Shown here: piece after piece, positions 1-64,000 of the stretch
How positions within the stretch are numbered: the stretch's first letter is position 1
Layout of the letters: each line of letters starts with the position of its first letter
Origin: Colwellia sp.
Lineage (GTDB): Bacteria; Pseudomonadota; Gammaproteobacteria; Enterobacterales; Alteromonadaceae
Length of the DNA: 64,000 nt
Direction: 5' to 3'
Assembly: GCA_016745015.1 (NCBI GenBank)
Contig: JADGDH010000001.1
Location: forward strand, 6,602-70,601
The notes under the pieces: model-generated
The model's database searches: none
What the model was told of the DNA's origin: nothing
What the model saw: only the letters and a program-made list of their open reading frames with translations
Position numbers and translations under genes: made by a program

Positions 1-324
1 TAACTCGTTAGCGATGTCAGTACAGCTTTCAACTAAAATTTTAGATACTGGCTGACCATTTTCATCTGTTTGGTAAGTAACTAAGTTTTTACCTAACCAG
101 TTTTGAGCGAAATCTTTAATCTCTTCTTTGGTTTTAACTAGCTTAACACCGCCAGCTTTACCACGTCCGCCCGCGTGTACTTGAGTTTTAACAACCCACA
201 TATCGCCGCCAATTTTGTCAGCAGCCTCTGCAGCTTCTTGAGGGGTATCGCAAGCGAAACCTTCAGAAACTGGTAAACCATATTCAGCGAATAATTGTTT
301 CGCTTGATACTCATGCAAATTCAT
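1..324 (-). CDS. sucC: Succinyl-CoA synthetase beta subunit (5' part; runs off the window start)
   Basis: Not in the ORF track. Manual translation from ATG at 324 gives [62 protein letters not shown], the SucC N-terminus. Lies downstream of sucB. Confidence 0.96.
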
Positions 325-554
325 GGTGTTTTATCCATTTATCTGTAAATGAAAGCTAGCGTTTTCCTTATCTTTTAATAGAAAATATTTAGTAAAAATA
401 TCTTTAGTAAAAAATAAAAACAAACAAAAGCCAATGAAAAGTTAACAAATTATAGTACAAAAGCTCTAGTGACGGTAGCCAAAAGAGCTAATACTATAGT
501 CTACTAAGTGATAGTTTTTCGTCTAATAAAATTTTATAAATATTAAACTAACAA

Positions 555-2021
555 CTATACATCTAAAAGTAAGCGTGCTGGATCTTCTAGTAATTCTTTA
601 ATTGTTACTAAGAAACTAACAGATTCTTTACCGTCAATTAAGCGATGATCATAAGAAAGTGCTAAATACATCATAGGCAATATTTCAACTTTTCCATCAA
701 CCGCCATAGGTCTGTCTTGTATTTTATGCATACCTAAAATAGCAGCTTGAGGTAAGTTTAGAATTGGCGTTGAAAGTAACGAGCCAAATACACCACCATT
801 AGTAATGGTAAAATTACCACCTGTCATGTCAGCAAGAGAAAGCTTACCGTCACGACCTTTAATTGCTAAATCACGAATGCCATTTTCAATACCAGCCATG
901 CTCAATTGATCTGAATCACGTAATACAGGAGTAACTAAACCACGCGGTGTAGATACTGCAATAGAGATATCAAAAAAGTTATGATAAACAATGTCATCAC
1001 CATCAATTGATGCATTTACTGCAGGAAAACGCTTAAGGGCTTCCGTTACTGCTTTTACGTAAAAAGACATAAAACCTAAACGCGTATCATGAGTTTTTTC
1101 AAAAACGTCTTTATATTGCTTACGTAAATCCATAATTGGCTTCATATTAACTTCATTAAATGTTGTTAACATTGCCGTAGAATTTTTTGCTTCTAATAAA
1201 CGAGTAGCAATCGTTTTACGTAAACGTGTCATTGGAACACGTTTTTGAGTGCGTTCACCTAAATCTTGTGTAACAGGTGCAGAAACTGCTTTTGCAGGAG
1301 GTACTGGAGCACTTTTAGCTGCAACAGCTGCATCAACATCTTCTTTAGAGATACGCCCGCCTTTACCTGAGCCAGTGACATCATTTGCTGACAAGCCTTT
1401 TTCAGTCATCAAGCGGCGAACTGATGGGCTAGCTAATTCATTAGTGCTTACAGCTTCGTCAGATGTTGCCGTAGCAGTAGCGTTAGCTGAAGCACCTACA
1501 TTTAATTCACCAATTTTTTGTGAGCCTAAAACGGTATCACCTTCAGCATGAATAATTTCACCAATCACACCGTTTTCTTGAGCTACCACTTCTAAAACAA
1601 CTTTATCAGTTTCAATATCTACTAAATTTTGATCAACTGATACAGTATCGCCTTCTGCTACATGCCAAGTTGCTACGGTTGCATCTGCTACAGACTCTGG
1701 TAATACAGGAACAATAATATCAATTACTTTGTTTGCTATTGCAGCTGTTTGAGGAGCTGCTGATTCTTCACCAACTTCTCCTTTACCTTCAGAGAAGGTA
1801 CCAATAACTTGATCGCCTAACACTGTTGCGCCTTCTACTTGGCTAATATCAGTCAAAACGCCGTCAACGGTTGCTGGTACTTCTAATACGACTTTATCAG
1901 TTTCAATATCGACTAATACTTGATCACGAGTAAATTTTTCACCAACTTGTACATGCCAAGTTGCTATGGTTGCATCTGCAACTGATTCAGGTAGTACCGG
2001 AACTTTGATTTCGGTTGTCAT
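555..2021 (-). CDS. sucB: 2-oxoglutarate dehydrogenase E2 (dihydrolipoyllysine succinyltransferase) with two lipoyl domains
   Basis: Two [12 protein letters not shown] lipoyl motifs, an E3-binding domain (SPSVRRL...[13 protein letters not shown]) and the catalytic YDHRLIDG motif. Follows sucA. Confidence 0.97.
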
Positions 2022-2096
2022 TTTTTTTATTCCTTACAAACTTTTTGCACTTTGTGTCTAACTACTTTTTTAGTTAAACGCAGGTGCACTCAATAG

Positions 2097-4898
2097 TTAA
2101 TCTAATGTTAACGCTTGAGTGACAAGCGCTTGTTGTTCTTTCACATGCAGAGACATATAACCAACCGCTGGTGCGGCAGAGGCATTACGGCCAGCATAAG
2201 TCAAATAAGTACCTTTAGGGATAGCCGCTCTAAAATGATGCTGAGAACAATACCAAGCACCTTGATTTTGTGGTTCTTCCTGACACCAAACAAATTGCTT
2301 CACATGCTGGTAGTCTTTAATAGCAGCTTGAAGTTCTTTCTCTGGAAATGGATACAATTGCTCAATACGAATAATAGCAATATTATTAAGTTCATCTTTG
2401 CGACGTTGCTCAAGTAATTCGTAGTAGACTTTACCACTACAAAACACAACTCGTTCAACAGCTTTCGAGTCTAAATCGTCAATTTCACCAATAACATTTT
2501 TAAACTCTCCCGTTGCTAGCTCTTCTAAAGAAGATACGGCTAATGGATGACGTAATAATGATTTCGGCGACATCACAACCAATGGACGACGCATAGGGCG
2601 AACAACTTGGCGACGCAGCATATTAAATACTTGCGCTGGTGTTGAAGGTACACATACTTGCATATTGCAATCAGCACAAAGTTGCAAGAAGCGCTCTAAA
2701 CGAGCAGACGAATGCTCTGGCCCTTGACCTTCATAGCCATGTGGCAATAGCATAGTTAAGCCACATAAACGACCCCACTTTTGTTCGCCTGAGCTAATGA
2801 ATTGATCGAATACCACTTGGGCACAGTTAGCAAAATCACCAAATTGGGCTTCCCAAATAGTTAAGCCTGCAGGCTCTGCTGTTGTATAGCCATATTCAAA
2901 TGCCAATACAGATACTTCTGATAATACAGAATCATGAACATCAAAAGAACCTTGTTCTTCACTAATGTTTTGCAAAGGTAAATAAGTACTACCATCGTCT
3001 TGATTATGTAAAACAGCATGACGATGGAAGAAAGTACCACGACCTGCATCTTGACCAGTAATACGGACTCTATCACCAGCATCAACTATGGATGCGTAAG
3101 CGATATTTTCAGCCATACCCCAGTCTAACAATTTCTCACCCGTGGCCATTTTCATACGATCATCATAGATCTTTTTAACACGAGAATGTACAGGATGATT
3201 TTCAGGATAAGTAGAGACTTTAACAGCAAGTTCTTTAAGCTTATCAAGGCTCATTTCTTTATCGTAATCATCATCCCATTCATGACCAATATAGGGAGTC
3301 CAATCTACAGAATGCTCTGTCATTGGACGCCACTGATCAACGGTACACTGACCTTCATCTAATAATTTACGATAATATGAAGCTAGCTCATCAATATTAG
3401 TTTTCGTTAAGCTACCTTCGCGAATTAATTTATCAGCATAAAGTTGACGAGGAGTCGCATGCTTTTTAACAATTTTATACATTAATGGCTGTGTAGCACT
3501 TGGCTCATCTGCTTCATTATGACCATGACGGCGATAACAAACCAAATCAATCACGACATCTCGTTTAAATTCGTTACGATAATCAAGTGCAATTTGTGTT
3601 GCTAAAATAACCGCTTCAGGGTCATCACCATTAACATGTAATATAGGTGCCTGTACCATTTTAGCTATTTCAGTACAATATTCGCCTGAACGAGTATCTT
3701 CTGCTTTTGAAGTGGTAAACCCTACTTGGTTGTTTATTACAATACGTACAGTGCCACCTACTTTAAATGCACGCGCTTGCGACATATTAAAGGTTTCTTG
3801 TACAACGCCCTGTCCAGCAATAGCTGAGTCACCATGAATAGTAATAGGTAAAACCAAATCACCTTGATTACCATCACGCCTGTCTAAACGAGCTCGTACT
3901 GAACCAATAACAACAGGATTAACTATTTCAAGATGTGAAGGGTTAAACGCTAAGGCCAGATGAACCGTGCCGCCAGGGGTAACAAAATCAGACGAATAAC
4001 CTTGATGATATTTTACATCACCTGAGCCTAATACTTCATCGTGCTTACCACCAAATTCATCAAATACTTTTGATGAATTTTTACCCATAACATTCACTAA
4101 AACATTTAAGCGACCACGATGAGCCATGCCGATTACCATTTCTTTAGTGCCTGCAGCACCCGCTCGGTTAATCAGCTCTTTTAGCATAGGAACAAGTGCA
4201 TCGCCGCCTTCTAATGAAAAGCGTTTAGCACCCGGGAATTTTGCACCAAGATATTTCTCTAAACCATCTGCAGCAATTAAACCTTTTAGAATTTCAGTTT
4301 TTTCACCAACACTAAGTGTCAATTGAGACTGTATTGATTCTATACGATTTTGTAACCAACGTTTTTCATCCGTTGAAGTGATATGCATATACTCAGCACC
4401 AAGAGAACTACAATAAGTTTTTCTTAGTGCTTTATATAACTCACCTAACTTCATCGAGTCTTGACCGATAGCTAATGAGCCGACATTATATTCTTTGTCG
4501 AAGTCATTTTCGGATAAGTCATGATGTGAAAGCTGTAAATCGCGAACTTTATCACGCTGCCATAAACCCAATGGATCTAAATTAGCATTTTGATGGCCGC
4601 GAACCCTAAAAGCATTGATCAGTTGTAAAACTTTAACTTGTTTGGCGTCACCGCCGCTCGTAACAACTTGTTTTTGTTGTTGCTTAGCTAAAACTTTAAA
4701 TTCATCGCGAATAGTGCTGTGGCGATATTCCACCTCACTACCTTCAACTTTAGGAAGTTCTGAAAAGATTTCACGCCATTCTGCAGACACAGAGGCTGAG
4801 TTATCTAGGTATGATTCGTACAATTCTTCAATATAAACGATGTTACCACCGTTTAAGTGGGAAGACTCTAGCCAAGCCTTCATTACACCTTCTGGCAT
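2097..4898 (-). CDS. sucA: 2-oxoglutarate dehydrogenase E1
   Basis: 933 aa with KRFSLEGG, GMAHRGRLN, TPP motif HGDSAIAGQGVV and GQGPEHSSAR. Confidence 0.98.
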   Translation of the reverse strand: MPEGVMKAWLESSHLNGGNIVYIEELYESYLDNSASVSAEWREIFSELPKVEGSEVEYRHSTIRDEFKVLAKQQQKQVVTSGGDAKQVKVLQLINAFRVRGHQNANLDPLGLWQRDKVRDLQLSHHDLSENDFDKEYNVGSLAIGQDSMKLGELYKALRKTYCSSLGAEYMHITSTDEKRWLQNRIESIQSQLTLSVGEKTEILKGLIAADGLEKYLGAKFPGAKRFSLEGGDALVPMLKELINRAGAAGTKEMVIGMAHRGRLNVLVNVMGKNSSKVFDEFGGKHDEVLGSGDVKYHQGYSSDFVTPGGTVHLALAFNPSHLEIVNPVVIGSVRARLDRRDGNQGDLVLPITIHGDSAIAGQGVVQETFNMSQARAFKVGGTVRIVINNQVGFTTSKAEDTRSGEYCTEIAKMVQAPILHVNGDDPEAVILATQIALDYRNEFKRDVVIDLVCYRRHGHNEADEPSATQPLMYKIVKKHATPRQLYADKLIREGSLTKTNIDELASYYRKLLDEGQCTVDQWRPMTEHSVDWTPYIGHEWDDDYDKEMSLDKLKELAVKVSTYPENHPVHSRVKKIYDDRMKMATGEKLLDWGMAENIAYASIVDAGDRVRITGQDAGRGTFFHRHAVLHNQDDGSTYLPLQNISEEQGSFDVHDSVLSEVSVLAFEYGYTTAEPAGLTIWEAQFGDFANCAQVVFDQFISSGEQKWGRLCGLTMLLPHGYEGQGPEHSSARLERFLQLCADCNMQVCVPSTPAQVFNMLRRQVVRPMRRPLVVMSPKSLLRHPLAVSSLEELATGEFKNVIGEIDDLDSKAVERVVFCSGKVYYELLEQRRKDELNNIAIIRIEQLYPFPEKELQAAIKDYQHVKQFVWCQEEPQNQGAWYCSQHHFRAAIPKGTYLTYAGRNASAAPAVGYMSLHVKEQQALVTQALTLD

Positions 4899-5125
4899 TG
4901 CCTTTTCCTTTGGTAGGGGGGTAAAGCAACTAAAAAAATGTAATCATTTATCTTACGACTGTATCACCCAATTTCTGTGTCTAAAGTACTCGTTGACTAA
5001 CGTCAACTTCGTCCTTCTTTATAAAATTTGAACTCTACAACTTTAAGCTAAACAATTACCTGAATAAAGTTTTACTAAAATAACAGTATGCCTAAAAATA
5101 AAACATACTGAAACTTTAATTTGTT

Positions 5126-5152
5126 AATACCTAGACAGTTAGTCTAGGTATT
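5126..5152. other. 11-bp stem-loop in the sdhB-sucA intergenic region
   Basis: AATACCTAGAC-agtta-GTCTAGGTATT. Weak U-tail on the coding (-) strand, so it may be a stabilising or processing stem rather than a terminator. Confidence 0.5.
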
Positions 5153-5177
5153 TCCTCTATACTATTTACTTAAGCCG

Positions 5178-5885
5178 TTAAACCGCTCGACTTAATAACA
5201 TTGATTTAATATGACCAATAGCTTTAGTTGGGTTTAATCCTTTTGGACAAACATCAACACAGTTCATTATGCCATGACAACGGAATACACTATAAGCATC
5301 TTGCAAGCCATCTAAACGCTCTTCTGTCGCAGTATCACGGCTATCGATTAAGAAACGATAAGCGTGTAATAAACCAGCAGGCCCAATAAATTTATCAGGA
5401 TTCCACCAGAAAGACGGACAAGAAGTTGAACAACATGCACATAAAATACATTCATAAAGGCCGTCTAACTTATCACGTTCTTCAATTGATTGTATGTTTT
5501 CACGCGCTGGTTGTTGAGCATCGTTAATCAAGTATGGCTTAATTTTTTCATATTGCTCATAAAACTGAGTCATATCAATAATTAAATCACGTACTACAGG
5601 CAAACCAGGTAAAGGGCGTAAAATAATCGTACTGGCCTTTAACTCTGATAATGGCGTAATACAAGCTAAGCCGTTTTTGCCATTCATGTTCAAACCATCA
5701 GAGCCACAAACACCTTCGCGACACGAACGACGGAATGATAAACTTGAGTCTTTTTCTTTTAATAAAATAAGCGCATCAAGTACCATTAAATCAGAGCCAT
5801 CAGGTATCTCTAATTCGTAGTCTTTCATGTAAGGTTTAGCATCTACATCAGGATTATAACGGTAAATCGAAAATAACTGTTTCAT
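5178..5885 (-). CDS. sdhB: Succinate dehydrogenase Fe-S subunit
   Basis: RRSCREGVCGSDG, CILCACCSTSCP and CHGIMNCVDVCP cluster motifs. Confidence 0.98.
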   Translation of the reverse strand: MKQLFSIYRYNPDVDAKPYMKDYELEIPDGSDLMVLDALILLKEKDSSLSFRRSCREGVCGSDGLNMNGKNGLACITPLSELKASTIILRPLPGLPVVRDLIIDMTQFYEQYEKIKPYLINDAQQPARENIQSIEERDKLDGLYECILCACCSTSCPSFWWNPDKFIGPAGLLHAYRFLIDSRDTATEERLDGLQDAYSVFRCHGIMNCVDVCPKGLNPTKAIGHIKSMLLSRAV

Positions 5886-5897
5886 ACCAACTACTCC

Positions 5898-7664
5898 TTA
5901 GTAAACACGTGCTTTCGGAGGGAAAGCTTCGCGGTGAACGGGTTTCATATTAACATCACGCTTACTCATTTCTTCGCTCTCTGGCGTATAGATTGAGTGG
6001 CATAACCAATTTACATCATCACGTTCTGTAAAATCTTGTCTTGCATGTGCTCCACGAGACTCAGTACGGTAGTTAGCAGCTTTTGCACTACAAAATGCTG
6101 TTTCCATTAGATTATCTAACTCTAAACACTCAATACGTTGAGTGTTAAATTCAGATGATTTATCGTCTAACTTAGCATTTTGAAGGCGTTCACGAATTTC
6201 AGTTAACTCTTTCATGCCTTGTGCCATTGCTTCACCTTCACGGAATACTGAGAAGTTCATTTGCATACATTGTTGTAAATCCTTGCGAATCTGCACAGGA
6301 TCTTCACCTGTTGTCGAAGACTCCCAACGATTAGTACGAGCAAGTGACGCTTCTAAATCAGATTCAGACGCTTCTTTACCATTTTCAGTATCGTTTAAGT
6401 AAGTACCTAAGAAATTACCAGCTGCACGACCAAAAACTACTAAGTCAAGTAATGAGTTACCACCTAAGCGATTTGCACCATGTACTGATACACAAGCAAT
6501 TTCACCTACAGCGAATAAACCTTCAACAATAGTTTCTTTGCCATCAGCACCAATATTAAGTGCTTGGCCATTAACGTTACAAGGAACACCACCCATTTGG
6601 TAGTGACAAGTAGGTATAACTGGAATTGGCTCTTCTGCTGGGTCAATATGAGCAAAAGTTTTCGATAAATCACAAACGCCTGGTAAACGTTTATATAACG
6701 TTTCACGGCCTAAATGATCAAGCTTAAGTTTAATATGAGGACCCCAAGGACCGTCACAACCACGACCTTCACGAATTTCAGTCATCATTGAGCGGGCAAC
6801 AACATCACGACCTGCTAAATCTTTAGCATTAGGTGCGTAACGTTCCATAAAGCGCTCACCATCTTTATTAAGAAGATAACCACCTTCTCCACGACAACCT
6901 TCAGTTACTAGCACACCAGCACCTGCAATACCTGTTGGGTGGAACTGCCACATTTCCATGTCTTGCATTTGAATACCAGCACGAAGTGACATACCAACAC
7001 CGTCACCAGTATTGATGTGAGCATTAGTCGTTGAAGCGAAAATACGACCTGCACCACCTGTAGCTAAAACAGTAGCACGAGCTTTAAAGTAAACAACTTC
7101 ACCTGTTTCGATACAAATAGCGGTTGTACCAACTACAGCCCCATCACTATTTTTAACTAAGTCCAATGCATACCACTCTGAGTAAACATTAGTTTTGTTT
7201 TTAACATTTTGTTGGTAAAGACAATGAAGTAATGCATGACCTGTACGGTCAGCTGCTGCCGCTGTACGAGCAGCTTGTTCTCCACCAAAGTTTTTCGACT
7301 GACCACCAAATGGACGTTGATAAACCTTGCCTTCTTCCGTACGAGAAAAAGGCAAGCCCATTTTCTCTAATTCAATTACTGACTCAGGGCCAGTTTTACA
7401 CATGTATTCAATAGCGTCTTGGTCTCCGATATAATCAGAGCCTTTAACAGTATCATACATATGTTGTTCCCAATGATCTTCATGAGCATTACCTAAAGCA
7501 ACGGTAATACCACCTTGAGCAGAAACAGTATGAGAACGAGTTGGAAATACTTTAGAGATCAAGGCACAAGATTTGCCTGACTCTGAAATTGCTAATGCAG
7601 CGCGCATGCCTGCACCGCCTGCGCCAATCACTATGGCGTCAAATTCACGAATAGGAACGCTCAC
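5898..7664 (-). CDS. sdhA: Succinate dehydrogenase flavoprotein
   Basis: [15 protein letters not shown] covalent-FAD motif, [11 protein letters not shown]. Confidence 0.98.
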
Positions 7665-8012
7665 TTACACACCCCACACAATTGAAAAGCCAAACACTAC
7701 GTAGGCTAATAACAAAACTGAAAATAAAAACTGCAATACACCACGTAAAAATGCTGGTTTGATATAGTCTGACAATACTTGCCAAACACCAATTTTAGCA
7801 TGCACAAGTAACGCAAGTAACGATAACATTGTGGCAACCTTTACGGTCATGCAAGCAAAGAACCCTTGCCAAGCATCATAAGTAACACTGGGGGTTACTA
7901 TGAAAAAACCAGCAAGAAGTAAGGTGTATAGTACAAGAATAACTGCACTAGCTCTTAGAAGAATAAAATCATGTACGCCATTACGGCCTACTGAAGCGAC
8001 GACACTTACCAT
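7665..8012 (-). CDS. sdhD: Succinate dehydrogenase membrane anchor
   Basis: MVSVVASVGRNGVHDF...HAKIGVWQVLSDY. Start placed at ATG 8012 (115 aa, overlapping the sdhC end) rather than the ORF-track start at 8048. Confidence 0.93.
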   Translation of the reverse strand: MVSVVASVGRNGVHDFILLRASAVILVLYTLLLAGFFIVTPSVTYDAWQGFFACMTVKVATMLSLLALLVHAKIGVWQVLSDYIKPAFLRGVLQFLFSVLLLAYVVFGFSIVWGV

Positions 8013-8380
8013 AACCAAACTCCTATCACTGCAGATACAGCTAACCAAATAATCATAATTAATTTGGCACTGATATTACCCGAAACTAACTCTTCAAAGT
8101 GACCCAAATCCATGAACAAGTGACGAACACCTGCTAATACATGATAAGTCAGCGCAGAAAGACAGCCGAAAATAATAAACTTAAAGAAAAAGCCATCAAG
8201 ATAATCTTGAATTTGGGCAAATCCTTCAGCAGAAGAAAGAGAGGTTGAAAGGGTCAGCAATAAGATACCAATAGCAAATACCATAATTACACCAGAAACA
8301 CGGTGAAGTATTGAAGCATTAGCTGCTGGATGCATCTTTATTGTAGTTAGATCTAGGTTTACAGGACGTTGTTTTTTCAC
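8006..8380 (-). CDS. sdhC: Succinate dehydrogenase cytochrome b556 subunit
   Basis: RPVNLDL...SILHRVSG...YHVLAGVRHLFMD; GTG start. Confidence 0.96.
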   Translation of the reverse strand: MKKQRPVNLDLTTIKMHPAANASILHRVSGVIMVFAIGILLLTLSTSLSSAEGFAQIQDYLDGFFFKFIIFGCLSALTYHVLAGVRHLFMDLGHFEELVSGNISAKLIMIIWLAVSAVIGVWLW

Positions 8381-8744
8381 AATTGTTGCCTAAAGAGCTC
8401 GAAAGCCTTCAACTTTTATTATTGTTACTCATGAACTACCTTTTAGAATTTAGTATTAATTTCAATTTACAGAAAAAATACTAAAGAGATTACTAAATAA
8501 GTAATTCCCGAAATGAACGGTAACTGCCTTTTGTTAAGAAGAGAATCTGTTAATTATTTCTCTAGTTAACCGAAGTCGCGTAATAATAGCGAACTTAGCC
8601 TACATTGGCTAAGTAATTTTATTAATACTTTCGTATAAGAAAAGTTAGTTGAATCTAAACATAACATTTCATTAACAAGAATTTGTCTATCCATTTTCTT
8701 GTTAAAGTCACGAAATTACAAAAAAGCATTTACAGAACGACTAG

Positions 8745-8773
8745 ATTATATAGCTGATATAAAATAAATTCAA
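8745..8773 (-). promoter_or_regulatory. Probable sigma70 promoter of sdhCDAB
   Basis: Minus strand TTGAAT-17 nt-TATAAT. Confidence 0.6.
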
Positions 8774-8876
8774 TTTTCCTTATTCAGTCTTAGAAAAGAG
8801 CTAGCAGATAAAAAACAATTAACGGTTAATTTTTAAACGAATCCATGACCCCCATCAAACTTTAGTCTAATGGCTA

Positions 8877-8906
8877 TTACATTTTTATTATAAATTGAGG
8901 TAGAAT
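8877..8906 (+). promoter_or_regulatory. Possible sigma70 promoter of gltA
   Basis: TTACAT-18 nt-TAGAAT, about 150 nt upstream of the gltA ATG. Confidence 0.35.
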
Positions 8907-9052
8907 GTCAGCAGTTCGATTTACCCAAGTTAAGTCAAAATACTGATTATTTTTCCATTTCGCTTTTAAATAAGAACTATTCTTATCTACTGGTTTACCA
9001 AATATAATCAGAACAAAAATTGTACATTATAAAATCATAGGGGATAAAACAT

Positions 9053-10339
9053 ATGGCTGAATCTAAAGCTTCGCTAAGTATTGATGGTAAAGAAATTGCC
9101 GACCTGCCTATTCTTAAAGGCACTGCTGGTACCGACGTAATTGACATTAGAACCTTAGGTAGCCATGGCTACTTCACTTACGATCCAGGTTTTTTAGCTA
9201 CGGCATCATGTGAGTCATCAATTACTTTTATTGATGGTGGCAAAGGTGTTTTACAACATCGTGGTTATCCTATTGATAGCTTAGCTAAAGAAGCTGATTA
9301 TTTAGAAGTTTGTTATATTCTTCTTAATGGCAGTGCACCAAATAAAACAGAATATGATGAATTTAAAAACATTATTACAACTCATACCATGGTGCATGAA
9401 AAGCTAGCGCACTTCTTTCACGGTTTCTTACCTGATGCCCATCCAATGGCAATGCTCTGTGGTGTAGTAGGCGCTTTATCTTCTTTCTACCACAGCGATT
9501 TAGATATTAACGACCCTGCACAACGCAAACGTAGTGCTCATCGTTTAATTGCTAAAATGCCAACCATCGCAGCAATGGCTTATAAGTACAGTGTAGGGCA
9601 ACCTTTTGTTTACCCACGCAATGATTTAACTTACGCTGAAAACTTCTTACACATGATGTTCTCTGTACCTGCTGAAGAATATAAAGTGAGCCCTATTATT
9701 GCTAATGCAATGGATAGAATTTTCACTCTTCATGCTGATCACGAACAAAACGCTTCAACGTCAACAGTACGTTTAGCTGGCTCTTCTGGTGCCAATCCTT
9801 ATGCCTGTATTGCTGCGGGTATTGCTTCTTTATGGGGGCCTGCACATGGTGGAGCCAATGAAGCATGTTTAACTATGCTTGAAGAAATTGGTAGTTTAGA
9901 CCGTGTTGATGAATTTGTTGCTAAGGCAAAAGATAAGAATGATTCTTTCCGCTTAATGGGCTTTGGTCACCGTGTTTATAAAAACTTTGACCCTCGTGCT
10001 ACTGTTATGCGTGAAACCTGTCATGATGTATTAAAAGAATTAGGTATCAGCGATCCGTTACTTGATGTTGCTATGGCATTAGAAAAAGTAGCATTAGAAG
10101 ACCCATACTTCATTGAGAAAAAACTTTACCCGAATGTAGATTTCTACTCAGGTATTATCTTAAAGGCTATTGGTATTCCATCAAGCATGTTTACAGTAAT
10201 TTTTGCGATGTCTAGAACCGTTGGTTGGATTGCTCATTGGGATGAAATGTTATCTCAACCGGGTCAAAAAATCGGTCGTCCTCGTCAAAAATATACGGGC
10301 GAAATAAACCGTGAATTTATATCTTTATCGAAGCGATAA
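9053..10339 (+). CDS. gltA: Type II citrate synthase
   Basis: [35 protein letters not shown]. Divergent from sdhC. Confidence 0.98.
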
Positions 10340-10354
10340 TTAATATCAAATAAC

Positions 10355-10382
10355 AAAAAAGGTAGCATTTGCTACCTTTTTT
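10355..10382 (+). terminator. Intrinsic terminator after gltA
   Basis: AAAAAAGGTAGC-attt-GCTACCTTTTTT. Confidence 0.85.
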
Positions 10383-10852
10383 ATTGCGTATAATTAATTA
10401 TATATTTAACCCCCCCACTAAAAATGATTATTTTTCAACCAAAATAAGTTTAAAATTGATAAAAGGACTATAATCCTTATTTATTAAAACAATAACAATT
10501 ATTCATAAAAAAAATACATTCATAACTTTATATGTGAAAAATATTGTCTAACGGATACTTTTATTACTATTTCCTTTGTATTATCTCTAAAAATTATTTA
10601 AAGAAAATAATCAAAAACTACTAATATTGATTAAATAATGTCAGGTAGTCACCGTTAAAACATCTTAACCAAATATACTGTATGCCCTAAGCAATCACGT
10701 TCTAAAAACAGAGGTTGTTAAGTGATAATCTGATGTTCTTTATAAAACAACCTATATTTATTCCCCTTAAATGACATTACTTTGTTTTAACCACTACTAT
10801 TAACTCTGTATAATAAGGATTGTTAATTTTGATCAATTAAGTACTTATTTTT

Positions 10853-11671
10853 ATGTCAGATTATTCTTTAAGATTTGGCGGCATTGCCCGTCTATATGGC
10901 CAAAATGGCGCTCAAATTTTACAAAATTCACATTTTTGTATTATAGGTATTGGAGGTGTTGGCTCTTGGGTGGCTGAAGCACTTGCTAGAAACGGTATAG
11001 GCAATTTAACCTTGATTGATCTTGATGACATTTGTATTACAAATATAAATCGTCAAATTCACGCACTGAGTGAAACTATTGGTGAAAGTAAGGTTGATGT
11101 AATGTGTGAACGCATCAAACAAATCAACCCTGATTGCCAAATTAATATTGTTGAAGATTTTGTCACAGTAGAAAACCTAAGCAATTTACTTAACCATAAT
11201 TATGACTATGTTATTGATGCAATTGATTCCGTTGATATAAAAACACGTATTATTGCCTACTGTAAACGCAATAAACTACCAATAATCACTATTGGCGGTG
11301 CAGGTGGCCAAGTAGACCCGAGTAAAATAGCCATCACCGATTTAAGTAAAACTTACCAAGATCCTCTTCTTGCCAAAGTTAAAAATCAATTAAGGCGTGA
11401 ATTTAACTTTCCTCGTGCAGATATTACAAAGGCGAGTAAAAGAAAGTTTTCTATCGATGCCGTTTTTTCTACTGAGCAGTTGCGCTACCCAACTGAGCTG
11501 GGAGAAGTTTGCTTAGCAAAACCTGACGTTAGTGATGGTAACAATAGTGCAATGCGCTTAGATTGTAGTGGAGGTTTTGGTGCTACTACCCATGTAACAG
11601 CAACTTTTGCTTTTTTTGCCGTGGGTAGAGCGATAGATAAGTTATTAAAAAAGCAAGAAACTATATCCTAG
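10853..11671 (+). CDS. tcdA: tRNA cyclic t6A dehydratase (ThiF/E1-like)
   Basis: RFGGIARLYG, GIGGVGSWVAEAL, NINRQIH, DPLLAKVK..LRR. Convergent with csdA-csdE as in enterobacteria. Confidence 0.92.
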   Translation: MSDYSLRFGGIARLYGQNGAQILQNSHFCIIGIGGVGSWVAEALARNGIGNLTLIDLDDICITNINRQIHALSETIGESKVDVMCERIKQINPDCQINIVEDFVTVENLSNLLNHNYDYVIDAIDSVDIKTRIIAYCKRNKLPIITIGGAGGQVDPSKIAITDLSKTYQDPLLAKVKNQLRREFNFPRADITKASKRKFSIDAVFSTEQLRYPTELGEVCLAKPDVSDGNNSAMRLDCSGGFGATTHVTATFAFFAVGRAIDKLLKKQETIS

Positions 11672-13359
11672 ACTCTTGTTATTTTCTTTATTTTATCTAC
11701 AATTGCCAATACACCATTTCCCCGTGAAGGGCTTAAATGCTGCATTAACCCTAAGCTTTCAAAATAAGTATTAATATCAAATGACTTTATTTGCAGCGCG
11801 GTTTTACCATTAAAGGCAGCTAAAACTATCACCAACAAACCACGAATTATTTTTGCATCACTGTCTGATTGAAAGTAAAAAACACCTTGAGCATTTTTTG
11901 TCGCTATTACCCACGCTAAACTTTCACAACCGATGATCAAACTTTGTTCATTTCTCAAGTTTTTATCTAGGCGCTCTAGCTGTTTACCCAATAACATAAT
12001 TTCTCGGTGCCTAGAGTCCCAACTTTTAATATTTGAAAATTGATTAATAATTTCCGTACTTGTCAATCCGTTTTCAATAGAAACATTATTACTAACTACT
12101 TCTATTGAACTATCATTTTCTTGTTGAATTATTTTCATTAAACATTTAATAAAATAATCAATTTCAACGAAGGTATTGTAGGGTGCCATTGACACACGCA
12201 AGCAACCTGAGATATTTAAGTATTCCATTAATGGCATCGCGCAATGATGACCGCTACGAACAGCAACACCATAACTATCGAGACTTGTCGCTATATCATG
12301 ATTATGATGCCCTTTGACAGTAAAAGCGATCACAGGAATATCAGGCATTTTTTCTACAATAAACTTTACTCTAGCTATTTTACTTAAGGCTTGATAACAG
12401 TATTGTGTTAATTGTTGTTCGTATTCAGTTATTTCAATAGTGTTATATTGGTTAATAAAATTGACAGCCTCAGCAAAGGCAATAACGCCAGCAATATTTG
12501 GTGTGCCTGCTTCAAATTTAAATGGTAATGAATTAAATGTGGTTTGTTCTTTCAAACTTACGGTTTTAATCATTTCTCCACCCGCTTGATAAGGTGGCAT
12601 AACGTCAAGCAAAGCTTCCTTACCATACAGTACACCAACACCTGTTGGACCATACATTTTATGAGCAGAAAACACATAAAAATCACAATCAAGTGTCTGC
12701 ACATCAACAGAAAAGTGTGCTATTGATTGCGCTCCATCAATAATTGTTATTGCGCCAACCGATTTTGTTTTTTGAATAATTTCGCTAATTGGGTTTATTT
12801 TACCCAGTACATTAGATATATGCGCACAACAAACTATTTTTGTTTTATTGTTAAGTAATTTATCAAACTCAGTAAGATCAGCTTTTCCTGTAGCGTCGAG
12901 TGATAATACTTTAATCACAGCTCTTGTTTGTTCTGCAATTAATTGCCAAGGCACAATATTAGCGTGATGCTCACTCACCGCTAATATAATCTCATCTCCA
13001 ACGTTAAGGATTTTTTTACCAAGACTTGATGCAATCAAATTAATGCTTTCAGTTGTACCTTTTGTCCAAACAATTTCTTTATTACTTTTTGCATTAATGA
13101 AAGCTCTAACGGTATCTCGCGTCTGCTCAAAAGCTATTGTAGCCTTAGTGCTTAAGCTATGTGATGCACGATGAACATTCGCATTAATATTTTGATAAAA
13201 ATACTGATAGCACGCTATAACACATGCAGGCTTTTGCGTGGTTGCTCCGTTATCAAGGTAAACAAGTGGCGATAGCCCTTTCACTTGAGTATTTAATCGT
13301 GGGTTGCCACAAACAAGAGGAAAGTGTTGACGAAATTTTTTCGAATCAAAGTGTTTCAT
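11668..13359 (-). CDS. csdA: Group II cysteine desulfurase (CsdA/SufS type) fused to a C-terminal CsdE/SufE sulfur-acceptor domain
   Basis: YLDNGATTQKP, PLP lysine FSAHKMYGPTG, catalytic RSGHHCA, then in frame SWDSRHREIMLLG...GCESLAW...DSDAKIIRG...LSPSRGNG. Start inferred at ATG 13359 (MKHFDSKKFR); the ORF track extends to 13407. Confidence 0.9.
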   Translation of the reverse strand: MKHFDSKKFRQHFPLVCGNPRLNTQVKGLSPLVYLDNGATTQKPACVIACYQYFYQNINANVHRASHSLSTKATIAFEQTRDTVRAFINAKSNKEIVWTKGTTESINLIASSLGKKILNVGDEIILAVSEHHANIVPWQLIAEQTRAVIKVLSLDATGKADLTEFDKLLNNKTKIVCCAHISNVLGKINPISEIIQKTKSVGAITIIDGAQSIAHFSVDVQTLDCDFYVFSAHKMYGPTGVGVLYGKEALLDVMPPYQAGGEMIKTVSLKEQTTFNSLPFKFEAGTPNIAGVIAFAEAVNFINQYNTIEITEYEQQLTQYCYQALSKIARVKFIVEKMPDIPVIAFTVKGHHNHDIATSLDSYGVAVRSGHHCAMPLMEYLNISGCLRVSMAPYNTFVEIDYFIKCLMKIIQQENDSSIEVVSNNVSIENGLTSTEIINQFSNIKSWDSRHREIMLLGKQLERLDKNLRNEQSLIIGCESLAWVIATKNAQGVFYFQSDSDAKIIRGLLVIVLAAFNGKTALQIKSFDINTYFESLGLMQHLSPSRGNGVLAIVDKIKKITRV

Positions 13360-13561
13360 GTATAAATTTCTACTTATAAAAACAATAAGATAATAATTTA
13401 GTAACAATTATACATTATATACTCAGGTGACTTCAAAATGCTTGTTCGTACATTTTAAAGTCACTTAGATATTTAATCGATAAAAAGCAAATTATACTTA
13501 TGTAATTTAGGTTGTTTGGGAGTATAATGAATGGGTAATAAGGATTATACAGGAGAATATC

Positions 13562-13813
13562 ATGGCATTATATTCATGGTTTTTAAGGACTGATAACAAG
13601 CCAAAAATCAAAAGTGTACGCATTAGAAAAAATTCACTTCGGGCATCTGGGTCTGCTAAGTACATAGAAAACTATACTATGTGGCCAACAGCAAAAATTA
13701 AACAAGATATAAAAGTAACATTACCAGATTATGGTAATTTAAAGAGTAATACATACCAAGATCAAAAAACTATCATATCAACTAAAACTGAGTTAGCTGT
13801 AATTAAAAGTTAA
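13562..13813 (+). CDS. Small basic hypothetical protein (83 aa)
   Basis: AGGAG RBS shortly before the ATG, TATAAT at 13523-13528, fills an intergenic gap. No recognisable domain. Confidence 0.5.
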   Translation: MALYSWFLRTDNKPKIKSVRIRKNSLRASGSAKYIENYTMWPTAKIKQDIKVTLPDYGNLKSNTYQDQKTIISTKTELAVIKS

Positions 13814-13861
13814 ATAAAAACCAAGTAACTGTCAGATCTGAGCTACTGCATCTAAGGAGTA

Positions 13862-15385
13862 TTAAAACTTTCCTTGGCGCACCATTTTTTTCCTTTTCAC
13901 ATCCTGCTCCCAAGTTACTGCTTTTTCAAGCCAGTAACTTGCTTGGGCAGAGCCTTGTTGAAAATGGGCTAATGCAATATTATAATGAAAGCTTGGCATT
14001 GAATATTGCTTCGAGTTTTCTTGTAGCAGTGTGGAGTATAGTTTAGGAAAATCTAGCGCAAAATATTGTAACTTTGTTCGATATGAAACTGCCTTAAAGG
14101 CACTAAAATCATTCTTTGACGAGTAAGTAGAATTATTACATGTTTGCGCATTAAATACTCCCACTTCATGTTTGAATTCCTCAGGGCTTCCTAGTTGCCA
14201 GTAATGTTCACCATTTATGCTTGTAACTGATTGTAAAATAGGGGTGCTTCTTTTAATGTATTTTCCCCATGCTAATTGCTTCAATAGATTGGCGCGAATA
14301 TCTTTCTGATTACCTTGATAATGTTTTTTCAAAACAGATATGTTTTTTGAAAATAAGGTTTTCTGGATAGCTTGACATTTAACATGCTCAACTGCCAACG
14401 GATATTCATCAACAAAGCCCAATAAGTGACTTATTTCATGGGCCAAAATATCAACAGTGTCTTTCGCATCAAAATACAACACACCATAATGAACATTAGC
14501 TCCACCTTGAGGTAACATAATACCTACATAGCGCGCATTAATAGTACTAGCCCATGATTGCCAATTTGATTCATCACAACGAATAGCTACATCTTGTTTA
14601 TTACTACAATTAAGTGCATTTATTGGCATATAACGTACTGGAGAAAAACAAACAAAGTTATTCAGTGCTTGCTTTTTAAAGTCTAGAATTATTTCATCAA
14701 GTCGCTTCAAGTGATTTAAATTTGTTGCAAATAGTTGGATACTATTATCACAACTCAAACCTACCAAGCTAGACGCTATAATTTTATTGTCATTGAGCTG
14801 TATTTGATATTTTTGAATATCACCTAACAGCAATAGCCCCTCTTTTGAGCTTTCCAATTGTTGAACATACTTGCTAATTATCCTTTGAGCATCAACGATT
14901 TCTCCTAAGTTAATAGCTATCTTCACTTTGATAATGATAGCTTCATCACTTAGTTTTTCAAATAATTCTATTGGTAATGAATCTAAGACTTCAGCTGCTT
15001 TAATTAACTCGCCTTGTTGAAAGTACAATTGAGCTAAGCCTGTTGATGCTTTCAGATAATTAAGCCTTATAGCGCTTTTATACCAAAAAACAGCTTGTTT
15101 TGATTTAAAATGGTAATAAAGAGCAAGTTGATAAGCGGCCTCACCTTCCCTTTTCGCCAACATTTTTGCTAATGTTAACCACTGTTCACTGTATAATGGT
15201 GCTTTTTTCCAGGCAAAGTTAAGTGCTGTTAAGTTTTCTTGTTCAATAGCAAAGTTTAACTGAGTTATACTATGTTCATTTTCAATAATTCTTTTTGTTA
15301 GGTACTCATTTAAAAAAAATGAGCTTGTTGATAATCCTATTAACAGGAAAACCAACAAACTCATAATGATTAGTTTGTATTTCAT
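13862..15385 (-). CDS. Membrane-anchored or exported Sel1/TPR-repeat protein with HEXXH metalloprotease-like motif
   Basis: N-terminal hydrophobic segment; Sel1-like AAYQLALYY...AVFWYKSA and ASYWLEKA; ILAHEISHLLGFVDEY. Confidence 0.7.
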   Translation of the reverse strand: MKYKLIIMSLLVFLLIGLSTSSFFLNEYLTKRIIENEHSITQLNFAIEQENLTALNFAWKKAPLYSEQWLTLAKMLAKREGEAAYQLALYYHFKSKQAVFWYKSAIRLNYLKASTGLAQLYFQQGELIKAAEVLDSLPIELFEKLSDEAIIIKVKIAINLGEIVDAQRIISKYVQQLESSKEGLLLLGDIQKYQIQLNDNKIIASSLVGLSCDNSIQLFATNLNHLKRLDEIILDFKKQALNNFVCFSPVRYMPINALNCSNKQDVAIRCDESNWQSWASTINARYVGIMLPQGGANVHYGVLYFDAKDTVDILAHEISHLLGFVDEYPLAVEHVKCQAIQKTLFSKNISVLKKHYQGNQKDIRANLLKQLAWGKYIKRSTPILQSVTSINGEHYWQLGSPEEFKHEVGVFNAQTCNNSTYSSKNDFSAFKAVSYRTKLQYFALDFPKLYSTLLQENSKQYSMPSFHYNIALAHFQQGSAQASYWLEKAVTWEQDVKRKKMVRQGKF

Positions 15386-15419
15386 CTATTTCTACTCAAG
15401 CCATTTCGAGATGAGAGTT

Positions 15420-16364
15420 TTAAGGTTTACTTTTTTGCTCTACTGAAGTTACTTTTTTCGTGCGCATTAACTCTAACTCAAGTCTGGCATATCTATGCTC
15501 AACAAACTCATATACGTTGGTACTTAAAGATAACTTAAAGAAATTAGCTGCTGCGCCGTTATAACCAATATTTTGATTATATTTTCCTAAATAGAAGTAT
15601 GCTTCACATAATCTGTCAGTTAATTCTTTATTTGAGTTAACATTTCTCGTTAATTCACTAATAAATTTTTCTTGGCTTATTTCATCTAAATATAAGTAAA
15701 TAACTTGTTTAGCCCAAGTACGATCATCAACTAACCTTGCTCTTTCTTTTAATTTTTGTTTCGCTAATGTAGCATCAACTTCATGTTCGGCTAGATATAA
15801 CCATAATAATCTATATGGATCATCGCTTTGCTTATGGTGGAAGTCATTAAAATCTTGCGCAGCTAATTCAGGCCTATCTCCATAATACAACGCAATTCCT
15901 CGGTTTAAATGGGCATACTCATGCTCAGGAGCAAGCTCTAAAACAGCATCAAACTTTTCATATGCTTGAGAAAACTCTTTTAATTGAGTGAAATGTATAC
16001 CTAAAAAGTTATAAGCATCAATCAAGTTAGGCTTTAGTTGTAAAGCATGAGAGAAATCTATACGGGCCAATGAACGTAAGCCAACACTGTCATACAATAC
16101 ACCACGATCATAATGAAGTTGTGCTTTTTGCTCATCAGTTATTTTAACTCGACTAATAACCTCTGATAAACGCGCAATAGCAATTTCACTTTTGAAATTA
16201 ATCGCTAAAGGCTCTGCAATGACTAATTGGTTCATAGTAGCAGAACTAGCACTATCATTAGATTGATTTGATATACACCCTTGTGTAAATAATGCCATCA
16301 AAATAACGCTAATCAACATTAACGGTTTACACTTGAACTTGAATTTGGAAAAGAATAAATTCAC
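15420..16364 (-). CDS. nlpI: Lipoprotein NlpI
   Basis: Lipobox FTQG-C, TPRs (RGVLYDSVGL, YNFLGIH), EAYFYLGK, YEFVEHRYA. Downstream of pnp. Confidence 0.95.
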   Translation of the reverse strand: MNLFFSKFKFKCKPLMLISVILMALFTQGCISNQSNDSASSATMNQLVIAEPLAINFKSEIAIARLSEVISRVKITDEQKAQLHYDRGVLYDSVGLRSLARIDFSHALQLKPNLIDAYNFLGIHFTQLKEFSQAYEKFDAVLELAPEHEYAHLNRGIALYYGDRPELAAQDFNDFHHKQSDDPYRLLWLYLAEHEVDATLAKQKLKERARLVDDRTWAKQVIYLYLDEISQEKFISELTRNVNSNKELTDRLCEAYFYLGKYNQNIGYNGAAANFFKLSLSTNVYEFVEHRYARLELELMRTKKVTSVEQKSKP

Positions 16365-16428
16365 TAATTTGCCTTAAAAATAATAAAATCAGATGTCGCT
16401 TATTTATGATTGTACTTGATTTACCAAC

Positions 16429-16455
16429 AAAAAAGGAGCCATAAGGCTCCTTTTT
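16429..16455 (-). terminator. Intrinsic terminator after pnp (bidirectional-type)
   Basis: AAAAAAGGAGCC-ataa-GGCTCCTTTTT. Confidence 0.85.
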
Positions 16456-16500
16456 AATAGACTAAATTGTAAATTATTTAGTCAGTTTTTAAAAATAGAA

Positions 16501-18615
16501 TTACTCAGCAGCTGGGGTTGCTTCTGCTGGTTTTTCCATTGCTTCTTTAATACTTAAACGAACACGACCTTGGCGATCTACTTCGAGTACTTTAACTTTC
16601 ACTTCTTGGCCTTCCGTTAACACGTCACTTACGCTGTTAACACGCTCTTCTGAAATTTGTGAAATATGTACTAAGCCATCTTTACCTGGTAATACATTAA
16701 CAAAAGCACCAAAATCTACGATACGAACCACTTTACCTGTGTAAAGTGTACCCACTTCAATTTCAGCAGTTAACGCTTTAATGCGATTAATCGCATCTTC
16801 TGCTTGCTCACCTGAAGTTGCTGCAATTTTAACAGTACCATCGTCATCAATTTCGATGGTAGTGCCTGTTTCTTCAGTCAATTGACGAATAGTTGCGCCA
16901 CCTTTACCGATAATGTCACGAATTTTATCTTGGCTAACTTTTAGCTTATGAATACGTGGGGCAAATTCAGAGATTTCTTCTCTGTGTCCCGCAATAGCTT
17001 CATCCATTACAGATAAAATATGAGTACGTGCTGCTTTTGCTTGATTTAACGCAATTTGCATAATTTCTTGCGTGATACCTTCAATTTTGATATCCATTTG
17101 TAATGCAGTAATACCACCAGTAGTACCCGCAACTTTAAAGTCCATGTCACCTAAATGATCTTCATCACCTAAAATATCAGAAAGAACAACAAATTTCTCA
17201 CCTTCTTTCACTAGACCCATTGCAATACCTGCAACAGACGCTTTAATTGGTACACCTGCATCCATAAGAGCAAGTGAAGTACCACAAACAGAAGCCATTG
17301 AAGATGAACCGTTAGACTCAGTAATTTCAGAAACAACACGTACAGCGTACGGGAATTCTTCAACAGTAGGCATAACCGCTAACATACCGCGCTTTGCTAA
17401 ACGACCATGACCAATTTCACGACGTTTAGGTGAGCCAACAAAGCCAGTTTCACCAACACAGTATGGAGGGAAGTTATAATGAAGCATGAATGCATCAGTT
17501 TTCTCACCTAAAATGCTATCAATACGTTGTGCATCACGTTGCGTACCAAGAGTAGCAGTAACAATGGCTTGAGTTTCACCACGCGTAAATAAAGATGAAC
17601 CATGAGTACGTGGTAATACGCCAGTCATCACGTCTAATGCACGAATAGATTCAGGATCACGACCATCAATACGAGGGTTACCATCTGTAATACGACCACG
17701 AACAACTATTTTTTCTAAATCATGAAATAAATCTTTAGCTTCTTGAACGTCAAGATCAGCATCTTGTGCTAGTAATGCTTCAACTACTGAGTTGCGAATT
17801 TCTTTAATTTTTTCATAACGAACTGCTTTTTCAGTAATTTGATAAGCTTCGTTTACTTGAGCTTCTGAAAGCTCTGCAATTTTAGCGACTAAGTCAGCAT
17901 TTTTAACTGGAGCAACCCAATCCCAAGATGGAGTATTAACTTCTTCTTTGAATTCTTTAATTGCAGAAACAGCCACTTGCATTTGCTCATGACCAAACAT
18001 TACTGCGCCAAGCATAACTTCTTCAGATAATACGTCAGCTTCTGATTCAACCATTAATACAGCAGAATCTGTACCTGAAACCACTAAGTCTAATTGACTT
18101 GTTGGCAATTCAGACTGTAATGGGTTAAGAATGTATTGACCTTCAGTATAACCAACACGCGCTGCGCCAACTGGGCCGCTAAACGGAACACCCGCAATAG
18201 CAAGTGCAGCAGAAGCACCAATTAATGAAATAATGTCAGGAGCAATTTCAGGGTTAACCGAAACAACTGTGATAATAATTTGCACTTCATTAATAAAGCC
18301 TTCAGGGAATAATGGACGAAGTGGACGGTCAATTAAACGTGCGATTAATGTTTCTTCTTCTGAAGGACGACCTTCACGTTTAAAGAAACTACCTGGAATT
18401 TTACCTGCAGCGTAAGTACGCTCTTGATAGTTTATTGTTAACGGGAAGAAATCTTGACCTGGTTTAGCTTCTTTTTTAGCAACAACTGATACTAGTACAC
18501 AAGTATCGTCCATGCTAGCCATTACAGCGGCTGATGCTTGACGAGCAATTGTGCCCGTTTCTAGTGTTACGGTATGTTTACCGAATTGAAATTTTTTAGT
18601 TACTGGATTAAACAT
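16501..18615 (-). CDS. pnp: Polyribonucleotide nucleotidyltransferase
   Basis: [34 protein letters not shown] and S1 domains. Confidence 0.98.
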
Positions 18616-18680
18616 CTAATGTGTTCCTTAATTTTTACGTTTTGCCTTATAAATCAAAAACAACAACGTATTTATATTTT

Positions 18681-18777
18681 AATCAATCTGTACAATTATT
18701 TATTCACTTAGGCACTATATTATTTAGGCACCACATTACAGTTAAGTTGAACAAAAAATTATACAGTTTGATTGATT
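18681..18777 (-). promoter_or_regulatory. Long bulged hairpin in the pnp 5' leader (probable RNase III autoregulation stem)
   Basis: Transcript strand AATCAAT-caaa-CTGTATAATT pairs with AATTGTACAG-ATTGATT (one G.U). Same position as the RNase III-cleaved pnp leader of enterobacteria. Confidence 0.55.
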
Positions 18778-18966
18778 ATTTTCTTTAAAGTTTTCACTTA
18801 ATTTATCACAAAATACAATGGCAAAAAAATCAAGCACGCATATTATACTGACCCTGTAGTTATTTACTAGCAAGAATAACTAGTTAACACTTTTTGACTA
18901 CAAAAAAGATTATTCTTTTGTTCTAATTAAGCAGTTCGAATCAAATAAATTCAAATTTAGAAAAGC

Positions 18967-18993
18967 AAAAAGGAGCCCTCGGCTCCTTTTTTT
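18967..18993 (-). terminator. Intrinsic terminator after rpsO
   Basis: AAAAAGGAGCC-ctc-GGCTCCTTTTTTT. Confidence 0.85.
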
Positions 18994-19016
18994 AATAATT
19001 CGTATAAAACGAACTA

Positions 19017-19286
19017 TTAACGACGTAGACCTAATTTACCAATTAAAGCAGTATAACGATCAACGTTTTTGCCTTTTAAGTAATCAAGTAATTTACGACG
19101 TTGTGCAACCATGCGTAATAAACCACGACGTGAATGATGATCATGGATGTGCTCTTTGAAGTGACCTTGTAAGTGGTTGATTTGTGTAGTTAACAAAGCA
19201 ACTTGTACTTCTGGTGAACCTGTATCACCTTCTTTTTGAGCGTATTCTGCAACAATTGCAGCTTTTTCTGTAGCATTTAAAGACAT
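19017..19286 (-). CDS. rpsO: 30S ribosomal protein S15
   Basis: [14 protein letters not shown]...[12 protein letters not shown]. Confidence 0.99.
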
Positions 19287-19392
19287 TATTAATCCTTAGT
19301 GTGAAACTCATCTGTCACCATTTTTACTAAAGCAAGAGAGAGTTAAAATAACCACCCAAGCCAAACACTAATTCAGCCGAGGTAACAAAAGA
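19287..19392 (-). promoter_or_regulatory. S15 autoregulatory leader RNA
   Basis: GCTGAATTAGTGTTTGGC (19377-19360) resembles the gammaproteobacterial S15-leader core GCTGAATTAGAGATCGGC as I recall it. Confidence 0.6.
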
Positions 19393-19398
19393 GCGCGT

Positions 19399-19426
19399 AT
19401 TCTAGCAGCCAATAGATAAATTGCAA
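19399..19426 (-). promoter_or_regulatory. sigma70 promoter of rpsO
   Basis: TTGCAA-16 nt-TAGAAT followed by GC-rich discriminator ACGCGC. Confidence 0.65.
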
Positions 19427-19486
19427 GAGTTAAAGCGCGACAATACTAATTTTAAAGTTTAACTTTTTCCAAGAGAAAATATACAG

Positions 19487-20434
19487 TTAAATTACCACAA
19501 TACGTTTTGGTGCTACTTGGCCATCATCATTAATAAAACCAACTCCAATAAACTCAGCTGTATCATCTTCTTCATTTTCACCAAGGTAAACCTGAACACT
19601 TCCATCCATAGGTGCTTTATAGGCATGAACTGGATTACCATGACGTAAAAAATTAGCTGACATATCATCTACATAAACTATTGGCATACCTTCAACTGCA
19701 CTTTGCATAGGTAACAGCAAAGGATCAAGCAATTCTGAAGGTGTAGTACCTTCTGAATTAGCTTGTTCAAGTAAGGCTTCTAGTTGGGGTAAAGTCACCA
19801 TTTTATCAATAGGATAACTACCAACCGCTAAACGTCGTAAATTAGCAACGTGTGCGCCACATCCTAGCAACTCACCTAAATCGTCAACAATAGTGCGAAT
19901 ATAAGTTCCTTTTGATACATGAATTGTTAATTCAACTTCTTCATGCTCAAAGCGTAATAACTCTAAAGAAAATACGGTAATATCACGCGCTTCACGAGGT
20001 ACTTCAATACCTTCACGCGCATATTTATATAAAGGTTTTCCTTGATGTTTAAGTGCTGAATACATTGACGGCACTTGTTTGGTAGTACCGCGAAAACTAT
20101 TAAGCGCATCATTTAATTGCTCATCAGATACTGATACTGGTCTTTCACTAACAACTTCACCACCGCCATCACTCGTCGTAGTACGAATACCTAACTTAGC
20201 TGTGACTTGATACTTTTTATCCGTGTCTAATAGAAATTGTGAGAACTTAGTTCCCTCACCTAAACATATTGGTAGCATCCCTGTTGCAAGCGGATCTAAC
20301 GCCCCCGTATGACCTGCTTTTTGAGCGAAATAAAGTCGTTTTACTGCTTGTAAAGCATGGTTTGATGATAGTCCATGAGGCTTATCTAAAAGTAATACGC
20401 CATTAACTGGGCGTCCTTTTCTACGTTTTGTCAT
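19487..20434 (-). CDS. truB: tRNA pseudouridine(55) synthase
   Basis: [33 protein letters not shown]. Confidence 0.98.
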
Positions 20435-20437
20435 GCT

Positions 20438-20836
20438 TTATTCGCTCTTTTCACTATCGTCAGTTTTTTCTTCATCATGAGTATCACTAGCAACAGCTTG
20501 ATCAACTAATGCACTCATACGTACACCTTCACTCATTGAACTGTCATAGATAAAGCGTAAATGCGGCATAATACGTGCGCGTAAACGTTTCCCTAATAAT
20601 GAGCGAATATAACCTTCAGCTTCAGCTAAGACTTCAAGGGAAGCTTTAATTTTATCTGCATCATCATTAAAAAAAGTAACAAAAACTTTTGCATACGCCA
20701 AATCGCGAGTTACTTCTACCGCTGACACGGTTGTCATACTCAAACGCGGGTCTTTAATTTCACGCATTAAAATAACTGCGATTTCTTTCTGGATTTGCTG
20801 ACCTACACGGTCAGTACGGGCATATTCTCTAGCCAT
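20438..20836 (-). CDS. rbfA: Ribosome-binding factor A
   Basis: [14 protein letters not shown]...KDPR...DLAYAKVFV...PHLRFIYD. Confidence 0.98.
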
Positions 20837-20851
20837 ATATTATCTCCTAAC

Positions 20852-20877
20852 AAAAACGGAGGCTAAGCCTCCGTTTT
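20852..20877 (-). terminator. Hairpin/terminator between infB and rbfA
   Basis: AAAACGGAGGC-taa-GCCTCCGTTTT. Confidence 0.7.
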
Positions 20878-20901
20878 AACTAATATTCAAAGGTAAGTAG
20901 A

Positions 20902-23580
20902 TTAAAGGGTTCTTTTAATCTCTACTGTTTCGAAAACTTCGATCTGATCGCCTACGCGCACATCATTGTAGTTCTTCACACCAATACCACACTCTGTACC
21001 GTTACGAACTTCTTGTACATCGTCTTTAAAGCGACGTAGTGATTCAAGCTCACCTTCGTAAATAACAACATTTTCACGCAATACACGAATTGGAGCACTA
21101 CGTTTAATTGTACCTTCAGTAACCATACAACCAGCAATAGAGCCAATTTTTGGTGACTTAAATACATCACGTACTTGAGCAAGACCAATAATTTCTTGTT
21201 TAAATTCAGGAGCAAGCATACCGCTCATGGCTTGCTTAACTTCCTCAATTAATGCGTAAATAACACTATAATAGCGTAAATCAATATTTTCAGATTCAAT
21301 AACTTTGCGAGCAGATGCATCGGCTCGAACATTGAAACCAACCACAATGGCATTTGATGCTGCGGCTAAAGTGGCATCAGTTTCAGTTATAGCACCAACA
21401 CCTGACCCAATAATTTTCACCTTAACTTCATCAGTTGAAAGTTTAAGTAAAGAGTCAGAAATAGCCTCTAATGAACCTTGTACATCAGATTTAATTACCA
21501 CATTAACTTCAGAAATATCACCTTCTGCCATGCTGGCAAACATGTTTTCAAGTTTAGCTTTCTGTTGACGGGCTAACTTAACATCACGGAATTTACCTTG
21601 ACGGTATAATGCAACTTCACGTGCTTTTTTCTCATCTTTAACAACAGTTGCTTCATCACCTGATTGCGGAACACCACTTAAACCTAGTATTTCTACTGGA
21701 ATTGAAGGGCCTGCTGATTGAATAGCTTTACCATTTTCATCACGCATAGCACGTACACGACCATACTCTAAACCACAAAGAACAATATCACCTTGCTTCA
21801 AAGTACCTTCTTGAATAAGTACTGTTGCAACTGGACCTCGACCTTTATCAAGTTTCGATTCAACTACAACACCACTTGCCATTTTATCAACAATCGCAGT
21901 AAGTTCTAAAACTTCTGATTGTAATAAAATTGAATCAAGAAGTTCATCAATACCTAAACCAGTTTTTGCTGAAACATGACAGAATTGTACATCGCCACCC
22001 CACTCTTCAGAAAGAACGTCGTGTTGAGATAATTCGCTCTTAACTCTGTCTGGATCAGCACCTTCTTTATCCATTTTGTTAACGGCGATAATAATTGGTG
22101 CATCAGAGGCTTTCGCATGTTGAATTGCCTCTATTGTTTGTGGCATTACACCATCATCAGCTGCAACAACAATAATAACGATATCAGTCGCTTTTGCACC
22201 ACGAGAACGCATTGCAGTAAATGCAGCATGACCTGGAGTATCTAAGAATGTGATCATACCGTGACCTGTTTCTACATGATAAGCACCAATATGCTGAGTA
22301 ATACCACCAGCTTCACCGGCAGCTACTTTAGCTTCACGAATGTGATCAAGTAATGATGTTTTACCATGGTCAACATGGCCCATAATAGTGACTACTGGTG
22401 CACGAGTTATTGCATCACCTGCGCCTCCACGATCAGATAATACCGCTTCTTCAAGAGCATTTTCTTTAACTAACACCACTTCAAAGCCCATTTCTTCAGC
22501 AACTAAAGCAGCTGTTTCTTGGTCAATTACTTGGTTAATGGTTGCCATAGCACCCATTTTAAACATAGCTTTAACAACTTCTGCACCTTTCTTAGCCATT
22601 TTATTTGCTAATTCAGCAACAGAGATGGTTTCACCAATGCGAATATCTTGAACTTTTGTTTCAACAGGTTTAGTAAAACCATGTTTTAAACTTTGTGGTG
22701 CAGATAAAGTGGCTTTTCGACCTTTGCCAGAGCGAGCGCCACGAGCATTTCTGTCTTGCGGAGCTTTTTTCTTCTTACGACGACGACCAGCGCCTTCATC
22801 TGCAGCATCAACTTTATCTTCAGCTTCTTGCGCATAGACAGAAGACGTTACATGTACCACTTCTTTTTCTTTCGCTTTACGCTCTTCCTCTTGTTCTTTC
22901 CAGCGCGCTTCATTTTCTTCAGCTAATTTTCTAGCAGCTTCTGCGGCTTCTGCGGCTTCTGCTTCAATTTTTGCAGCAGCTTCTTTTTCCTGTGCTAAAC
23001 GAAGTTTTTTCGCTTCTTCACTTTCTTCAGCTTTAGCTACTGGTGCTTTATCAGCATTTTTCGCTTTTTCAGCAGCTGCTTGCTTAGCTTTCTCTGCTGC
23101 TTCAATTTTTGCGGCTGCTTTACGTTCAGCTTCGGCCTCTGCTTTTACTACCGCAACTGCGCGAGCATTCTCAGCTTCTTTTGCTGCTAACTCGGCTTTT
23201 GCTGCTGCTTCTATTTCAGCCTTTTGTGCAGCTTCTGCTTCCGCTTGTGCCGCAGCTTCTGCTATTTGCTGATCTTCTACTTCACTACGTTTAACATAAG
23301 TGCGTTTTTTACGAACCTCTACATTAACCGATTTAGCTTTACTACCGTGTCCCATCGTCAAGGTTGATTTGGTTTTACGGTTTAGCGTTAACTTATTTGG
23401 TTTTGCTTCTGAATCATCACCATGTTGTTTTTTTAAGTAACCCAACAAAGCTTCTTTTTCATCTTGCGAAATAACATCGGTTACCGATTTTGTTACGCCT
23501 GAGTCAGCCAACTGGCTTACTAAACGCTCCACCGGTGTACCAATTTCTTTGGCAAGTTCTGCTACAGTTATATCTGCCAT
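20902..23580 (-). CDS. infB: Translation initiation factor IF-2
   Basis: [24 protein letters not shown]; Ala/Glu/Lys-rich N-domain. Confidence 0.99.
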
Positions 23581-23603
23581 TTACACTATTCTCCCGGTGT
23601 TAT

Positions 23604-25100
23604 TTATTCTTCGTTAAACCAACAAATATTACGTGCTGCCATTATTAGCTCACCCGCTTTGGTTTCAGTTAATTCTTCAATATCACTAATTTCATCAATA
23701 CCTTGTTCTGCTAGCTCTTCCAGTGTACGTATACCTCGACTTGCTAGAACAAATGCTAAATGACGCTCTAAGCCATCAAGTGCTAATAGGTCTTCAGCTG
23801 GCTCTGCACCTTCTAAAGTTTCTTCACTTGCTAAGGCTTGTGTCGTTAATGCTTCTTTAGCACGGTCACGAAGCTCTTCGACAATTTCTTCAGTTAAACC
23901 ATCTATTTCTAACATTTCAGCTACGGGTACATAAGCAATTTCTTCTAATGAAGTAAAACCTTCATCTGACAGTAAGGTAGCAAAATCTTCATCAAGATCT
24001 AATTTATCAATAAATAGGTTTAGTACTTTATCATTTTCTGCCTGATGCTTTTCTTTCATGTCTTCAACAGTCATTACGTTTAATTCCCAACCAGTTAATT
24101 GGCTTGCTAAACGAATGTTTTGACCACTGCGACCAATGGCCATAGCGAGATTGCTTTCTTCAACAGCAATATCCATAGTACCTTTGTCTTCATCAACTAT
24201 AATTGATGCAACTTCAGCAGGTGCCATGGCATTAATAACGTATTGCGCTACATTGTCGTCATACAATACAATATCAACACGCTCGCCACCTAACTCACCT
24301 GATACGGCTTGTACACGCGAACCACGCATACCAACACAAGCACCAACAGGGTCAATACGCTTGTCATTACTTTTTACGGCAATTTTAGCGCGTGATCCAG
24401 GATCACGAGCGGCACCCTTAATTTCAAGCATTTCTTCGCCAATTTCGGGTACTTCAACACGGAAAAGTTCAATTAACATTTCTGGTTTAGTACGGCTAAC
24501 AAATAATTGTGCACCGCGCGCTTCTGGTTTTATTTCATATAGCAAACCGCGAACCCTATCACCTGGACGAAAACTTTCGCGTGGTAACATATCGTCGCGG
24601 TAAATAATCGCTTCTGCATTGTTACCTAAATCTAAGATAACACTTTCGCGACTAGACTTTTTAACGACACCTGTTACTAGCTCGCCTACTTGCTCTTGGT
24701 AAGCATCAACAACTAAAGCACGCTCTGCTTCGCGAATTTTTTGAACAATAACTTGTTTAGCTGTTTGTGTAGTAACACGGTCAAATTTAACAGATTCAAT
24801 TTGATCTTCTGCATAATCACCTACATTTAACTCAGGATCATCATACTGAGCCGCAGCTAATCCTATTTCTGCATAGGGGTTTTCCATTGGTATATCGCTG
24901 TCTTCAACAATTAGCCAACGACGGAATGTATCAAACTCTCCAGATACACGGTCAATACTTACACGTACGGCAATATCACCTTCATATTTTTTTTTGGTTG
25001 CTGTTTCTAAAGCTGTTTCCATTGCTTCAAAAATGCTTTCTCTAGGTAATGCTTTTTCATTTGATACTGCATCAACAACCAGTAATATCTCTTTACTCAT
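23604..25100 (-). CDS. nusA: Transcription termination/antitermination factor NusA
   Basis: S1 and KH domains, [25 protein letters not shown]. Confidence 0.99.
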
Positions 25101-25177
25101 GCTTTTTAGCCCTAATAATTAATTTAATCTCTTAAAACTCAACTGTTTCTATCTTTTCCATTTAAACCTAACTGTTT

Positions 25178-25633
25178 CTATAATCGTGCGACAAGGTTTG
25201 CTTTGTCGACATTATTTATAACAAGTTCATAATCTATGCCATCAACTTCTACTATTAATGTGTCACTTTCTATGGCTGTTAAAGTGCCTTTAAATTTTCG
25301 ACGACCATTTAATGGCATCAATAATTTAATATTTACAGTTTCACCAATCACTGATTTAAAATGCGCCATTTCAAATAATGGTTTATCTACGCCTGGTGAT
25401 GAAACTTCTAAGTTGTACTCACTACTTATAGGATCTTCCACGTCTAAAATAGCACCCACCTGACGACTCACTTCTGCGCAGTCATCAACATTGATGCCAT
25501 TCTCATGATCAATAAACAAACGTAAAACTGAATTATTACCTGCACTGATATATTCAACGCCAAGTAAACTTTTACCTGTTTCCTCCACTGCGGGACGAAG
25601 CATGTCAGTTAGTTTTTGTTCAAATTTAGCCAA
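25178..25633 (-). CDS. rimP: Ribosome maturation factor RimP
   Basis: LRLFIDHENGINVDDCAEVSRQV...YNLEVSSPG; TTG start. Confidence 0.97.
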   Translation of the reverse strand: MAKFEQKLTDMLRPAVEETGKSLLGVEYISAGNNSVLRLFIDHENGINVDDCAEVSRQVGAILDVEDPISSEYNLEVSSPGVDKPLFEMAHFKSVIGETVNIKLLMPLNGRRKFKGTLTAIESDTLIVEVDGIDYELVINNVDKANLVARL

Positions 25634-25684
25634 TCGTTTTCTCCTGCTTTATTTAAAATCATTTAAATAAAAAATTTAAGATAC

Positions 25685-25706
25685 AAAAAAAGGGCACATA
25701 GCCCAG
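25685..25706 (-). terminator. rimP-leader terminator hairpin (proximal)
   Basis: Minus strand CTGGGC-TATGT-GCCC-TTTTTTT, resembling the conserved gammaproteobacterial rimP leader motif. Confidence 0.7.
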
Positions 25707-25779
25707 CATATTTTTTGCTGTGTTTTTTTGTTTTTAACACTCGTTAATTCCAAGAATAAAAAAGTTAAGCATTAAAAAC

Positions 25780-25815
25780 AAAAAAACCCCATAACAGGGG
25801 TCTATCACTGACCCC
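25780..25815 (-). terminator. Distal leader terminator overlapping an alternative (antiterminator) stem
   Basis: Minus strand GGGGTC-AGTGATA-GACCCC-TGTTAT-GGGG-TTTTTTT. Confidence 0.6.
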
Positions 25816-25956
25816 ATATTTTTTATTTTAACAAATTAGTTAATACAAAAAACATCAATAACAAGAATAGGAATTAGCCCAATAAATAGATAAATTCTTC
25901 AGTGACATCTTGTTACCTGCTTAACTTGTTTTTAAGTAGTAAATTAAGCAGGTCAG

Positions 25957-25985
25957 ATTATATAAGGGCGAGAGCATAAGCGCAA
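25957..25985 (-). promoter_or_regulatory. sigma70 promoter of the rimP-nusA-infB operon
   Basis: TTGCGC-17 nt-TATAAT. Confidence 0.7.
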
Positions 25986-26116
25986 GCGTGATTGACAACT
26001 TTAATTAAAAATCAACCGAAATTAGCAGAAAAAATTAACATATGCTTTACAATAAGTTAGTATAAGTTAAACAATGGTGCGATAACACTTTTATTTGTGG
26101 AGTATTTTAACTCGAT

Positions 26117-28021
26117 ATGTATACATTTTCTCAATTATTATTAAGAAACATTATTTTGGCACTGATTTTTATTCTATCTATCAGTATTGTCTCTATCACT
26201 ATGTTGTCTTCATTACTTGAAAGTAAGGCCAACCAGCATACTCAGACAATTAAGTTGTTCTCTCAACAATTTAATATTAGTGAAGATGAACTACAAAATG
26301 CGAATAATGTTGCCAAAAACCTTCAACAACTTTCAAACTATAAGCGTTTAACAGTTTATAACCTTGCAGGTAAGAATTTATTTAGTTTTGAAAATAAAAA
26401 CACTGGGTTCAGCATTCCTTTTATCGAACCTGAAGTTAAAAAGTTGAATATAAACAGTCTTGCACTAAAGATTGAATATCAGCTGAACTTTAACGGTGAG
26501 TCCGCCTTGGTAATAACTTTTATCCTACTTTCAGTTGTTTTATCACTATTTTTAGTTGTTTTTGCTGCAGTCATGAGTACCAAACGACATAAAGCGGTAT
26601 TTAATATAGTCAGCCAACAAATTAAGCGTGATCTTACTTTAATTGATCAAACCGATACAAAAAATTTAACTAGTAACAAGAAAGTATTAGAAATCCCAGA
26701 ATTAAAACAGGGTATTGCAGATATAAAAGCCTTGATGGTACAACAATTAGAAAACACTCTTGATTTAGAGCAAGAGGCGTATATTGATCATTTAACAAAG
26801 CTTGACAATCGAGGGCGTTTTGTACAATTTTATGAGAACAAGGTAATACAAGAAAGTCCTTTTAAATTTGGCGTATTAATAATAACACGTTGTTCTGAAT
26901 TACAAACAATTAACCAAATACATGGATACAGAGAAGGCGACAACTATATTTCTCATGTAGCCAACCTTATTAAACAAGCTATTTTAGCTTACCCTGATGG
27001 TAATTTATTTAGGCTAAACAGTTCTGACTTTGCCTGCATTTTACCGAATGTCACACTAAAAGAAGCTGAAAATCTTACCAAAGAACTAACAATATTATTT
27101 AATGAATACCAACAAGCATCAGATTTAGATTCTGTTGCCTATTCAGGCTTAGTTTCATTTGATAAATCTAAACCTTTAGGTGAGTTACTTGCCTTAGCTG
27201 ATACTGGCGTTAGCATTGCACAAACTCAGCCGTCTAACTCTTGGTATTCACAAATAGATACTGACATTTTACAAAAAAGTAGTGTTAATTATGGCAATCA
27301 GAATTGGCGACAAGAAATTGATAGTGTATTAGAAAATCAACGTATCACATTATTAATGCAACCTATTCAACCTACTGGACGCAATAATAAAGTCTATGGT
27401 GAGGTATTAGCACGTTTTCTTAATTCAAATGACGATATGCTGCCAACAGCCTCTTTTATTGCTATGGCAGAAAAACTCGACAAAATAATCTCTGTCGATA
27501 AACTTATTATTGAAACTGCAATTAAGGAAATTATTAATAAAAATATGCTTGACCATAGTTTTGGTATAAACCTCAGTCCAAGAAGTATAAGTGACGAACA
27601 TTTTATGATTTGGTTAGAGCGTAAATTATTACGCGAGCCTAAGGTTGCTACACGATTAATTTTTGAAGTAACAGAATATGGTTTACAACAAAATATAAAA
27701 ACCAGTAAGCGTTTAATTGACATGCTTCATCGTGTTGGTTCTAGAATAACTGTTGAACGTTTTGGCGTTGGTTTAACTTCATTTAAATTCTTTAGAGATT
27801 TATCTCCTGACTATATCAAAATGGATAGCTCTTATACCCGTGATATTGATGATGATAAGAACAATCAATACTTCTTACGTTTAATGGTAGATTTAGCTCA
27901 CAGGTTAAGTATCAATGTATTAGCTGAAAGCGTTGAAAGCCAAGAAGAAAAACACACATTGGAAAAATTATTTATTGATGGCTGCCAGGGCTTTTATATA
28001 GGAAAACCTGAACCGTTATAA
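26117..28021 (+). CDS. Two-TM GGDEF-EAL protein with degenerate motifs (LapD/CsrD-like)
   Basis: Two TM segments; DHLTKLDNR; GGDEF position reads NSSDF; EAL reads EVL; DDFG loop reads ERFG; KMD, AESVE and QG retained. Confidence 0.8.
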   Translation: MYTFSQLLLRNIILALIFILSISIVSITMLSSLLESKANQHTQTIKLFSQQFNISEDELQNANNVAKNLQQLSNYKRLTVYNLAGKNLFSFENKNTGFSIPFIEPEVKKLNINSLALKIEYQLNFNGESALVITFILLSVVLSLFLVVFAAVMSTKRHKAVFNIVSQQIKRDLTLIDQTDTKNLTSNKKVLEIPELKQGIADIKALMVQQLENTLDLEQEAYIDHLTKLDNRGRFVQFYENKVIQESPFKFGVLIITRCSELQTINQIHGYREGDNYISHVANLIKQAILAYPDGNLFRLNSSDFACILPNVTLKEAENLTKELTILFNEYQQASDLDSVAYSGLVSFDKSKPLGELLALADTGVSIAQTQPSNSWYSQIDTDILQKSSVNYGNQNWRQEIDSVLENQRITLLMQPIQPTGRNNKVYGEVLARFLNSNDDMLPTASFIAMAEKLDKIISVDKLIIETAIKEIINKNMLDHSFGINLSPRSISDEHFMIWLERKLLREPKVATRLIFEVTEYGLQQNIKTSKRLIDMLHRVGSRITVERFGVGLTSFKFFRDLSPDYIKMDSSYTRDIDDDKNNQYFLRLMVDLAHRLSINVLAESVESQEEKHTLEKLFIDGCQGFYIGKPEPL

Positions 28022-28050
28022 ATCCGAAGCGTTACTTCATCTTATTTTAG

Positions 28051-28082
28051 AAGCCAAATAAAAGTTTATATTTGGCTTTTTT
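28051..28082 (+). terminator. Intrinsic terminator after the GGDEF-EAL gene
   Basis: AAGCCAAATA...TATTTGGCTT followed by a T run. Confidence 0.7.
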
Positions 28083-28208
28083 ATTGATGTAAATACATTA
28101 ATAGGATGACAGGAGATATCCCTATTTATAGTAGTGTTGTTATATGCTTTAAAACAAAGGATAATGTAAGTAATATTATAAAAATCAACTTCCTGATATC
28201 AAACGTAA

Positions 28209-28790
28209 ATGACCGATTATATTCTGCTACTTATTGGCACAGTACTAGTAAATAACTTTGTATTGGTGCAATTCCTAGGCTTATGCCCTTTTATGGGCGT
28301 ATCATCTCGCACTGAAACGGCTATTGGCATGTCGTTTGCCACAACTTTTGTAATGACATTAGCATCACTACTTAGTTATTTAGTAACCACTTATATTTTA
28401 ACGCCTCTAAATATTGAATACTTAACCACCATGAGTTTTATTCTGGTGATTGCTGTAGTAGTGCAATTTACCGAAATGGTAGTGCATAAAACCAGTACTA
28501 GCCTTTATCGTTTATTAGGCATTTTTTTACCGTTAATCACTACTAACTGCGCTGTATTGGGTGTTGCCTTATTAAATCTAAGACTAGAACATAATTTCTT
28601 TGAATCAATCGTTTATGGCTTTGGTGCAGCAGCAGGTTTTTCTTTAGTTTTAGTGATGTTTTCTGCTATGAGAGAAAAGCTCACCAATGCTGATGTACCT
28701 GCACCTTTTAAAGGTGCAGCAATTGCAATGATCACCGCTGGCCTTATGTCATTAGCTTTCATGGGCTTTTCTGGCCTAGTTAAAATGTAA
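28209..28790 (+). CDS. rsxA: Rnf/Rsx electron transport subunit A
   Basis: [16 protein letters not shown]; [12 protein letters not shown]. Confidence 0.97.
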
Positions 28791-28804
28791 GGCAAAAAAT
28801 AATC

Positions 28805-29359
28805 ATGAATCTTTTAATTGCCATACTCGTTTTAGGACTTATTTCCGCATTTTTTGGTGCTATTCTTGGCTATGCATCAATACGCTTTCATGTTGAGAGT
28901 GATCCTATCGTTGAACAAATTGATGCCTTACTGCCACAAACACAATGTGGTCAATGTGGCTATCCTGGTTGCAAACCTTATGCTGAAGCGATTACTAATG
29001 GAGAAGTCATAAATAAATGCGCGCCTGGCGGTGAAGATACAATTAAAAAAATTGCCGACTTACTTGGTGTTGATGTCGAGCCTTTAGATGAAAACCACGA
29101 ACTAGACAAGAAACCTACCGTTGCTTTTATTATTGAAGAAGATTGCATTGGTTGCACCAAGTGTATTCAGGCTTGTCCTGTCGATGCAATTTTAGGTGCC
29201 GCGAAGCAAATGCACACCATAATTATTGATGAATGTACTGGCTGTGATTTATGTGTTGCCCCTTGTCCTGTTGATTGTATTGAAATGCGCCCAATTCCTG
29301 AAACTATTCAAAATTGGCAATGGGACTTAAATAAAATTGCTGTGAAACAGTTAGATTAG
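28805..29359 (+). CDS. rsxB: Rnf/Rsx subunit B
   Basis: [14 protein letters not shown]; [12 protein letters not shown]; [12 protein letters not shown]. Confidence 0.97.
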
Positions 29360-29374
29360 GAGAGAAAAAATACT

Positions 29375-31450
29375 GTGGAATCTATAATCGAGCGCATTAA
29401 TCAGCATAAATTTTGGCAGTTTCATGGCGGCATTCATCCGCCTGAACAAAAATCACTAACGTCTGATAAGCCAATTAAACAACTTCCATTACCAAAACAA
29501 TTAATCCTACCCTTGCAGCAGCATATTGGTCGCCAAGGTGATTTATTGGTAAAGGTTGGCGACAAAGTATTAAAAGGCCAACCATTAACTCAAAGCACAA
29601 ATACTATGGCCGTGCCTATACACGCACCAACAAGCGGTGTTATCAGTGCTATTAAAAAATCAGTCATAGCACACCCATCGGGTTTAAGTGAACTTTGTAT
29701 ATTTATTGATGTAGATTTTGAAGACACATGGAAACCACGAAAAATTTGCCAAAATTTCACCCAACTTAGTCATCAAGAAATCATTAAAAAAATTGCTGAT
29801 TCCGGTATTGCAGGCATGGGCGGCGCAGGGTTCCCTACACACATTAAAGTGAACATTAAACTCGATATTAATTTTTTAATAATTAATGCAGCTGAGTGTG
29901 AGCCTTATATTACTGCCGATGATTTATTAATGTGTGAACAAAGCGAAGCAATTGTAGATGGTATAAAAATACTTGATCAGTTGCTTAACCCTGCTTTCAT
30001 TTTAATTGGTATTGAAGACAACAAACCGAGAGCAATCAAAGCGTTACAACACGCAACCAAAGATATTGAAAAAATAAAAGTTTGTATGCTACCTACAAAA
30101 TATCCAACTGGCGGTGAAAAACAATTAATTAAAATACTAACAGGCAAAGAAGTTAAAAGCGGCGCCCTCCCTATTCATTCAGGTATTATTGTACAAAATG
30201 TTGCTACTTGTTTTGCTATTAGTGATGCAGTCATTAATGATATTCCACTTATTAGGCGTGTTGTTACGCTAACAGGGAGAGCCTTAAATAAGCCACAAAA
30301 TGTTTGGGCATTATTAGGGACTCCTGTTAGTTACTTACTTAAACAAACTGGCTTTAGTTCTGAAATAGAGACTCAAATCTCTACTCCTCTCGTATCTAAT
30401 CCCTCTATTGCCTCTCCCCCCCCAGTAATTATGGGCGGGCCATTAATGGGTTTTAGCATTTTAAACGAGTTAGTACCCATTATTAAAACCAGTAACTGCA
30501 TTTTAGCACCAAATAAAACAGAAATGCCTAGTGCCTTTGATGGCAACTCTAAAGAAGTAGAATGTATTCGCTGTGGCCAATGTGCAGATGTTTGTCCAAG
30601 CCAACTATTACCGCAAGAGCTACAATGGAGCGCAAAAGCAAAAGATCACCAACAATTAACTAAACTAAACTTATTTGATTGTATAGACTGCGGTGCATGT
30701 GCATATGTTTGCCCTAGTCAAATTCCATTAGTAGAATATTATCGCATTGCCAAAGCAGAAATTCGTCAGCAGCAGCAACTCGATATAAAGTCAGAGAAAG
30801 CAAAAGAACGCTTTGAAGCGAGAAAATTTCGTTTAGAAAAAGAAAAAATTGTTCGCGAAGAAAAGCATAAAAAAGCAGCGGCGGCGCGTAAAGCGGCAAT
30901 GAGCAAAAAATCTGCCGACGGCAGCACTGCCAGTTCAGCGGTTGCGGCTGCATTGGCTAGGGTAAAAGCCAAAAAGAAAATAAATGCAAAAAACACTAAT
31001 GAAGAAATAAAAAACGGTAATAATTTACAAGTTGCGAGTAACGAAGAATCTGATGAAAAATCAGAAGTAAAAGCAGCTATTGCTAGAGCGAAAGCAAAAA
31101 GGCTTGCTAAAAACAATGAAATAAGCGAGAAAACAGCTACGAATACCGAAGAAAAGAAGCAAACGAATAGTATTGATGATAAAAAATATAGAATAGCTTT
31201 AGCCGTCGCAAAAGCTAAGGCTAAAGTACAAAAAGAAAATAAAGAACCATTACCTGCTTCAAGTGACGAAAACACTGCAATAGCCACAACCGAAACAGAT
31301 GATAAAAAAGCTAGAATTGCTGCTGCCGTAGCCAAAGCTAAAGCCAAGGCAAAAGCAAAAAAAGAACAAGAAATGCAAGAAGACCTTTTAACTGTCTCCA
31401 GTAACAAAGAGAACCTCCCCCTTAAATCTAGCAATGAAGAATCAGAGTAA
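29375..31450 (+). CDS. rsxC: Rnf/Rsx subunit C with Lys/Ala-rich C-terminal repeats
   Basis: GIAGMGGAGFP, NAAECEPY, CIRCGQC..CP, CIDCGAC..CP. Confidence 0.97.
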   Translation: MESIIERINQHKFWQFHGGIHPPEQKSLTSDKPIKQLPLPKQLILPLQQHIGRQGDLLVKVGDKVLKGQPLTQSTNTMAVPIHAPTSGVISAIKKSVIAHPSGLSELCIFIDVDFEDTWKPRKICQNFTQLSHQEIIKKIADSGIAGMGGAGFPTHIKVNIKLDINFLIINAAECEPYITADDLLMCEQSEAIVDGIKILDQLLNPAFILIGIEDNKPRAIKALQHATKDIEKIKVCMLPTKYPTGGEKQLIKILTGKEVKSGALPIHSGIIVQNVATCFAISDAVINDIPLIRRVVTLTGRALNKPQNVWALLGTPVSYLLKQTGFSSEIETQISTPLVSNPSIASPPPVIMGGPLMGFSILNELVPIIKTSNCILAPNKTEMPSAFDGNSKEVECIRCGQCADVCPSQLLPQELQWSAKAKDHQQLTKLNLFDCIDCGACAYVCPSQIPLVEYYRIAKAEIRQQQQLDIKSEKAKERFEARKFRLEKEKIVREEKHKKAAAARKAAMSKKSADGSTASSAVAAALARVKAKKKINAKNTNEEIKNGNNLQVASNEESDEKSEVKAAIARAKAKRLAKNNEISEKTATNTEEKKQTNSIDDKKYRIALAVAKAKAKVQKENKEPLPASSDENTAIATTETDDKKARIAAAVAKAKAKAKAKKEQEMQEDLLTVSSNKENLPLKSSNEESE

Positions 31451-31452
31451 TC

Positions 31453-32592
31453 ATGGCATATTGGATAGCAAGCTCACCCCATAATCATAACCAAGCAGAA
31501 ACGTCTGCCTTAATGCGTTTAGTAATTTATGCGCTATTACCTGGTATATTTGCCCAGTGGTACTTCTTTGGTTGGGGTAATATTATTCATATATCATTAG
31601 CGGTTACGACAGCATTATTGTGTGAATTTATCACTTTATCACTAAGAAGTAAGAGCAATAAAGCAAATATTAGAAAGCAACTTTTCGATGGTAGTGCCAT
31701 ACTCACGGCGATATTACTAGGTATATGTTTACCTGCCATTGCACCATGGTGGATTTCAGTTATTGGTGCCGCATTTGCTATTTTAGTCGTCAAACAACTT
31801 TATGGTGGCTTAGGGCATAATCCATTTAATCCAGCGATGGCAGCTTACGTTATGCTATTAATTTCATTTCCTATTCAAATGACTTCATGGCAACCAACAT
31901 TATCTTTAATAAATATTGATTTAGATTTTGCTAATACTTTCAGCACAGTATTTTCCGGTTTCACTCTTGATGGTTATTCGGTAGAACAATTACGCACTAG
32001 CATTGACGGTTTCACTATGGCAACACCATTAGATACGTTAAAAACAAATTTAGGTCTAGGTTTCACTGTTTTTGAAACAATGCAAAACAATATATTCTCT
32101 AGTAGTTTACCCTTAAGCTTAGGATTTTCATTGGGTTGGGAGTGGGTAAATATCGCTTTTCTTGCTGGCGGTTTAGTATTAATAGCTAAAAAAGCTATTG
32201 CTTGGCAAACACCTATTAGCTTCTTATTAAGTTTATTTGTATGTTCATTTGTTGCTTATACCATCAGCCCAGATAGTAGTGCATCTACCCTCTTTCATTG
32301 GCTAACAGGTGGCTGCATGTTAGGTGCTTTCTTTATTCTCACTGACCCCGTGACTGGCGCAACTAGTGTAAAAGGACGTTTAATAATTGGTGCTCTAGCA
32401 GGGTTATTAGTGTATTTAATCCGAACCTTTGGTGGTTATCCTGACGGTGTTGCTTTTGCTGTATTGCTTTGTAACATGGCAGCACCTTTAGTTGATCAAT
32501 ATACTCGGCCACGCACCTATGGCCACAATATTGATAGTGCCGAAGCTTCAATACTTAAAGAAAAGCCAAACAAGCAAGGAGAGGTTGAATAA
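31453..32592 (+). CDS. rsxD: Rnf/Rsx subunit D
   Basis: SSPH, GGLGHNPFNPAM, FMN-Thr DGFTMATPL, FFILTDPVT. Confidence 0.97.
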   Translation: MAYWIASSPHNHNQAETSALMRLVIYALLPGIFAQWYFFGWGNIIHISLAVTTALLCEFITLSLRSKSNKANIRKQLFDGSAILTAILLGICLPAIAPWWISVIGAAFAILVVKQLYGGLGHNPFNPAMAAYVMLLISFPIQMTSWQPTLSLINIDLDFANTFSTVFSGFTLDGYSVEQLRTSIDGFTMATPLDTLKTNLGLGFTVFETMQNNIFSSSLPLSLGFSLGWEWVNIAFLAGGLVLIAKKAIAWQTPISFLLSLFVCSFVAYTISPDSSASTLFHWLTGGCMLGAFFILTDPVTGATSVKGRLIIGALAGLLVYLIRTFGGYPDGVAFAVLLCNMAAPLVDQYTRPRTYGHNIDSAEASILKEKPNKQGEVE

Positions 32593-33347
32593 TGACTGCT
32601 CCATTAGCACCTAAGAAAGAGTCCAAAAATAACTCACACTTTCGTTTACCCATACAAAAAAACAGTCAAATATTGGCAGTATTCGCCATAGTTTGTACCG
32701 CAATTGTTGGCTTAGTGAATGAGCTAACAAAAGATAGAATTACAGCACAAGCGCAACTAAAGCTATTAAACACTTTGCACAGTATCATTGAGCCTAACCG
32801 TTATAATAATGATATAACTCAAGATTGTGTAAATTTTAGTTCATCTTTACTTAGCAGTTCAGAAAACGGTTCAAAAAACAAACAAACAAACAAAATAGCT
32901 TATATTGCTCGTAACAATTCAACTCCCATAGCAATTGCTATAACGAGCACAGCACCTGATGGTTACAATGGCAATATTGAACTTATTGTGGCTATTAATA
33001 TGGATAATAGCATCAGTGGTGTTAGGGTATTAAAACATCAAGAAACGCCAGGATTAGGCGATAAAGTAGAAATTAGAAAAAGTGATTGGATCACAAATTT
33101 CAATGGCAAAAAATTACTTTCTGAAAAAGATAGCCGTTGGGCTGTAGTTAAAGACGGCGGTATGTTTGATCAATTTACTGGCGCAACCATAACCCCACGA
33201 GCAGTGATTAAAGCGGTAAGGAACACACTTCATCACTTCAAAGACAACAAGCATTCACTGTTAACACTTCCCAATAGCTGTTTTATCAATAATCAAGCAT
33301 CTCAAGCAGCAAACGATAGTAAAAGTGAGGTAAGTAATGAGCATTAA
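32592..33347 (+). CDS. rsxG: Rnf/Rsx subunit G
   Basis: [21 protein letters not shown] motif DQFTGATIT. Confidence 0.96.
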
Positions 33348-34143
33348 TGATGAAAATATAACAAGCGGGTCGCTAGAGCTTAATGCTGAGTCAGACAATA
33401 ACTTAACAGAGACAGCAGAAGAGAAATCATTAGCTAAACAAACACTCAAAGCTGAATATAAAGAATTGGCTATTCAAGGTTTATGGAAAAACAACCCTGG
33501 CTTAGTTCAGTTATTGGGGCTTTGCCCACTGCTTGCCGTTACCGCAACAGTCACAAATGCCTTAGGTTTAGGGCTGGCTACTTTACTTGTCTTGGTGTGT
33601 TCAAATGCAACGGTTTCAGCCGTTCGTCACTGGGTACCTAAAGAAATTCGTATTCCTATTTTTGTATTAATTATTGCTGCTTTTGTTACTTGCGTACAAT
33701 TATTGATGAATGCATATACTTACGGTATTTATCAATCGTTAGGGATATTTTTACCTTTAATAGTCACTAACTGCGCTATTATTGGTAGAGCTGAAGCTTA
33801 TGCCTCTAAAAACCCAATTAAACAAGCAACCTTTGACGGCTTAATGATGGGTATAGGTTTTGCGTTAGTTTTAGTTGTACTGGGCGCTATTCGAGAAATT
33901 TTAGGGCAAGGAACATTGTTTGATGGTGCAAACTTGCTACTTGGCGATTGGGCAAGCGTTTTACGCATAGAGGTTTACCAACTAGATAGCCAATTTTTAC
34001 TCGCCATTTTACCTCCGGGCGCATTTATTGCCATGGGTTTTATCATTGCACTAAAAAATGCCATAGATGCTAATATGAAGCAACGTCAACCAAAAATAGA
34101 AAAACAAACTATTGAGCGAGTTAGAGTCAACTTTGACTCATAG
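33337..34143 (+). CDS. rsxE: Rnf/Rsx subunit E
   Basis: [22 protein letters not shown]; LPLIVTNC; AILPPGAF. Has an acidic N-terminal extension. Confidence 0.96.
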
Positions 34144-34235
34144 AGATATAGAAATAAGTTAATAGTGACAAGTTGTAAAGATCAAAAGAAATAAACAAGT
34201 GGCGAGTGATAAAAGTAAATGAGTGAATAATAAAA

Positions 34236-34895
34236 ATGAATAAAGAAAAACGTTTAGAGATCCTAACAAGGCTGCGTAATAACAACCCAGAGCCAACCAC
34301 AGAGTTAAACTTCAACACACCATTTGAATTATTAATAGCCGTATTACTTTCAGCCCAAGCAACAGATATAAGTGTAAATAAAGCAACAGCTAAACTATAC
34401 CCTGTAGCCAACACACCACAAGCAATATTAGATTTAGGCCTTGAAGGATTAATATCTTATGTGAAAACTATTGGCTTATTCAATACCAAAGCTAAAAACA
34501 CACTGAAAACTTGCCAAATGTTGGTTGATTTACATGGCGGTGAAGTACCTGAAAATAGAACTGATCTAGAAGCACTGCCAGGCGTTGGAAGAAAGACAGC
34601 TAACGTAGTTCTCAATACTGCTTTTGGTTGGCTAAAAGATAATGAAAATAAATACTTTTTGGCAGTAGATACTCATATCCAAAGACTCGCAAACCGCACT
34701 GGTTATGCCAAAGGTAAAACAGTTGAACAAACAGAACAAGCAATAATTAAAAACACGCCAAAAAAAACTGAATTCATGTTTAATTTACATCATTGGTTTA
34801 TTCTGCATGGTCGCTATACTTGTACTGCTAGGAGGCCAAAGTGCGGATCATGTATTATTGAAGATCTATGTGACTTTAAAGATAAAGAAGACTAG
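34236..34895 (+). CDS. nth: Endonuclease III
   Basis: LLSAQATD, HhH LPGVGRKTA, VDTH, C-x6-C-x2-C-x5-C Fe-S motif. Confidence 0.97.
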   Translation: MNKEKRLEILTRLRNNNPEPTTELNFNTPFELLIAVLLSAQATDISVNKATAKLYPVANTPQAILDLGLEGLISYVKTIGLFNTKAKNTLKTCQMLVDLHGGEVPENRTDLEALPGVGRKTANVVLNTAFGWLKDNENKYFLAVDTHIQRLANRTGYAKGKTVEQTEQAIIKNTPKKTEFMFNLHHWFILHGRYTCTARRPKCGSCIIEDLCDFKDKED

Positions 34896-35014
34896 TTTCA
34901 CAGTTAAATAAACTAAAACTAGAGCGATAAAATAATTGCCCTAGCTTTACATACTAGCAGGATCAATCAATAACTAAGAAAGATCCTTATAAAATCATTT
35001 TCCTTGATAAATAA

Positions 35015-36835
35015 TTACAAAAACGATAACAATTCTTGATCAAGTTGCATCAAAGTTTTTGGATCTGCCATCATTGTTTTTGCTAATGACTTAGTTCTTG
35101 GCAACATACGTTCAAAGTAAAACTCTGCTGTTTTAATTTTTGCACGATAAAAATCACGGTTTTCAACGTCAGTCGCAAGCTTTTCATAAGATGTTTGTGC
35201 CATTTGAGCCCAAAAATAAGCCATCACTATATAGCCAGAATACATTAAGTAATCAACAGAAGCTGAACCAACAATATCTCTATCTTTCTTCGCTTTAAGC
35301 GCTAACCTAAGCGAGTATTGTTGCCAGTTTGCTACCGCTGCACCTAATGGCCATATAAATTTATTCATTTGACGTTTATGTGGGTTGCTTGAAATCATAC
35401 TTTTATCTTTGCAGAACATTAAAACTTCTTTAGCAAATGCTTTTAATGATTTACCGCGAGTAAGTAAAATTTTACGGCCAAGTAAATCTAACGCTTGTAT
35501 ACCTGTTGTTCCTTCATAAAGCGTTGCAATTCTAGCATCACGAACAATCTGCTCCATGCCCCACTCTTTAATAAAGCCATGACCACCAAATATTTGTAGG
35601 CCATGATTTGCACTTTCTGAGCCAAGCTCTGTTAAAAATGCTTTAAGGATTGGTGTAATAAAGCCTAAACGATCATCAGCTGCTGCTTTTTCAGCATCAG
35701 TTTTCGCCATTTCAATCTCATCAACAATTTTAGCTGTATAATAAATCATGGCACGCCCACCTTCAGAGATGGCTTTTTGTGTCAAAAGCATTTTACGAAC
35801 ATCTGGATGAACAATGATAGGATCAGCCACTTGATCAGGGAATTTTTTACCTGTAAGCGCACGCATAGACAAGCGTTCTTTCGCATAAATCAAAGAATTT
35901 TGATAAGCCAATTCAGCACTACAAATACCTTGTAAGGCAGTACCTACACGCGCAGTATTCATAAAGGTGAACATACATTCTAGCCCTTTATTTTCTGGCC
36001 CAATAAGTTCACCAACTGCATTGTCAAAATTTAACACTGCCGTTGCAGAAGCTTTAATGCCCATTTTATCTTCAATAGAACCACAAGTAACGTGATTAGA
36101 CTCACCTAAATTACCCTGCGCATCAGTTTTAATTTTAGGTACAATAAATAAAGAAATTCCACGAGTACCTGCAGGTGCTCCAGGCAGCCTTGCAAGCACA
36201 ATATGTATAATGTTATCAGTTAAATCATGATCACCTGCTGAAATAAATATTTTAGTGCCAGTAATATTATAGGTTCCATCTCCATTAGGCTCAGCTTTAG
36301 TTTTAACTTGTCCTAAATCTGTACCACATTGCGGCTCAGTTAAACACATAGTGCCTGTCCATGTACCTTCAGTTAATCGAGTTAAATACAACTCTTTTTG
36401 TGCTGCGCTACCATGAGTTTGTACCGTATTCATCGCTCCATGACTTAAACCTGGATACATAGTCCAAGACCAATTAGCTGTACCCATCAGTTCTGATTTG
36501 ATCATACCCAGCGATGGTGGTAAACCTTGACCGCCATGCTCAAGAGGATGAGATAGGCTTTGCCAGCCTCCTTCAACATATTTGTTATATGCTTCCTTAA
36601 AACCTTTTGGGGTAATTACATTGCCATTATCATAAGTACAACCTTCTTTATCACCGCTTTGGTATAAGGGTAATAGCTCATTTTCACAAAACTTTGCACA
36701 CTCTTGTAAAATAGCATCAGTTAGATCAGGTGTTGCCTCTTCAAATTCAGGATATTTTTTATAGTGATCATAATAATCAAATACATCTTCCATTAAAAAC
36801 TTAATGTCTGCTATGGGTGCTTTGTAACTAAGCAT
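35015..36835 (-). CDS. Acyl-CoA dehydrogenase (long, about 600 aa family)
   Basis: GTMCLTEPQCGTDL, GTKIFISAG, KMGIKAS, FGGHGFIKEWGMEQ..RDARI...YEGTTGIQA. Confidence 0.92.
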   Translation of the reverse strand: MLSYKAPIADIKFLMEDVFDYYDHYKKYPEFEEATPDLTDAILQECAKFCENELLPLYQSGDKEGCTYDNGNVITPKGFKEAYNKYVEGGWQSLSHPLEHGGQGLPPSLGMIKSELMGTANWSWTMYPGLSHGAMNTVQTHGSAAQKELYLTRLTEGTWTGTMCLTEPQCGTDLGQVKTKAEPNGDGTYNITGTKIFISAGDHDLTDNIIHIVLARLPGAPAGTRGISLFIVPKIKTDAQGNLGESNHVTCGSIEDKMGIKASATAVLNFDNAVGELIGPENKGLECMFTFMNTARVGTALQGICSAELAYQNSLIYAKERLSMRALTGKKFPDQVADPIIVHPDVRKMLLTQKAISEGGRAMIYYTAKIVDEIEMAKTDAEKAAADDRLGFITPILKAFLTELGSESANHGLQIFGGHGFIKEWGMEQIVRDARIATLYEGTTGIQALDLLGRKILLTRGKSLKAFAKEVLMFCKDKSMISSNPHKRQMNKFIWPLGAAVANWQQYSLRLALKAKKDRDIVGSASVDYLMYSGYIVMAYFWAQMAQTSYEKLATDVENRDFYRAKIKTAEFYFERMLPRTKSLAKTMMADPKTLMQLDQELLSFL

Positions 36836-36954
36836 ATTTTACTCCTACCATTCAGGTAATTTGTAGTGCTGTAATTATAATCAATAATGTATCAAAAAAC
36901 TCAATATTTTGAGTTCACCTGAATATATGATTATAGATAATAACCTTGATTAAA

Positions 36955-36971
36955 CACTGGTCGTACCACTT
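36955..36971 (-). promoter_or_regulatory. FadR-like operator upstream of the acyl-CoA dehydrogenase
   Basis: Minus strand AAGTGGTACGACCAGTG matches the FadR palindrome pattern (TGGTnnGACCAG), about 120 nt upstream of the ATG. Confidence 0.65.
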
Positions 36972-37123
36972 ATTCAAGTTATTTCTGATGTTTTTCAATA
37001 AAAAATTTTAGTTTTTATTTATATACTGTTTATAATTCAAGTTTTAATTATTCAAATAAAACAAAACAATCAATATATACTTATGATTTAAAAGAAATTA
37101 ATTTTTTGTTGATAAAACAAGTC

Positions 37124-37160
37124 AAATAAAAACCGCTAAGATTAACTAGCGGTTTTATTT
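37124..37160 (-). terminator. Intrinsic terminator after the TonB-dependent receptor
   Basis: AAATAAAAACCGCTA...TAGCGGTTTTATTT inverted repeat. Confidence 0.75.
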
Positions 37161-37186
37161 TAGTCGTATTATTTTTTTAAGTAATA

Positions 37187-40180
37187 CTAGAATGTATATT
37201 CAGCACCTGCATAGTAAAATGCTCCATTAAAACCAAATGGTGCAGAACGACGAGAATAGGTAAATACCCCTTGACTGTCTACAACCGAGTTACCACTGCC
37301 ATCAACAATACTTCCTGTTCGAGAGTTACCAATCTCATTTTTGTCTGGGTAAACATCAAATAAGTTATTGCCACCAATATTAAATGATAAGTTATCAGTC
37401 ATTTGATAACTAACACGCAAGTCAGTTAATACTTCTGCGCCATAGGTTTGTCTACCGCCATCAGTAATAGTGTATTCGCCATAACGATTAAAAGCTAAAT
37501 TAACAGTAAAATCACCAACTCTATACAAACCACTTAAGCTTATGCGATCTTGTGGTTGCCATTCTTCAATAATAGAAATATCTTGCTCAGAAAATATTTC
37601 TTCTGGTGGAATATCACCTAACCCACTATCTTCTGGCGCAAAAATACTCACCACATCTGTTTCTGTGAAATTAGCAGCAAACGTTAAATCTAAATCTCCA
37701 CCTAATAACTCAGTATTCCAAGTTGCAATAATATCAATGCCTGTTGTTTCAGTATCAGCACCATTTAAGAAAAACTGTCCACCTCCAGCACCAGAAGCTT
37801 TTAAAGCTGCATCTAATGCAGGAGATAAGCCTTGTCCTAAGGAATTACTTAGTACAATGCGATCATCGATGTTAATCGAATACCAATCAATGGTTAAGTT
37901 TATATTATCGCTAAGTTGAATAACGGTACCTAAACTTAAGTTAGTCGACTCTTCTTCTTTTAATTCTGGAATACCAATAGCTTGTGCTAAAGTAGAATCA
38001 TTGCGAAAGGTACCAACTTGAACGGCAATTTGGTCACCGCTAGGATCATCTGGGTTACTTTTAAACTGAGTACTGATATTATTGAAGTATAATTGCTGCA
38101 TTGATGGCGCTCTAAAACCTGTACTCACAGCACCACGAATAGCTATAGTTTCGGTTAAAGACCAATTAGCGGCAAGTTTGAAATTGGTACTATCACCAAA
38201 ACCTTCATAGTCATCATAACGAGCGGCTCCGCTAACAATTAAATCTTCAGTGACTTCCATTTCTACATCCGCATAGAAAGAGATAACATCACGAGTTTCA
38301 TCAACCGCTGAAACAGGGCCTATACCACCAAAACCTTGAGTACCAGCACTTCTATCTGTAGCAAACAAACTTTCACCCAAAACGGTATCGTAATCTCTAA
38401 AAGAATACTCATCACCAGGAGTAATTTTATAGGTGTCAGTTCGAATTTCGGCGCCCATTGCTAATGAGAATAGTTCGAAGTCTTGAGTATAATCAAGATT
38501 CAAGGTTGATAAGGCTAGCTCTAATCCGTAAGCAAAAGCTTCGCGAGGCACAGAGTTACGAATTTCATCGGGTGTAATGTTTGCAAGAGAGCCATCAGCA
38601 TTATATTGCAATGCGTTAGCAAAAGATGAGTTAATTGTATCACTCGTTTTATAGTCAATATTATTTTGACCATAGGTATATGAAAAATCTAAACCTGCAC
38701 CATTTTCAAATTCAGTTTGATAACCAAAGTTATAAGAAACATCCTTAATGTCTGAATTTATTTTAGGTAAAAATCCTGCAGGGATAGTAGCATCACCATC
38801 TTGTAAAGGGGCATTACCCCCATTATTCGCATTATGACGGAAAAAAGCAGCAGATTCGTTATCACGCTTTGAGTAGGTGATAAAACCGTAAAGCTCACCA
38901 TCGCCTAATTGATAACCGGTATTAACTGTTAAACCAAACTGATTTGAATCAGCATCACCAATTCTAAAGGTATTACGAGTTGCCGTAGCTTCACGCGGAT
39001 CACCTAACAACATACTGCCATTACCAGCATCGGTACAACCAGAAAATTGACAAGAACCGTGTAAACCAGCTCTGTTGGTATAACCGCGATCACGAAAATT
39101 TAATGTCGTATTTAAATAACCACTATCACCTAATGCAAAGCCTTTTGATATATCAATATTGGTGGTTTCACCATCTCCTTCTGAGTACTCTCCATAATTT
39201 ACTGCCACCTTACCGCCATCATCAGCATCATTTAAAACAATATTAATTACCCCTGCAATAGCATCAGAGCCATACTGGGCTGCTGCACCATCTCGTAATA
39301 CTTCTATACGTTTTATTGCAGCAGCGGGAATAGCATTCATGTCTGTGCCTGCGGTGCCTCGCCCCACTGAAGTGTTAATGTGAATTAAACTGGCTTGGTG
39401 ACGACGTTTACCATTAATAAGTACTAGGGTTTGATCTGGTCCTAAGCCACGTAAGGTTGCTGGACGTAAGGCATCGGTGCCATCACTAATAGCTGAACTG
39501 GAAAAATTAAAAGAAGGCGCAATAGCTTGTAGCATTCTACCTACTTCAGTTTGGCCTGTATTAGCTAAAGCTTCAGCTGAAAGAATATCAACAGGTACTG
39601 GTAAGTCATCGGCTGATCGGCCTGCTACACGGCTACCAATAATAGATATTTTTTCTACTTCTTGTTCTGCTACCTGCGCTGGTTCTTGAGCCAAAGCAGT
39701 TTGACTAGCAGCACCTAATATCATAGGCACCAAAACGGTTTTTATTGTTTTATTTTTCATTGTTGTAATTCCTCTATAGTGTTTATCAACTTGAATGCTC
39801 AGTTGACCAGAGTTATTAACAACAGCGATTAAGCCAGAACCCTCTAATAATTTTTTTAGGCCTGACTCTACTGAGTAGTAGCCTTTTAATGTATTTGCTT
39901 GATGTTGCTTAGTTAAATCAAACGAAAATATAATGGTTTTATTCGCCTTTTGTGCAAATGCAATTAAAGCTTTGTCAGCTCGCTGTTTATCAATATCAAA
40001 GCGATTCAAATTATCAGCATAAACCCTTGAAGCACTAAACAGCATTAACACAATAGTGAAAATAGTGAAGATACTTTTGAATCTAGCTGTATTTTGAAGC
40101 AAACGAAATAACTTTCGCCAACTGTGCAGTATTAATAAACAGGTGAGCAGGAGAAATCCTCTATTTTTTATAAAAACCAA
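37187..40180 (-). CDS. TonB-dependent receptor/transducer with N-terminal STN signalling domain; probable second start at 39760
   Basis: Signal ending RVYA, STN (FDIDKQRADKALIAFAQKANKTIIF...LKKLLEGSGL), TonB box EKISIIGSR, plug (LRGLGPDQTLVLINGKRRH, IEVLRDGAAAQYGSDAIAGVINI), C-terminal YYAGAEYTF. True upstream start codon uncertain. Confidence 0.92.
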   Translation of the reverse strand: MVFIKNRGFLLLTCLLILHSWRKLFRLLQNTARFKSIFTIFTIVLMLFSASRVYADNLNRFDIDKQRADKALIAFAQKANKTIIFSFDLTKQHQANTLKGYYSVESGLKKLLEGSGLIAVVNNSGQLSIQVDKHYRGITTMKNKTIKTVLVPMILGAASQTALAQEPAQVAEQEVEKISIIGSRVAGRSADDLPVPVDILSAEALANTGQTEVGRMLQAIAPSFNFSSSAISDGTDALRPATLRGLGPDQTLVLINGKRRHQASLIHINTSVGRGTAGTDMNAIPAAAIKRIEVLRDGAAAQYGSDAIAGVINIVLNDADDGGKVAVNYGEYSEGDGETTNIDISKGFALGDSGYLNTTLNFRDRGYTNRAGLHGSCQFSGCTDAGNGSMLLGDPREATATRNTFRIGDADSNQFGLTVNTGYQLGDGELYGFITYSKRDNESAAFFRHNANNGGNAPLQDGDATIPAGFLPKINSDIKDVSYNFGYQTEFENGAGLDFSYTYGQNNIDYKTSDTINSSFANALQYNADGSLANITPDEIRNSVPREAFAYGLELALSTLNLDYTQDFELFSLAMGAEIRTDTYKITPGDEYSFRDYDTVLGESLFATDRSAGTQGFGGIGPVSAVDETRDVISFYADVEMEVTEDLIVSGAARYDDYEGFGDSTNFKLAANWSLTETIAIRGAVSTGFRAPSMQQLYFNNISTQFKSNPDDPSGDQIAVQVGTFRNDSTLAQAIGIPELKEEESTNLSLGTVIQLSDNINLTIDWYSINIDDRIVLSNSLGQGLSPALDAALKASGAGGGQFFLNGADTETTGIDIIATWNTELLGGDLDLTFAANFTETDVVSIFAPEDSGLGDIPPEEIFSEQDISIIEEWQPQDRISLSGLYRVGDFTVNLAFNRYGEYTITDGGRQTYGAEVLTDLRVSYQMTDNLSFNIGGNNLFDVYPDKNEIGNSRTGSIVDGSGNSVVDSQGVFTYSRRSAPFGFNGAFYYAGAEYTF

Positions 40181-40279
40181 TCTAGAATGCTCTAAATTAA
40201 GTTAAATAGCTGAAAATAGCCAGTAATATATGGGGAGAGGAAATAGTATGGATAAAATCAAAGATAGACAATTTAAATG

Positions 40280-41374
40280 TTACTTAGCATAAGCGAGTAA
40301 TATTGTGTTATCAGCACGTTTGCTAAAACTGATATTAAAGTTACTATTGAGTGACGCTAATAACCCATCAACATCATTAGCTTTAAAATAACCAGACACT
40401 TTAACATTGGCTATTTCAGGGTCTACTATTTCAAATTGGTTTGAAGTATATCGACTTACTTCAACTAATGCGGTTGATAATAATTCACCATTAAACACAA
40501 GCATGCCTTGTTGCCAAGCAAGATCTCGTTGTACTTGATCTAATGATATTTTTTGTACTGGCGTAGCAATGTCTTGCTCTATTGTAGCTTTTTCACCTGA
40601 CGTAACTAAAATGCCAGGAAGGTCTATAGCCGCCGTATTTTCATTTGAAATAAGCAATGTTTGTTTTATTATTTCAATAGCTTCGCTTGCTTTGGTAATC
40701 AATACACGGCCTTCAGTGACCATTAATTCCATTTCATGATCACCGTCTTTTTGTACATTAAAAATAGTACCTAAAGCGGTAAAAGATTTTTCACCTGATG
40801 TGACAGTAAATGGTCGAGATTTATCTTTAGCAACATCAAATCTCGCTTCACCTCTAACCAATGTTAGTTGGCGATAGGATACTGTATAAGCTACTTCAAC
40901 AACACTATTAGTATTTAATTGAATATGAGTACCATCACTCATAGTGAAAGTACTTTGTTCACCAATGGGACTACTTAAGATTTGCGTTTGCATTAGGGTT
41001 TGTTCATGAAGAGAGGATAAAAACGGCAAAAATGATTCATCCATGAATGTGTTAACACCGAGTAAAGACACGAGTGCAACACTAGCGGCTAAGGCAATAG
41101 CAGCAAATTTATTACTGGGTTTATTGCTTTTTTCTAAAGGGAATAACCCACTTAACTCATTAAGTACAGAGAGATCATCCCAATAAGAAGCCATTTCAAA
41201 TAAGGTACTATGATGACTTGTATTTTGATTACACCAAATAACTAGCTCTTGTTGTTCGCTTGGGTTTAAACCACGATCCATACGACTTATCCAAAGACAA
41301 GCTTGTTCTTGAATTTGTTCTTTAGAATAAAATTGGCTAATATTATTGGTTTGCATATTCATGTACTTACTCAT
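40280..41374 (-). CDS. FecR-family anti-sigma / transmembrane sensor
   Basis: N-terminal EQACLWISRM...W, one TM segment, GEQSTFTMSDGTHIQLNTNS, ALGTIFNV, AWQQGMLVF. Confidence 0.92.
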   Translation of the reverse strand: MSKYMNMQTNNISQFYSKEQIQEQACLWISRMDRGLNPSEQQELVIWCNQNTSHHSTLFEMASYWDDLSVLNELSGLFPLEKSNKPSNKFAAIALAASVALVSLLGVNTFMDESFLPFLSSLHEQTLMQTQILSSPIGEQSTFTMSDGTHIQLNTNSVVEVAYTVSYRQLTLVRGEARFDVAKDKSRPFTVTSGEKSFTALGTIFNVQKDGDHEMELMVTEGRVLITKASEAIEIIKQTLLISNENTAAIDLPGILVTSGEKATIEQDIATPVQKISLDQVQRDLAWQQGMLVFNGELLSTALVEVSRYTSNQFEIVDPEIANVKVSGYFKANDVDGLLASLNSNFNISFSKRADNTILLAYAK

Positions 41375-41400
41375 TTACACAACAAGTTGTTGCAATCAAC

Positions 41401-41988
41401 TTAACGACCATTTGGCTGCGCTTTTACTTTATTTATTTGAACGTTAGAGCTTTGCTTAGTGTTATAGTTCATCTTTTTCATGTATTGTACACTTTTTAAT
41501 AACCCTTTCGCCACATGCTTCTCAACAGTACTTTCACTCAACTGTAAATATTGCGCTATTTCTTTTTGGCTTAAACCATAGACTTTTTTTAAAATAAAGC
41601 ACTTACGTACAGAGCTTGATAGTTGGTCGGTGGCGCGGCAAAAAGATAAAAAACGTTCTTTCGATTCGTAATCATCTTCAAAGGTTGCGCTAGTTAATTC
41701 GACAGGCGGCTCAACAAAATCCTCTATAGAGTCGTTGAATTTATTATCCCATTTAGCATTATGGTTAAAGGCAAGGTTTTGCGCTGTTTTAAGCATATAA
41801 CTGCGGGCGTACTTAATTTCTTTTTTCAGATTGGCTTCGTAGCTACGAACAAAAGTTTCTTGCACGATATCATCAATATCATCAGTTTTTACGATACGAC
41901 TAATAAAACCACGAATAGTATTTTTATAATCGAGGAAGATATCAGTGAGTTTATTTTTATTATTTTTTTTGTTGGCCATTTTAGTCAT
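41401..41988 (-). CDS. ECF sigma factor (FecI-like)
   Basis: DDIVQETFVR region 2; CFILKKVYGLSQKEIAQYLQLSESTVEKHVAKG region 4; directly upstream of the FecR gene. Confidence 0.92.
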   Translation of the reverse strand: MTKMANKKNNKNKLTDIFLDYKNTIRGFISRIVKTDDIDDIVQETFVRSYEANLKKEIKYARSYMLKTAQNLAFNHNAKWDNKFNDSIEDFVEPPVELTSATFEDDYESKERFLSFCRATDQLSSSVRKCFILKKVYGLSQKEIAQYLQLSESTVEKHVAKGLLKSVQYMKKMNYNTKQSSNVQINKVKAQPNGR

Positions 41989-42233
41989 GCTAAAAATAGT
42001 TAGGTAAGCAGTGTAAGCTGGCTTTAAATGAAAAGTCTACATTTAATCGAAAAACCTGAATATTTATACTCATGTTACCTCAAAAATCACTCCAAACTCA
42101 GGATTCAGCGAGAATTAGAAATTTATTTAAGCAAGGCATTGATTGAAAATATGGTTGTTCCTTTGTTGAAGAATAATGATAAAATGATAAACAACTCCTC
42201 TTTAACTTTTTTTAGAAAAATTTTGAGAAAAAC

Positions 42234-42662
42234 ATGCCAGAAAATTATTTAGAAATACAGTTAGATCAACAACCAATAGAGTTATGCAAACTACTTAAAA
42301 TTTCTGATTTGGTTACTGGTGGTGGAGAGGCAAAAATCGTTATTAGTGAAGGTTATGTTCTTCTCAATGGTGAAGTAGAATATCAAAAACGTAAAAAAGT
42401 TTACCATAATGATATTGTTGAATTTAATGGTGAGGTTATACAAGTTATTATCAATGAAAATTTAACTAACAACTTTACTGAAAGTTTACCAGATAACACT
42501 TTTGACAATTCAATTAAAGAAACGTCTGTTCAAACAGCAAATATTGCAAAACCATTAGCTAATAATTTTTCAAAAAAAGCAACAAATAACAAAACCAAAA
42601 AAGAAATACCAACAAATGAAGGTACTGCGAATAAAAGTAAAAGAAAGCCAATTTCTTTTTAA
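42234..42662 (+). CDS. S4-domain RNA-binding protein (YbcJ-like) with a low-complexity basic C-tail
   Basis: IELCKLLKISDLVTGGGEAKIVISEGYVLLNGEVEYQKRKKV. Confidence 0.85.
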   Translation: MPENYLEIQLDQQPIELCKLLKISDLVTGGGEAKIVISEGYVLLNGEVEYQKRKKVYHNDIVEFNGEVIQVIINENLTNNFTESLPDNTFDNSIKETSVQTANIAKPLANNFSKKATNNKTKKEIPTNEGTANKSKRKPISF

Positions 42663-42740
42663 ATTCACTTTATGGCGTTTACCTTACAACATTTAATTTA
42701 CTTTGGGTAAGTTTGTTTTACGAACCTTATCTTAAAAAGC

Positions 42741-43388
42741 TTATTTCAAAAAGTGAAGTGCTTCATTAGATAACTTAGTAATTTCAGACCAGTTTTTATT
42801 CTCTACAACGTTATTCGGTACTAACCAAGATCCTCCACAACAAGCAACATTAGACAGAGCTAGATAATCACGCACATTGTTTAAGTTAATACCGCCAGTT
42901 GGACAGAACTTAATATCAGGGAATGGACCACCTATTGATTTGATGGTATTTACACCACCAAAAGCTTCTGCGGGGAAAAATTTCAAGTGATCATAGCCAA
43001 AGTCTGCTGCATCCATTAATTCTGAAATAGAAGTAATACCAGGAATTAAGGCAATATTACTTTCATTACCTGCTTGTAATAGATCTTTCGTTAAACCAGG
43101 ACTAAGAGCAAATTTAGCACCTGCATCAATAGATTGTTGTAATTGTTGACGATTAGTAACAGTACCTGAGCCAATTATCGCTTCTGGTAATTCTTTAGCA
43201 ATGATACTAATCACATCAAGTGCTGCTGATGTACGTAAAGTTACTTCTAGCATTTTAATATCCGCCGCTAACAGTGCTTCTGCAATTGGCAAAGCATCTT
43301 CTACTTTATGAATCACTAAAATAGGAATAATGGGTCCCATAGCGAAAAGATCCTTTGGCATAATCTGCCAATTTTTTAATACTGTCAT
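42741..43388 (-). CDS. eda: KDPG aldolase
   Basis: LEVTLRT, GSGTV, LKFFPAE, FCPTGGI. Confidence 0.97.
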   Translation of the reverse strand: MTVLKNWQIMPKDLFAMGPIIPILVIHKVEDALPIAEALLAADIKMLEVTLRTSAALDVISIIAKELPEAIIGSGTVTNRQQLQQSIDAGAKFALSPGLTKDLLQAGNESNIALIPGITSISELMDAADFGYDHLKFFPAEAFGGVNTIKSIGGPFPDIKFCPTGGINLNNVRDYLALSNVACCGGSWLVPNNVVENKNWSEITKLSNEALHFLK

Positions 43389-43446
43389 AAATTCTCTACT
43401 CTCTTTTTACATTCAACACTTGTTGATACGTTAATGTTCTTACTCA

Positions 43447-45282
43447 TTAACTCTTATCTTCATCAAATAAAGAGCATGCACCTGTTTCTGCTGAGCTTAA
43501 GTTACGTCGCATAAAACCAAAAAGTTCACGTCCCATACCTTGATGATGCCCATTAACTTTGAACACTGCATTATCACGGGCAGCTAATTCTTGCTCGTCA
43601 ACTAACAAAGTTAACTCGCTTGTTTCACCGTCAAGGTTAATCATATCACCTGTTTTAACTTTGGCGATCAAACCACCATCTAAAGCCTCTGGGCATAAAT
43701 GAATAGCGGCTGGAACTTTACCTGATGCACCAGACATTCGACCATCTGTAACCAAAGCGACTTTAAAGCCTTTGTCTTGTAACACCCCCAATGGTGGTGT
43801 TAATTTATGTAATTCAGGCATGCCTCGAGCTTTAGGCCCTTGAAAACGAATCACAGCAATAAAATCTTTTTCTAATTCACCATTATCAAATGCTGTTTTA
43901 AGTTCGTGTTGATCTTCAAAAACAACAGCTGGCGCTTTAATAACATAACTTCCTTCGCGTAAAGAAGATGTTTTTAATATAGAAGTGCCTAAATTTCCCT
44001 TTAATGTTTTTAAACCGCCATCAATTCTAAATGGTTTAGCAACCGTAGTAATCACATCTTCATCAAGCGACTTTTCAACACTGTCAATCCATTTTAGTTT
44101 CCCATTATCTAATACTGGCTGTTGGGTGTAACGATTTAAGCCATGACCACAAATGGTTTCAACATCTTCGTGTAGCAAACCCGCATTAATTAACTCTTTA
44201 AACAATAACGCCATACCACCCGCTTCTTGGAAGTGGTTAATGTCAGCTTGCCCGTTTGGATAAATTTTAGTAATTAAAGGAACGGCATGCGATAAATCAT
44301 TAAAGTCTTGAAAGTTAATTATAATGCCTGCAGCACGCGCAAACGCGATGATATGCATGGTTAAGTTGGTTGAACCACCTGTTGCAAGTAAAGCAACTAT
44401 CGCATTAACAAAAGAGCGTTCATCAATCATTTTACCAACTGGCATATAATTGCCTGATTGTTGAGTTAAACGAGTTACTTGTCGAGCTGCAGCCTTAGTT
44501 AATTCTTCACGTAATGGTGTATTCGGTGCAATAAAAGAAGCGCCAGGTAAATGTAATCCCATCACTTCAACCACTAATTGATTAGAGTTTGCGGTACCAA
44601 AAAAAGTACAAGTACCTGCTGCATGATAAGAAGCCGATTCAGCCTCTAATAAAGCAGCTTTATTAATTTCACCTTTAGCATACTGCTCGCGTATACGCGC
44701 TTTTTCTTTATTTGGAATACCTGATGGCATAGGCCCAGCAGGTACAAAAACTGTTGGTAAATGACCAAAAGCCATGCTAGCAATAAGTAAACCAGGGACA
44801 ATTTTGTCGCAAATACCCAGCATTAAAGAACCGTCAAACATATTGTGAGATAAACCAACAGCGGCAGCCATTGCAATAACATCACGGCTCATAAGGCTTA
44901 AGTCCATACCTGGTTGACCTTGCGTAACACCATCGCACATAGCTGGAACGCCACCAGCAAACTGTGCTATCCCCCCTGTTGATTTAACCGCCTCTTTAAT
45001 GATTTCAGGATAATTATCATACGGTTGGTGTGCACTTAACATGTCATTGTAAGCTGAGATTATGGCTATGTCAGAGTGATTTAATCCCTTAATTGTTTGC
45101 TTATCTTCTGTATTACAAGCAGCAAAACCATGTGCTAGGTTACCACAAGATAAACTTGCACGATGAACTGTACTTGATTTAGCTGCCACTATTTTAGCTA
45201 AATACTCTTTTCGAGTTACAACGCTTCGAACGATAATACGTTCAGTGATATCTACTATTTCTTTTTTCATTACTACTTTCAT
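43447..45282 (-). CDS. edd: Phosphogluconate dehydratase
   Basis: [37 protein letters not shown]. Confidence 0.98.
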
Positions 45283-45348
45283 AGATCTACTTCTTTGATG
45301 TTTATCTATTAATTAATTTAATTAGTGCTTTTTTGATTAATTCTCAAT

Positions 45349-46044
45349 CTACTTAGCCCAATATATTTGGATATTAGTATCTTTATCTTGTAAAAAAGCT
45401 CTAATAGGCATTTCAAAAATATCATTCGTGCTAAGTGCTTTATTTAACACTTGCTTTTTACCTTCACCACAAATATGTAAAAAAATATTTTTACTTTGTT
45501 TTAATGCTGCGAAGCTAAAGGTAATACGTTGATGTGGTGCTGTTTTCGGTTCAATTTTTATTAATAAACTTTCATTAGCACTATCTAAATCTTGTTTTAT
45601 TTGCTCACTACAAGGAAATAAAGATGCTGTGTGCCCATCTTCACCCATCCCCAAAATAACAACATCTAACGGCAACAATGTATTGTTAGCCGAAAGATTA
45701 AGATCAACTAAGGTTTCTTCGCATAATTTCTCTCCTTGTTTTAAGTGAAAAAATTTTGCGACAGACGCTTTGTTTTGTAATAAATGTTCATGTACTAAAC
45801 GGGCATTACTTGCATTAGAATTTTTATCAACCCAACGTTCATCCGCTAAAGTGATTGTCACATTTTTCCAATCAATTTTTTTATTTGAAAGCACGTTAAA
45901 AAAACCTTTCGGTGTTGAGCCACCTGAAACAGCAATACTTGCTTTACCTTTTAATGTAATAGCCGACTGTAATATTTCACTAACGGTTTCAGCTAAGGCT
46001 TCATTTAGTTGCTTTCTGCTATCAAAATCATTCAATTTATACAT
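45349..46044 (-). CDS. pgl: 6-phosphogluconolactonase
   Basis: AVSGGSTP, TLADERWV, LGMGEDGHTASLFP. Start placed at ATG 46044 just after the zwf stop; the ORF track gives 46059. Confidence 0.93.
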   Translation of the reverse strand: MYKLNDFDSRKQLNEALAETVSEILQSAITLKGKASIAVSGGSTPKGFFNVLSNKKIDWKNVTITLADERWVDKNSNASNARLVHEHLLQNKASVAKFFHLKQGEKLCEETLVDLNLSANNTLLPLDVVILGMGEDGHTASLFPCSEQIKQDLDSANESLLIKIEPKTAPHQRITFSFAALKQSKNIFLHICGEGKKQVLNKALSTNDIFEMPIRAFLQDKDTNIQIYWAK

Positions 46045-46046
46045 GA

Positions 46047-47531
46047 TTATTCCACCCACTGACGATCATCACGCGCAATTAAAGAAATAGAAGAAACAGG
46101 CCCCCATGAGCCAGCTGCATAGGGTTTAGGTGCTTCGTCAGTTGCTTGCCATGCATCAATAATGCTGTCTGCCCAAGCCCACGCTGCTTCTACTTCATCA
46201 CGACTAACAAATAATGATTGATTACCATTTAGCACTTCAAGCATTAAACGCTCATAAGCATCAATAACGCGTTGATCGTTATAAGTATCATTAAAACTCA
46301 AATCCAGTTTATTTTCTTGAATATTCATTTGTGAAGCGATACCTGGAATTTTATTCATCATTTGTAACTCAACACCTTCATCTGGCTGCAAACGAATAGT
46401 CAATTTATTAGATGGTAAATCACTGTAGTTATCTTTAAAGATATTATGTGGCTGCTCTTTAAAATGCACAACAATTTCACTATGTTTAGCTGGCATACGC
46501 TTTCCTGTTCTTAAGTAAAAGGGGACGCCTGACCAACGCCAGTTATCTATTTCAGCTTTAATAGCAACGAAGGTTTCGGTTTTACTTATTGTGTTTGCAC
46601 CTTCTTCCTTCAAATATCCAGGCACAACAACACCATTTAAAAAGCCATCTGTATATTGACCACGAACTGTTTTTTCTTTCATATTAGTACAATTGATAGG
46701 GGAAAGTGCTTTTACCACTTTTAACTTTTCAGCCCTAATACTCTCAGCACTTAAATCAGCTGGCGGCTCCATAGCTAAAAGAGATAAAATTTGTAGTAAA
46801 TGGCTTTGAATCATATCCCGCATCTGACCTGCTTCATCATAGAAATCCCAACGCCCTTCTATACCAACACTCTCAGCAACCGTTATTTGCACATGGTCAA
46901 TACTGTTCCTGTCCCAGTTAGTCGTAAACAATGAGTTTGCAAAGCGCAGCACTAATAAATTTAAAACAGTCTCTTTACCTAAATAGTGATCGATACGATA
47001 GATTTGATTTTCTTTGAAAAAGCGTGCAACTTGATCATTAATCACTTTTGATGATTCTAAACAGTGACCTATAGGTTTTTCCATTACGACACGATCATTA
47101 TCTTTAATAAGATTTGCATGATTTAAACCGTCACAAATATCGCCATATATTACTGGGGATGTTGAAAAATAATAAACACGCGTATCATTGCTTGTTGATA
47201 AATTACCTGCTGATAAGGTTTCAGCTAAGTTTGTATAAGCACTTGCTTCTTTTATATCCAATTGTTGATAAACCAAACGTGACATGAATCGGGCTAAAAC
47301 ACCTTCATCAAGAGTTTCATTTACAAAATTATTGATATTTTCTAATACAATCGCTTTAAACTCTTCTAAGTTGTACGTTTGACGGGCAACACCAACAACA
47401 CGGCTTTTCTCATTAATTAAACCACATGCTTCTAATTGACATAAAGCGGGTAATAATTTACGGCGAGATAAATCACCTAAAGCACCAAAAATAATGATTT
47501 CATTAGCAGATTGACAACCTAATTTATTCAT
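46047..47531 (-). CDS. zwf: Glucose-6-phosphate 1-dehydrogenase
   Basis: FGALGDLSRRK, MEKPIG, RIDHYLGKE, RWSGVPFYLRTGK. Confidence 0.98.
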   Translation of the reverse strand: MNKLGCQSANEIIIFGALGDLSRRKLLPALCQLEACGLINEKSRVVGVARQTYNLEEFKAIVLENINNFVNETLDEGVLARFMSRLVYQQLDIKEASAYTNLAETLSAGNLSTSNDTRVYYFSTSPVIYGDICDGLNHANLIKDNDRVVMEKPIGHCLESSKVINDQVARFFKENQIYRIDHYLGKETVLNLLVLRFANSLFTTNWDRNSIDHVQITVAESVGIEGRWDFYDEAGQMRDMIQSHLLQILSLLAMEPPADLSAESIRAEKLKVVKALSPINCTNMKEKTVRGQYTDGFLNGVVVPGYLKEEGANTISKTETFVAIKAEIDNWRWSGVPFYLRTGKRMPAKHSEIVVHFKEQPHNIFKDNYSDLPSNKLTIRLQPDEGVELQMMNKIPGIASQMNIQENKLDLSFNDTYNDQRVIDAYERLMLEVLNGNQSLFVSRDEVEAAWAWADSIIDAWQATDEAPKPYAAGSWGPVSSISLIARDDRQWVE

Positions 47532-47926
47532 AACAACTCTCTAACCTCGTATCTGAGCTTGATAAGATTGAACAATAACGCTCATTTTCATTAACAACAA
47601 TTCACTTACAGTAAAAATAAAACTGCCCCTATATAAAGCAGTAATAATATAAAATAACAATCTTGTTATTAACCATGATATACCCAAATGACTTCAATAT
47701 TCCTATTATTTATATTGATGACATAATAATGCAATATATTCGTGCTATAAATAGTCACAAAATAAGGTTTAACTTAATACAAAGTAAGTTGAGATATAAT
47801 TTAAAGAAAGTAAAATACAGTTTAATAAACTCAGAATTTGACAATAAAGATAAAATCTTGTAAATCAAACTATACTCATTCAATCTGTATAAATATAAAT
47901 AATTTAAAGAAATCATAAGGATTATA

Positions 47927-49378
47927 ATGCCTAGAAGAACGAAAATTGTTGCTACCCTTGGCCCCGCAACAGATGATAAAGCAACACTAAAAGCGGTACT
48001 TGCTGCTGGTGTAAACGTAGTACGACTTAACTTCTCTCACGGCGTACCGCAAGATCATATTGATAGAGCTAACAATGTACGCAAAACGGCAAAAGAATTA
48101 GGTATTTATGTAGGTATATTAGGTGACTTACAAGGTCCTAAAATTCGTATTTCCACTTTTAAAGATGGCCCAATAAAAGTTGATATTGGTGATAAATTTG
48201 AACTTGATGCCACTTTAGAAAAAGGCCAAGGCTGCCAAGATAAAGTTGGCATTGATTATAAAAAATTAGTGCAAGATGTTAACACTGGAGACATATTATT
48301 ACTTGACGATGGTCGTGTACAGCTTAAGGTTTTATCAACTTCAAACACGTCAGTGTTTACTGAAGTCACAGTTGGTGGCCCGTTATCAAATAATAAAGGT
48401 ATTAACCGTCAAGGTGGTGGCTTAACAGCACCTGCATTAACTATTAAAGACAAAGAAGACATTAAATTAGCCGCTAAAATCAATGTTGATTTTCTCGCTG
48501 TTTCTTTTCCTCGTGATGCGGCAGATATGCGAGAAGCACGTTTACTAGCCCAAGAAGCAGGCTGTGATGCTCGTTTAGTATCAAAAATTGAACGCGCAGA
48601 AGCAGTAAACGATGACAAAGTGCTTGATGGTATTATTTTAGCTTCTGATGTTGTTATGGTCGCCCGTGGTGATTTAGGTGTTGAAATTGGTGATGCTGAG
48701 CTTGTTGGTAAACAAAAACATATTATCGCTCGATCTCGTCAATTAAATCGAGTTGTTATTACGGCAACCCAAATGATGGAAACCATGATTGAGCAACCTA
48801 TGCCCACTCGTGCAGAAGTTATGGATGTTTCTAATGCAGTACTTGATGGAACTGATGCGGTAATGCTAAGTGCTGAAACAGCTGCAGGTAAATATCCAGT
48901 AGAAACGGTTACCGCAATGGCAAATGTTTGTGTTGGCGCAGAAAAACATCGTTCAGTGAATATTTCAAATCATAGAATGGATTTAACCTTTACAGAAATA
49001 TCTGAAACTATAGCCTTATCTGCCATGTATGCTGCGAATCATTTAGATGGCGTTAAAGCTATAATAGCACTAACTGAATCAGGACAAACAAGTAAGCTGA
49101 TGTCTCGTATTACTTCTGGCTTACCTATTTACTCCGTATCTCGCCATAGTAAAACATTAAATAAAACAGCTATTTATCGTGGTGTCTACCCTATTGCTTT
49201 TGATTCAACTGACAGCAATGATATAACCTTGAGCGATGATATTTTAAAAATTGTTTGTAAAAATTCAGATTTAATTCTTGGCGATAAAATTATTTTAACT
49301 CATGGTGACTTAATGGAGACTGTTGGAGCTTCAAACACACTAAAAGTATTAACCATTGCTAAAAAGCATTTCAGCTAG
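47927..49378 (+). CDS. pyk: Pyruvate kinase (type II)
   Basis: [43 protein letters not shown]. Confidence 0.97.
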
Positions 49379-49399
49379 TAATTAATAAAAATCCAATTT

Positions 49400-49446
49400 A
49401 AAAGGCTGATGATTTATAAATAATATCTATAAATTATCAGCCTTTT
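49400..49446. terminator. Long bidirectional terminator between pyk and gabD
   Basis: AAAAGGCTGAT...ATCAGCCTTTT with an inner ATTTATA/TATAAAT stem. Confidence 0.75.
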
Positions 49447-49475
49447 GCTTATCTATTTTTAGCTAAAGAACCTAC

Positions 49476-50933
49476 TTATTTATCTAACCCTCCCATGCAT
49501 AAATATTTTATTTCAAGATAGTCATCTAAACCATATTTAGAGCCTTCACGGCCGTTTCCTGATTGTTTCATACCACCAAACGGGGCTGCTGCATTAGAAA
49601 TAACACCTTCATTGATACCCACCATGCCGTAATCTAAGCTTTCAGCTACACGCCAAATGCGACCAATATCACGAGAATAAAAATAAGAGGCTAAACCAAA
49701 TTCAGTATCATTTGCGATAGAAATAGCTTCACTTTCTTCTTTAAAACTAATAATAGGTGATACAGGGCCAAAAATTTCATTCTTGGCTATTGGCATATCA
49801 TTAGTAATACCCGTAAGAACAGTAGGAGCTAAATAACTTTCGCCAAAACCAGTGTCACTATTACCTAAAGCTAGTTGTGCTCCTTGGCTAAGGGATTCAT
49901 CAATAAGTCTTTTTACATCAGCAACAGCTTGCGCTGAGATCATAGGACCAATAGTAACTCCTTCATCTAAACCGTTACCTAATAACAAACCTTTAACCGC
50001 CTTGACAAACTTTTCAGTAAATTCAATCAACACGCTTTCTTGCACTAAAATTCTGTTACTACAAACACATGTTTGCCCTGCATTTCGATATTTTGACACT
50101 AACGCACCTGCAACAGCAGCATCAATATCAGCATCATCAAAAACTATAAATGGTGCATTACCCCCTAATTCCATTGATACTTTTTTAACAGTAGAAGCAC
50201 ATTGACCAATAAGCGACTTACCAACCTCCGTAGAGCCAGTAAAAGTAAATTTAGCAACGTCTTTATGTTCTGTTAATACTTTACCCATACCATGAGCATC
50301 ATCACCCACAACAACGTTAAAAACACCAGCTGGAATACCTGCTCGTTCAGCAAGTTCAGCCATAGCAAGCGCAGACAGTGGCGTTTGTGTTGCTGGTCTA
50401 ACGACAAAAGTACAACCTGCAGCAAGCGCCGCAGCGGCTTTTCGTGCAATCATGGCATTAGGGAAATTCCACGGGGTAATAGCTGCAACAACACCAATAG
50501 GTTGTTTTATAACAATGATGCGTTTATCGCTTGATGGGGCAGGAATAGTATCACCGTAAACACGCTTACTTTCCTCAGAAAACCAATCAATAAAAGCGGC
50601 ACCATAAGCAATTTCACCTTTAGCTTCAGCCAGTGGCTTACCCTGCTCTAACGTTAGAATACGCCCTAAATCATCTTGATTTAGCACTATTAAATCAAAC
50701 CACTTACGCAATAACACAGAGCGCTCATTGGCTGGCTTTCCCGCCCATGCTTTAAAGGCACCCTTTGCCGCTTTAACAGCTAATTCTGTTTCAGCAGTTC
50801 CTGCATTGCTTACCTTAGTAACTAATTTACCAGTAGCTGGGTTATTAACCGTTATATCACTAGCGCTGCTATGCCAACAGCCATTTATATAGGAAAAATT
50901 TTTCAATAACTTCGGATCGTTTAACTTATGCAT
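49476..50933 (-). CDS. gabD: NAD(P)-dependent succinate-semialdehyde dehydrogenase
   Basis: ITPWNFP, FTGSTEVG, MELGGNAP, RNAGQTCVC, EIFGP, GREGSKYG. Confidence 0.88.
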   Translation of the reverse strand: MHKLNDPKLLKNFSYINGCWHSSASDITVNNPATGKLVTKVSNAGTAETELAVKAAKGAFKAWAGKPANERSVLLRKWFDLIVLNQDDLGRILTLEQGKPLAEAKGEIAYGAAFIDWFSEESKRVYGDTIPAPSSDKRIIVIKQPIGVVAAITPWNFPNAMIARKAAAALAAGCTFVVRPATQTPLSALAMAELAERAGIPAGVFNVVVGDDAHGMGKVLTEHKDVAKFTFTGSTEVGKSLIGQCASTVKKVSMELGGNAPFIVFDDADIDAAVAGALVSKYRNAGQTCVCSNRILVQESVLIEFTEKFVKAVKGLLLGNGLDEGVTIGPMISAQAVADVKRLIDESLSQGAQLALGNSDTGFGESYLAPTVLTGITNDMPIAKNEIFGPVSPIISFKEESEAISIANDTEFGLASYFYSRDIGRIWRVAESLDYGMVGINEGVISNAAAPFGGMKQSGNGREGSKYGLDDYLEIKYLCMGGLDK

Positions 50934-50941
50934 GGTTAGTA

Positions 50942-52306
50942 TTATTCTTCTCTAAAAGCTTCAGCATTAAGATGATGTCTATTCAACAATTTATAAAATT
51001 CAGTTCTATTGCGTTGCGCTATTTTTGCTGCTTGTGAAACATTACCAGCAGTTAGCTTTAATAATTTAGCTAGGTAGTCACGTTCAAATTGATCTCTAGC
51101 ATCCTGAAAAGAAGGAAGTTGAGATGTTTTTTCCCGTAATGCTCCTCTTATTAAGGTAGCATTAATTAGTGGCTCTGTGGATAACGCGACACTTTGTTCA
51201 ATCACATTTTGTAACTGGCGAATATTGCCTGGCCAAGGTGCACTAATGAGTAATTCCATAGCTTCAGCTGAAAAACCCTTGATATTTATAGGTGAATTAA
51301 CTTCAACATTCTTTAAAAAATGTTGTGCTAATAAAGGGATATCTTCACGCCGTTGTGATAGTGGTGGCAACTCTAGTTCTACAACATTAAGACGATAATA
51401 CAAATCTTCTCTGAACGTTTTATCGATGATCGCTTGCTGCAAATTTTTATGAGTTGCTGAGATGATACGCACATCTGTTTTTATTGATTGTGTACTTCCT
51501 ACTGGGCGAACCTCTTTTTCTTGTAATGCTCGAAGTAACTTCACCTGAAAACTCATTGGCATATCGCCTATTTCATCAAGAAATAACGTGCCACCATTGG
51601 TCGCTTCAAATAAGCCAATATGATTTTTAGCTGCACCTGTAAATGCACCTTTAGCATGGCCAAAAAGCTCTGATTCTAACAGCTGCTCTGGAATTGCTGC
51701 GCAATTTATTGCGGTAAAGGGTTTGGTTCGACGGTTACTTGCTTGGTGGATCGCGTTTGCTAACAACTCTTTACCCGTGCCGCTTTCACTATGAATTAAT
51801 AAACTAAAATCACTTTGTGCGACTTGATTCGTTTGTTGTAACAAAGACTCCATAATGGCACTTCGGCTAATAATATTCGCACGCCAAGCAAACTCTTTAA
51901 TTGTATGTTGAGTAATTGAAGGATTAAGTTGAATCGCTTTTTGTACTGTTTCTAATAACTCTTGGCTTTCAAAGGGTTTAGTCAAAAAACTAAATACACC
52001 TTGTTTGGTGGCACTTATTGCATCAGGAATTGTTCCATGTGCGGTCATTATAACTACTGGCATATTGGGATGTTGTTGCCTTATTTGTGCAAACAATGCC
52101 ATTCCATCCATACCCTCCATGCGTAAATCACTAATAACCATATGAGGATGAAAACTTTTTAAAATACCCAAAGCAACTTTTGCACTGGCCGCAGATTCAA
52201 CATGATAGTTTGCGGCAGAAAGCCTAATACCCAGTAAACGTAATAAACTAGGATCGTCATCAACAATCAATATTTTTTTCTTAAATTGGCTTTCATTATT
52301 ATTCAT
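50942..52306 (-). CDS. glrR: sigma54-dependent response regulator GlrR/QseF
   Basis: Receiver (VDDD, SDLRM), AAA+ domain with [22 protein letters not shown]-terminal [13 protein letters not shown]; glrK-qseG-glrR gene order. Confidence 0.88.
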
Positions 52307-52311
52307 TTATT

Positions 52312-52908
52312 TTACTGCCCATGTTTACTAATAGCTTTTTCAATTTTTTTAAGCTGAATAATTTTTTTATTAAGTTGATTAATATCTTTCTTAGCTTCTA
52401 GAATTTCAGCTTGCTGTACTGTAATCAACTCTTTAGATTGTTTGTAAGCGCCCTTATAATCATTAAGTTGCTTTAATATCAATAATTGTTGATTAAGTTG
52501 ATCTTTTAGCATAACAACGAAAGCTAAATCCGCAGCATTAAAAACGGAGTATTCATAGGATTCTAACGGATAATTATTTAATTGAGCTTTTGCTGTGTAA
52601 GGGTTGTGAATTGGAGAATTAGGCAAGCTATAGAGCATAATCAATTGCATATCAGCTTTAACTAAACCTGACTGCTTATTATTCTTTTGTCGTGATATTT
52701 CTTGTAAAACCTCTTCATCATTTAAGCTTTTTATCCACAAGTAATAGTGATTAAATTCAACATTTTCTTTGCTTGACTCAGGTAATAATTGACAACCACT
52801 TAAAAATAATAAACTAATAAAAATAATAGAGTAGCTACTGTACCTAATTATTTTATTACCTAAATCACGAAAGCTATATATTAGAAAATGATGTATTAAT
52901 AGTGTCAT
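52312..52908 (-). CDS. qseG: Lipoprotein in QseG/YfhG position
   Basis: Lipobox FLSG-C, C-terminal coiled coil ending KLKKIEKAIS-like; lies between the kinase and regulator. Confidence 0.65.
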   Translation of the reverse strand: MTLLIHHFLIYSFRDLGNKIIRYSSYSIIFISLLFLSGCQLLPESSKENVEFNHYYLWIKSLNDEEVLQEISRQKNNKQSGLVKADMQLIMLYSLPNSPIHNPYTAKAQLNNYPLESYEYSVFNAADLAFVVMLKDQLNQQLLILKQLNDYKGAYKQSKELITVQQAEILEAKKDINQLNKKIIQLKKIEKAISKHGQ

Positions 52909-54422
52909 TATTTATTCTCTACTTTTTTGGCTCTAGGAAGCATAATCTTTACCCAAGTTCCTTTATTATTACCATCATTATTAGTATGTTGGTTAACTAT
53001 ATTTATATCGCCATTGAGTCGCATTAATAACTCTTTAACAATAGTAAGACCCAGTCCACTACCTTTAATTTGGCTATTCTCTGGGGCTGGCCCTTGATAA
53101 AAAGCATCAAAGACTTTGTCTTTTATGTTTGATGAAATACCTGGTCCATAGTCAATAATTGACAATTCTAATTGTTTTTCCTCAAAAGCACTTAAAATTT
53201 CAATAGTGCTATTATTTGGAGAATACTTAATTGCATTAGACAAAATATTGTCTAATATGACTTTTAATTGCTTAGCATTACTATGAATTAAAATATTTTC
53301 TAAGGTTTGATTAATTGTAAGGCCTTTACGCTTAATATCTAGTTTGTGATCGGCTAATACACTTTCTAATAATGGTTGTAATAATATTTTTTCACTGTCT
53401 TGTAAGCTAGTTGAGTCTAAAACAATATTAAAATCTAATAAGTCTTCAATTAAACGTTGTAACCGGTTAACGCTTGCCTTAATTATATGACAAACCTCTT
53501 TTTGTTCGTCATTTAGCTTACCAACACTGTTATCGTAGAGTAGCTCAGTTCCCTCTCTAATTGCCGCCAATGGTGTTTTTAATTCATGTGAAATATGACG
53601 AATAAAACTAGATTTTTGTAATTCCAACGCATGCAAACGTAAACGCATAATTTCAAGTGCATCAGCTATTTCTGTTATTTCTGGCGAGCCTTTTAGCACA
53701 ATTTTATTTTCAAAATCTCCCTGTTCTAAAGATTGAATTTTTTCTATCAATAATTTTAATGGCGTGGTGATTAAAAATATAAATAACCCTGCAATAATAA
53801 AAGTAGCAGGAATAATAAGTAAGCTAATAATCATAGTGTTACTTACTTGCTCTGCAGTTGTTTTTATCTGGTTTGCCTGAATGTTAATTAGATCAATACT
53901 GCGTTGATTTATACTTTGACTAACTTTAGTTAAAGAAACAAAATGAAAATGTATAACTTCTAACGAATTATCTTCAATAAATCTATTGGCAATTAATTCA
54001 TGAATTTTCGAAATAATTATAGAAAAATCGTGACTATATTGACTTAAAGCATCATCATTATAAATCGTTAATTTGCTATTAATCAATTGGAGAATTTGTA
54101 ACTCTTGTACTAAATAATCAGCTTTTAATTCTGCATCTTTTAATACTATATACTGGCTAGCAACTCGCTCTAATTTCAATTTTTTTTCATTTAGTTCACG
54201 GTTAGTTGTTGTTAATGCTGCTACTGAAAATATTGTTTTAGTAGCTTGCTTAGACATTTGGTTGACCTGTACTGCGCTGTAAATTAAAGCAACCACTAAC
54301 GGCAAGGCAACTAACGTGAATCCTAAAAGGGTTAGTTTTTTAATTGATAAGGCACTTAAAGTAAAGACACTATCAAGCGGCTTAATAGTTTTACTTTTTT
54401 TTGTAAACACTTTTGTAGACAC
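52908..54422 (-). CDS. glrK: Sensor histidine kinase GlrK/QseE
   Basis: Two TM segments, HAMP, FIRHISHELKTPLAAIREG, NAIKYS, DYGPG, GSGLGL. Confidence 0.85.
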   Translation of the reverse strand: MSTKVFTKKSKTIKPLDSVFTLSALSIKKLTLLGFTLVALPLVVALIYSAVQVNQMSKQATKTIFSVAALTTTNRELNEKKLKLERVASQYIVLKDAELKADYLVQELQILQLINSKLTIYNDDALSQYSHDFSIIISKIHELIANRFIEDNSLEVIHFHFVSLTKVSQSINQRSIDLINIQANQIKTTAEQVSNTMIISLLIIPATFIIAGLFIFLITTPLKLLIEKIQSLEQGDFENKIVLKGSPEITEIADALEIMRLRLHALELQKSSFIRHISHELKTPLAAIREGTELLYDNSVGKLNDEQKEVCHIIKASVNRLQRLIEDLLDFNIVLDSTSLQDSEKILLQPLLESVLADHKLDIKRKGLTINQTLENILIHSNAKQLKVILDNILSNAIKYSPNNSTIEILSAFEEKQLELSIIDYGPGISSNIKDKVFDAFYQGPAPENSQIKGSGLGLTIVKELLMRLNGDINIVNQHTNNDGNNKGTWVKIMLPRAKKVENK

Positions 54423-54505
54423 TATAGGGCTCTATCTTAGTAAATTTATTATTTGTAAATAGCAAGCTACACCTTTTTAAGCGATATTTGTTCAAAACAC
54501 AACGC

Positions 54506-54644
54506 CGTCGTCAAATAGAGACAGTAGGTGATTTTAACAGTTTTTTATCTTACCTGCTGATTTTTCATTACTTTCTTTGTTTGTTCTTTAAAATATTTGC
54601 AATAAAATTATTTATAAAAAAACAACTGTCTCTAATTAGCAACA
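54506..54644 (+). promoter_or_regulatory. Two GlrR-like upstream activator boxes
   Basis: CGTC-N10-GACA (54506-54523) and TGTC-N10-AACA (54627-54644), each one mismatch from TGTC-N10-GACA. Confidence 0.55.
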
Positions 54645-54688
54645 AGCTTTAAAGACAAAACCAAACAAAAAAACAATAAAACCATTTA

Positions 54689-54701
54689 AATCAATAGATT
54701 A
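54689..54701 (+). promoter_or_regulatory. IHF site
   Basis: AATCAATAGATTA fits WATCAANNNNTTR and lies between the activator boxes and the -24 element. Confidence 0.6.
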
Positions 54702-54707
54702 ACACAA

Positions 54708-54724
54708 TGGCACACCTTATGCTT
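54708..54724 (+). promoter_or_regulatory. sigma54 -24/-12 promoter
   Basis: TGGCAC-ACCT-TATGCT, with GG and GC separated by exactly 10 nt. Confidence 0.7.
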
Positions 54725-54791
54725 TGTTACGTTTGAATTAAAACATTGCGTAATTGTTACGCATTACAACTAACTTCTTAAGGAATTTAAA

Positions 54792-55085
54792 ATGAAAGGT
54801 ATAAGTTTGATTAAAGTAACATTGGCTATTTTTGCAACAACATTATTATCATTAACTGTTAGTGCGGAAGAAGAGCTGCAAGTAAAACAAATAGCAATTG
54901 ACTCATCAGCAACGCAACAAGTACAATTTAGCCAATTAGATTTAGATAAAAATGGTTTACTTAACGAAGCAGAAGTGGCAGCAGACAAACTACTTCATAA
55001 TGCTTTTGCTAAGGTTGATACAAATGGCGATGCTACCATTAACAAAGACGAATATACCGCTTTTATTGAAAACATTAATAAATAA
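54792..55085 (+). CDS. Exported EF-hand calcium-binding protein
   Basis: AGGA RBS, signal peptide ending TVSA, two EF loops DLDKNGLLNEAE and DTNGDATINKDE. Confidence 0.88.
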   Translation: MKGISLIKVTLAIFATTLLSLTVSAEEELQVKQIAIDSSATQQVQFSQLDLDKNGLLNEAEVAADKLLHNAFAKVDTNGDATINKDEYTAFIENINK

Positions 55086-55119
55086 TAATTGATTTTCTAT
55101 TAATTAATTTTCGCAGCTT

Positions 55120-55155
55120 TCCGGCTGTTCCCAACTATATCAGCCGGTTTTTTTT
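55120..55155 (+). terminator. Intrinsic terminator after the EF-hand gene
   Basis: CCGGCTG...CAGCCGG followed by T8. Confidence 0.75.
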
Positions 55156-55166
55156 AAGGTACTATA

Positions 55167-55499
55167 ATGACAGATACAACGTCACGTTTTATACAATTAG
55201 ATAACTGGATATTTGAAGTCAAATCGGTTCGTGCGATCAGAGTTGATAACTATGGAGAACCTTATAGTGCTATTGCTAATTTTAGCTTTAATGGTAACAA
55301 CGTCTACATTGATGGCTTGATGACCCGTGAAGATGAAGACTTCAGTAAAAAAGACTATCAAATATTTTATCGAATGTGCCAAAAACTAGGTATTAAGCAG
55401 GCTCAATTTGATCGTTTAAAAGGCAACGAATTTAAGTTGGATACTGTTGATATTGCACCAATTAAAAAAGAAACAGCTCCATTAAAACTAGTTCGTTAA
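55167..55499 (+). CDS. Hypothetical protein (110 aa)
   Basis: Clean ORF with AAGG RBS and globular-protein composition; no domain recognised. Confidence 0.7.
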   Translation: MTDTTSRFIQLDNWIFEVKSVRAIRVDNYGEPYSAIANFSFNGNNVYIDGLMTREDEDFSKKDYQIFYRMCQKLGIKQAQFDRLKGNEFKLDTVDIAPIKKETAPLKLVR

Positions 55500-55911
55500 G
55501 AATAATGAAGTATAAAATTATCGACCTCTAGTTAGTCGCCTTACATATTAAACATAATCCGACAAAGGGGTAATAAATATCCCCTACAATGAATAGATCT
55601 TATATTTTCCTAGGCACACAATCAAATCAATTAACAAGCTTGCACAAGGCTTCTCGTTTAAGCTCAAATTAGCTTAGATAAGAGAGGTATATTGTGAGCT
55701 AAATTTAGACTAGCATCTATTCCATCAACTTCATGAGCTAAAACCTAACCTACAATGTGCCACAAGCAACGAGAAATCCCCCAGTCTCAGAGTAAAACTC
55801 CATAAATAAAAACAACAGAAACACATTGAAATATTACTTATTATTGGCATTAATATATCATTTTGATAACAGAATGGGCTTATTTGTTTGGAAAGAAGAA
55901 CGTAAAAAAAT

Positions 55912-55935
55912 AAAAAGCACCCGCAGGTGCTTTTT
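55912..55935 (-). terminator. Bidirectional terminator after acs
   Basis: AAAAAGCACC-cgca-GGTGCTTTTT. Confidence 0.85.
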
Positions 55936-55979
55936 ATTATGCTTTACTTTAATAGTAACTCACTACTAACTTTTAACAT

Positions 55980-57926
55980 TTAGCTACTGTGAACTATACG
56001 TTTAGCAATTAAGTCCTCTACGACACTAGGGTCGGCCAGTGTTGAAGTGTCACCTAAACTGTCCACCTCGTTTTCAGCAATTTTACGTAAAATACGACGC
56101 ATAATTTTACCTGAACGCGTTTTAGGTAAACCTGGAGCCCACTGCAGGTAATCAGGCTTAGCAAAACGACCTAATTCTTTCGCAACAAATTCTTTCAACT
56201 CTGTGTTTAGCTCATCAGACTCTTCTGCGTTCGCCATCAAGGTTACATAACAATATACACCCTGCCCTTTAATTTCATGTGGGTAACCCACAACAGCAGC
56301 TTCAGCAACCGCAGGATGAAGTACCAAAGCACTTTCAATTTCAGCAGTACCTAAGCGATGACCTGATACATTTAATACATCATCAACACGACCAGTGATC
56401 CAATAAAAACCATCTTCATCACGCTTAGCACCATCACCTGTGAAGTAATTGCCTGGATATTGGCTTAAATAGGTTTGATAGAAACGATTATGGTCACCAT
56501 ATACAGTACGTAATTGTCCTGGCCAGCTAGCGGTCATCACTAATAAACCTTGATTTTCACCCTCTAACGTATTGCCATCTTTATCAAATAATGCGGGTTG
56601 TACACCAAAGAATGGCTTACCTGCACAGCCAGGTTTCATATCAACCGAACCTGGTAATGAAGTAATCATGATACCACCGGTTTCTGTTTGCCACCACGTA
56701 TCTACAATTGGGCATTTGCTTTTGCCCACAACTTCATAATACCAATGCCATGCCTCAGGATTAATGGGTTCACCTACTGTACCGAGTAAACGTAGTGAAG
56801 AAAGATCGGCCTTATCAACCAATTCATTACCAAGACTCATTAAAGCACGAATCGCAGTTGGTGCTGTGTAAAACACATTAACTTTATGTTTTTCACATAC
56901 TTGCCAAAAACGACCAGCATCAGGGTATGTAGGTACACCTTCAAATACTAATGTTGTGGCGCCATTAGCTAATGGGCCGTAAAAGATATAAGAATGACCA
57001 GTGATCCAACCTGCATCAGCAGTACACCAGTATATTTCATCTTCTTTATAATCGAATACATATTTATGAGTCATGGCAGCATATACAATATATCCCCCAC
57101 AAGTATGAACAACACCTTTTGGTGTACCTGTTGAACCAGATGTATATAAAATAAACAATGGATCTTCAGCATCCATAACTTCAGGTTCGCAAATAGCAGG
57201 TAAGTTAGCGACTGCATCAGCATAATTAATATCTACTTTCTCATTCCAAGCTACATCACCACCTGTACGAGTAACAACAATAACTGAATGCACATTAGGA
57301 CAATCAACTACAGCAGCATCAACATTCGATTTAAGCGGAATACACTTACCACCACGAAGAGATTGGTCGGCCGTAATAATCACCTTACAATCAGCATCAA
57401 GTACACGCGCTTTAATTGATTCAGTAGAAAATCCGCCGAATATAACCGAATGAATGGCACCAATACGGGCACACGCTAACATGGCATAACCCACTTCAGG
57501 TATCATCGGCATGTAAATACAAACACGATCGCCCTTTTTAACGCCACGTTCTTTTAATAAGTTAGCAAAACGACACACATGATCATGTAACTCTTGATAT
57601 GTAACTTTTAAATCATCCGAAGGATCATCGCCTTCAAAAATAATAGCGGTACTGTTTGCTTTAGTCGCTAAATGGCGATCAATACAGTTATAACTTACGT
57701 TTAATTTAGCACCTGAAAACCAGTTTATTTCAGAATTTTTTAAATCAACTGTACTAACACTATCCCATGGTTGATACCAGTCAATAAATTCTTTCGCCTG
57801 TTCACCCCAAAAAACATCAGGTTGCTCTATTGATTGCTTATACATAGCGTCGTAGGCTGCACTATCAATATAAGTATGCGCCTTAGCTTTGTCTGAGACA
57901 GGATAACAAGGTTTTAATTCATTCAT
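55980..57926 (-). CDS. acs: Acetyl-CoA synthetase
   Basis: [33 protein letters not shown]. Confidence 0.97.
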
Positions 57927-58303
57927 TAGATATTCCTTCAGGGTTATACACCTAGTGTAATAGTTTAACTAAATTTGATTAACTTAATGCTAATTTTTTT
58001 ATACCTATTTTTATATACGCCTTTAGTCTTGTTTTACTATAAGTGTTTAGTACTAATCTTAACAACTTTAGTATCAAAAATTTTATAACCTGTAGTTAAT
58101 AATGATTTATTATAAGCTACACCGCTTTCTACAAGCTTTTACCCTAAAATGGAAAACCAACTGCAATGGTTTCTTCATGTAAACTCATATAACCTTTGTG
58201 AATAATAAGTATATACTCAAACTACTTAAAACTGCATCTTCAAATAGTTTGGGTATAAATTCTGGCAGAAAAATATACGTTCAGACCAACTATTACGAAC
58301 CAA

Positions 58304-59356
58304 TTAATACGCACTAATATCTGATAAGTTAATAAGATGTTGAGTAAAAACATTTCCTTCAACATTTTTTAATCGCAGAGTAATAGTTGGATCATTAAGT
58401 TGCCAGTTTATTAATAATTCACCATAGTTCACCTTACTAGTAAAATCACCAACACGGTGTTTATTGGGGCTAACGTTTTTCCATTCTTGCGTTAAGCCTG
58501 AGCTGGTGACTTCCCAAAGCGGGTAGCCTACTTCAGAGGATACTTTCGAGACCTCTCCCCAATGTGTATCACCACTGATGATCAGTACACCATTTACTTT
58601 ATGCTTTTTAATCAGCGTAAATAATCGTTTTCGATCCTCAGGAAAATTCGCCCATGACTCCCATCCCGTAAATTCAGGTAACATCTGTAAACTTGAGGCT
58701 ATTATCTTTATCGCCGAAGGTTTTTGTAATTCACTTTCTAACCACAGCCATTGTTCTTCCCCTAGCATTGAAGCATTTTCAACTATGCTAGGTGAATAAG
58801 GCCCCATCTTTTTAGGTTTACGCTTAAGCGCATAGTCAAGCTTAGAAACATGATTTAAAGTATCTCTATTCCAACGTAAGTCAGGTAAAATAACCTGTAC
58901 TTTCTGTGCCCCTTCACCATACATATACGAGGTGTAAATGCCTGTTTTACGAGTGTAGCGAACTGAACCTTTAGGTTCTTGCCAAAAATCTAGCATTAAC
59001 TTTCTAGAAGCTTCTTTCTCAAGATATTCTGCACCCGCATCATTTTCACCGTAATCATGATCATCCCAAATGGCGATGGTGTCAGTATTTTTACGCAATG
59101 TTTTAATGCCTGATATATTTCCTAAGCGTTCATACTTATCAGCAAGTTCTTGCATGTTTTCAGTATCGCCATAAACGTTATCACCTAAAAAAATAAATAA
59201 ATCAGCATTTTCTTTATTAATAGCTTCTAGAATTGGCATACTTTTATCTTGATGACTACAAGAGCCAAAAAGTATTTTCTCTACTTTTGCTTGTGCTGAA
59301 AGCATCCCAAAAGTGAAGCTAGAAACAAGTAACACAACCAAAATTGAATTTCTCAC
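58304..59356 (-). CDS. PhoD-like alkaline phosphatase/phosphodiesterase
   Basis: FGSC, FLGDNVYGD, WDDHDYGEND, MLGEEQWLWL, SGDTH. GTG start overlaps the upstream stop (TAGTG) and has a GAGGAGG RBS. Confidence 0.88.
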   Translation of the reverse strand: MRNSILVVLLVSSFTFGMLSAQAKVEKILFGSCSHQDKSMPILEAINKENADLFIFLGDNVYGDTENMQELADKYERLGNISGIKTLRKNTDTIAIWDDHDYGENDAGAEYLEKEASRKLMLDFWQEPKGSVRYTRKTGIYTSYMYGEGAQKVQVILPDLRWNRDTLNHVSKLDYALKRKPKKMGPYSPSIVENASMLGEEQWLWLESELQKPSAIKIIASSLQMLPEFTGWESWANFPEDRKRLFTLIKKHKVNGVLIISGDTHWGEVSKVSSEVGYPLWEVTSSGLTQEWKNVSPNKHRVGDFTSKVNYGELLINWQLNDPTITLRLKNVEGNVFTQHLINLSDISAY

Positions 59357-60507
59357 TAGAAAACCTCCTCAATTATTTTCCCTATTTTGGGATTAAAGGC
59401 TTGAGGATCTTTACCTAATAACGTTAAAGCTGTTGCAGCAATTTGGTTTTGCTTAACTTCGCCGTGTGTGGCTACTTGTCCTTTTGCCTCTATACCTGCT
59501 CCCATCGCTGCAAACCAAATATTTTCAGAGCCTATAATACCGTTAGGAAAAGTATCTAAATTTTTCATGTACTCTTTCACAGCATCTTCAGAGGCATGAT
59601 GCTGCCAGTCATTAGCATTACTGCCGCGACCATGATCCGTAGTGATTAATAACACCGTATTGTTTTTATATTCAGGTGTTGTTTGAATAGTATTCCATAA
59701 ATCTTCAATAAATTTATCGGTTTGATGAGCCGAACTTAAATAACTGTCGTAATGGCCGTCATGGGCAAAATCATCGGTCTCTCCAAATGAAATAGTCATC
59801 ACTCTTGGCTTTTGGCTTAATAGATAATCTTTAGCAAAGCGATAAGTAAAGCTATCTAATCTGACATTATGCCAAGGGCTAGGGATTTCTTTTTGCATAG
59901 CATTAAGTAACTTCATTTCATTAGATAAAGGGTAACCTTGAGCGGGCATAAATCCAGCATTAACATGCATTTTATTACGCTCGACATTAAAAATAGCAGG
60001 AAAAACATCCCAGCTACCAAAAGCCGCAAGCTTATGGTCAAATGACGCTTGAGTATTTAACCATTCAATGAATGAAATATGCGGGTTAGGTACTTTTTCA
60101 TTACTGTTCAGTTTTGGGTCAGCAATACCCGTAAATATTTCGCTGTAACCCGGATATGAAAAGTGCCAGTTATTGGATACAGACATAGTTGACCCCAGTT
60201 TTCTATTACCGATGACAACCCCTTTTTTAGCGACAGTATTCCAAAAAAATGGCATTAAAAGCTGACGACGCTTTTCTTCATTGTCATGCCAAAAGTGCTC
60301 TTTAGTGTGGCTTGATTTTCGTACAAACTTGTCATTATTAAGCAAGTTAACATCAGCACCGCCAAATAGTTCTTGCCAGCGTAAACCGTCGATGGTGACT
60401 AATACTAAGTTCTTAGCATTGCTTGTTTTTGAGTTTGGTGCGGTGTTGGTTTCAGCTAAGGTAGCAGCGCTGATGAATAGTAAGGCGATAAATAAATATT
60501 TAGACAT
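59356..60507 (-). CDS. Exported alkaline-phosphatase-superfamily hydrolase
   Basis: Signal peptide; LVTIDGLRW, FSYPGYSEIFTG (putative Ser nucleophile), ETDDFAH, TTDHGRG metal ligands. Confidence 0.82.
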   Translation of the reverse strand: MSKYLFIALLFISAATLAETNTAPNSKTSNAKNLVLVTIDGLRWQELFGGADVNLLNNDKFVRKSSHTKEHFWHDNEEKRRQLLMPFFWNTVAKKGVVIGNRKLGSTMSVSNNWHFSYPGYSEIFTGIADPKLNSNEKVPNPHISFIEWLNTQASFDHKLAAFGSWDVFPAIFNVERNKMHVNAGFMPAQGYPLSNEMKLLNAMQKEIPSPWHNVRLDSFTYRFAKDYLLSQKPRVMTISFGETDDFAHDGHYDSYLSSAHQTDKFIEDLWNTIQTTPEYKNNTVLLITTDHGRGSNANDWQHHASEDAVKEYMKNLDTFPNGIIGSENIWFAAMGAGIEAKGQVATHGEVKQNQIAATALTLLGKDPQAFNPKIGKIIEEVF

Positions 60508-60542
60508 TTTGTTAGCCAGTTTATAAAGTGTTTAAAATAGAA

Positions 60543-60573
60543 ATAACCAAGCAAATATTATTTACTTGGTTAT
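60543..60573 (-). terminator. Intercistronic 14-bp hairpin after the TBDR (partial terminator or mRNA stabiliser)
   Basis: Minus strand ATAACCAAGTAAAT...ATTTGCTTGGTTAT followed by TTCTATTTT. Confidence 0.6.
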
Positions 60574-60613
60574 CATTAGGTATGCTTTTTATTTGCTACA
60601 GTTACAATTACAA

Positions 60614-62902
60614 TTAGAAATTAACGGTAAATGTCATTGATGCAGTACGCGGTGCGCCAATGAAGAATGTAGTGCCATTACCCGTACCCGTAGATAAATA
60701 ATTTTCGTCTGTTAAGTTGTTAACAACAAAGGCTAAATCAAATGATTTGAACACGTTGCTGTCAATGACTGCAGAATAACCAGCGTTAAAATCAAGAATA
60801 GTATATGAATCAGCATCTCCACGCTCGCCAGTGTATTTGGCTGAAAGTCCAGCGTGGAAACTTTCAAGCGTATAGTTGGTAGACAATACAAACATATCAT
60901 CAACAGAATCAATTACTTTATCCCCGGCTTCAAAGCCAGGTGCATTACCCACATAGGTTGAGTCATTGTTAGTGTATGAAGAGTAAATATCCCAATTATC
61001 GTTAAAGCGATAGCTAGCACTTAATTCAAAACCATCTGACTCGATACCACCTACATTCAAGTAAGTACCATTGGTGCCTATAGTGTAATCAATACCTGAA
61101 GTATCACTACCTGGAGCAATAAAGGTGATGCGATTATCAAATGAAATAGTGTAATAAGTCGCAGAAAAATTTATCTTTTCGTTGCTATAACGGATACCTA
61201 AATCAATGTTTTCAGCGGTTTCGGGCTCTATGTCACTCAGTGCTGATGCATCTCGCTCTAACACACCATCTTTAATAGCTGAGAAATTTTCACTGTAACC
61301 TGCAAAGACTTCAACATTTTCATTTACTTGATAAATAACACCTGTACTTAATAAAACATCTGAATCACTATTGACTTTACCCGTAACCGCTTTAGCAAAG
61401 TTGTCATATTTTTCTATATCAACAAAATATTTTTGCACACCAACATTGACACTAAGGGCTCCAAAATCAAGCGTGTCTTGAGCATATAGTTTTAACGTAT
61501 CTGTTTGGAAATTGTTGCTATATTGTGTCCAGTAAGGCGTTGAATCAAAATGATGGTACACGCGGGCATCAACTACTTTGTGCCAAGTACGTGATTCATC
61601 GCGGTCAGCAGATTCAGCCCATAAGCCAAACGCAATATCGTTAATACCAATTGACCAATCAAAGTTAGCCGTTACGCCTACACGTTCTTTTTCATAATTC
61701 GTATGACGATATGACATAACTGGAATAGCACTCTGGTCGTAACAAGAAGGGGCTAACCCAGGACCTGAATTCCAAGGCCAAGATAAATTGTCAGTACAGC
61801 CGTCCGCAGGTGCTAATGGGTTACCTAATTGATCCGTAAATCCATAAGAACCTGTAATGGTTCCACCTTCAGTAGTTGGGTTACCTTGCTCGTCAACTGC
61901 CGCTACTAAATAGGGTGGAATCCAGTCACCACGGCCTTCATTTTTATGCATATAAGGCGTTATTTGAAAGTGCATGTTTGATGAAATATCGTATTCAAAC
62001 TTCACATAACCTAAGGTGTTTTCACGTAATGTTGACCAACCTTCAGCAAACATTTGATCAAAGTGAGGAACACCAGTCCAATTCCATGTTAATTGATCCC
62101 AATCTGGGGTTTGTTCAAACTGCTCTTTGCTGACTGAGTTGTAGTTATCTTCATCGGCATCATCATAAGATAGACGGCCCGTAATACTTAAGCTTCCTAA
62201 CTCGGTAATAAATTTAAGCTCTGCATGCTCTCTAGTCATTCCACCGTTAGAGCCTTCACCAACCCAACGGCTTGTTGATGTTGATGAGTAGCTAGCATAG
62301 GCATAGGTATTACCAAATAATTTTCCTGTGTCATGGCGAACAAAATACCGTGCAGCATCATGATCACCAGTAGTAAAAGCAAACTTAGTCGCTTTTTCAA
62401 ATGCAGGCATAGCACTAACAAAATTAAAGGTACCGCCAAGCGCTTCTAACGAGGCCGAAGAAATATCAGAAGTGCCCTGTGAAACCTGAATAGTCTCTAG
62501 ATTCTCAGCATCAATATAACGATTTGCCTTAGCGCCACCACCGTAGTTAGAGCCGCCGTTAGGAATTCCGTCAATTGTCATACCTAATTGCTGTTGGTTA
62601 CCATCAATAGTAAAGCCACGCATAGTAATAGAAGTAGACCAGTCATCACCACCAAAGGCATCGCCCTCATTGATACTGATACCAGGTAAGTTGTCCATTA
62701 ACGCTAATACACTAGAGATAGTGGAGTGTTGTTGTGTCATTTGCACATCAATTTCATGATTAGCATGCGATAATTTTTTGGCAACCACAGAAACTTCTTC
62801 CATGGCACTTTCTTCATTAACCACTTCTTCTGCGACAGCATTAAATGCAAATGCTGACGATATAGCTAAAGCAATTAAACTTTTTTTACGTGATTTATAC
62901 AT
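60614..62902 (-). CDS. TonB-dependent receptor (no STN domain)
   Basis: Signal peptide ending AVA, TonB box EEVSVVAK, plug (SITMRGF, MTIDGIP), C-terminal GAPRTASMTFTVNF. Confidence 0.92.
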   Translation of the reverse strand: MYKSRKKSLIALAISSAFAFNAVAEEVVNEESAMEEVSVVAKKLSHANHEIDVQMTQQHSTISSVLALMDNLPGISINEGDAFGGDDWSTSITMRGFTIDGNQQQLGMTIDGIPNGGSNYGGGAKANRYIDAENLETIQVSQGTSDISSASLEALGGTFNFVSAMPAFEKATKFAFTTGDHDAARYFVRHDTGKLFGNTYAYASYSSTSTSRWVGEGSNGGMTREHAELKFITELGSLSITGRLSYDDADEDNYNSVSKEQFEQTPDWDQLTWNWTGVPHFDQMFAEGWSTLRENTLGYVKFEYDISSNMHFQITPYMHKNEGRGDWIPPYLVAAVDEQGNPTTEGGTITGSYGFTDQLGNPLAPADGCTDNLSWPWNSGPGLAPSCYDQSAIPVMSYRHTNYEKERVGVTANFDWSIGINDIAFGLWAESADRDESRTWHKVVDARVYHHFDSTPYWTQYSNNFQTDTLKLYAQDTLDFGALSVNVGVQKYFVDIEKYDNFAKAVTGKVNSDSDVLLSTGVIYQVNENVEVFAGYSENFSAIKDGVLERDASALSDIEPETAENIDLGIRYSNEKINFSATYYTISFDNRITFIAPGSDTSGIDYTIGTNGTYLNVGGIESDGFELSASYRFNDNWDIYSSYTNNDSTYVGNAPGFEAGDKVIDSVDDMFVLSTNYTLESFHAGLSAKYTGERGDADSYTILDFNAGYSAVIDSNVFKSFDLAFVVNNLTDENYLSTGTGNGTTFFIGAPRTASMTFTVNF

Positions 62903-62944
62903 AGTTATCCCTTAAGAGAATTTTGAGTATTTATAATACGAAGA

Positions 62945-62987
62945 AGTATGCTTTTAAAATGTGACAAAACAATGACCTTTACATTAA
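62945..62987 (-). promoter_or_regulatory. Pho box (PhoB site) with -10 element
   Basis: Minus strand TTAAT-6-GTCAT-6-GTCAC (11-bp period), then 10 nt, then CATACT. Confidence 0.65.
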
Positions 62988-63156
62988 GAAAATATTGCAT
63001 TTTCACTTATCTACAACAGGTACAACAGCACAATTAACCATTTGTTTTTTATATATTTATCACCTAATCAATACAACCAAACAAATTACGGTTAGCCGTG
63101 CATATATACTTTTCTATTGTTTATTTAAGTCTATAATTCCTGTCAGTTTTGTGGGC

Positions 63157-63180
63157 AAAAAAAAACGCCCGAAGACGCTT
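63157..63180 (-). terminator. Intrinsic terminator with C(UUCG)G tetraloop after the TPR gene
   Basis: Minus strand AAGCGTC-TTCG-GGCGTTT followed by a T run. Confidence 0.8.
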
Positions 63181-63206
63181 AATTAAGTAGAGTAATTTCA
63201 ATTAAA

Positions 63207-64000
63207 TTAGTTAATGCTAACTAGGCTTACTTGCTGATACCTTTGAAAATCTTCTTGTTCACGCTTAACATATTTAGTCCATTGTTGAGCTGTTTTTTTA
63301 ATCTTTGGTAACTTTTCTGCTTTCACAAAAGCTGAGAGCGAATCCTTAAAATGTTTTAAATTAAAGTTTGCCATACCTTTTGCAAGATACATGTTACCTA
63401 AATAAGATGCCGAGTTATCACCATTACTCTTTACAATAGCTGTATCAGCATAGAAAATAGCTTGTTTCCATTGCTCTGTATTTAAGTAAGTTTGTGACAA
63501 TAATGCATCATACTTGCCATGTTCAACGATTTTTGATAACTCTTTTAACACGTTAATCGCTTTGCCTGATTCTTTTGCACCAAGGTACGCTCGGGCAAGC
63601 AAGTCTAGACTTTGTTCTATTGGAACGACAGTACCAACTGCAATGGCATCGTTTAATAATTCAGCCGCTTTAAAAGGAGCACCGTGGAATTGATATAATT
63701 GTGCGAGTGTTATGATCTCGCTTGATTTAGTAATGTAACCCGCTTGATATGCTGCTTCCATTACTGCTATTTGCTTATTTTCTTCGCCCACTTCACCGTA
63801 CATACCCGCAAGTTGCAACCAATATTGAGGCTTGCTGTACAAGCGTACAAGTTGCTCCATTACCTTAGTTACTTTTTTAGGCTGATTTAGTTCATAATGA
63901 GTTGCGCGTTGTAAAACAAGCCAATTTTCTTTTGGTAACTTATCTTTTTCTTTCGCTGTACTTATTGCATTTTCAATGTGCATTAAGCAATCAACATACT
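63207..64000 (-). CDS. TPR-repeat protein (3' part; open to the window end), of the type often found at the end of tonB-exbBD operons
   Basis: The frame stays open upstream of the ORF-track ATG at 63983 (YVDCL) to base 64000. TPR helices such as YWLQLAGMYGEVG and YLAKGMANFNL. The tonB association is inference only. Confidence 0.75.
   Translation of the reverse strand, partial: YVDCLMHIENAISTAKEKDKLPKENWLVLQRATHYELNQPKKVTKVMEQLVRLYSKPQYWLQLAGMYGEVGEENKQIAVMEAAYQAGYITKSSEIITLAQLYQFHGAPFKAAELLNDAIAVGTVVPIEQSLDLLARAYLGAKESGKAINVLKELSKIVEHGKYDALLSQTYLNTEQWKQAIFYADTAIVKSNGDNSASYLGNMYLAKGMANFNLKHFKDSLSAFVKAEKLPKIKKTAQQWTKYVKREQEDFQRYQQVSLVSIN

What the first reader, a model, noticed from the sequence alone, without database searches (positions are those of the whole stretch)
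39690..40180. TonB transducer with a second RBS, ATG and signal peptide after its STN domain: two receptor isoforms from one gene?
Seen in sequence: the long ORF reads signal peptide 1 (...FTIVLMLFSASRVYA), then a complete STN domain, then ...KHYRGITT-MKNKTIKTVLVPMILGAASQTALA-QEPAQ, then the TonB box. The internal ATG at 39760 has a strong SD (AGAGGAA, 8 nt upstream), which is what encodes the RG of HYRGITT. It begins a standard Sec signal: basic n-region, hydrophobic core, ALA/Q cleavage site. Established: FecA/FpvA-type transducers have one signal peptide and a polar STN-plug linker. Inference: the gene makes a long signalling form (STN contacts the adjacent FecR) and a short 857-aa transport-only form, setting the signalling-to-uptake ratio by translation. 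Alternatively, signal peptidase cuts the internal site and releases STN as a separate periplasmic polypeptide. Either would be a cell-surface signalling design I do not recall being described.
Basis: partly seen in the sequence, partly recalled or inferred. Interest (0 to 1): 0.8.

Follow-up and report, generated by a model that had tools for sequence, protein, structure and literature searches.

The report
Receptor gene with nested second start
A marine bacterium's outer-membrane nutrient sensor gene carries, just after its signalling domain, a complete and evolutionarily conserved second ribosome-binding site, start codon and export signal, so one gene very probably makes both a signalling receptor and a shorter transport-only receptor.

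Summary
ORF 37187..40180(-) reads signal peptide 1, STN signalling domain, then AGAGGAA, 8 nt, ATG (39760), then MKNKTIKTVLVPMILGAASQTALA|QEP, TonB box, plug and barrel. An ECF sigma gene and a FecR gene lie directly upstream.

The internal element is not chance and not a dead relic:
- 87 of 120 homologs keep Met plus a hydrophobic core; 25 have lost both.
- In 80 named genomes from five families of marine Gammaproteobacteria it is ancestral and was lost in only three clades.
- Where Met is absent but the core is intact, the codon is GTG or TTG, behind GGAGG or AGGAG.
- An SD core precedes the internal start in 50 of 67 loci, against 3 of 488 control Met codons. It uses the rare AGG codon throughout Pseudoalteromonas.
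- The mRNA around the start is among the least folded 1-4% of windows in the gene.
- Two Colwellia species have STN-less orthologs that begin exactly at this ATG.

Best reading (about 0.7): a cell-surface-signalling cassette was fused onto a complete receptor gene, and the old RBS and signal peptide are kept by selection as an internal start. No protein-level evidence exists, and I found no published description. New variant of a known kind; interest 0.62.

The parts
41401..41988 (-). ECF (FecI-type) sigma factor gene
   Evidence: Pfam Sigma70_r4_2 and Sigma70_r2. An ortholog was found upstream in 76 of the 80 related loci, and in every locus with enough upstream DNA.
40280..41374 (-). FecR-type anti-sigma / sigma regulator gene
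   Evidence: Pfam FecR and FecR_C. An ortholog lies between sigma and the receptor gene in 78 of the 80 related loci; the other two are cut off upstream.
40103..40163 (-). Block-conserved non-coding element TAGAGGA-N14-CTGTTTA...TGGCGAAAG..TTTCGT upstream of SP1. Probably the ECF-dependent promoter plus a small leader hairpin.
   Evidence: DNA alignments. Conservation has no 3-base periodicity, and one locus has a 1-nt indel. It is the only meaningful copy in the genome. The hairpin keeps its pairing through compensatory changes in other genera. The function is inferred.
40016..40129 (-). Signal peptide 1 region of the long isoform (h-region IFTIFTIVLMLF, cleavage VYA|D). True start codon unresolved: CTG 40129, TTG 40102, GTG 40051 or ATG 40045.
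   Evidence: A hydrophobic core plus AxA is conserved before STN in all homologs. Gene callers chose different starts (proteins of 914-1012 aa).
39788..40006 (-). STN signalling domain (residues ~59-131)
   Evidence: Pfam STN 27.3 bits. AF2 pLDDT >90. Foldseek to the PupB, FpvA and FecA signalling domains. Purifying selection: 516 synonymous against 334 non-synonymous codon differences.
39769..39775 (-). Internal Shine-Dalgarno AGAGGAA (read as Arg-Gly in the long frame)
   Evidence: An SD core is conserved in 50 of 67 loci against 0.6% of control Met codons. The Arg codon is AGR in every lineage, and is AGG in Pseudoalteromonas where AGG is 1% of Arg codons.
39758..39760 (-). Internal in-frame ATG, start of the 857-aa short isoform
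   Evidence: The homologous codon is ATG, GTG or TTG wherever the h-region is intact. The STN-less orthologs in G007 and G018 start here. The surrounding mRNA is unstructured.
39689..39760 (-). Signal peptide 2: MKNKTIKTVLVPMILGAASQTALA, predicted cleavage ALA|QEP
   Evidence: It lines up with the true N-terminal signal peptide of the STN-less paralog on contig C132 of the same genome (57.5% identity over 179 aa, starting at residue 4). The AF2 model shows no confident structure there (pLDDT <50).
39629..39655 (-). TonB box EKISIIGSR
   Evidence: Nearly invariant in the alignments. Assigned from its position and from the known TonB-box pattern.
39248..39610 (-). Plug domain
   Evidence: Pfam PF07715, E 2.9e-20.
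37361..38884 (-). TonB-dependent receptor beta-barrel
   Evidence: Pfam PF00593, E 1.1e-36.
37129..37156 (-). Terminator-like hairpin after the stop codon
   Evidence: Consensus scan: 11-bp stem followed by a T-run.

Best explanation
The gene is a FecA-type TonB-dependent transducer of a sigma/FecR cell-surface-signalling system. It arose when a cassette (ECF promoter, signal peptide 1, STN domain) was joined in frame onto a complete TonB-dependent receptor gene. The receptor's own 5' leader, RBS, start codon and signal peptide were kept, and now form the STN-to-TonB-box linker.

Selection has kept that internal RBS, start and signal peptide working. One mRNA therefore yields two outer-membrane proteins:
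- A full-length receptor, exported by SP1. Its STN domain talks to FecR.
- An 857-aa STN-less receptor, started at ATG 39760 and exported by SP2, which is cut after ALA. It can transport but cannot signal.

The upstream start has no recognisable ATG with an SD, while the internal one has a strong SD, an A-rich start region and open mRNA. The short form is therefore predicted to be the more abundant product.

Shown here: the anatomy, the conservation and co-loss of the start features, and natural alleles that use the internal start.
Inferred: that both products are made in this organism, their ratio, and any role in tuning the signalling feedback.
For: Anatomy and context:
- Elements read directly from the sequence. 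The STN fold is confirmed.
- Sigma and FecR are conserved upstream wherever the loci extend far enough (sigma in 76, FecR in 78 of 80).

The internal start behaves as a start:
- 87 of 120 homologs keep Met plus an h-core; 25 lost both.
- On a barrel tree of 75 loci the start is ancestral across Colwelliaceae, Shewanellaceae, Alteromonadaceae, Pseudoalteromonadaceae and an Endozoicomonas. It is degenerate in three clades.
- Where the h-core is kept without Met, the codon is GTG behind TGGAGGAA (L065, L069, L071) or TTG behind CAGGAGC (L056).
- The SD core is present in 50 of 67 loci against 3 of 488 control Met codons, in at least seven different codon contexts. Pseudoalteromonas uses AGG, which is 1% of its Arg codons.
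- The -20..+20 window has a mean MFE of -1.1 against -5.4 kcal/mol for the gene background, and sits at the median in the least structured 3.7% of windows.

The start is competent in nature:
- G007 and G018 carry orthologs about 90% identical that lack sigma, FecR and STN. They begin at this ATG with the same RBS.
- In G009 and G012 a tandem second receptor has a stop-riddled STN remnant but an intact RGITTM-ATG-SP2.
- SP2 is positionally homologous to the N-terminal signal peptide of an STN-less paralog in the same genome.

The long form is also real:
- The frame is open with no stops in genus relatives.
- STN is under purifying selection.
Against: - There is no protein, Ribo-seq or N-terminomic evidence for either product. 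RNA runs were available only as assembled contigs of relatives. They show one continuous transcript through FecR, STN and plug, which neither proves nor excludes internal initiation.
- The internal start is dispensable. Three clades lost it, and three sampled degenerate genes (L025, L027, L028) have no second receptor gene nearby.
- SignalP was not available, so SP2 was judged by rules and homology.
- One large Colwellia group has only a weak SD (AAGAGAGA).
- The counts are not phylogenetically independent.
- The start codon of the long form is unresolved, so the predicted ratio is speculative.
Confidence: 0.7

Rival explanations
1. Neutral fossil. The internal RBS, ATG and signal peptide are only the unerased remnant of the gene fusion. 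Any internal initiation is incidental noise with no selected function.
For: - A fusion origin is well supported: the linker is the translated 5' leader of the STN-less alleles.
- The element has decayed in about a quarter of homologs, and in three clades without visible compensation.
Against: - The features persist across five families while the peptide sequence itself drifts.
- Start-codon identity is kept through ATG to GTG or TTG switches.
- The SD is kept by rare codons.
- Once constraint is lifted, decay is fast. L045 has lost SD, Met and h-core at a barrel distance of about 0.2 from L029.
Confidence: 0.13
2. The hydrophobic segment works inside the full-length protein. Either signal peptidase cuts at ALA|Q and frees a soluble periplasmic STN polypeptide, or the segment serves as a hydrophobic tether or docking element for FecR.
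For: - The h-core and the AxA motif are conserved.
- The segment has no confident fold in the AF2 model, so it could be a flexible linker.
Against: - It does not explain conservation of a start codon (M, V or L by way of ATG, GTG or TTG), of the SD, or of open mRNA.
- After SP1-led export the segment enters SecYEG N-out, so the AxA site would not face leader peptidase in the normal orientation (inference from established Sec and LepB topology).
- The segment is freely lost in clades that keep STN, FecR and sigma.
Confidence: 0.08
3. In this genome only the short receptor is made. The SP1-STN stretch would be an untranslated or barely translated leader, because no convincing start codon precedes it.
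For: - No ATG with an SD lies upstream of SP1, and gene callers disagree on the start.
- In G009 and G012 a decayed copy of this region does serve as a mere leader for the second receptor.
Against: - The STN frame is intact and under purifying selection in this and more than 100 related genes.
- The SP1 h-core plus AxA is conserved.
- FecR and sigma are retained.
Confidence: 0.05

Closest known systems
TonB-dependent transducers of cell-surface signalling (E. coli FecA, P. aeruginosa FpvA/FoxA, P. capeferrum PupB, S. marcescens HasR) with FecI/FecR-type partners
   Same: - Same gene order: sigma, FecR, receptor.
- Same domain order: signal peptide, STN, TonB box, plug, barrel.
- The STN model superposes on the PupB, FpvA and FecA signalling domains.
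   Different: The known members have one signal peptide and a short polar STN-to-TonB-box linker (my knowledge of these proteins). Here the linker is a complete, conserved RBS, start codon and Sec signal peptide. I found no report of a second translation product for any transducer in four full-text searches.
Bacterial in-frame nested genes that give N-terminally truncated isoforms by internal initiation (ClpB 93/79, IF2 alpha/beta, CheA-L/CheA-S; two-polypeptide phage endolysins, PMC9430671; riboproteogenomic N-terminal proteoforms, PMC11005335)
   Same: One ORF holds a second in-frame start with its own SD. The short product lacks an N-terminal regulatory domain.
   Different: Here both isoforms are exported, each by its own cleavable signal peptide, and both end up in the outer membrane. 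The short form drops a trans-envelope signalling domain. Neither product has been shown experimentally.
Fusion proteins with an internal signal sequence, e.g. Bradyrhizobium FbcH cytochrome b/c1 precursor
   Same: A signal-peptide-like segment sits inside one ORF as the result of joining two coding units.
   Different: There the internal signal works post-translationally within one polypeptide that is then cleaved. Here the evidence (start codon and SD conservation) points to separate initiation.

Membership tests
TonB-dependent transducer (FecA/FpvA-type CSS receptor) | N-terminal signalling (STN) domain upstream of the TonB box | tested here: met
   Pfam STN 27.3 bits, just under the 28.4 cut-off. 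NCBIfam FecA N-terminus E 2.4e-10. AF2 pLDDT >90. Foldseek to the PupB, FpvA and FecA signalling domains, probability 1.00.
TonB-dependent transducer (FecA/FpvA-type CSS receptor) | Plug domain and TonB-dependent beta-barrel | tested here: met
   PF07715 E 2.9e-20 and PF00593 E 1.1e-36.
TonB-dependent transducer (FecA/FpvA-type CSS receptor) | Adjacent ECF sigma and FecR-type regulator genes | tested here: met
   Pfam hits on both upstream ORFs. The arrangement is conserved in the related loci (sigma in 76, FecR in 78 of 80).
TonB-dependent transducer (FecA/FpvA-type CSS receptor) | Single N-terminal signal peptide with a polar STN-to-TonB-box linker | tested here: not met
   The linker is an SD, an ATG and a 24-aa signal-peptide-like segment. 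This is the variant feature.
TonB-dependent transducer (FecA/FpvA-type CSS receptor) | Substrate-dependent activation of the sigma factor through FecR | not testable with these tools
   Needs a reporter assay. The substrate is unknown: NCBIfam hits to siderophore and haem receptor families are all far below their cut-offs.
In-frame dual-start (nested) gene | Internal in-frame start codon with its own ribosome-binding site, conserved as such | tested here: met
   ATG, GTG or TTG conserved. SD in 50 of 67 loci against 3 of 488 controls. Open mRNA around the start.
In-frame dual-start (nested) gene | Both polypeptides detected | not testable with these tools
   No proteomic or Ribo-seq data were reachable. 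RNA contigs of relatives show only a continuous transcript.
Sec (SPase I) signal peptide, for the internal segment | Basic n-region, hydrophobic h-region of 7-15 residues, small residues at -3 and -1 | tested here: met
   n-region MKNKTIK (+3), h-region TVLVPMILGAA, c-region SQTALA|Q. The same segment is the real N-terminus in the STN-less orthologs and in a paralog. SignalP was not run.

The most novel reading that the evidence does not exclude
A family of marine cell-surface-signalling receptors is built as a two-in-one gene. A weak upstream start gives a few STN-bearing sensors. A strong nested start with its own signal peptide gives many signal-blind transporters. This would fix the sensor-to-transporter ratio at the level of translation and damp the positive feedback of the sigma loop.

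The promoter-SP1-STN-RBS2-SP2 module also behaves as a portable cassette that can bring a whole receptor gene under sigma control. It is found on two receptor families whose barrels are about 30% identical. When duplicated, its STN part decays into a leader while RBS2 and SP2 persist.
Probability: 0.4. Interest if true: 0.75.

Novelty: new variant of a known kind. Interest (0 to 1): 0.62.

Why it matters
Cell-surface signalling is treated as a system in which one receptor does both jobs, sensing and transport. A conserved nested start that makes a signal-blind copy from the same mRNA would be a new way to set signalling gain. It would also be an example of two exported isoforms, each with its own signal peptide, from one bacterial ORF.

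It bears on annotation: pipelines call only the long form, with inconsistent starts.

It bears on evolution: it shows how a regulatory cassette can capture a complete gene by in-frame fusion without erasing the old start.

The design occurs in culturable species, including Pseudoalteromonas haloplanktis, P. atlantica, P. distincta, Shewanella hanedai and Colwellia psychrerythraea strains, so it can be tested directly.

Tried and rejected
- Subfunctionalisation after duplication. The idea was that the internal start is lost only where a tandem short receptor exists. It held in the genus sample: G009 and G012 are the only genomes with a degenerate SP2 and the only ones with a tandem second receptor. 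It failed for three other degenerate genes that have no second receptor. Rejected as a general rule.
- Upstream extension as coding sequence. The conserved 'RGFLLLTCLLILHSWRK' read upstream of SP1 is a non-periodic DNA block with a 1-nt indel in one species. It is more likely a promoter and leader. The true long-form start stays open.
- RNA evidence. The window itself is held only by DNA metagenomes. RNA runs matching a Pseudoalteromonas ortholog are assembled contigs without strand or 5' ends. Not decisive.
- Broad survey of STN domains over 121 Gammaproteobacteria. The hits were almost all PilQ-type secretins. The few transducers found (five copies in one genome) have polar linkers. Uninformative about how general the design is.
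- A second copy of the promoter-like block in the own genome. Only one chance-like hit was found.
- The sigma-70 promoter scan inside the STN region gave fewer hits than shuffled sequence. There is no support for an internal promoter, but it is not excluded.
- Four literature searches found no description of the design.
Full report
**1. What is there**

The finding lies on the minus strand. ORF 37187..40180(-) is 997 aa counted from a TTG. It reads, in order:
- A hydrophobic leader ending ...IFTIFTIVLMLFSASRVYA|DNLNRF.
- An STN domain.
- ...QVDKHYRGITT, then MKNKTIKTVLVPMILGAASQTALA|QEPAQVAEQEV.
- The TonB box EKISIIGSR, a plug and a beta-barrel.

The internal ATG is at 39760..39758. AGAGGAA (39775..39769) lies 8 nt upstream and is read as Arg-Gly in the long frame. 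From that ATG the ORF is 857 aa. FecR (40280..41374-) and an ECF sigma gene (41401..41988-) lie directly upstream on the same strand.

The STN assignment is sound:
- Pfam scores 27.3 bits, just below its 28.4 cut-off.
- The NCBIfam FecA model matches residues 42-162.
- An AlphaFold2 model built on 29 homologs gives pLDDT above 90 for the domain and below 50 for the SP2 segment.
- Foldseek places the domain on the signalling domains of PupB, FpvA, FecA, PupA and HasR.

**2. Is it more than chance, and is it conserved?**

A search restricted to the N-terminal 230 residues found 423 full-length homologs, of which 120 were listed.

Among those 120:
- 87 have a Met followed by a hydrophobic core at this place.
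- 25 have neither.
- 4 have only a Met and 4 only a core.

The peptide itself drifts while its features stay. Examples:
- Colwellia: MKNKTIKTVLVPMILGAASQTALA.
- Other Colwellia: MKHKSIHAALVPILLGAASQAALA.
- Shewanella: MKKTTIAALIPLVIGTTSQVALA.
- Psychrobium: MKKTTLAALIPALLATGQSAIA.
- Pseudoalteromonas: MKKLSGVSAAVLPLLMATNSQAVNA.

Eighty loci from named genomes were fetched. Wherever the locus reaches far enough upstream, sigma and FecR are there (sigma in 76, FecR in 78 of the 80). On a tree of the barrels, the internal start is ancestral across Colwelliaceae, Shewanellaceae, Alteromonadaceae, Pseudoalteromonadaceae and an Endozoicomonas. It is degenerate in three clades, each on a longer branch.

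**3. The element behaves as a translation start, not just as a hydrophobic linker**

(a) Start-codon identity is conserved, not the amino acid. In the lineages with an intact core but no Met, the codon is GTG behind TGGAGGAA (L065, L069, L071). In L056 it is TTG behind CAGGAGC.

(b) An SD core (AGGA, GGAG or GAGG at -15..-5) precedes the internal start in 50 of 67 loci. It precedes only 3 of 488 in-frame Met codons in the mature part of the same genes.
- It occurs in at least seven different codon contexts: AGA GGA, AGG AGT, GGG AGT, AGG AAG, AGG ACA, AGG AAT and AGG AGA GGA.
- The Arg is always AGR. In about 30 Pseudoalteromonas genes it is AGG, which makes up 1% of Arg codons in those genes.
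- One large Colwellia group has only AAGAGAGA.

(c) The mRNA from -20 to +20 around the start has a mean MFE of -1.1 kcal/mol, against -5.4 for other windows of the same genes. At the median it lies in the least structured 3.7% of windows.

(d) When the element is lost, the SD, the start codon, the basic n-region and the core all go together.

These counts are not phylogenetically independent. The variety of sequence contexts and the three separate losses nevertheless argue for selection.

**4. Natural alleles show that the start is competent**

Two species of the same genus (G007, G018) carry orthologs about 90% identical in the barrel. They lack sigma, FecR and STN within 5 kb. They begin exactly at this ATG, with the same upstream bases...AAACATAGAGGAATGACAACAATG and ...AATAAGAGAGAGATAATAATG.

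In G009 and G012 a second, tandem receptor of another family ('type B', barrel about 30% identical) is preceded by a decayed copy of the promoter block, SP1 and STN. That copy is full of stop codons, yet RGITT-ATG-SP2 is intact and opens an ORF of 812-816 aa. A metagenomic relative still has this second gene with an intact STN.

In the window's own genome, the closest STN-less paralog (contig C132) starts with its signal peptide exactly where SP2 aligns.

**5. The long form is real too**

- In 13 genus relatives the frame runs 986-1004 aa without stops.
- STN shows 516 synonymous against 334 non-synonymous codon differences among eight Colwellia genes.
- A hydrophobic core plus AxA precedes STN in all homologs.

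What is not clear is where the long form starts.
- Upstream of SP1 lies a block-conserved DNA element: TAGAGGA-N14-CTGTTTA...TGGCGAAAG..TTTCGT (40163..40103).
- It has no 3-base periodicity and carries a 1-nt indel in one species, and I take it to be the only meaningful copy in the genome.
- I read it as the sigma-dependent promoter plus a small leader hairpin (inference).
- No ATG with an SD follows it. The candidates are CTG 40129, TTG 40102, GTG 40051 and ATG 40045.
- Gene callers chose many different starts.

**6. Most likely mechanism**

A signalling cassette was fused in frame onto a complete receptor gene. The linker DKHYRGITT is the translated old 5' leader, and SP2 is the old signal peptide. 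Selection keeps them functional as a nested start.

One transcript therefore gives an STN-bearing transducer and a signal-blind 857-aa transporter, each exported by its own signal peptide. RNA contigs of a relative run unbroken from FecR through STN into the plug, which fits a single transcript.

The weak or odd upstream start and the strong internal one suggest that the short form dominates. That would limit how many receptors engage FecR. Published work shows that the STN of a transducer binds and protects the anti-sigma factor even without signal (PMC11637429, abstract as listed). The number of STN-bearing receptors should therefore matter. This functional step is inference.

In the full-length chain, SP2 follows an already translocated domain. 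It has basic residues on its N side, acidic residues on its C side, and a core of only 11 residues interrupted by Pro and Gly. It should therefore pass through SecYEG rather than anchor or be cleaved. This too is inference from the established Sec and LepB mechanism.

**7. Limits**

- No protein-level data exist.
- The start is dispensable. Three sampled genes with a decayed linker keep sigma, FecR and STN and have no second receptor nearby.
- SignalP could not be run.
- A broad STN survey returned mostly secretins and said nothing about generality.
- Earlier notes of this scan report the same design in other genomes and in receptor families with other TonB boxes. I treat these as leads only.

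**8. Novelty**

Four full-text searches found no description of a nested start or second signal peptide in a TonB-dependent transducer. A classic survey of receptor N-terminal extensions does not mention it.

In-frame dual starts are known for cytoplasmic proteins (ClpB, IF2, CheA) and for phage endolysins. I therefore class this as a new variant of a known kind. It is well supported comparatively, untested experimentally, and easy to test.

Noticed in passing
window 40103-40163 (minus strand): A block-conserved, non-periodic DNA element lies upstream of SP1: TAGAGGA-N14-CTGTTTA...TGGCGAAAG..TTTCGT. It is conserved from Colwellia to Pseudoalteromonas, where it reads AGCGGA/AGTGGA. Its 3' part forms a small hairpin that keeps pairing through compensatory changes: Shewanella GGCAAAC-GTTA-GTTTGCC, Psychrobium GACGAAA-GACA-TTTCGTC. 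It is probably the ECF promoter plus a leader structure.
   Followed up: partly
window 40045-40129 (minus strand): The start codon of the long isoform is unresolved. No ATG with an SD is present. The codon homologous to CTG 40129 is TTG, CTG or GTG in 18 of 23 lineages. Public gene calls for homologs range from 914 to 1012 aa.
   Followed up: partly
L021 2233-5141; L022 2172-5147; L026 10007-12766; L050, L059, L061: The same promoter-SP1-STN-RBS2-SP2 module sits on a second receptor family whose barrel is about 30% identical. It occurs either alone behind sigma-FecR or as a tandem second gene. In G009 and G012 its STN part has decayed into a stop-riddled leader, while the RBS, ATG and SP2 remain intact. 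This looks like cassette or promoter capture.
   Followed up: partly
L020 (G013:C1:1259367-1259813): Another STN-receptor family in a Colwellia genome shows its own internal signal-peptide-like segment, MANYKKNKVSSAVFAVLSTVATLPATA|DTE, before its TonB box IIEVRG. The ortholog in L016 has a polar linker. The L020 frame closes after 222 aa, which may be a frameshift.
   Followed up: no
L003 (G023:C12:449125-449616): In one Colwellia MAG the frame opens only inside STN (QTTKQRADKALIAF...), so SP1 and the first STN strand are lost while the internal start is intact. This may be STN decay in progress or an assembly error.
   Followed up: no
window 35015-36835 (minus strand): The next gene downstream is a 606-aa acyl-CoA dehydrogenase with the Acyl-CoA_dh_C extension. 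A terminator-like hairpin (37129-37156) separates it from the receptor gene. It gives no clue to the receptor's substrate.
   Followed up: no

Follow-up and report, generated by a model that had tools for sequence, protein, structure and literature searches.

The window analysed here is a stretch of 64,000 nucleotides from the draft genome of a Colwellia sp., in which anatomy, homology, conservation and co-occurrence of elements were computed. On its minus strand lies an operon of three genes. A glrK/qseE homologue (52908..54422), encoding a sensor histidine kinase with the Pfam domains HAMP, HisKA and HATPase_c, comes first and is followed by a qseG-like lipoprotein gene (52312..52908; lipobox LSGC) and a glrR/qseF homologue (50942..52306), encoding a response regulator with the Pfam domains Response_reg, Sigma54_activat and HTH_8. 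This order of kinase, lipoprotein and regulator is that of E. coli. Aligned over the full length (442 aa), GlrR and its E. coli counterpart are 56% identical, and the two proteins share an identical 10-residue recognition stretch within a helix-turn-helix (HTH) that is nearly identical overall. Its best NCBIfam model is GlrR at 628 bits, which is below the equivalog cut-off of 763, with NtrC next at 436 bits and ZraR at 381. GlrK shows 31% identity with its E. coli counterpart across 424 aa (E 4e-54), and its orthologues are spread over many genera of the family. The lipoprotein has no Pfam or NCBIfam match and BLASTP against E. coli QseG was negative; its homology is visible only by profile comparison, in which its family matched enteric QseG with a probability of 96.7% (E 3.5e-10, 122 columns, including the C-terminal L-x-x-I-E motif). 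With a GlrR orthologue, a cognate membrane kinase GlrK and a QseG encoded between kinase and regulator, the operon is, as judged from its sequence, a true GlrK-QseG-GlrR homologue. A preliminary description of the stretch had made the same assignment, and identity, domains and the profile-profile match all support it.

Divergent from glrK, on the plus strand, is a gene for an exported protein of 97 aa (54792..55085) with a ribosome binding site AAGGAA at 54780-54785. Residues 1-25 form a signal peptide that ends in VSA ahead of EE, and two EF-hand loops follow at D50-E61 and D76-E87 (DLDKNGLLNEAE and DTNGDATINKDE). The Pfam model EF-hand_1 reaches 33.3 bits (cut-off 25.4), and the pair model EF-hand_7 scores 26.4 bits, below its cut-off of 30. 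The residues at loop positions 1 and 12 (D50, E61, D76, E87) are invariant in 26 homologues. In a structure model of moderate confidence (pLDDT 72) the helix-loop-helix arrangement occurs twice, and the last 55 residues can be overlaid on single lobes of the calmodulin type. The loops lie 14 residues apart versus 24 in calmodulin. Loops of 12 residues, ligands at positions 1, 3, 5 and 12, a hydrophobic residue at position 8 and a helix-flanked pair place the protein in the EF-hand family on both sequence and model. A Ca2+-binding role in the periplasm appears somewhat more probable than not on these features. Membership of the lanmodulin (LanM) family was considered and rejected. Lanmodulin is likewise an exported EF-hand protein with short inter-loop spacing, and NCBIfam NF053806 gives a weak match, yet the score is 29 bits against 135; lanmodulin has four EF hands with a proline at loop position 2, whereas the Colwellia protein has two loops with L51 and T77 at that position.

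The region between the two start codons holds the elements of a putative GlrR-type promoter. A distal box, CGTC-N10-GACA, is found at 54506..54523 (PWM score 19.0) and a proximal box, TGTC-N10-AACA, at 54627..54644 (PWM score 24.7), their centres about 220 and 98 nt upstream of the predicted start; no strand is assigned to either, and each is one base off the consensus TGTC-N10-GACA. These are followed on the plus strand by an IHF-type core AATCAATAGATTA at 54689..54701, an exact match to WATCAANNNNTTR, and by a sigma-54 -24/-12 promoter TGGCACaccttATGCT at 54708..54723 (TGGCAC-N5-ATGCT), which has GG-N10-GC spacing and one mismatch to TGGCAC-N5-TTGCW. The transcript of the EF-hand gene is predicted to start near 54734. 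A sigma-54 target promoter with TGTC-N10-GACA sites and an IHF site is what would be expected of a GlrR system, and both sequence and conservation fit it; rpoN is found in the genome. A hairpin in the 5'UTR (54747-54763), called by a scanner as a minus-strand terminator, was dropped as it is not kept in close relatives.

Downstream of the EF-hand gene is an intrinsic terminator or attenuator on the plus strand (55121..55155), in which CCGGCTG and CAGCCGG at 55121-55147 are directly followed by T8 at 55148-55155. The GC-rich hairpin and 3' U-run are those of a Rho-independent terminator: the 7-bp stem has 5 G-C pairs, the 13-nt loop contains TCCCAAC, and the predicted energy is -11.5 kcal/mol. 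A simple terminator scanner missed the hairpin because its loop is 13 nt long. The two boxes, the IHF-type site, the -24/-12 element, the exported two-EF-hand ORF and the terminator had all been named in the preliminary description and were each recovered in place, and reading of the sequence bears out its view that box, IHF site and sigma-54 promoter point at the exported protein.

The next gene on the plus strand (55167..55499) starts 11 nt after the terminator, and its ribosome binding site abuts the T-run. It encodes a conserved cytoplasmic protein of 110 aa with conserved synteny, which could be assigned to no family, Pfam and NCBIfam giving no match. Its structure model (pLDDT 82) gave a weak GNAT-like fold match (E 0.05, TM 0.44-0.50 over 67-80 columns), and in length the protein falls short of a complete GNAT domain.

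Genes and hairpin of the predicted transcript

We regard the locus as likely to be the local output promoter of the GlrK(QseE)-QseG-GlrR(QseF) three-component system. Phosphorylated GlrR would bind the two inverted-repeat boxes, the IHF-type site just upstream of the -24 element would bend the DNA, and the AAA+ domain of GlrR would then open the sigma-54 promoter. The resulting transcript would yield a Sec-exported protein of about 72 aa when mature, with one pair of canonical EF-hand loops, whose most likely role is to bind Ca2+ in the periplasm. Transcription would probably end in most cases at the conserved intrinsic terminator, and read-through would supply the 110-aa gene.

The EF-hand gene had been described as monocistronic, which is doubtful and probably not so, as the 110-aa gene just past the terminator is conserved and is elsewhere itself a target of boxes and a sigma-54 promoter. 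In Shewanella-like loci a homologue of the 110-aa gene is directly divergent from glrK, with two boxes 122 bp apart and a TGGCTT-N5-GTGCT element, and the EF-hand gene is missing. In Alteromonas, Aliiglaciecola and Fluctibacter the 110-aa gene is located away from glrK. Of 30 loci in which it is not next to glrK, 16 have a sigma-54-like promoter 73-105 nt ahead of the gene, and 12 have boxes as well. The 110-aa gene is therefore probably the second gene of the unit. Its co-transcription with the EF-hand gene in Colwellia we put at about even; the strong, conserved terminator argues against an efficient process.

The same loci would also fit a different reading, namely that the 110-aa protein is the conserved primary output, the EF-hand gene a lineage-specific insertion, and the hairpin an attenuator that adjusts the amount of one product relative to the other. 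The Shewanella-like arrangement, the promoters and boxes kept by unlinked 110-aa genes, and a ribosome binding site so close to the T-run that no room is left for a separate promoter in the window all speak for this possibility. However, the EF-hand gene is found without the 110-aa gene in four families of the order or family groups (L076, L079, L083, L084), and likewise in families outside the order. The strength and conservation of the terminator also tell against it. In addition, EF-hand genes are tandemly amplified in several genera, and this amplification suggests selection on the EF-hand product. We consider a primary 110-aa output the less likely, though not a remote, possibility.

The hairpin itself is well conserved. 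It was found in 38 of 43 related loci, and across 35 sequences 8 of 8 aligned stem pairs covary, with 95% of cells paired. The loop measures 11-13 nt across genera, and roughly two thirds of loci retain its motif TCCCA(A/G)C. The hairpin occurs once in the genome and is not a repeated element; a search of 54380-55220 against Rfam at permissive thresholds returned chance-level matches only, with no family fitting it. Covariation of the whole stem, a loop motif kept across genera and a unique hairpin without an Rfam family could be taken to mean that the EF-hand transcript also yields a regulatory RNA, the hairpin being the body of a 3'UTR-derived sRNA or a protein-binding element. CpxQ, which is cut from cpxP mRNA, would be the parallel, and the promoter under GlrR would have an RNA regulator among its products here too, just as at glmY. 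The loop was tried as an sRNA seed and rejected: its complement GTTGGGA shows no enrichment close to start codons (23 of 147 sites versus a background ratio of 0.12). Conserved loops can, moreover, also result from shared descent. An RNA product in addition to the protein is in our estimate improbable.

Conservation of the promoter and its putative activator

Across more than 20 genera, 89 distinct orthologous promoters keep the architecture, which runs box, 121 bp, box, 70 or 81 bp, -24/-12 element. Box 1 sits 121-122 bp upstream of box 2 across orthologous loci, and the distance from box 2 to the -24 element is fixed at either 80-81 bp or 69-71 bp, two spacings that differ by one helical turn. 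In 63 of the 89 promoters an IHF-type core with at most one mismatch precedes the -24 T by 18-20 nt, versus 2 of 89 in a control window. No other block of the intergenic region is as conserved as the -24/-12 element. Conservation of the boxes in orthologous intergenic regions was a test on which the preliminary description had staked its proposal, and the 89 promoters bear it out.

A PWM scan of the whole 3.27-Mb draft genome found promoter and boxes together at only two places, the present locus and C41:28127. The second of these is a further GlrR-type promoter, and a second operon of this genome, for exported CxxCH proteins, would belong to the regulon. No site of the rpoE type, a second target in E. 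coli, was found in the genome scan.

On these grounds control of the EF-hand promoter by GlrR, IHF and sigma-54 seems quite likely. The boxes might instead mainly serve autoregulation of glrK-qseG-glrR, or a different enhancer-binding protein might fire the promoter, so that GlrR would not be the activator of the EF-hand gene. Box 1 is only 84 nt from the glrK start codon, and the TGT-N10-ACA core is not unique to GlrR, being common to other enhancer-binding proteins (NifA). Against this, the boxes keep their fixed, helical-phase distance to the -24 element while their distance to glrK varies, and the HTH is that of E. coli GlrR almost residue for residue. Within the genus, GlrR and the EF-hand gene also come and go as a pair: in 27 loci glrK stands back to back with the EF-hand gene, two more such loci were recognised on inspection, and all seven genomes without an EF-hand match (7/7) also lack GlrR. 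Finally, the unit of boxes and promoter travels with the 110-aa gene even when this is unlinked from glrK. Autoregulation or a different activator therefore appears highly unlikely, and GlrR is the favoured candidate for activating the EF-hand promoter. That the motifs came together by chance in an AT-rich intergenic region can be practically dismissed because the arrangement is conserved: each motif alone (boxes, IHF-type core, -24/-12) turns up in the window no more often than in shuffled sequence, yet the combination occurs only twice in the genome and its order and spacing are kept in 89 distinct loci.

Comparison with enteric and other sensor systems

To our knowledge, work on QseE/QseF (GlrK/GlrR) has been confined almost entirely to Enterobacteriaceae. 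Three direct targets of the enteric system are known, glmY, glmZ and rpoE, and the nature of its physiological signal remains a matter of debate. For GlrR the consensus TGTCN10GACA has been published, together with a role of IHF and sigma-54 at glmY (PMC3045617), and in Enterobacteriaceae the promoters of glmY, and of glmZ in Yersinia and Salmonella, are under GlrK-QseG-GlrR, IHF and sigma-54 (PMC3045617, PMC6075780). The Colwellia locus shares with these the three-gene sensor module, the box consensus, the IHF-type site, the -24/-12 element and a target adjoining glrK. It differs in that the enteric target is an sRNA, whereas here the target is protein-coding, first for the exported EF-hand protein and then for the 110-aa protein. 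In enteric-type loci there are three boxes, about 125, 188 and 221 bp ahead of the -24 element (L070), whereas Colwellia has two, 121 bp apart.

In keeping with the preliminary description, which had seen no GlmY-like sequence in the window, genome-wide Rfam searches found neither GlmY nor GlmZ in window or genome; there was sub-threshold noise only, at 18 bits on contig C270 and 12 bits on C78. The same models detected GlmY beside glrK in E. coli and in five enteric-type loci, so the target here is something other than the sRNA that defines the enterobacterial regulon. Two further points of that description need correction. It implied a glmY divergent from glrK, but in E. coli the two genes share a strand, with glmY upstream; the divergent one is the Colwellia target. 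It also held that the regulon had been rewired in this lineage, and here the direction is reversed: GlmY is confined to enteric-type families, and therefore the enterics, not the Colwellia lineage, look rewired. An EF-hand output is seen repeatedly, namely in Alteromonadaceae, Psychrobiaceae, another two families of this order and no fewer than five families beyond it. In two lineages the EF-hand gene stands precisely where glmY would be, ahead of glrK and on its strand. This suggests that control of GlmY is the derived, enterobacterial state.

Other systems resemble the locus in part. In the zraP-zraSR system of E. coli and Salmonella, a sigma-54 two-component system, the main target is divergent and its promoter lies in the shared intergenic region; ZraP is a small periplasmic metal-binding protein, a Zn-binding helical oligomer, with feedback on the sensor. 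A divergent small periplasmic protein as target of a sigma-54-dependent sensor system would be common to both, metal binding being predicted in Colwellia, although the regulator family (ZraR at 381 bits against GlrR at 628) and the protein fold differ and zraP-zraSR has no QseG-type lipoprotein. In cpxP-cpxRA a stress-induced gene for a small periplasmic protein is also divergent from its sensor system, and the sRNA CpxQ derives from its 3'UTR, yet that system relies on sigma-70 and an OmpR-type regulator, and its proteins bear no relation to those of Colwellia. A functional, CpxQ-like 3' end would be possible in Colwellia because the terminator loop is conserved, which is at present a hypothesis.

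EfhP of Pseudomonas aeruginosa is a membrane-anchored periplasmic EF-hand protein. A periplasmic location and a response to Ca2+ were demonstrated for Caulobacter CaBP, which has three EF hands and is tied to an ECF sigma factor (PMC13171946). Both have in common with the Colwellia protein a Sec signal peptide, canonical EF-hand loops and a link to stress regulation, which in Colwellia is a proposed one. We know of neither as a sigma-54- or GlrR-dependent protein. We found no published description of the present locus and no paper that links GlrR/QseF to EF-hand proteins.

The EF-hand and 110-aa genes probably show what GlrK-QseG-GlrR controls outside gut bacteria. The preliminary description had gone on to connect envelope stress with calcium, and we likewise infer, from sequence, that the system may join calcium handling to envelope-stress sensing. 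A bolder and rather improbable extension would be that outside the enterics GlrK-QseG-GlrR is at root a circuit for periplasmic divalent cations (Ca2+) and the envelope. Its original outputs would have been a short-spaced two-EF-hand protein reporting back to GlrK/QseG, as ZraP and CpxP do to their sensors, and a small GNAT-like cytoplasmic protein; the hairpin loop of the EF-hand mRNA would be a regulatory RNA or protein-binding element, and GlmY a later replacement at the same promoter slot.

The locus and its relatives would provide a concrete regulon for the non-enteric majority of the family, consisting of an exported EF-hand protein, a 110-aa protein and, in this genome, also a CxxCH operon. 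One promoter, two boxes and one small protein offer simple experimental handles, usable in culturable Colwellia or Shewanella or in E. coli K-12. To judge from this regulon, the system would deal with periplasmic calcium or with envelope chemistry.

Promoter architecture beside glrK

The 369 bp separating the glrK homologue (52908-54422, minus strand) from the divergent EF-hand ORF (54792-55085, plus strand, 97 aa) carry, in order, two GlrR-type boxes, an IHF-type core, a sigma-54 element and a ribosome binding site. The distal box 1 reads CGTC-N10-GACA (54506-54523) and the proximal box 2 reads TGTC-N10-AACA (54627-54644). The IHF-type core AATCAATAGATTA (54689-54701) is an exact match to WATCAANNNNTTR, the sigma-54 element TGGCACaccttATGCT (54708-54723) has a GG/GC spacing of ten bases, and the ribosome binding site, AAGGAA, lies at 54780-54785. 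An IHF binding site spans about 30-35 bp, with WATCAANNNNTTR forming its 3' part, so the predicted bend would fall near -50, the position usual at sigma-54 promoters. All of the parts named in the preliminary description, from the boxes to the ORF and its terminator, are present, and their comparative support is strong.

Singly, the motifs are not enriched within the window. The sigma-54 pattern, allowing one mismatch, occurs 3 times against 3.0 expected, the box pattern 13 times against 16.4 and the IHF core 11 times against 8.1; the signal is the combination of the three. When the draft genome (3.27 Mb, 36% G+C, 293 contigs, 94% complete) was scanned with the consensus, just two sigma-54-like sites proved to have a pair of boxes upstream. 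The same two came out well ahead with position-weight matrices built from the orthologous sites, with combined scores of 43 and 40, the next site scoring 24.

The second site is located on the minus strand of another contig of the draft, at C41:28127 (locus L033, G000 C41:22000-31402), where TGGCACAGTAGATGCT is preceded by boxes 71 and 171 bp upstream. It is followed by approximately 320 nt of non-coding sequence with two copies of a short module (tatatacact..cac..aaagtgtca..ttttttacag), and then by an operon for three exported proteins of 416, 828 and 529 aa. CxxCH motifs are found in the first two, a LamG-type domain in the 828-aa protein and a Tat-like signal in the 529-aa protein. The operon has homologues in 17 other genomes, and in two of these, both of the genus (G031 and G013), the same promoter stands ahead of it. 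With this second GlrR-type promoter, the regulon as initially described was incomplete.

Between the two boxes, a block at 54582-54594 (consensus TG.TTTTTAA) is conserved; it may bind a second architectural protein or belong to the glrK promoter. A perfect 7 bp hairpin in the predicted 5'UTR (54747-54763, TGCGTAA-TTG-TTACGCA) was set aside, being not conserved in the closest relatives.

Conservation of the promoter and its proposed regulators

An EF-hand homologue was found in 29 of the 36 other genomes of the GTDB genus, and the gene stands back to back with glrK in 27 loci of the genus. Eight genomes of the genus gave no EF-hand match; GlrR is also missing in seven of these, and the eighth, along with one genome whose match lies elsewhere, has the glrK/EF-hand pair complete with promoter. 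Sampling was extended to 30 glrK loci representing some 20 additional genera in this GTDB family. One to three exported EF-hand genes in tandem (products of 90-135 aa) stand opposite glrK in 29 of these loci, and a contig end interrupts the remaining one. Tandem duplication beside glrK was seen in several genera, at L042-L045, L047, L055, L057, L059, L084 and L100, with up to three copies in L042-L045 and four in L084 (genus g44, order-wide survey).

A single plan is shared by the 89 distinct promoters collected: a box, 120-122 bp, a box, and then a gap of 80-81 or 69-71 bp before the T that opens TGGCAC. These spacing classes are one helical turn apart, and both contain the conserved block between the boxes. 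Conservation in the alignment peaks at the -24/-12 element. Of the 89 promoters, 63 have an IHF-type core (at most one mismatch) 18-20 nt ahead of the -24 T, compared with 2 of 89 in a control window. The boxes are therefore conserved across orthologous intergenic regions, the property on which the original proposal had been staked.

The neighbouring genes are, by homology, the GlrK-QseG-GlrR module. The regulator (50942-52306) has receiver, sigma-54 AAA+ and helix-turn-helix domains; its top NCBIfam model is GlrR at 628 bits, under the equivalog cut-off of 763, with NtrC second at 436. Along its full length it shares 56% identity with E. coli K-12 GlrR, and a ten-residue stretch of the helix-turn-helix is the same in both, which makes a shared DNA specificity plausible. 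For the kinase, identity to E. coli GlrK is 31% (E 4e-54). The middle gene encodes a lipoprotein (lipobox LSGC) without a family match, and BLAST against QseG detected no similarity. Comparison of its family profile with the enteric QseG profile gave a probability of 96.7% (E 3.5e-10), the match spanning the C-terminal coiled coil and an L-T-x-I-E-x-Q-L motif. The genome also encodes rpoN. Judged by the conserved promoter plan and by co-occurrence, the proposed wiring of GlrR, IHF and sigma-54 to the EF-hand gene appears to be right.

The EF-hand protein, its terminator and a second gene

The 97-aa protein opens with a Sec-type signal peptide whose end reads VSA|EEE, and it carries a pair of canonical EF-hand loops, D50-E61 and D76-E87 (33.3 bits with Pfam EF-hand_1, cut-off 25.4). 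Among 26 homologues the signal peptide (M-K-N-I-S-L-K-K-V-T) is conserved and is followed by a variable linker, positions 1 (D) and 12 (E) are invariant in both loops, and the inter-loop spacer is 14 residues, whereas that of calmodulin is 24. A structural model (pLDDT 72) consists of two helix-loop-helix units, and its top matches are single calmodulin-type lobes, with target-normalised TM of about 0.5-0.6. Identity as a lanmodulin was rejected: the protein scores 29 bits where the cut-off is 135, has two loops and lacks proline at loop position 2. The natural expectation would be that it binds Ca2+ in the periplasm. The layout resembles zraP-zraSR and cpxP-cpxRA, and by that analogy feedback of the protein on its sensor would be a reasonable, though unsupported, idea.

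After the stop codon, 55121-55127 pairs with 55141-55147 to form a 7 bp GC-rich stem, followed by eight T (55148-55155); a simple terminator scanner missed the hairpin because its loop is 13 nt. The fold energy is -11.5 kcal/mol, and hairpin and T-run recur in 38 of 43 related loci. Across 35 aligned sequences all eight stem pairs change on both sides, with 95% of cells paired, and shuffles and slid registers came nowhere near this. Such covariation identifies the structure as a real terminator. The hairpin has no Rfam match, and no further copies were found across the genome. Within its 11-13 nt loop, a TCCCA(A/G)C motif is held across genera while the stem varies (terminator alignment A4); start codons show no enrichment for its complement. 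A T-rich/C-rich stretch, CTCCC-TTTTT, is also conserved immediately 5' of the stem.

Touching the T-run is an AAGG ribosome binding site, that of a 110-aa ORF (55167-55499, plus strand). This gene lies behind the terminator in most genera, and the order glrK, EF-hand gene, 110-aa gene holds in 43 of 80 loci, from genomes including Colwellia, Cognaticolwellia, Thalassotalea and Thalassomonas. Its product has no Pfam or NCBIfam match and no signal peptide, and carries a conserved W-I-F-E-V-K-x-V-R-A-I-R-V motif; the model (pLDDT 82) has weak, GNAT-like fold matches. In the Shewanella-like loci L065-L068 only the 110-aa homologue stands opposite glrK, behind two boxes and TGGCTT-N5-GTGCT, and there the family appears to be a direct target. 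The gene is away from glrK in Alteromonas, Aliiglaciecola, Fluctibacter and others, following ilvC in those three. A sigma-54-like element lies 73-105 nt ahead of the gene in 16 of 30 unlinked loci, and 12 of the 30 have boxes as well. The preliminary description had the EF-hand gene as monocistronic and terminated; the covarying terminator stands, and the monocistronic part is doubtful, given the 110-aa gene that follows and is itself a likely box/sigma-54 target elsewhere. The most economical reading would be two genes sharing one transcription unit, the terminator between them acting as an attenuator, which would yield much EF-hand protein and little 110-aa protein.

Known and predicted outputs of the module in enterics and other families

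E. coli K-12 has the order glmY-glrK-qseG-glrR on one strand, so glmY adjoins glrK, as had been stated, but is not divergent from it, as had been implied. Rfam models detected GlmY next to glrK in E. coli and in five enteric-type loci, which represent four GTDB families; 14 loci sampled from the order's remaining families gave no match. Neither GlmY nor GlmZ was found genome-wide in the 94% complete draft, in agreement with the initial reading of the window. The same window holds an ordinary ribosomal protein S15 leader (19230-19384, minus strand; RF00114, 58.5 bits). Enteric-type loci have three boxes, approximately 125, 188 and 221 bp upstream of -24 (L070), where the window locus has two.

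Elsewhere in the order, a Psychrobiaceae locus (L080) has both the EF-hand and 110-aa genes, and one further family (L076) has a divergent EF-hand gene. In L079 (family f11) and L083 (Alteromonadaceae, f1, genus g48) a sigma-54 element and a box precede the EF-hand gene, which shares its strand with glrK and lies upstream of it, in the exact slot and orientation of E. coli glmY. Of 398 genomes scored from other orders, 93 encode GlrR relatives (47-63% identity). Among 40 loci fetched from different families outside the order, 36 have a glrK homologue beside the regulator, and five of these (L197, L198, L200, L202, L208) have a sigma-54 promoter with boxes before an exported two-EF-hand ORF; in a sixth, L222, such an ORF is present but no promoter was detected. 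Others show different small envelope proteins; GlrK-QseG-GlrR-like loci in other families of the class (L190, L205) have box/sigma-54 promoters before an OmpA/Pal-like protein and a 71-aa acidic exported protein.

For Enterobacteriaceae, published work covers the GlrR consensus and, at glmY/glmZ, the involvement of IHF and the dependence on sigma-54 (PMC3045617; PMC6075780), and surveys note GlrK/GlrR beyond gamma-proteobacteria without naming targets (PMC8895600; PMC3162934). Literature searches on GlrR/QseF with EF-hand, Shewanella, Colwellia, Pseudoalteromonas or Alteromonas gave nothing relevant. Those on EF-hand, RpoN and periplasm gave no description of the GlrR/EF-hand wiring; the closest items are the Caulobacter periplasmic EF-hand protein associated with an ECF sigma factor (PMC13171946) and, in Bradyrhizobium, an EF-hand gene whose expression falls in an rpoN mutant (PMC13207237).

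The preliminary description placed an evolutionary rewiring in the Colwellia lineage. Since GlmY is limited to enteric-type loci and the EF-hand output is scattered but wide, the direction appears to be the opposite, and the enteric state looks derived. The locus would represent a variant of an established regulatory system whose output differs and has apparently not been described before.
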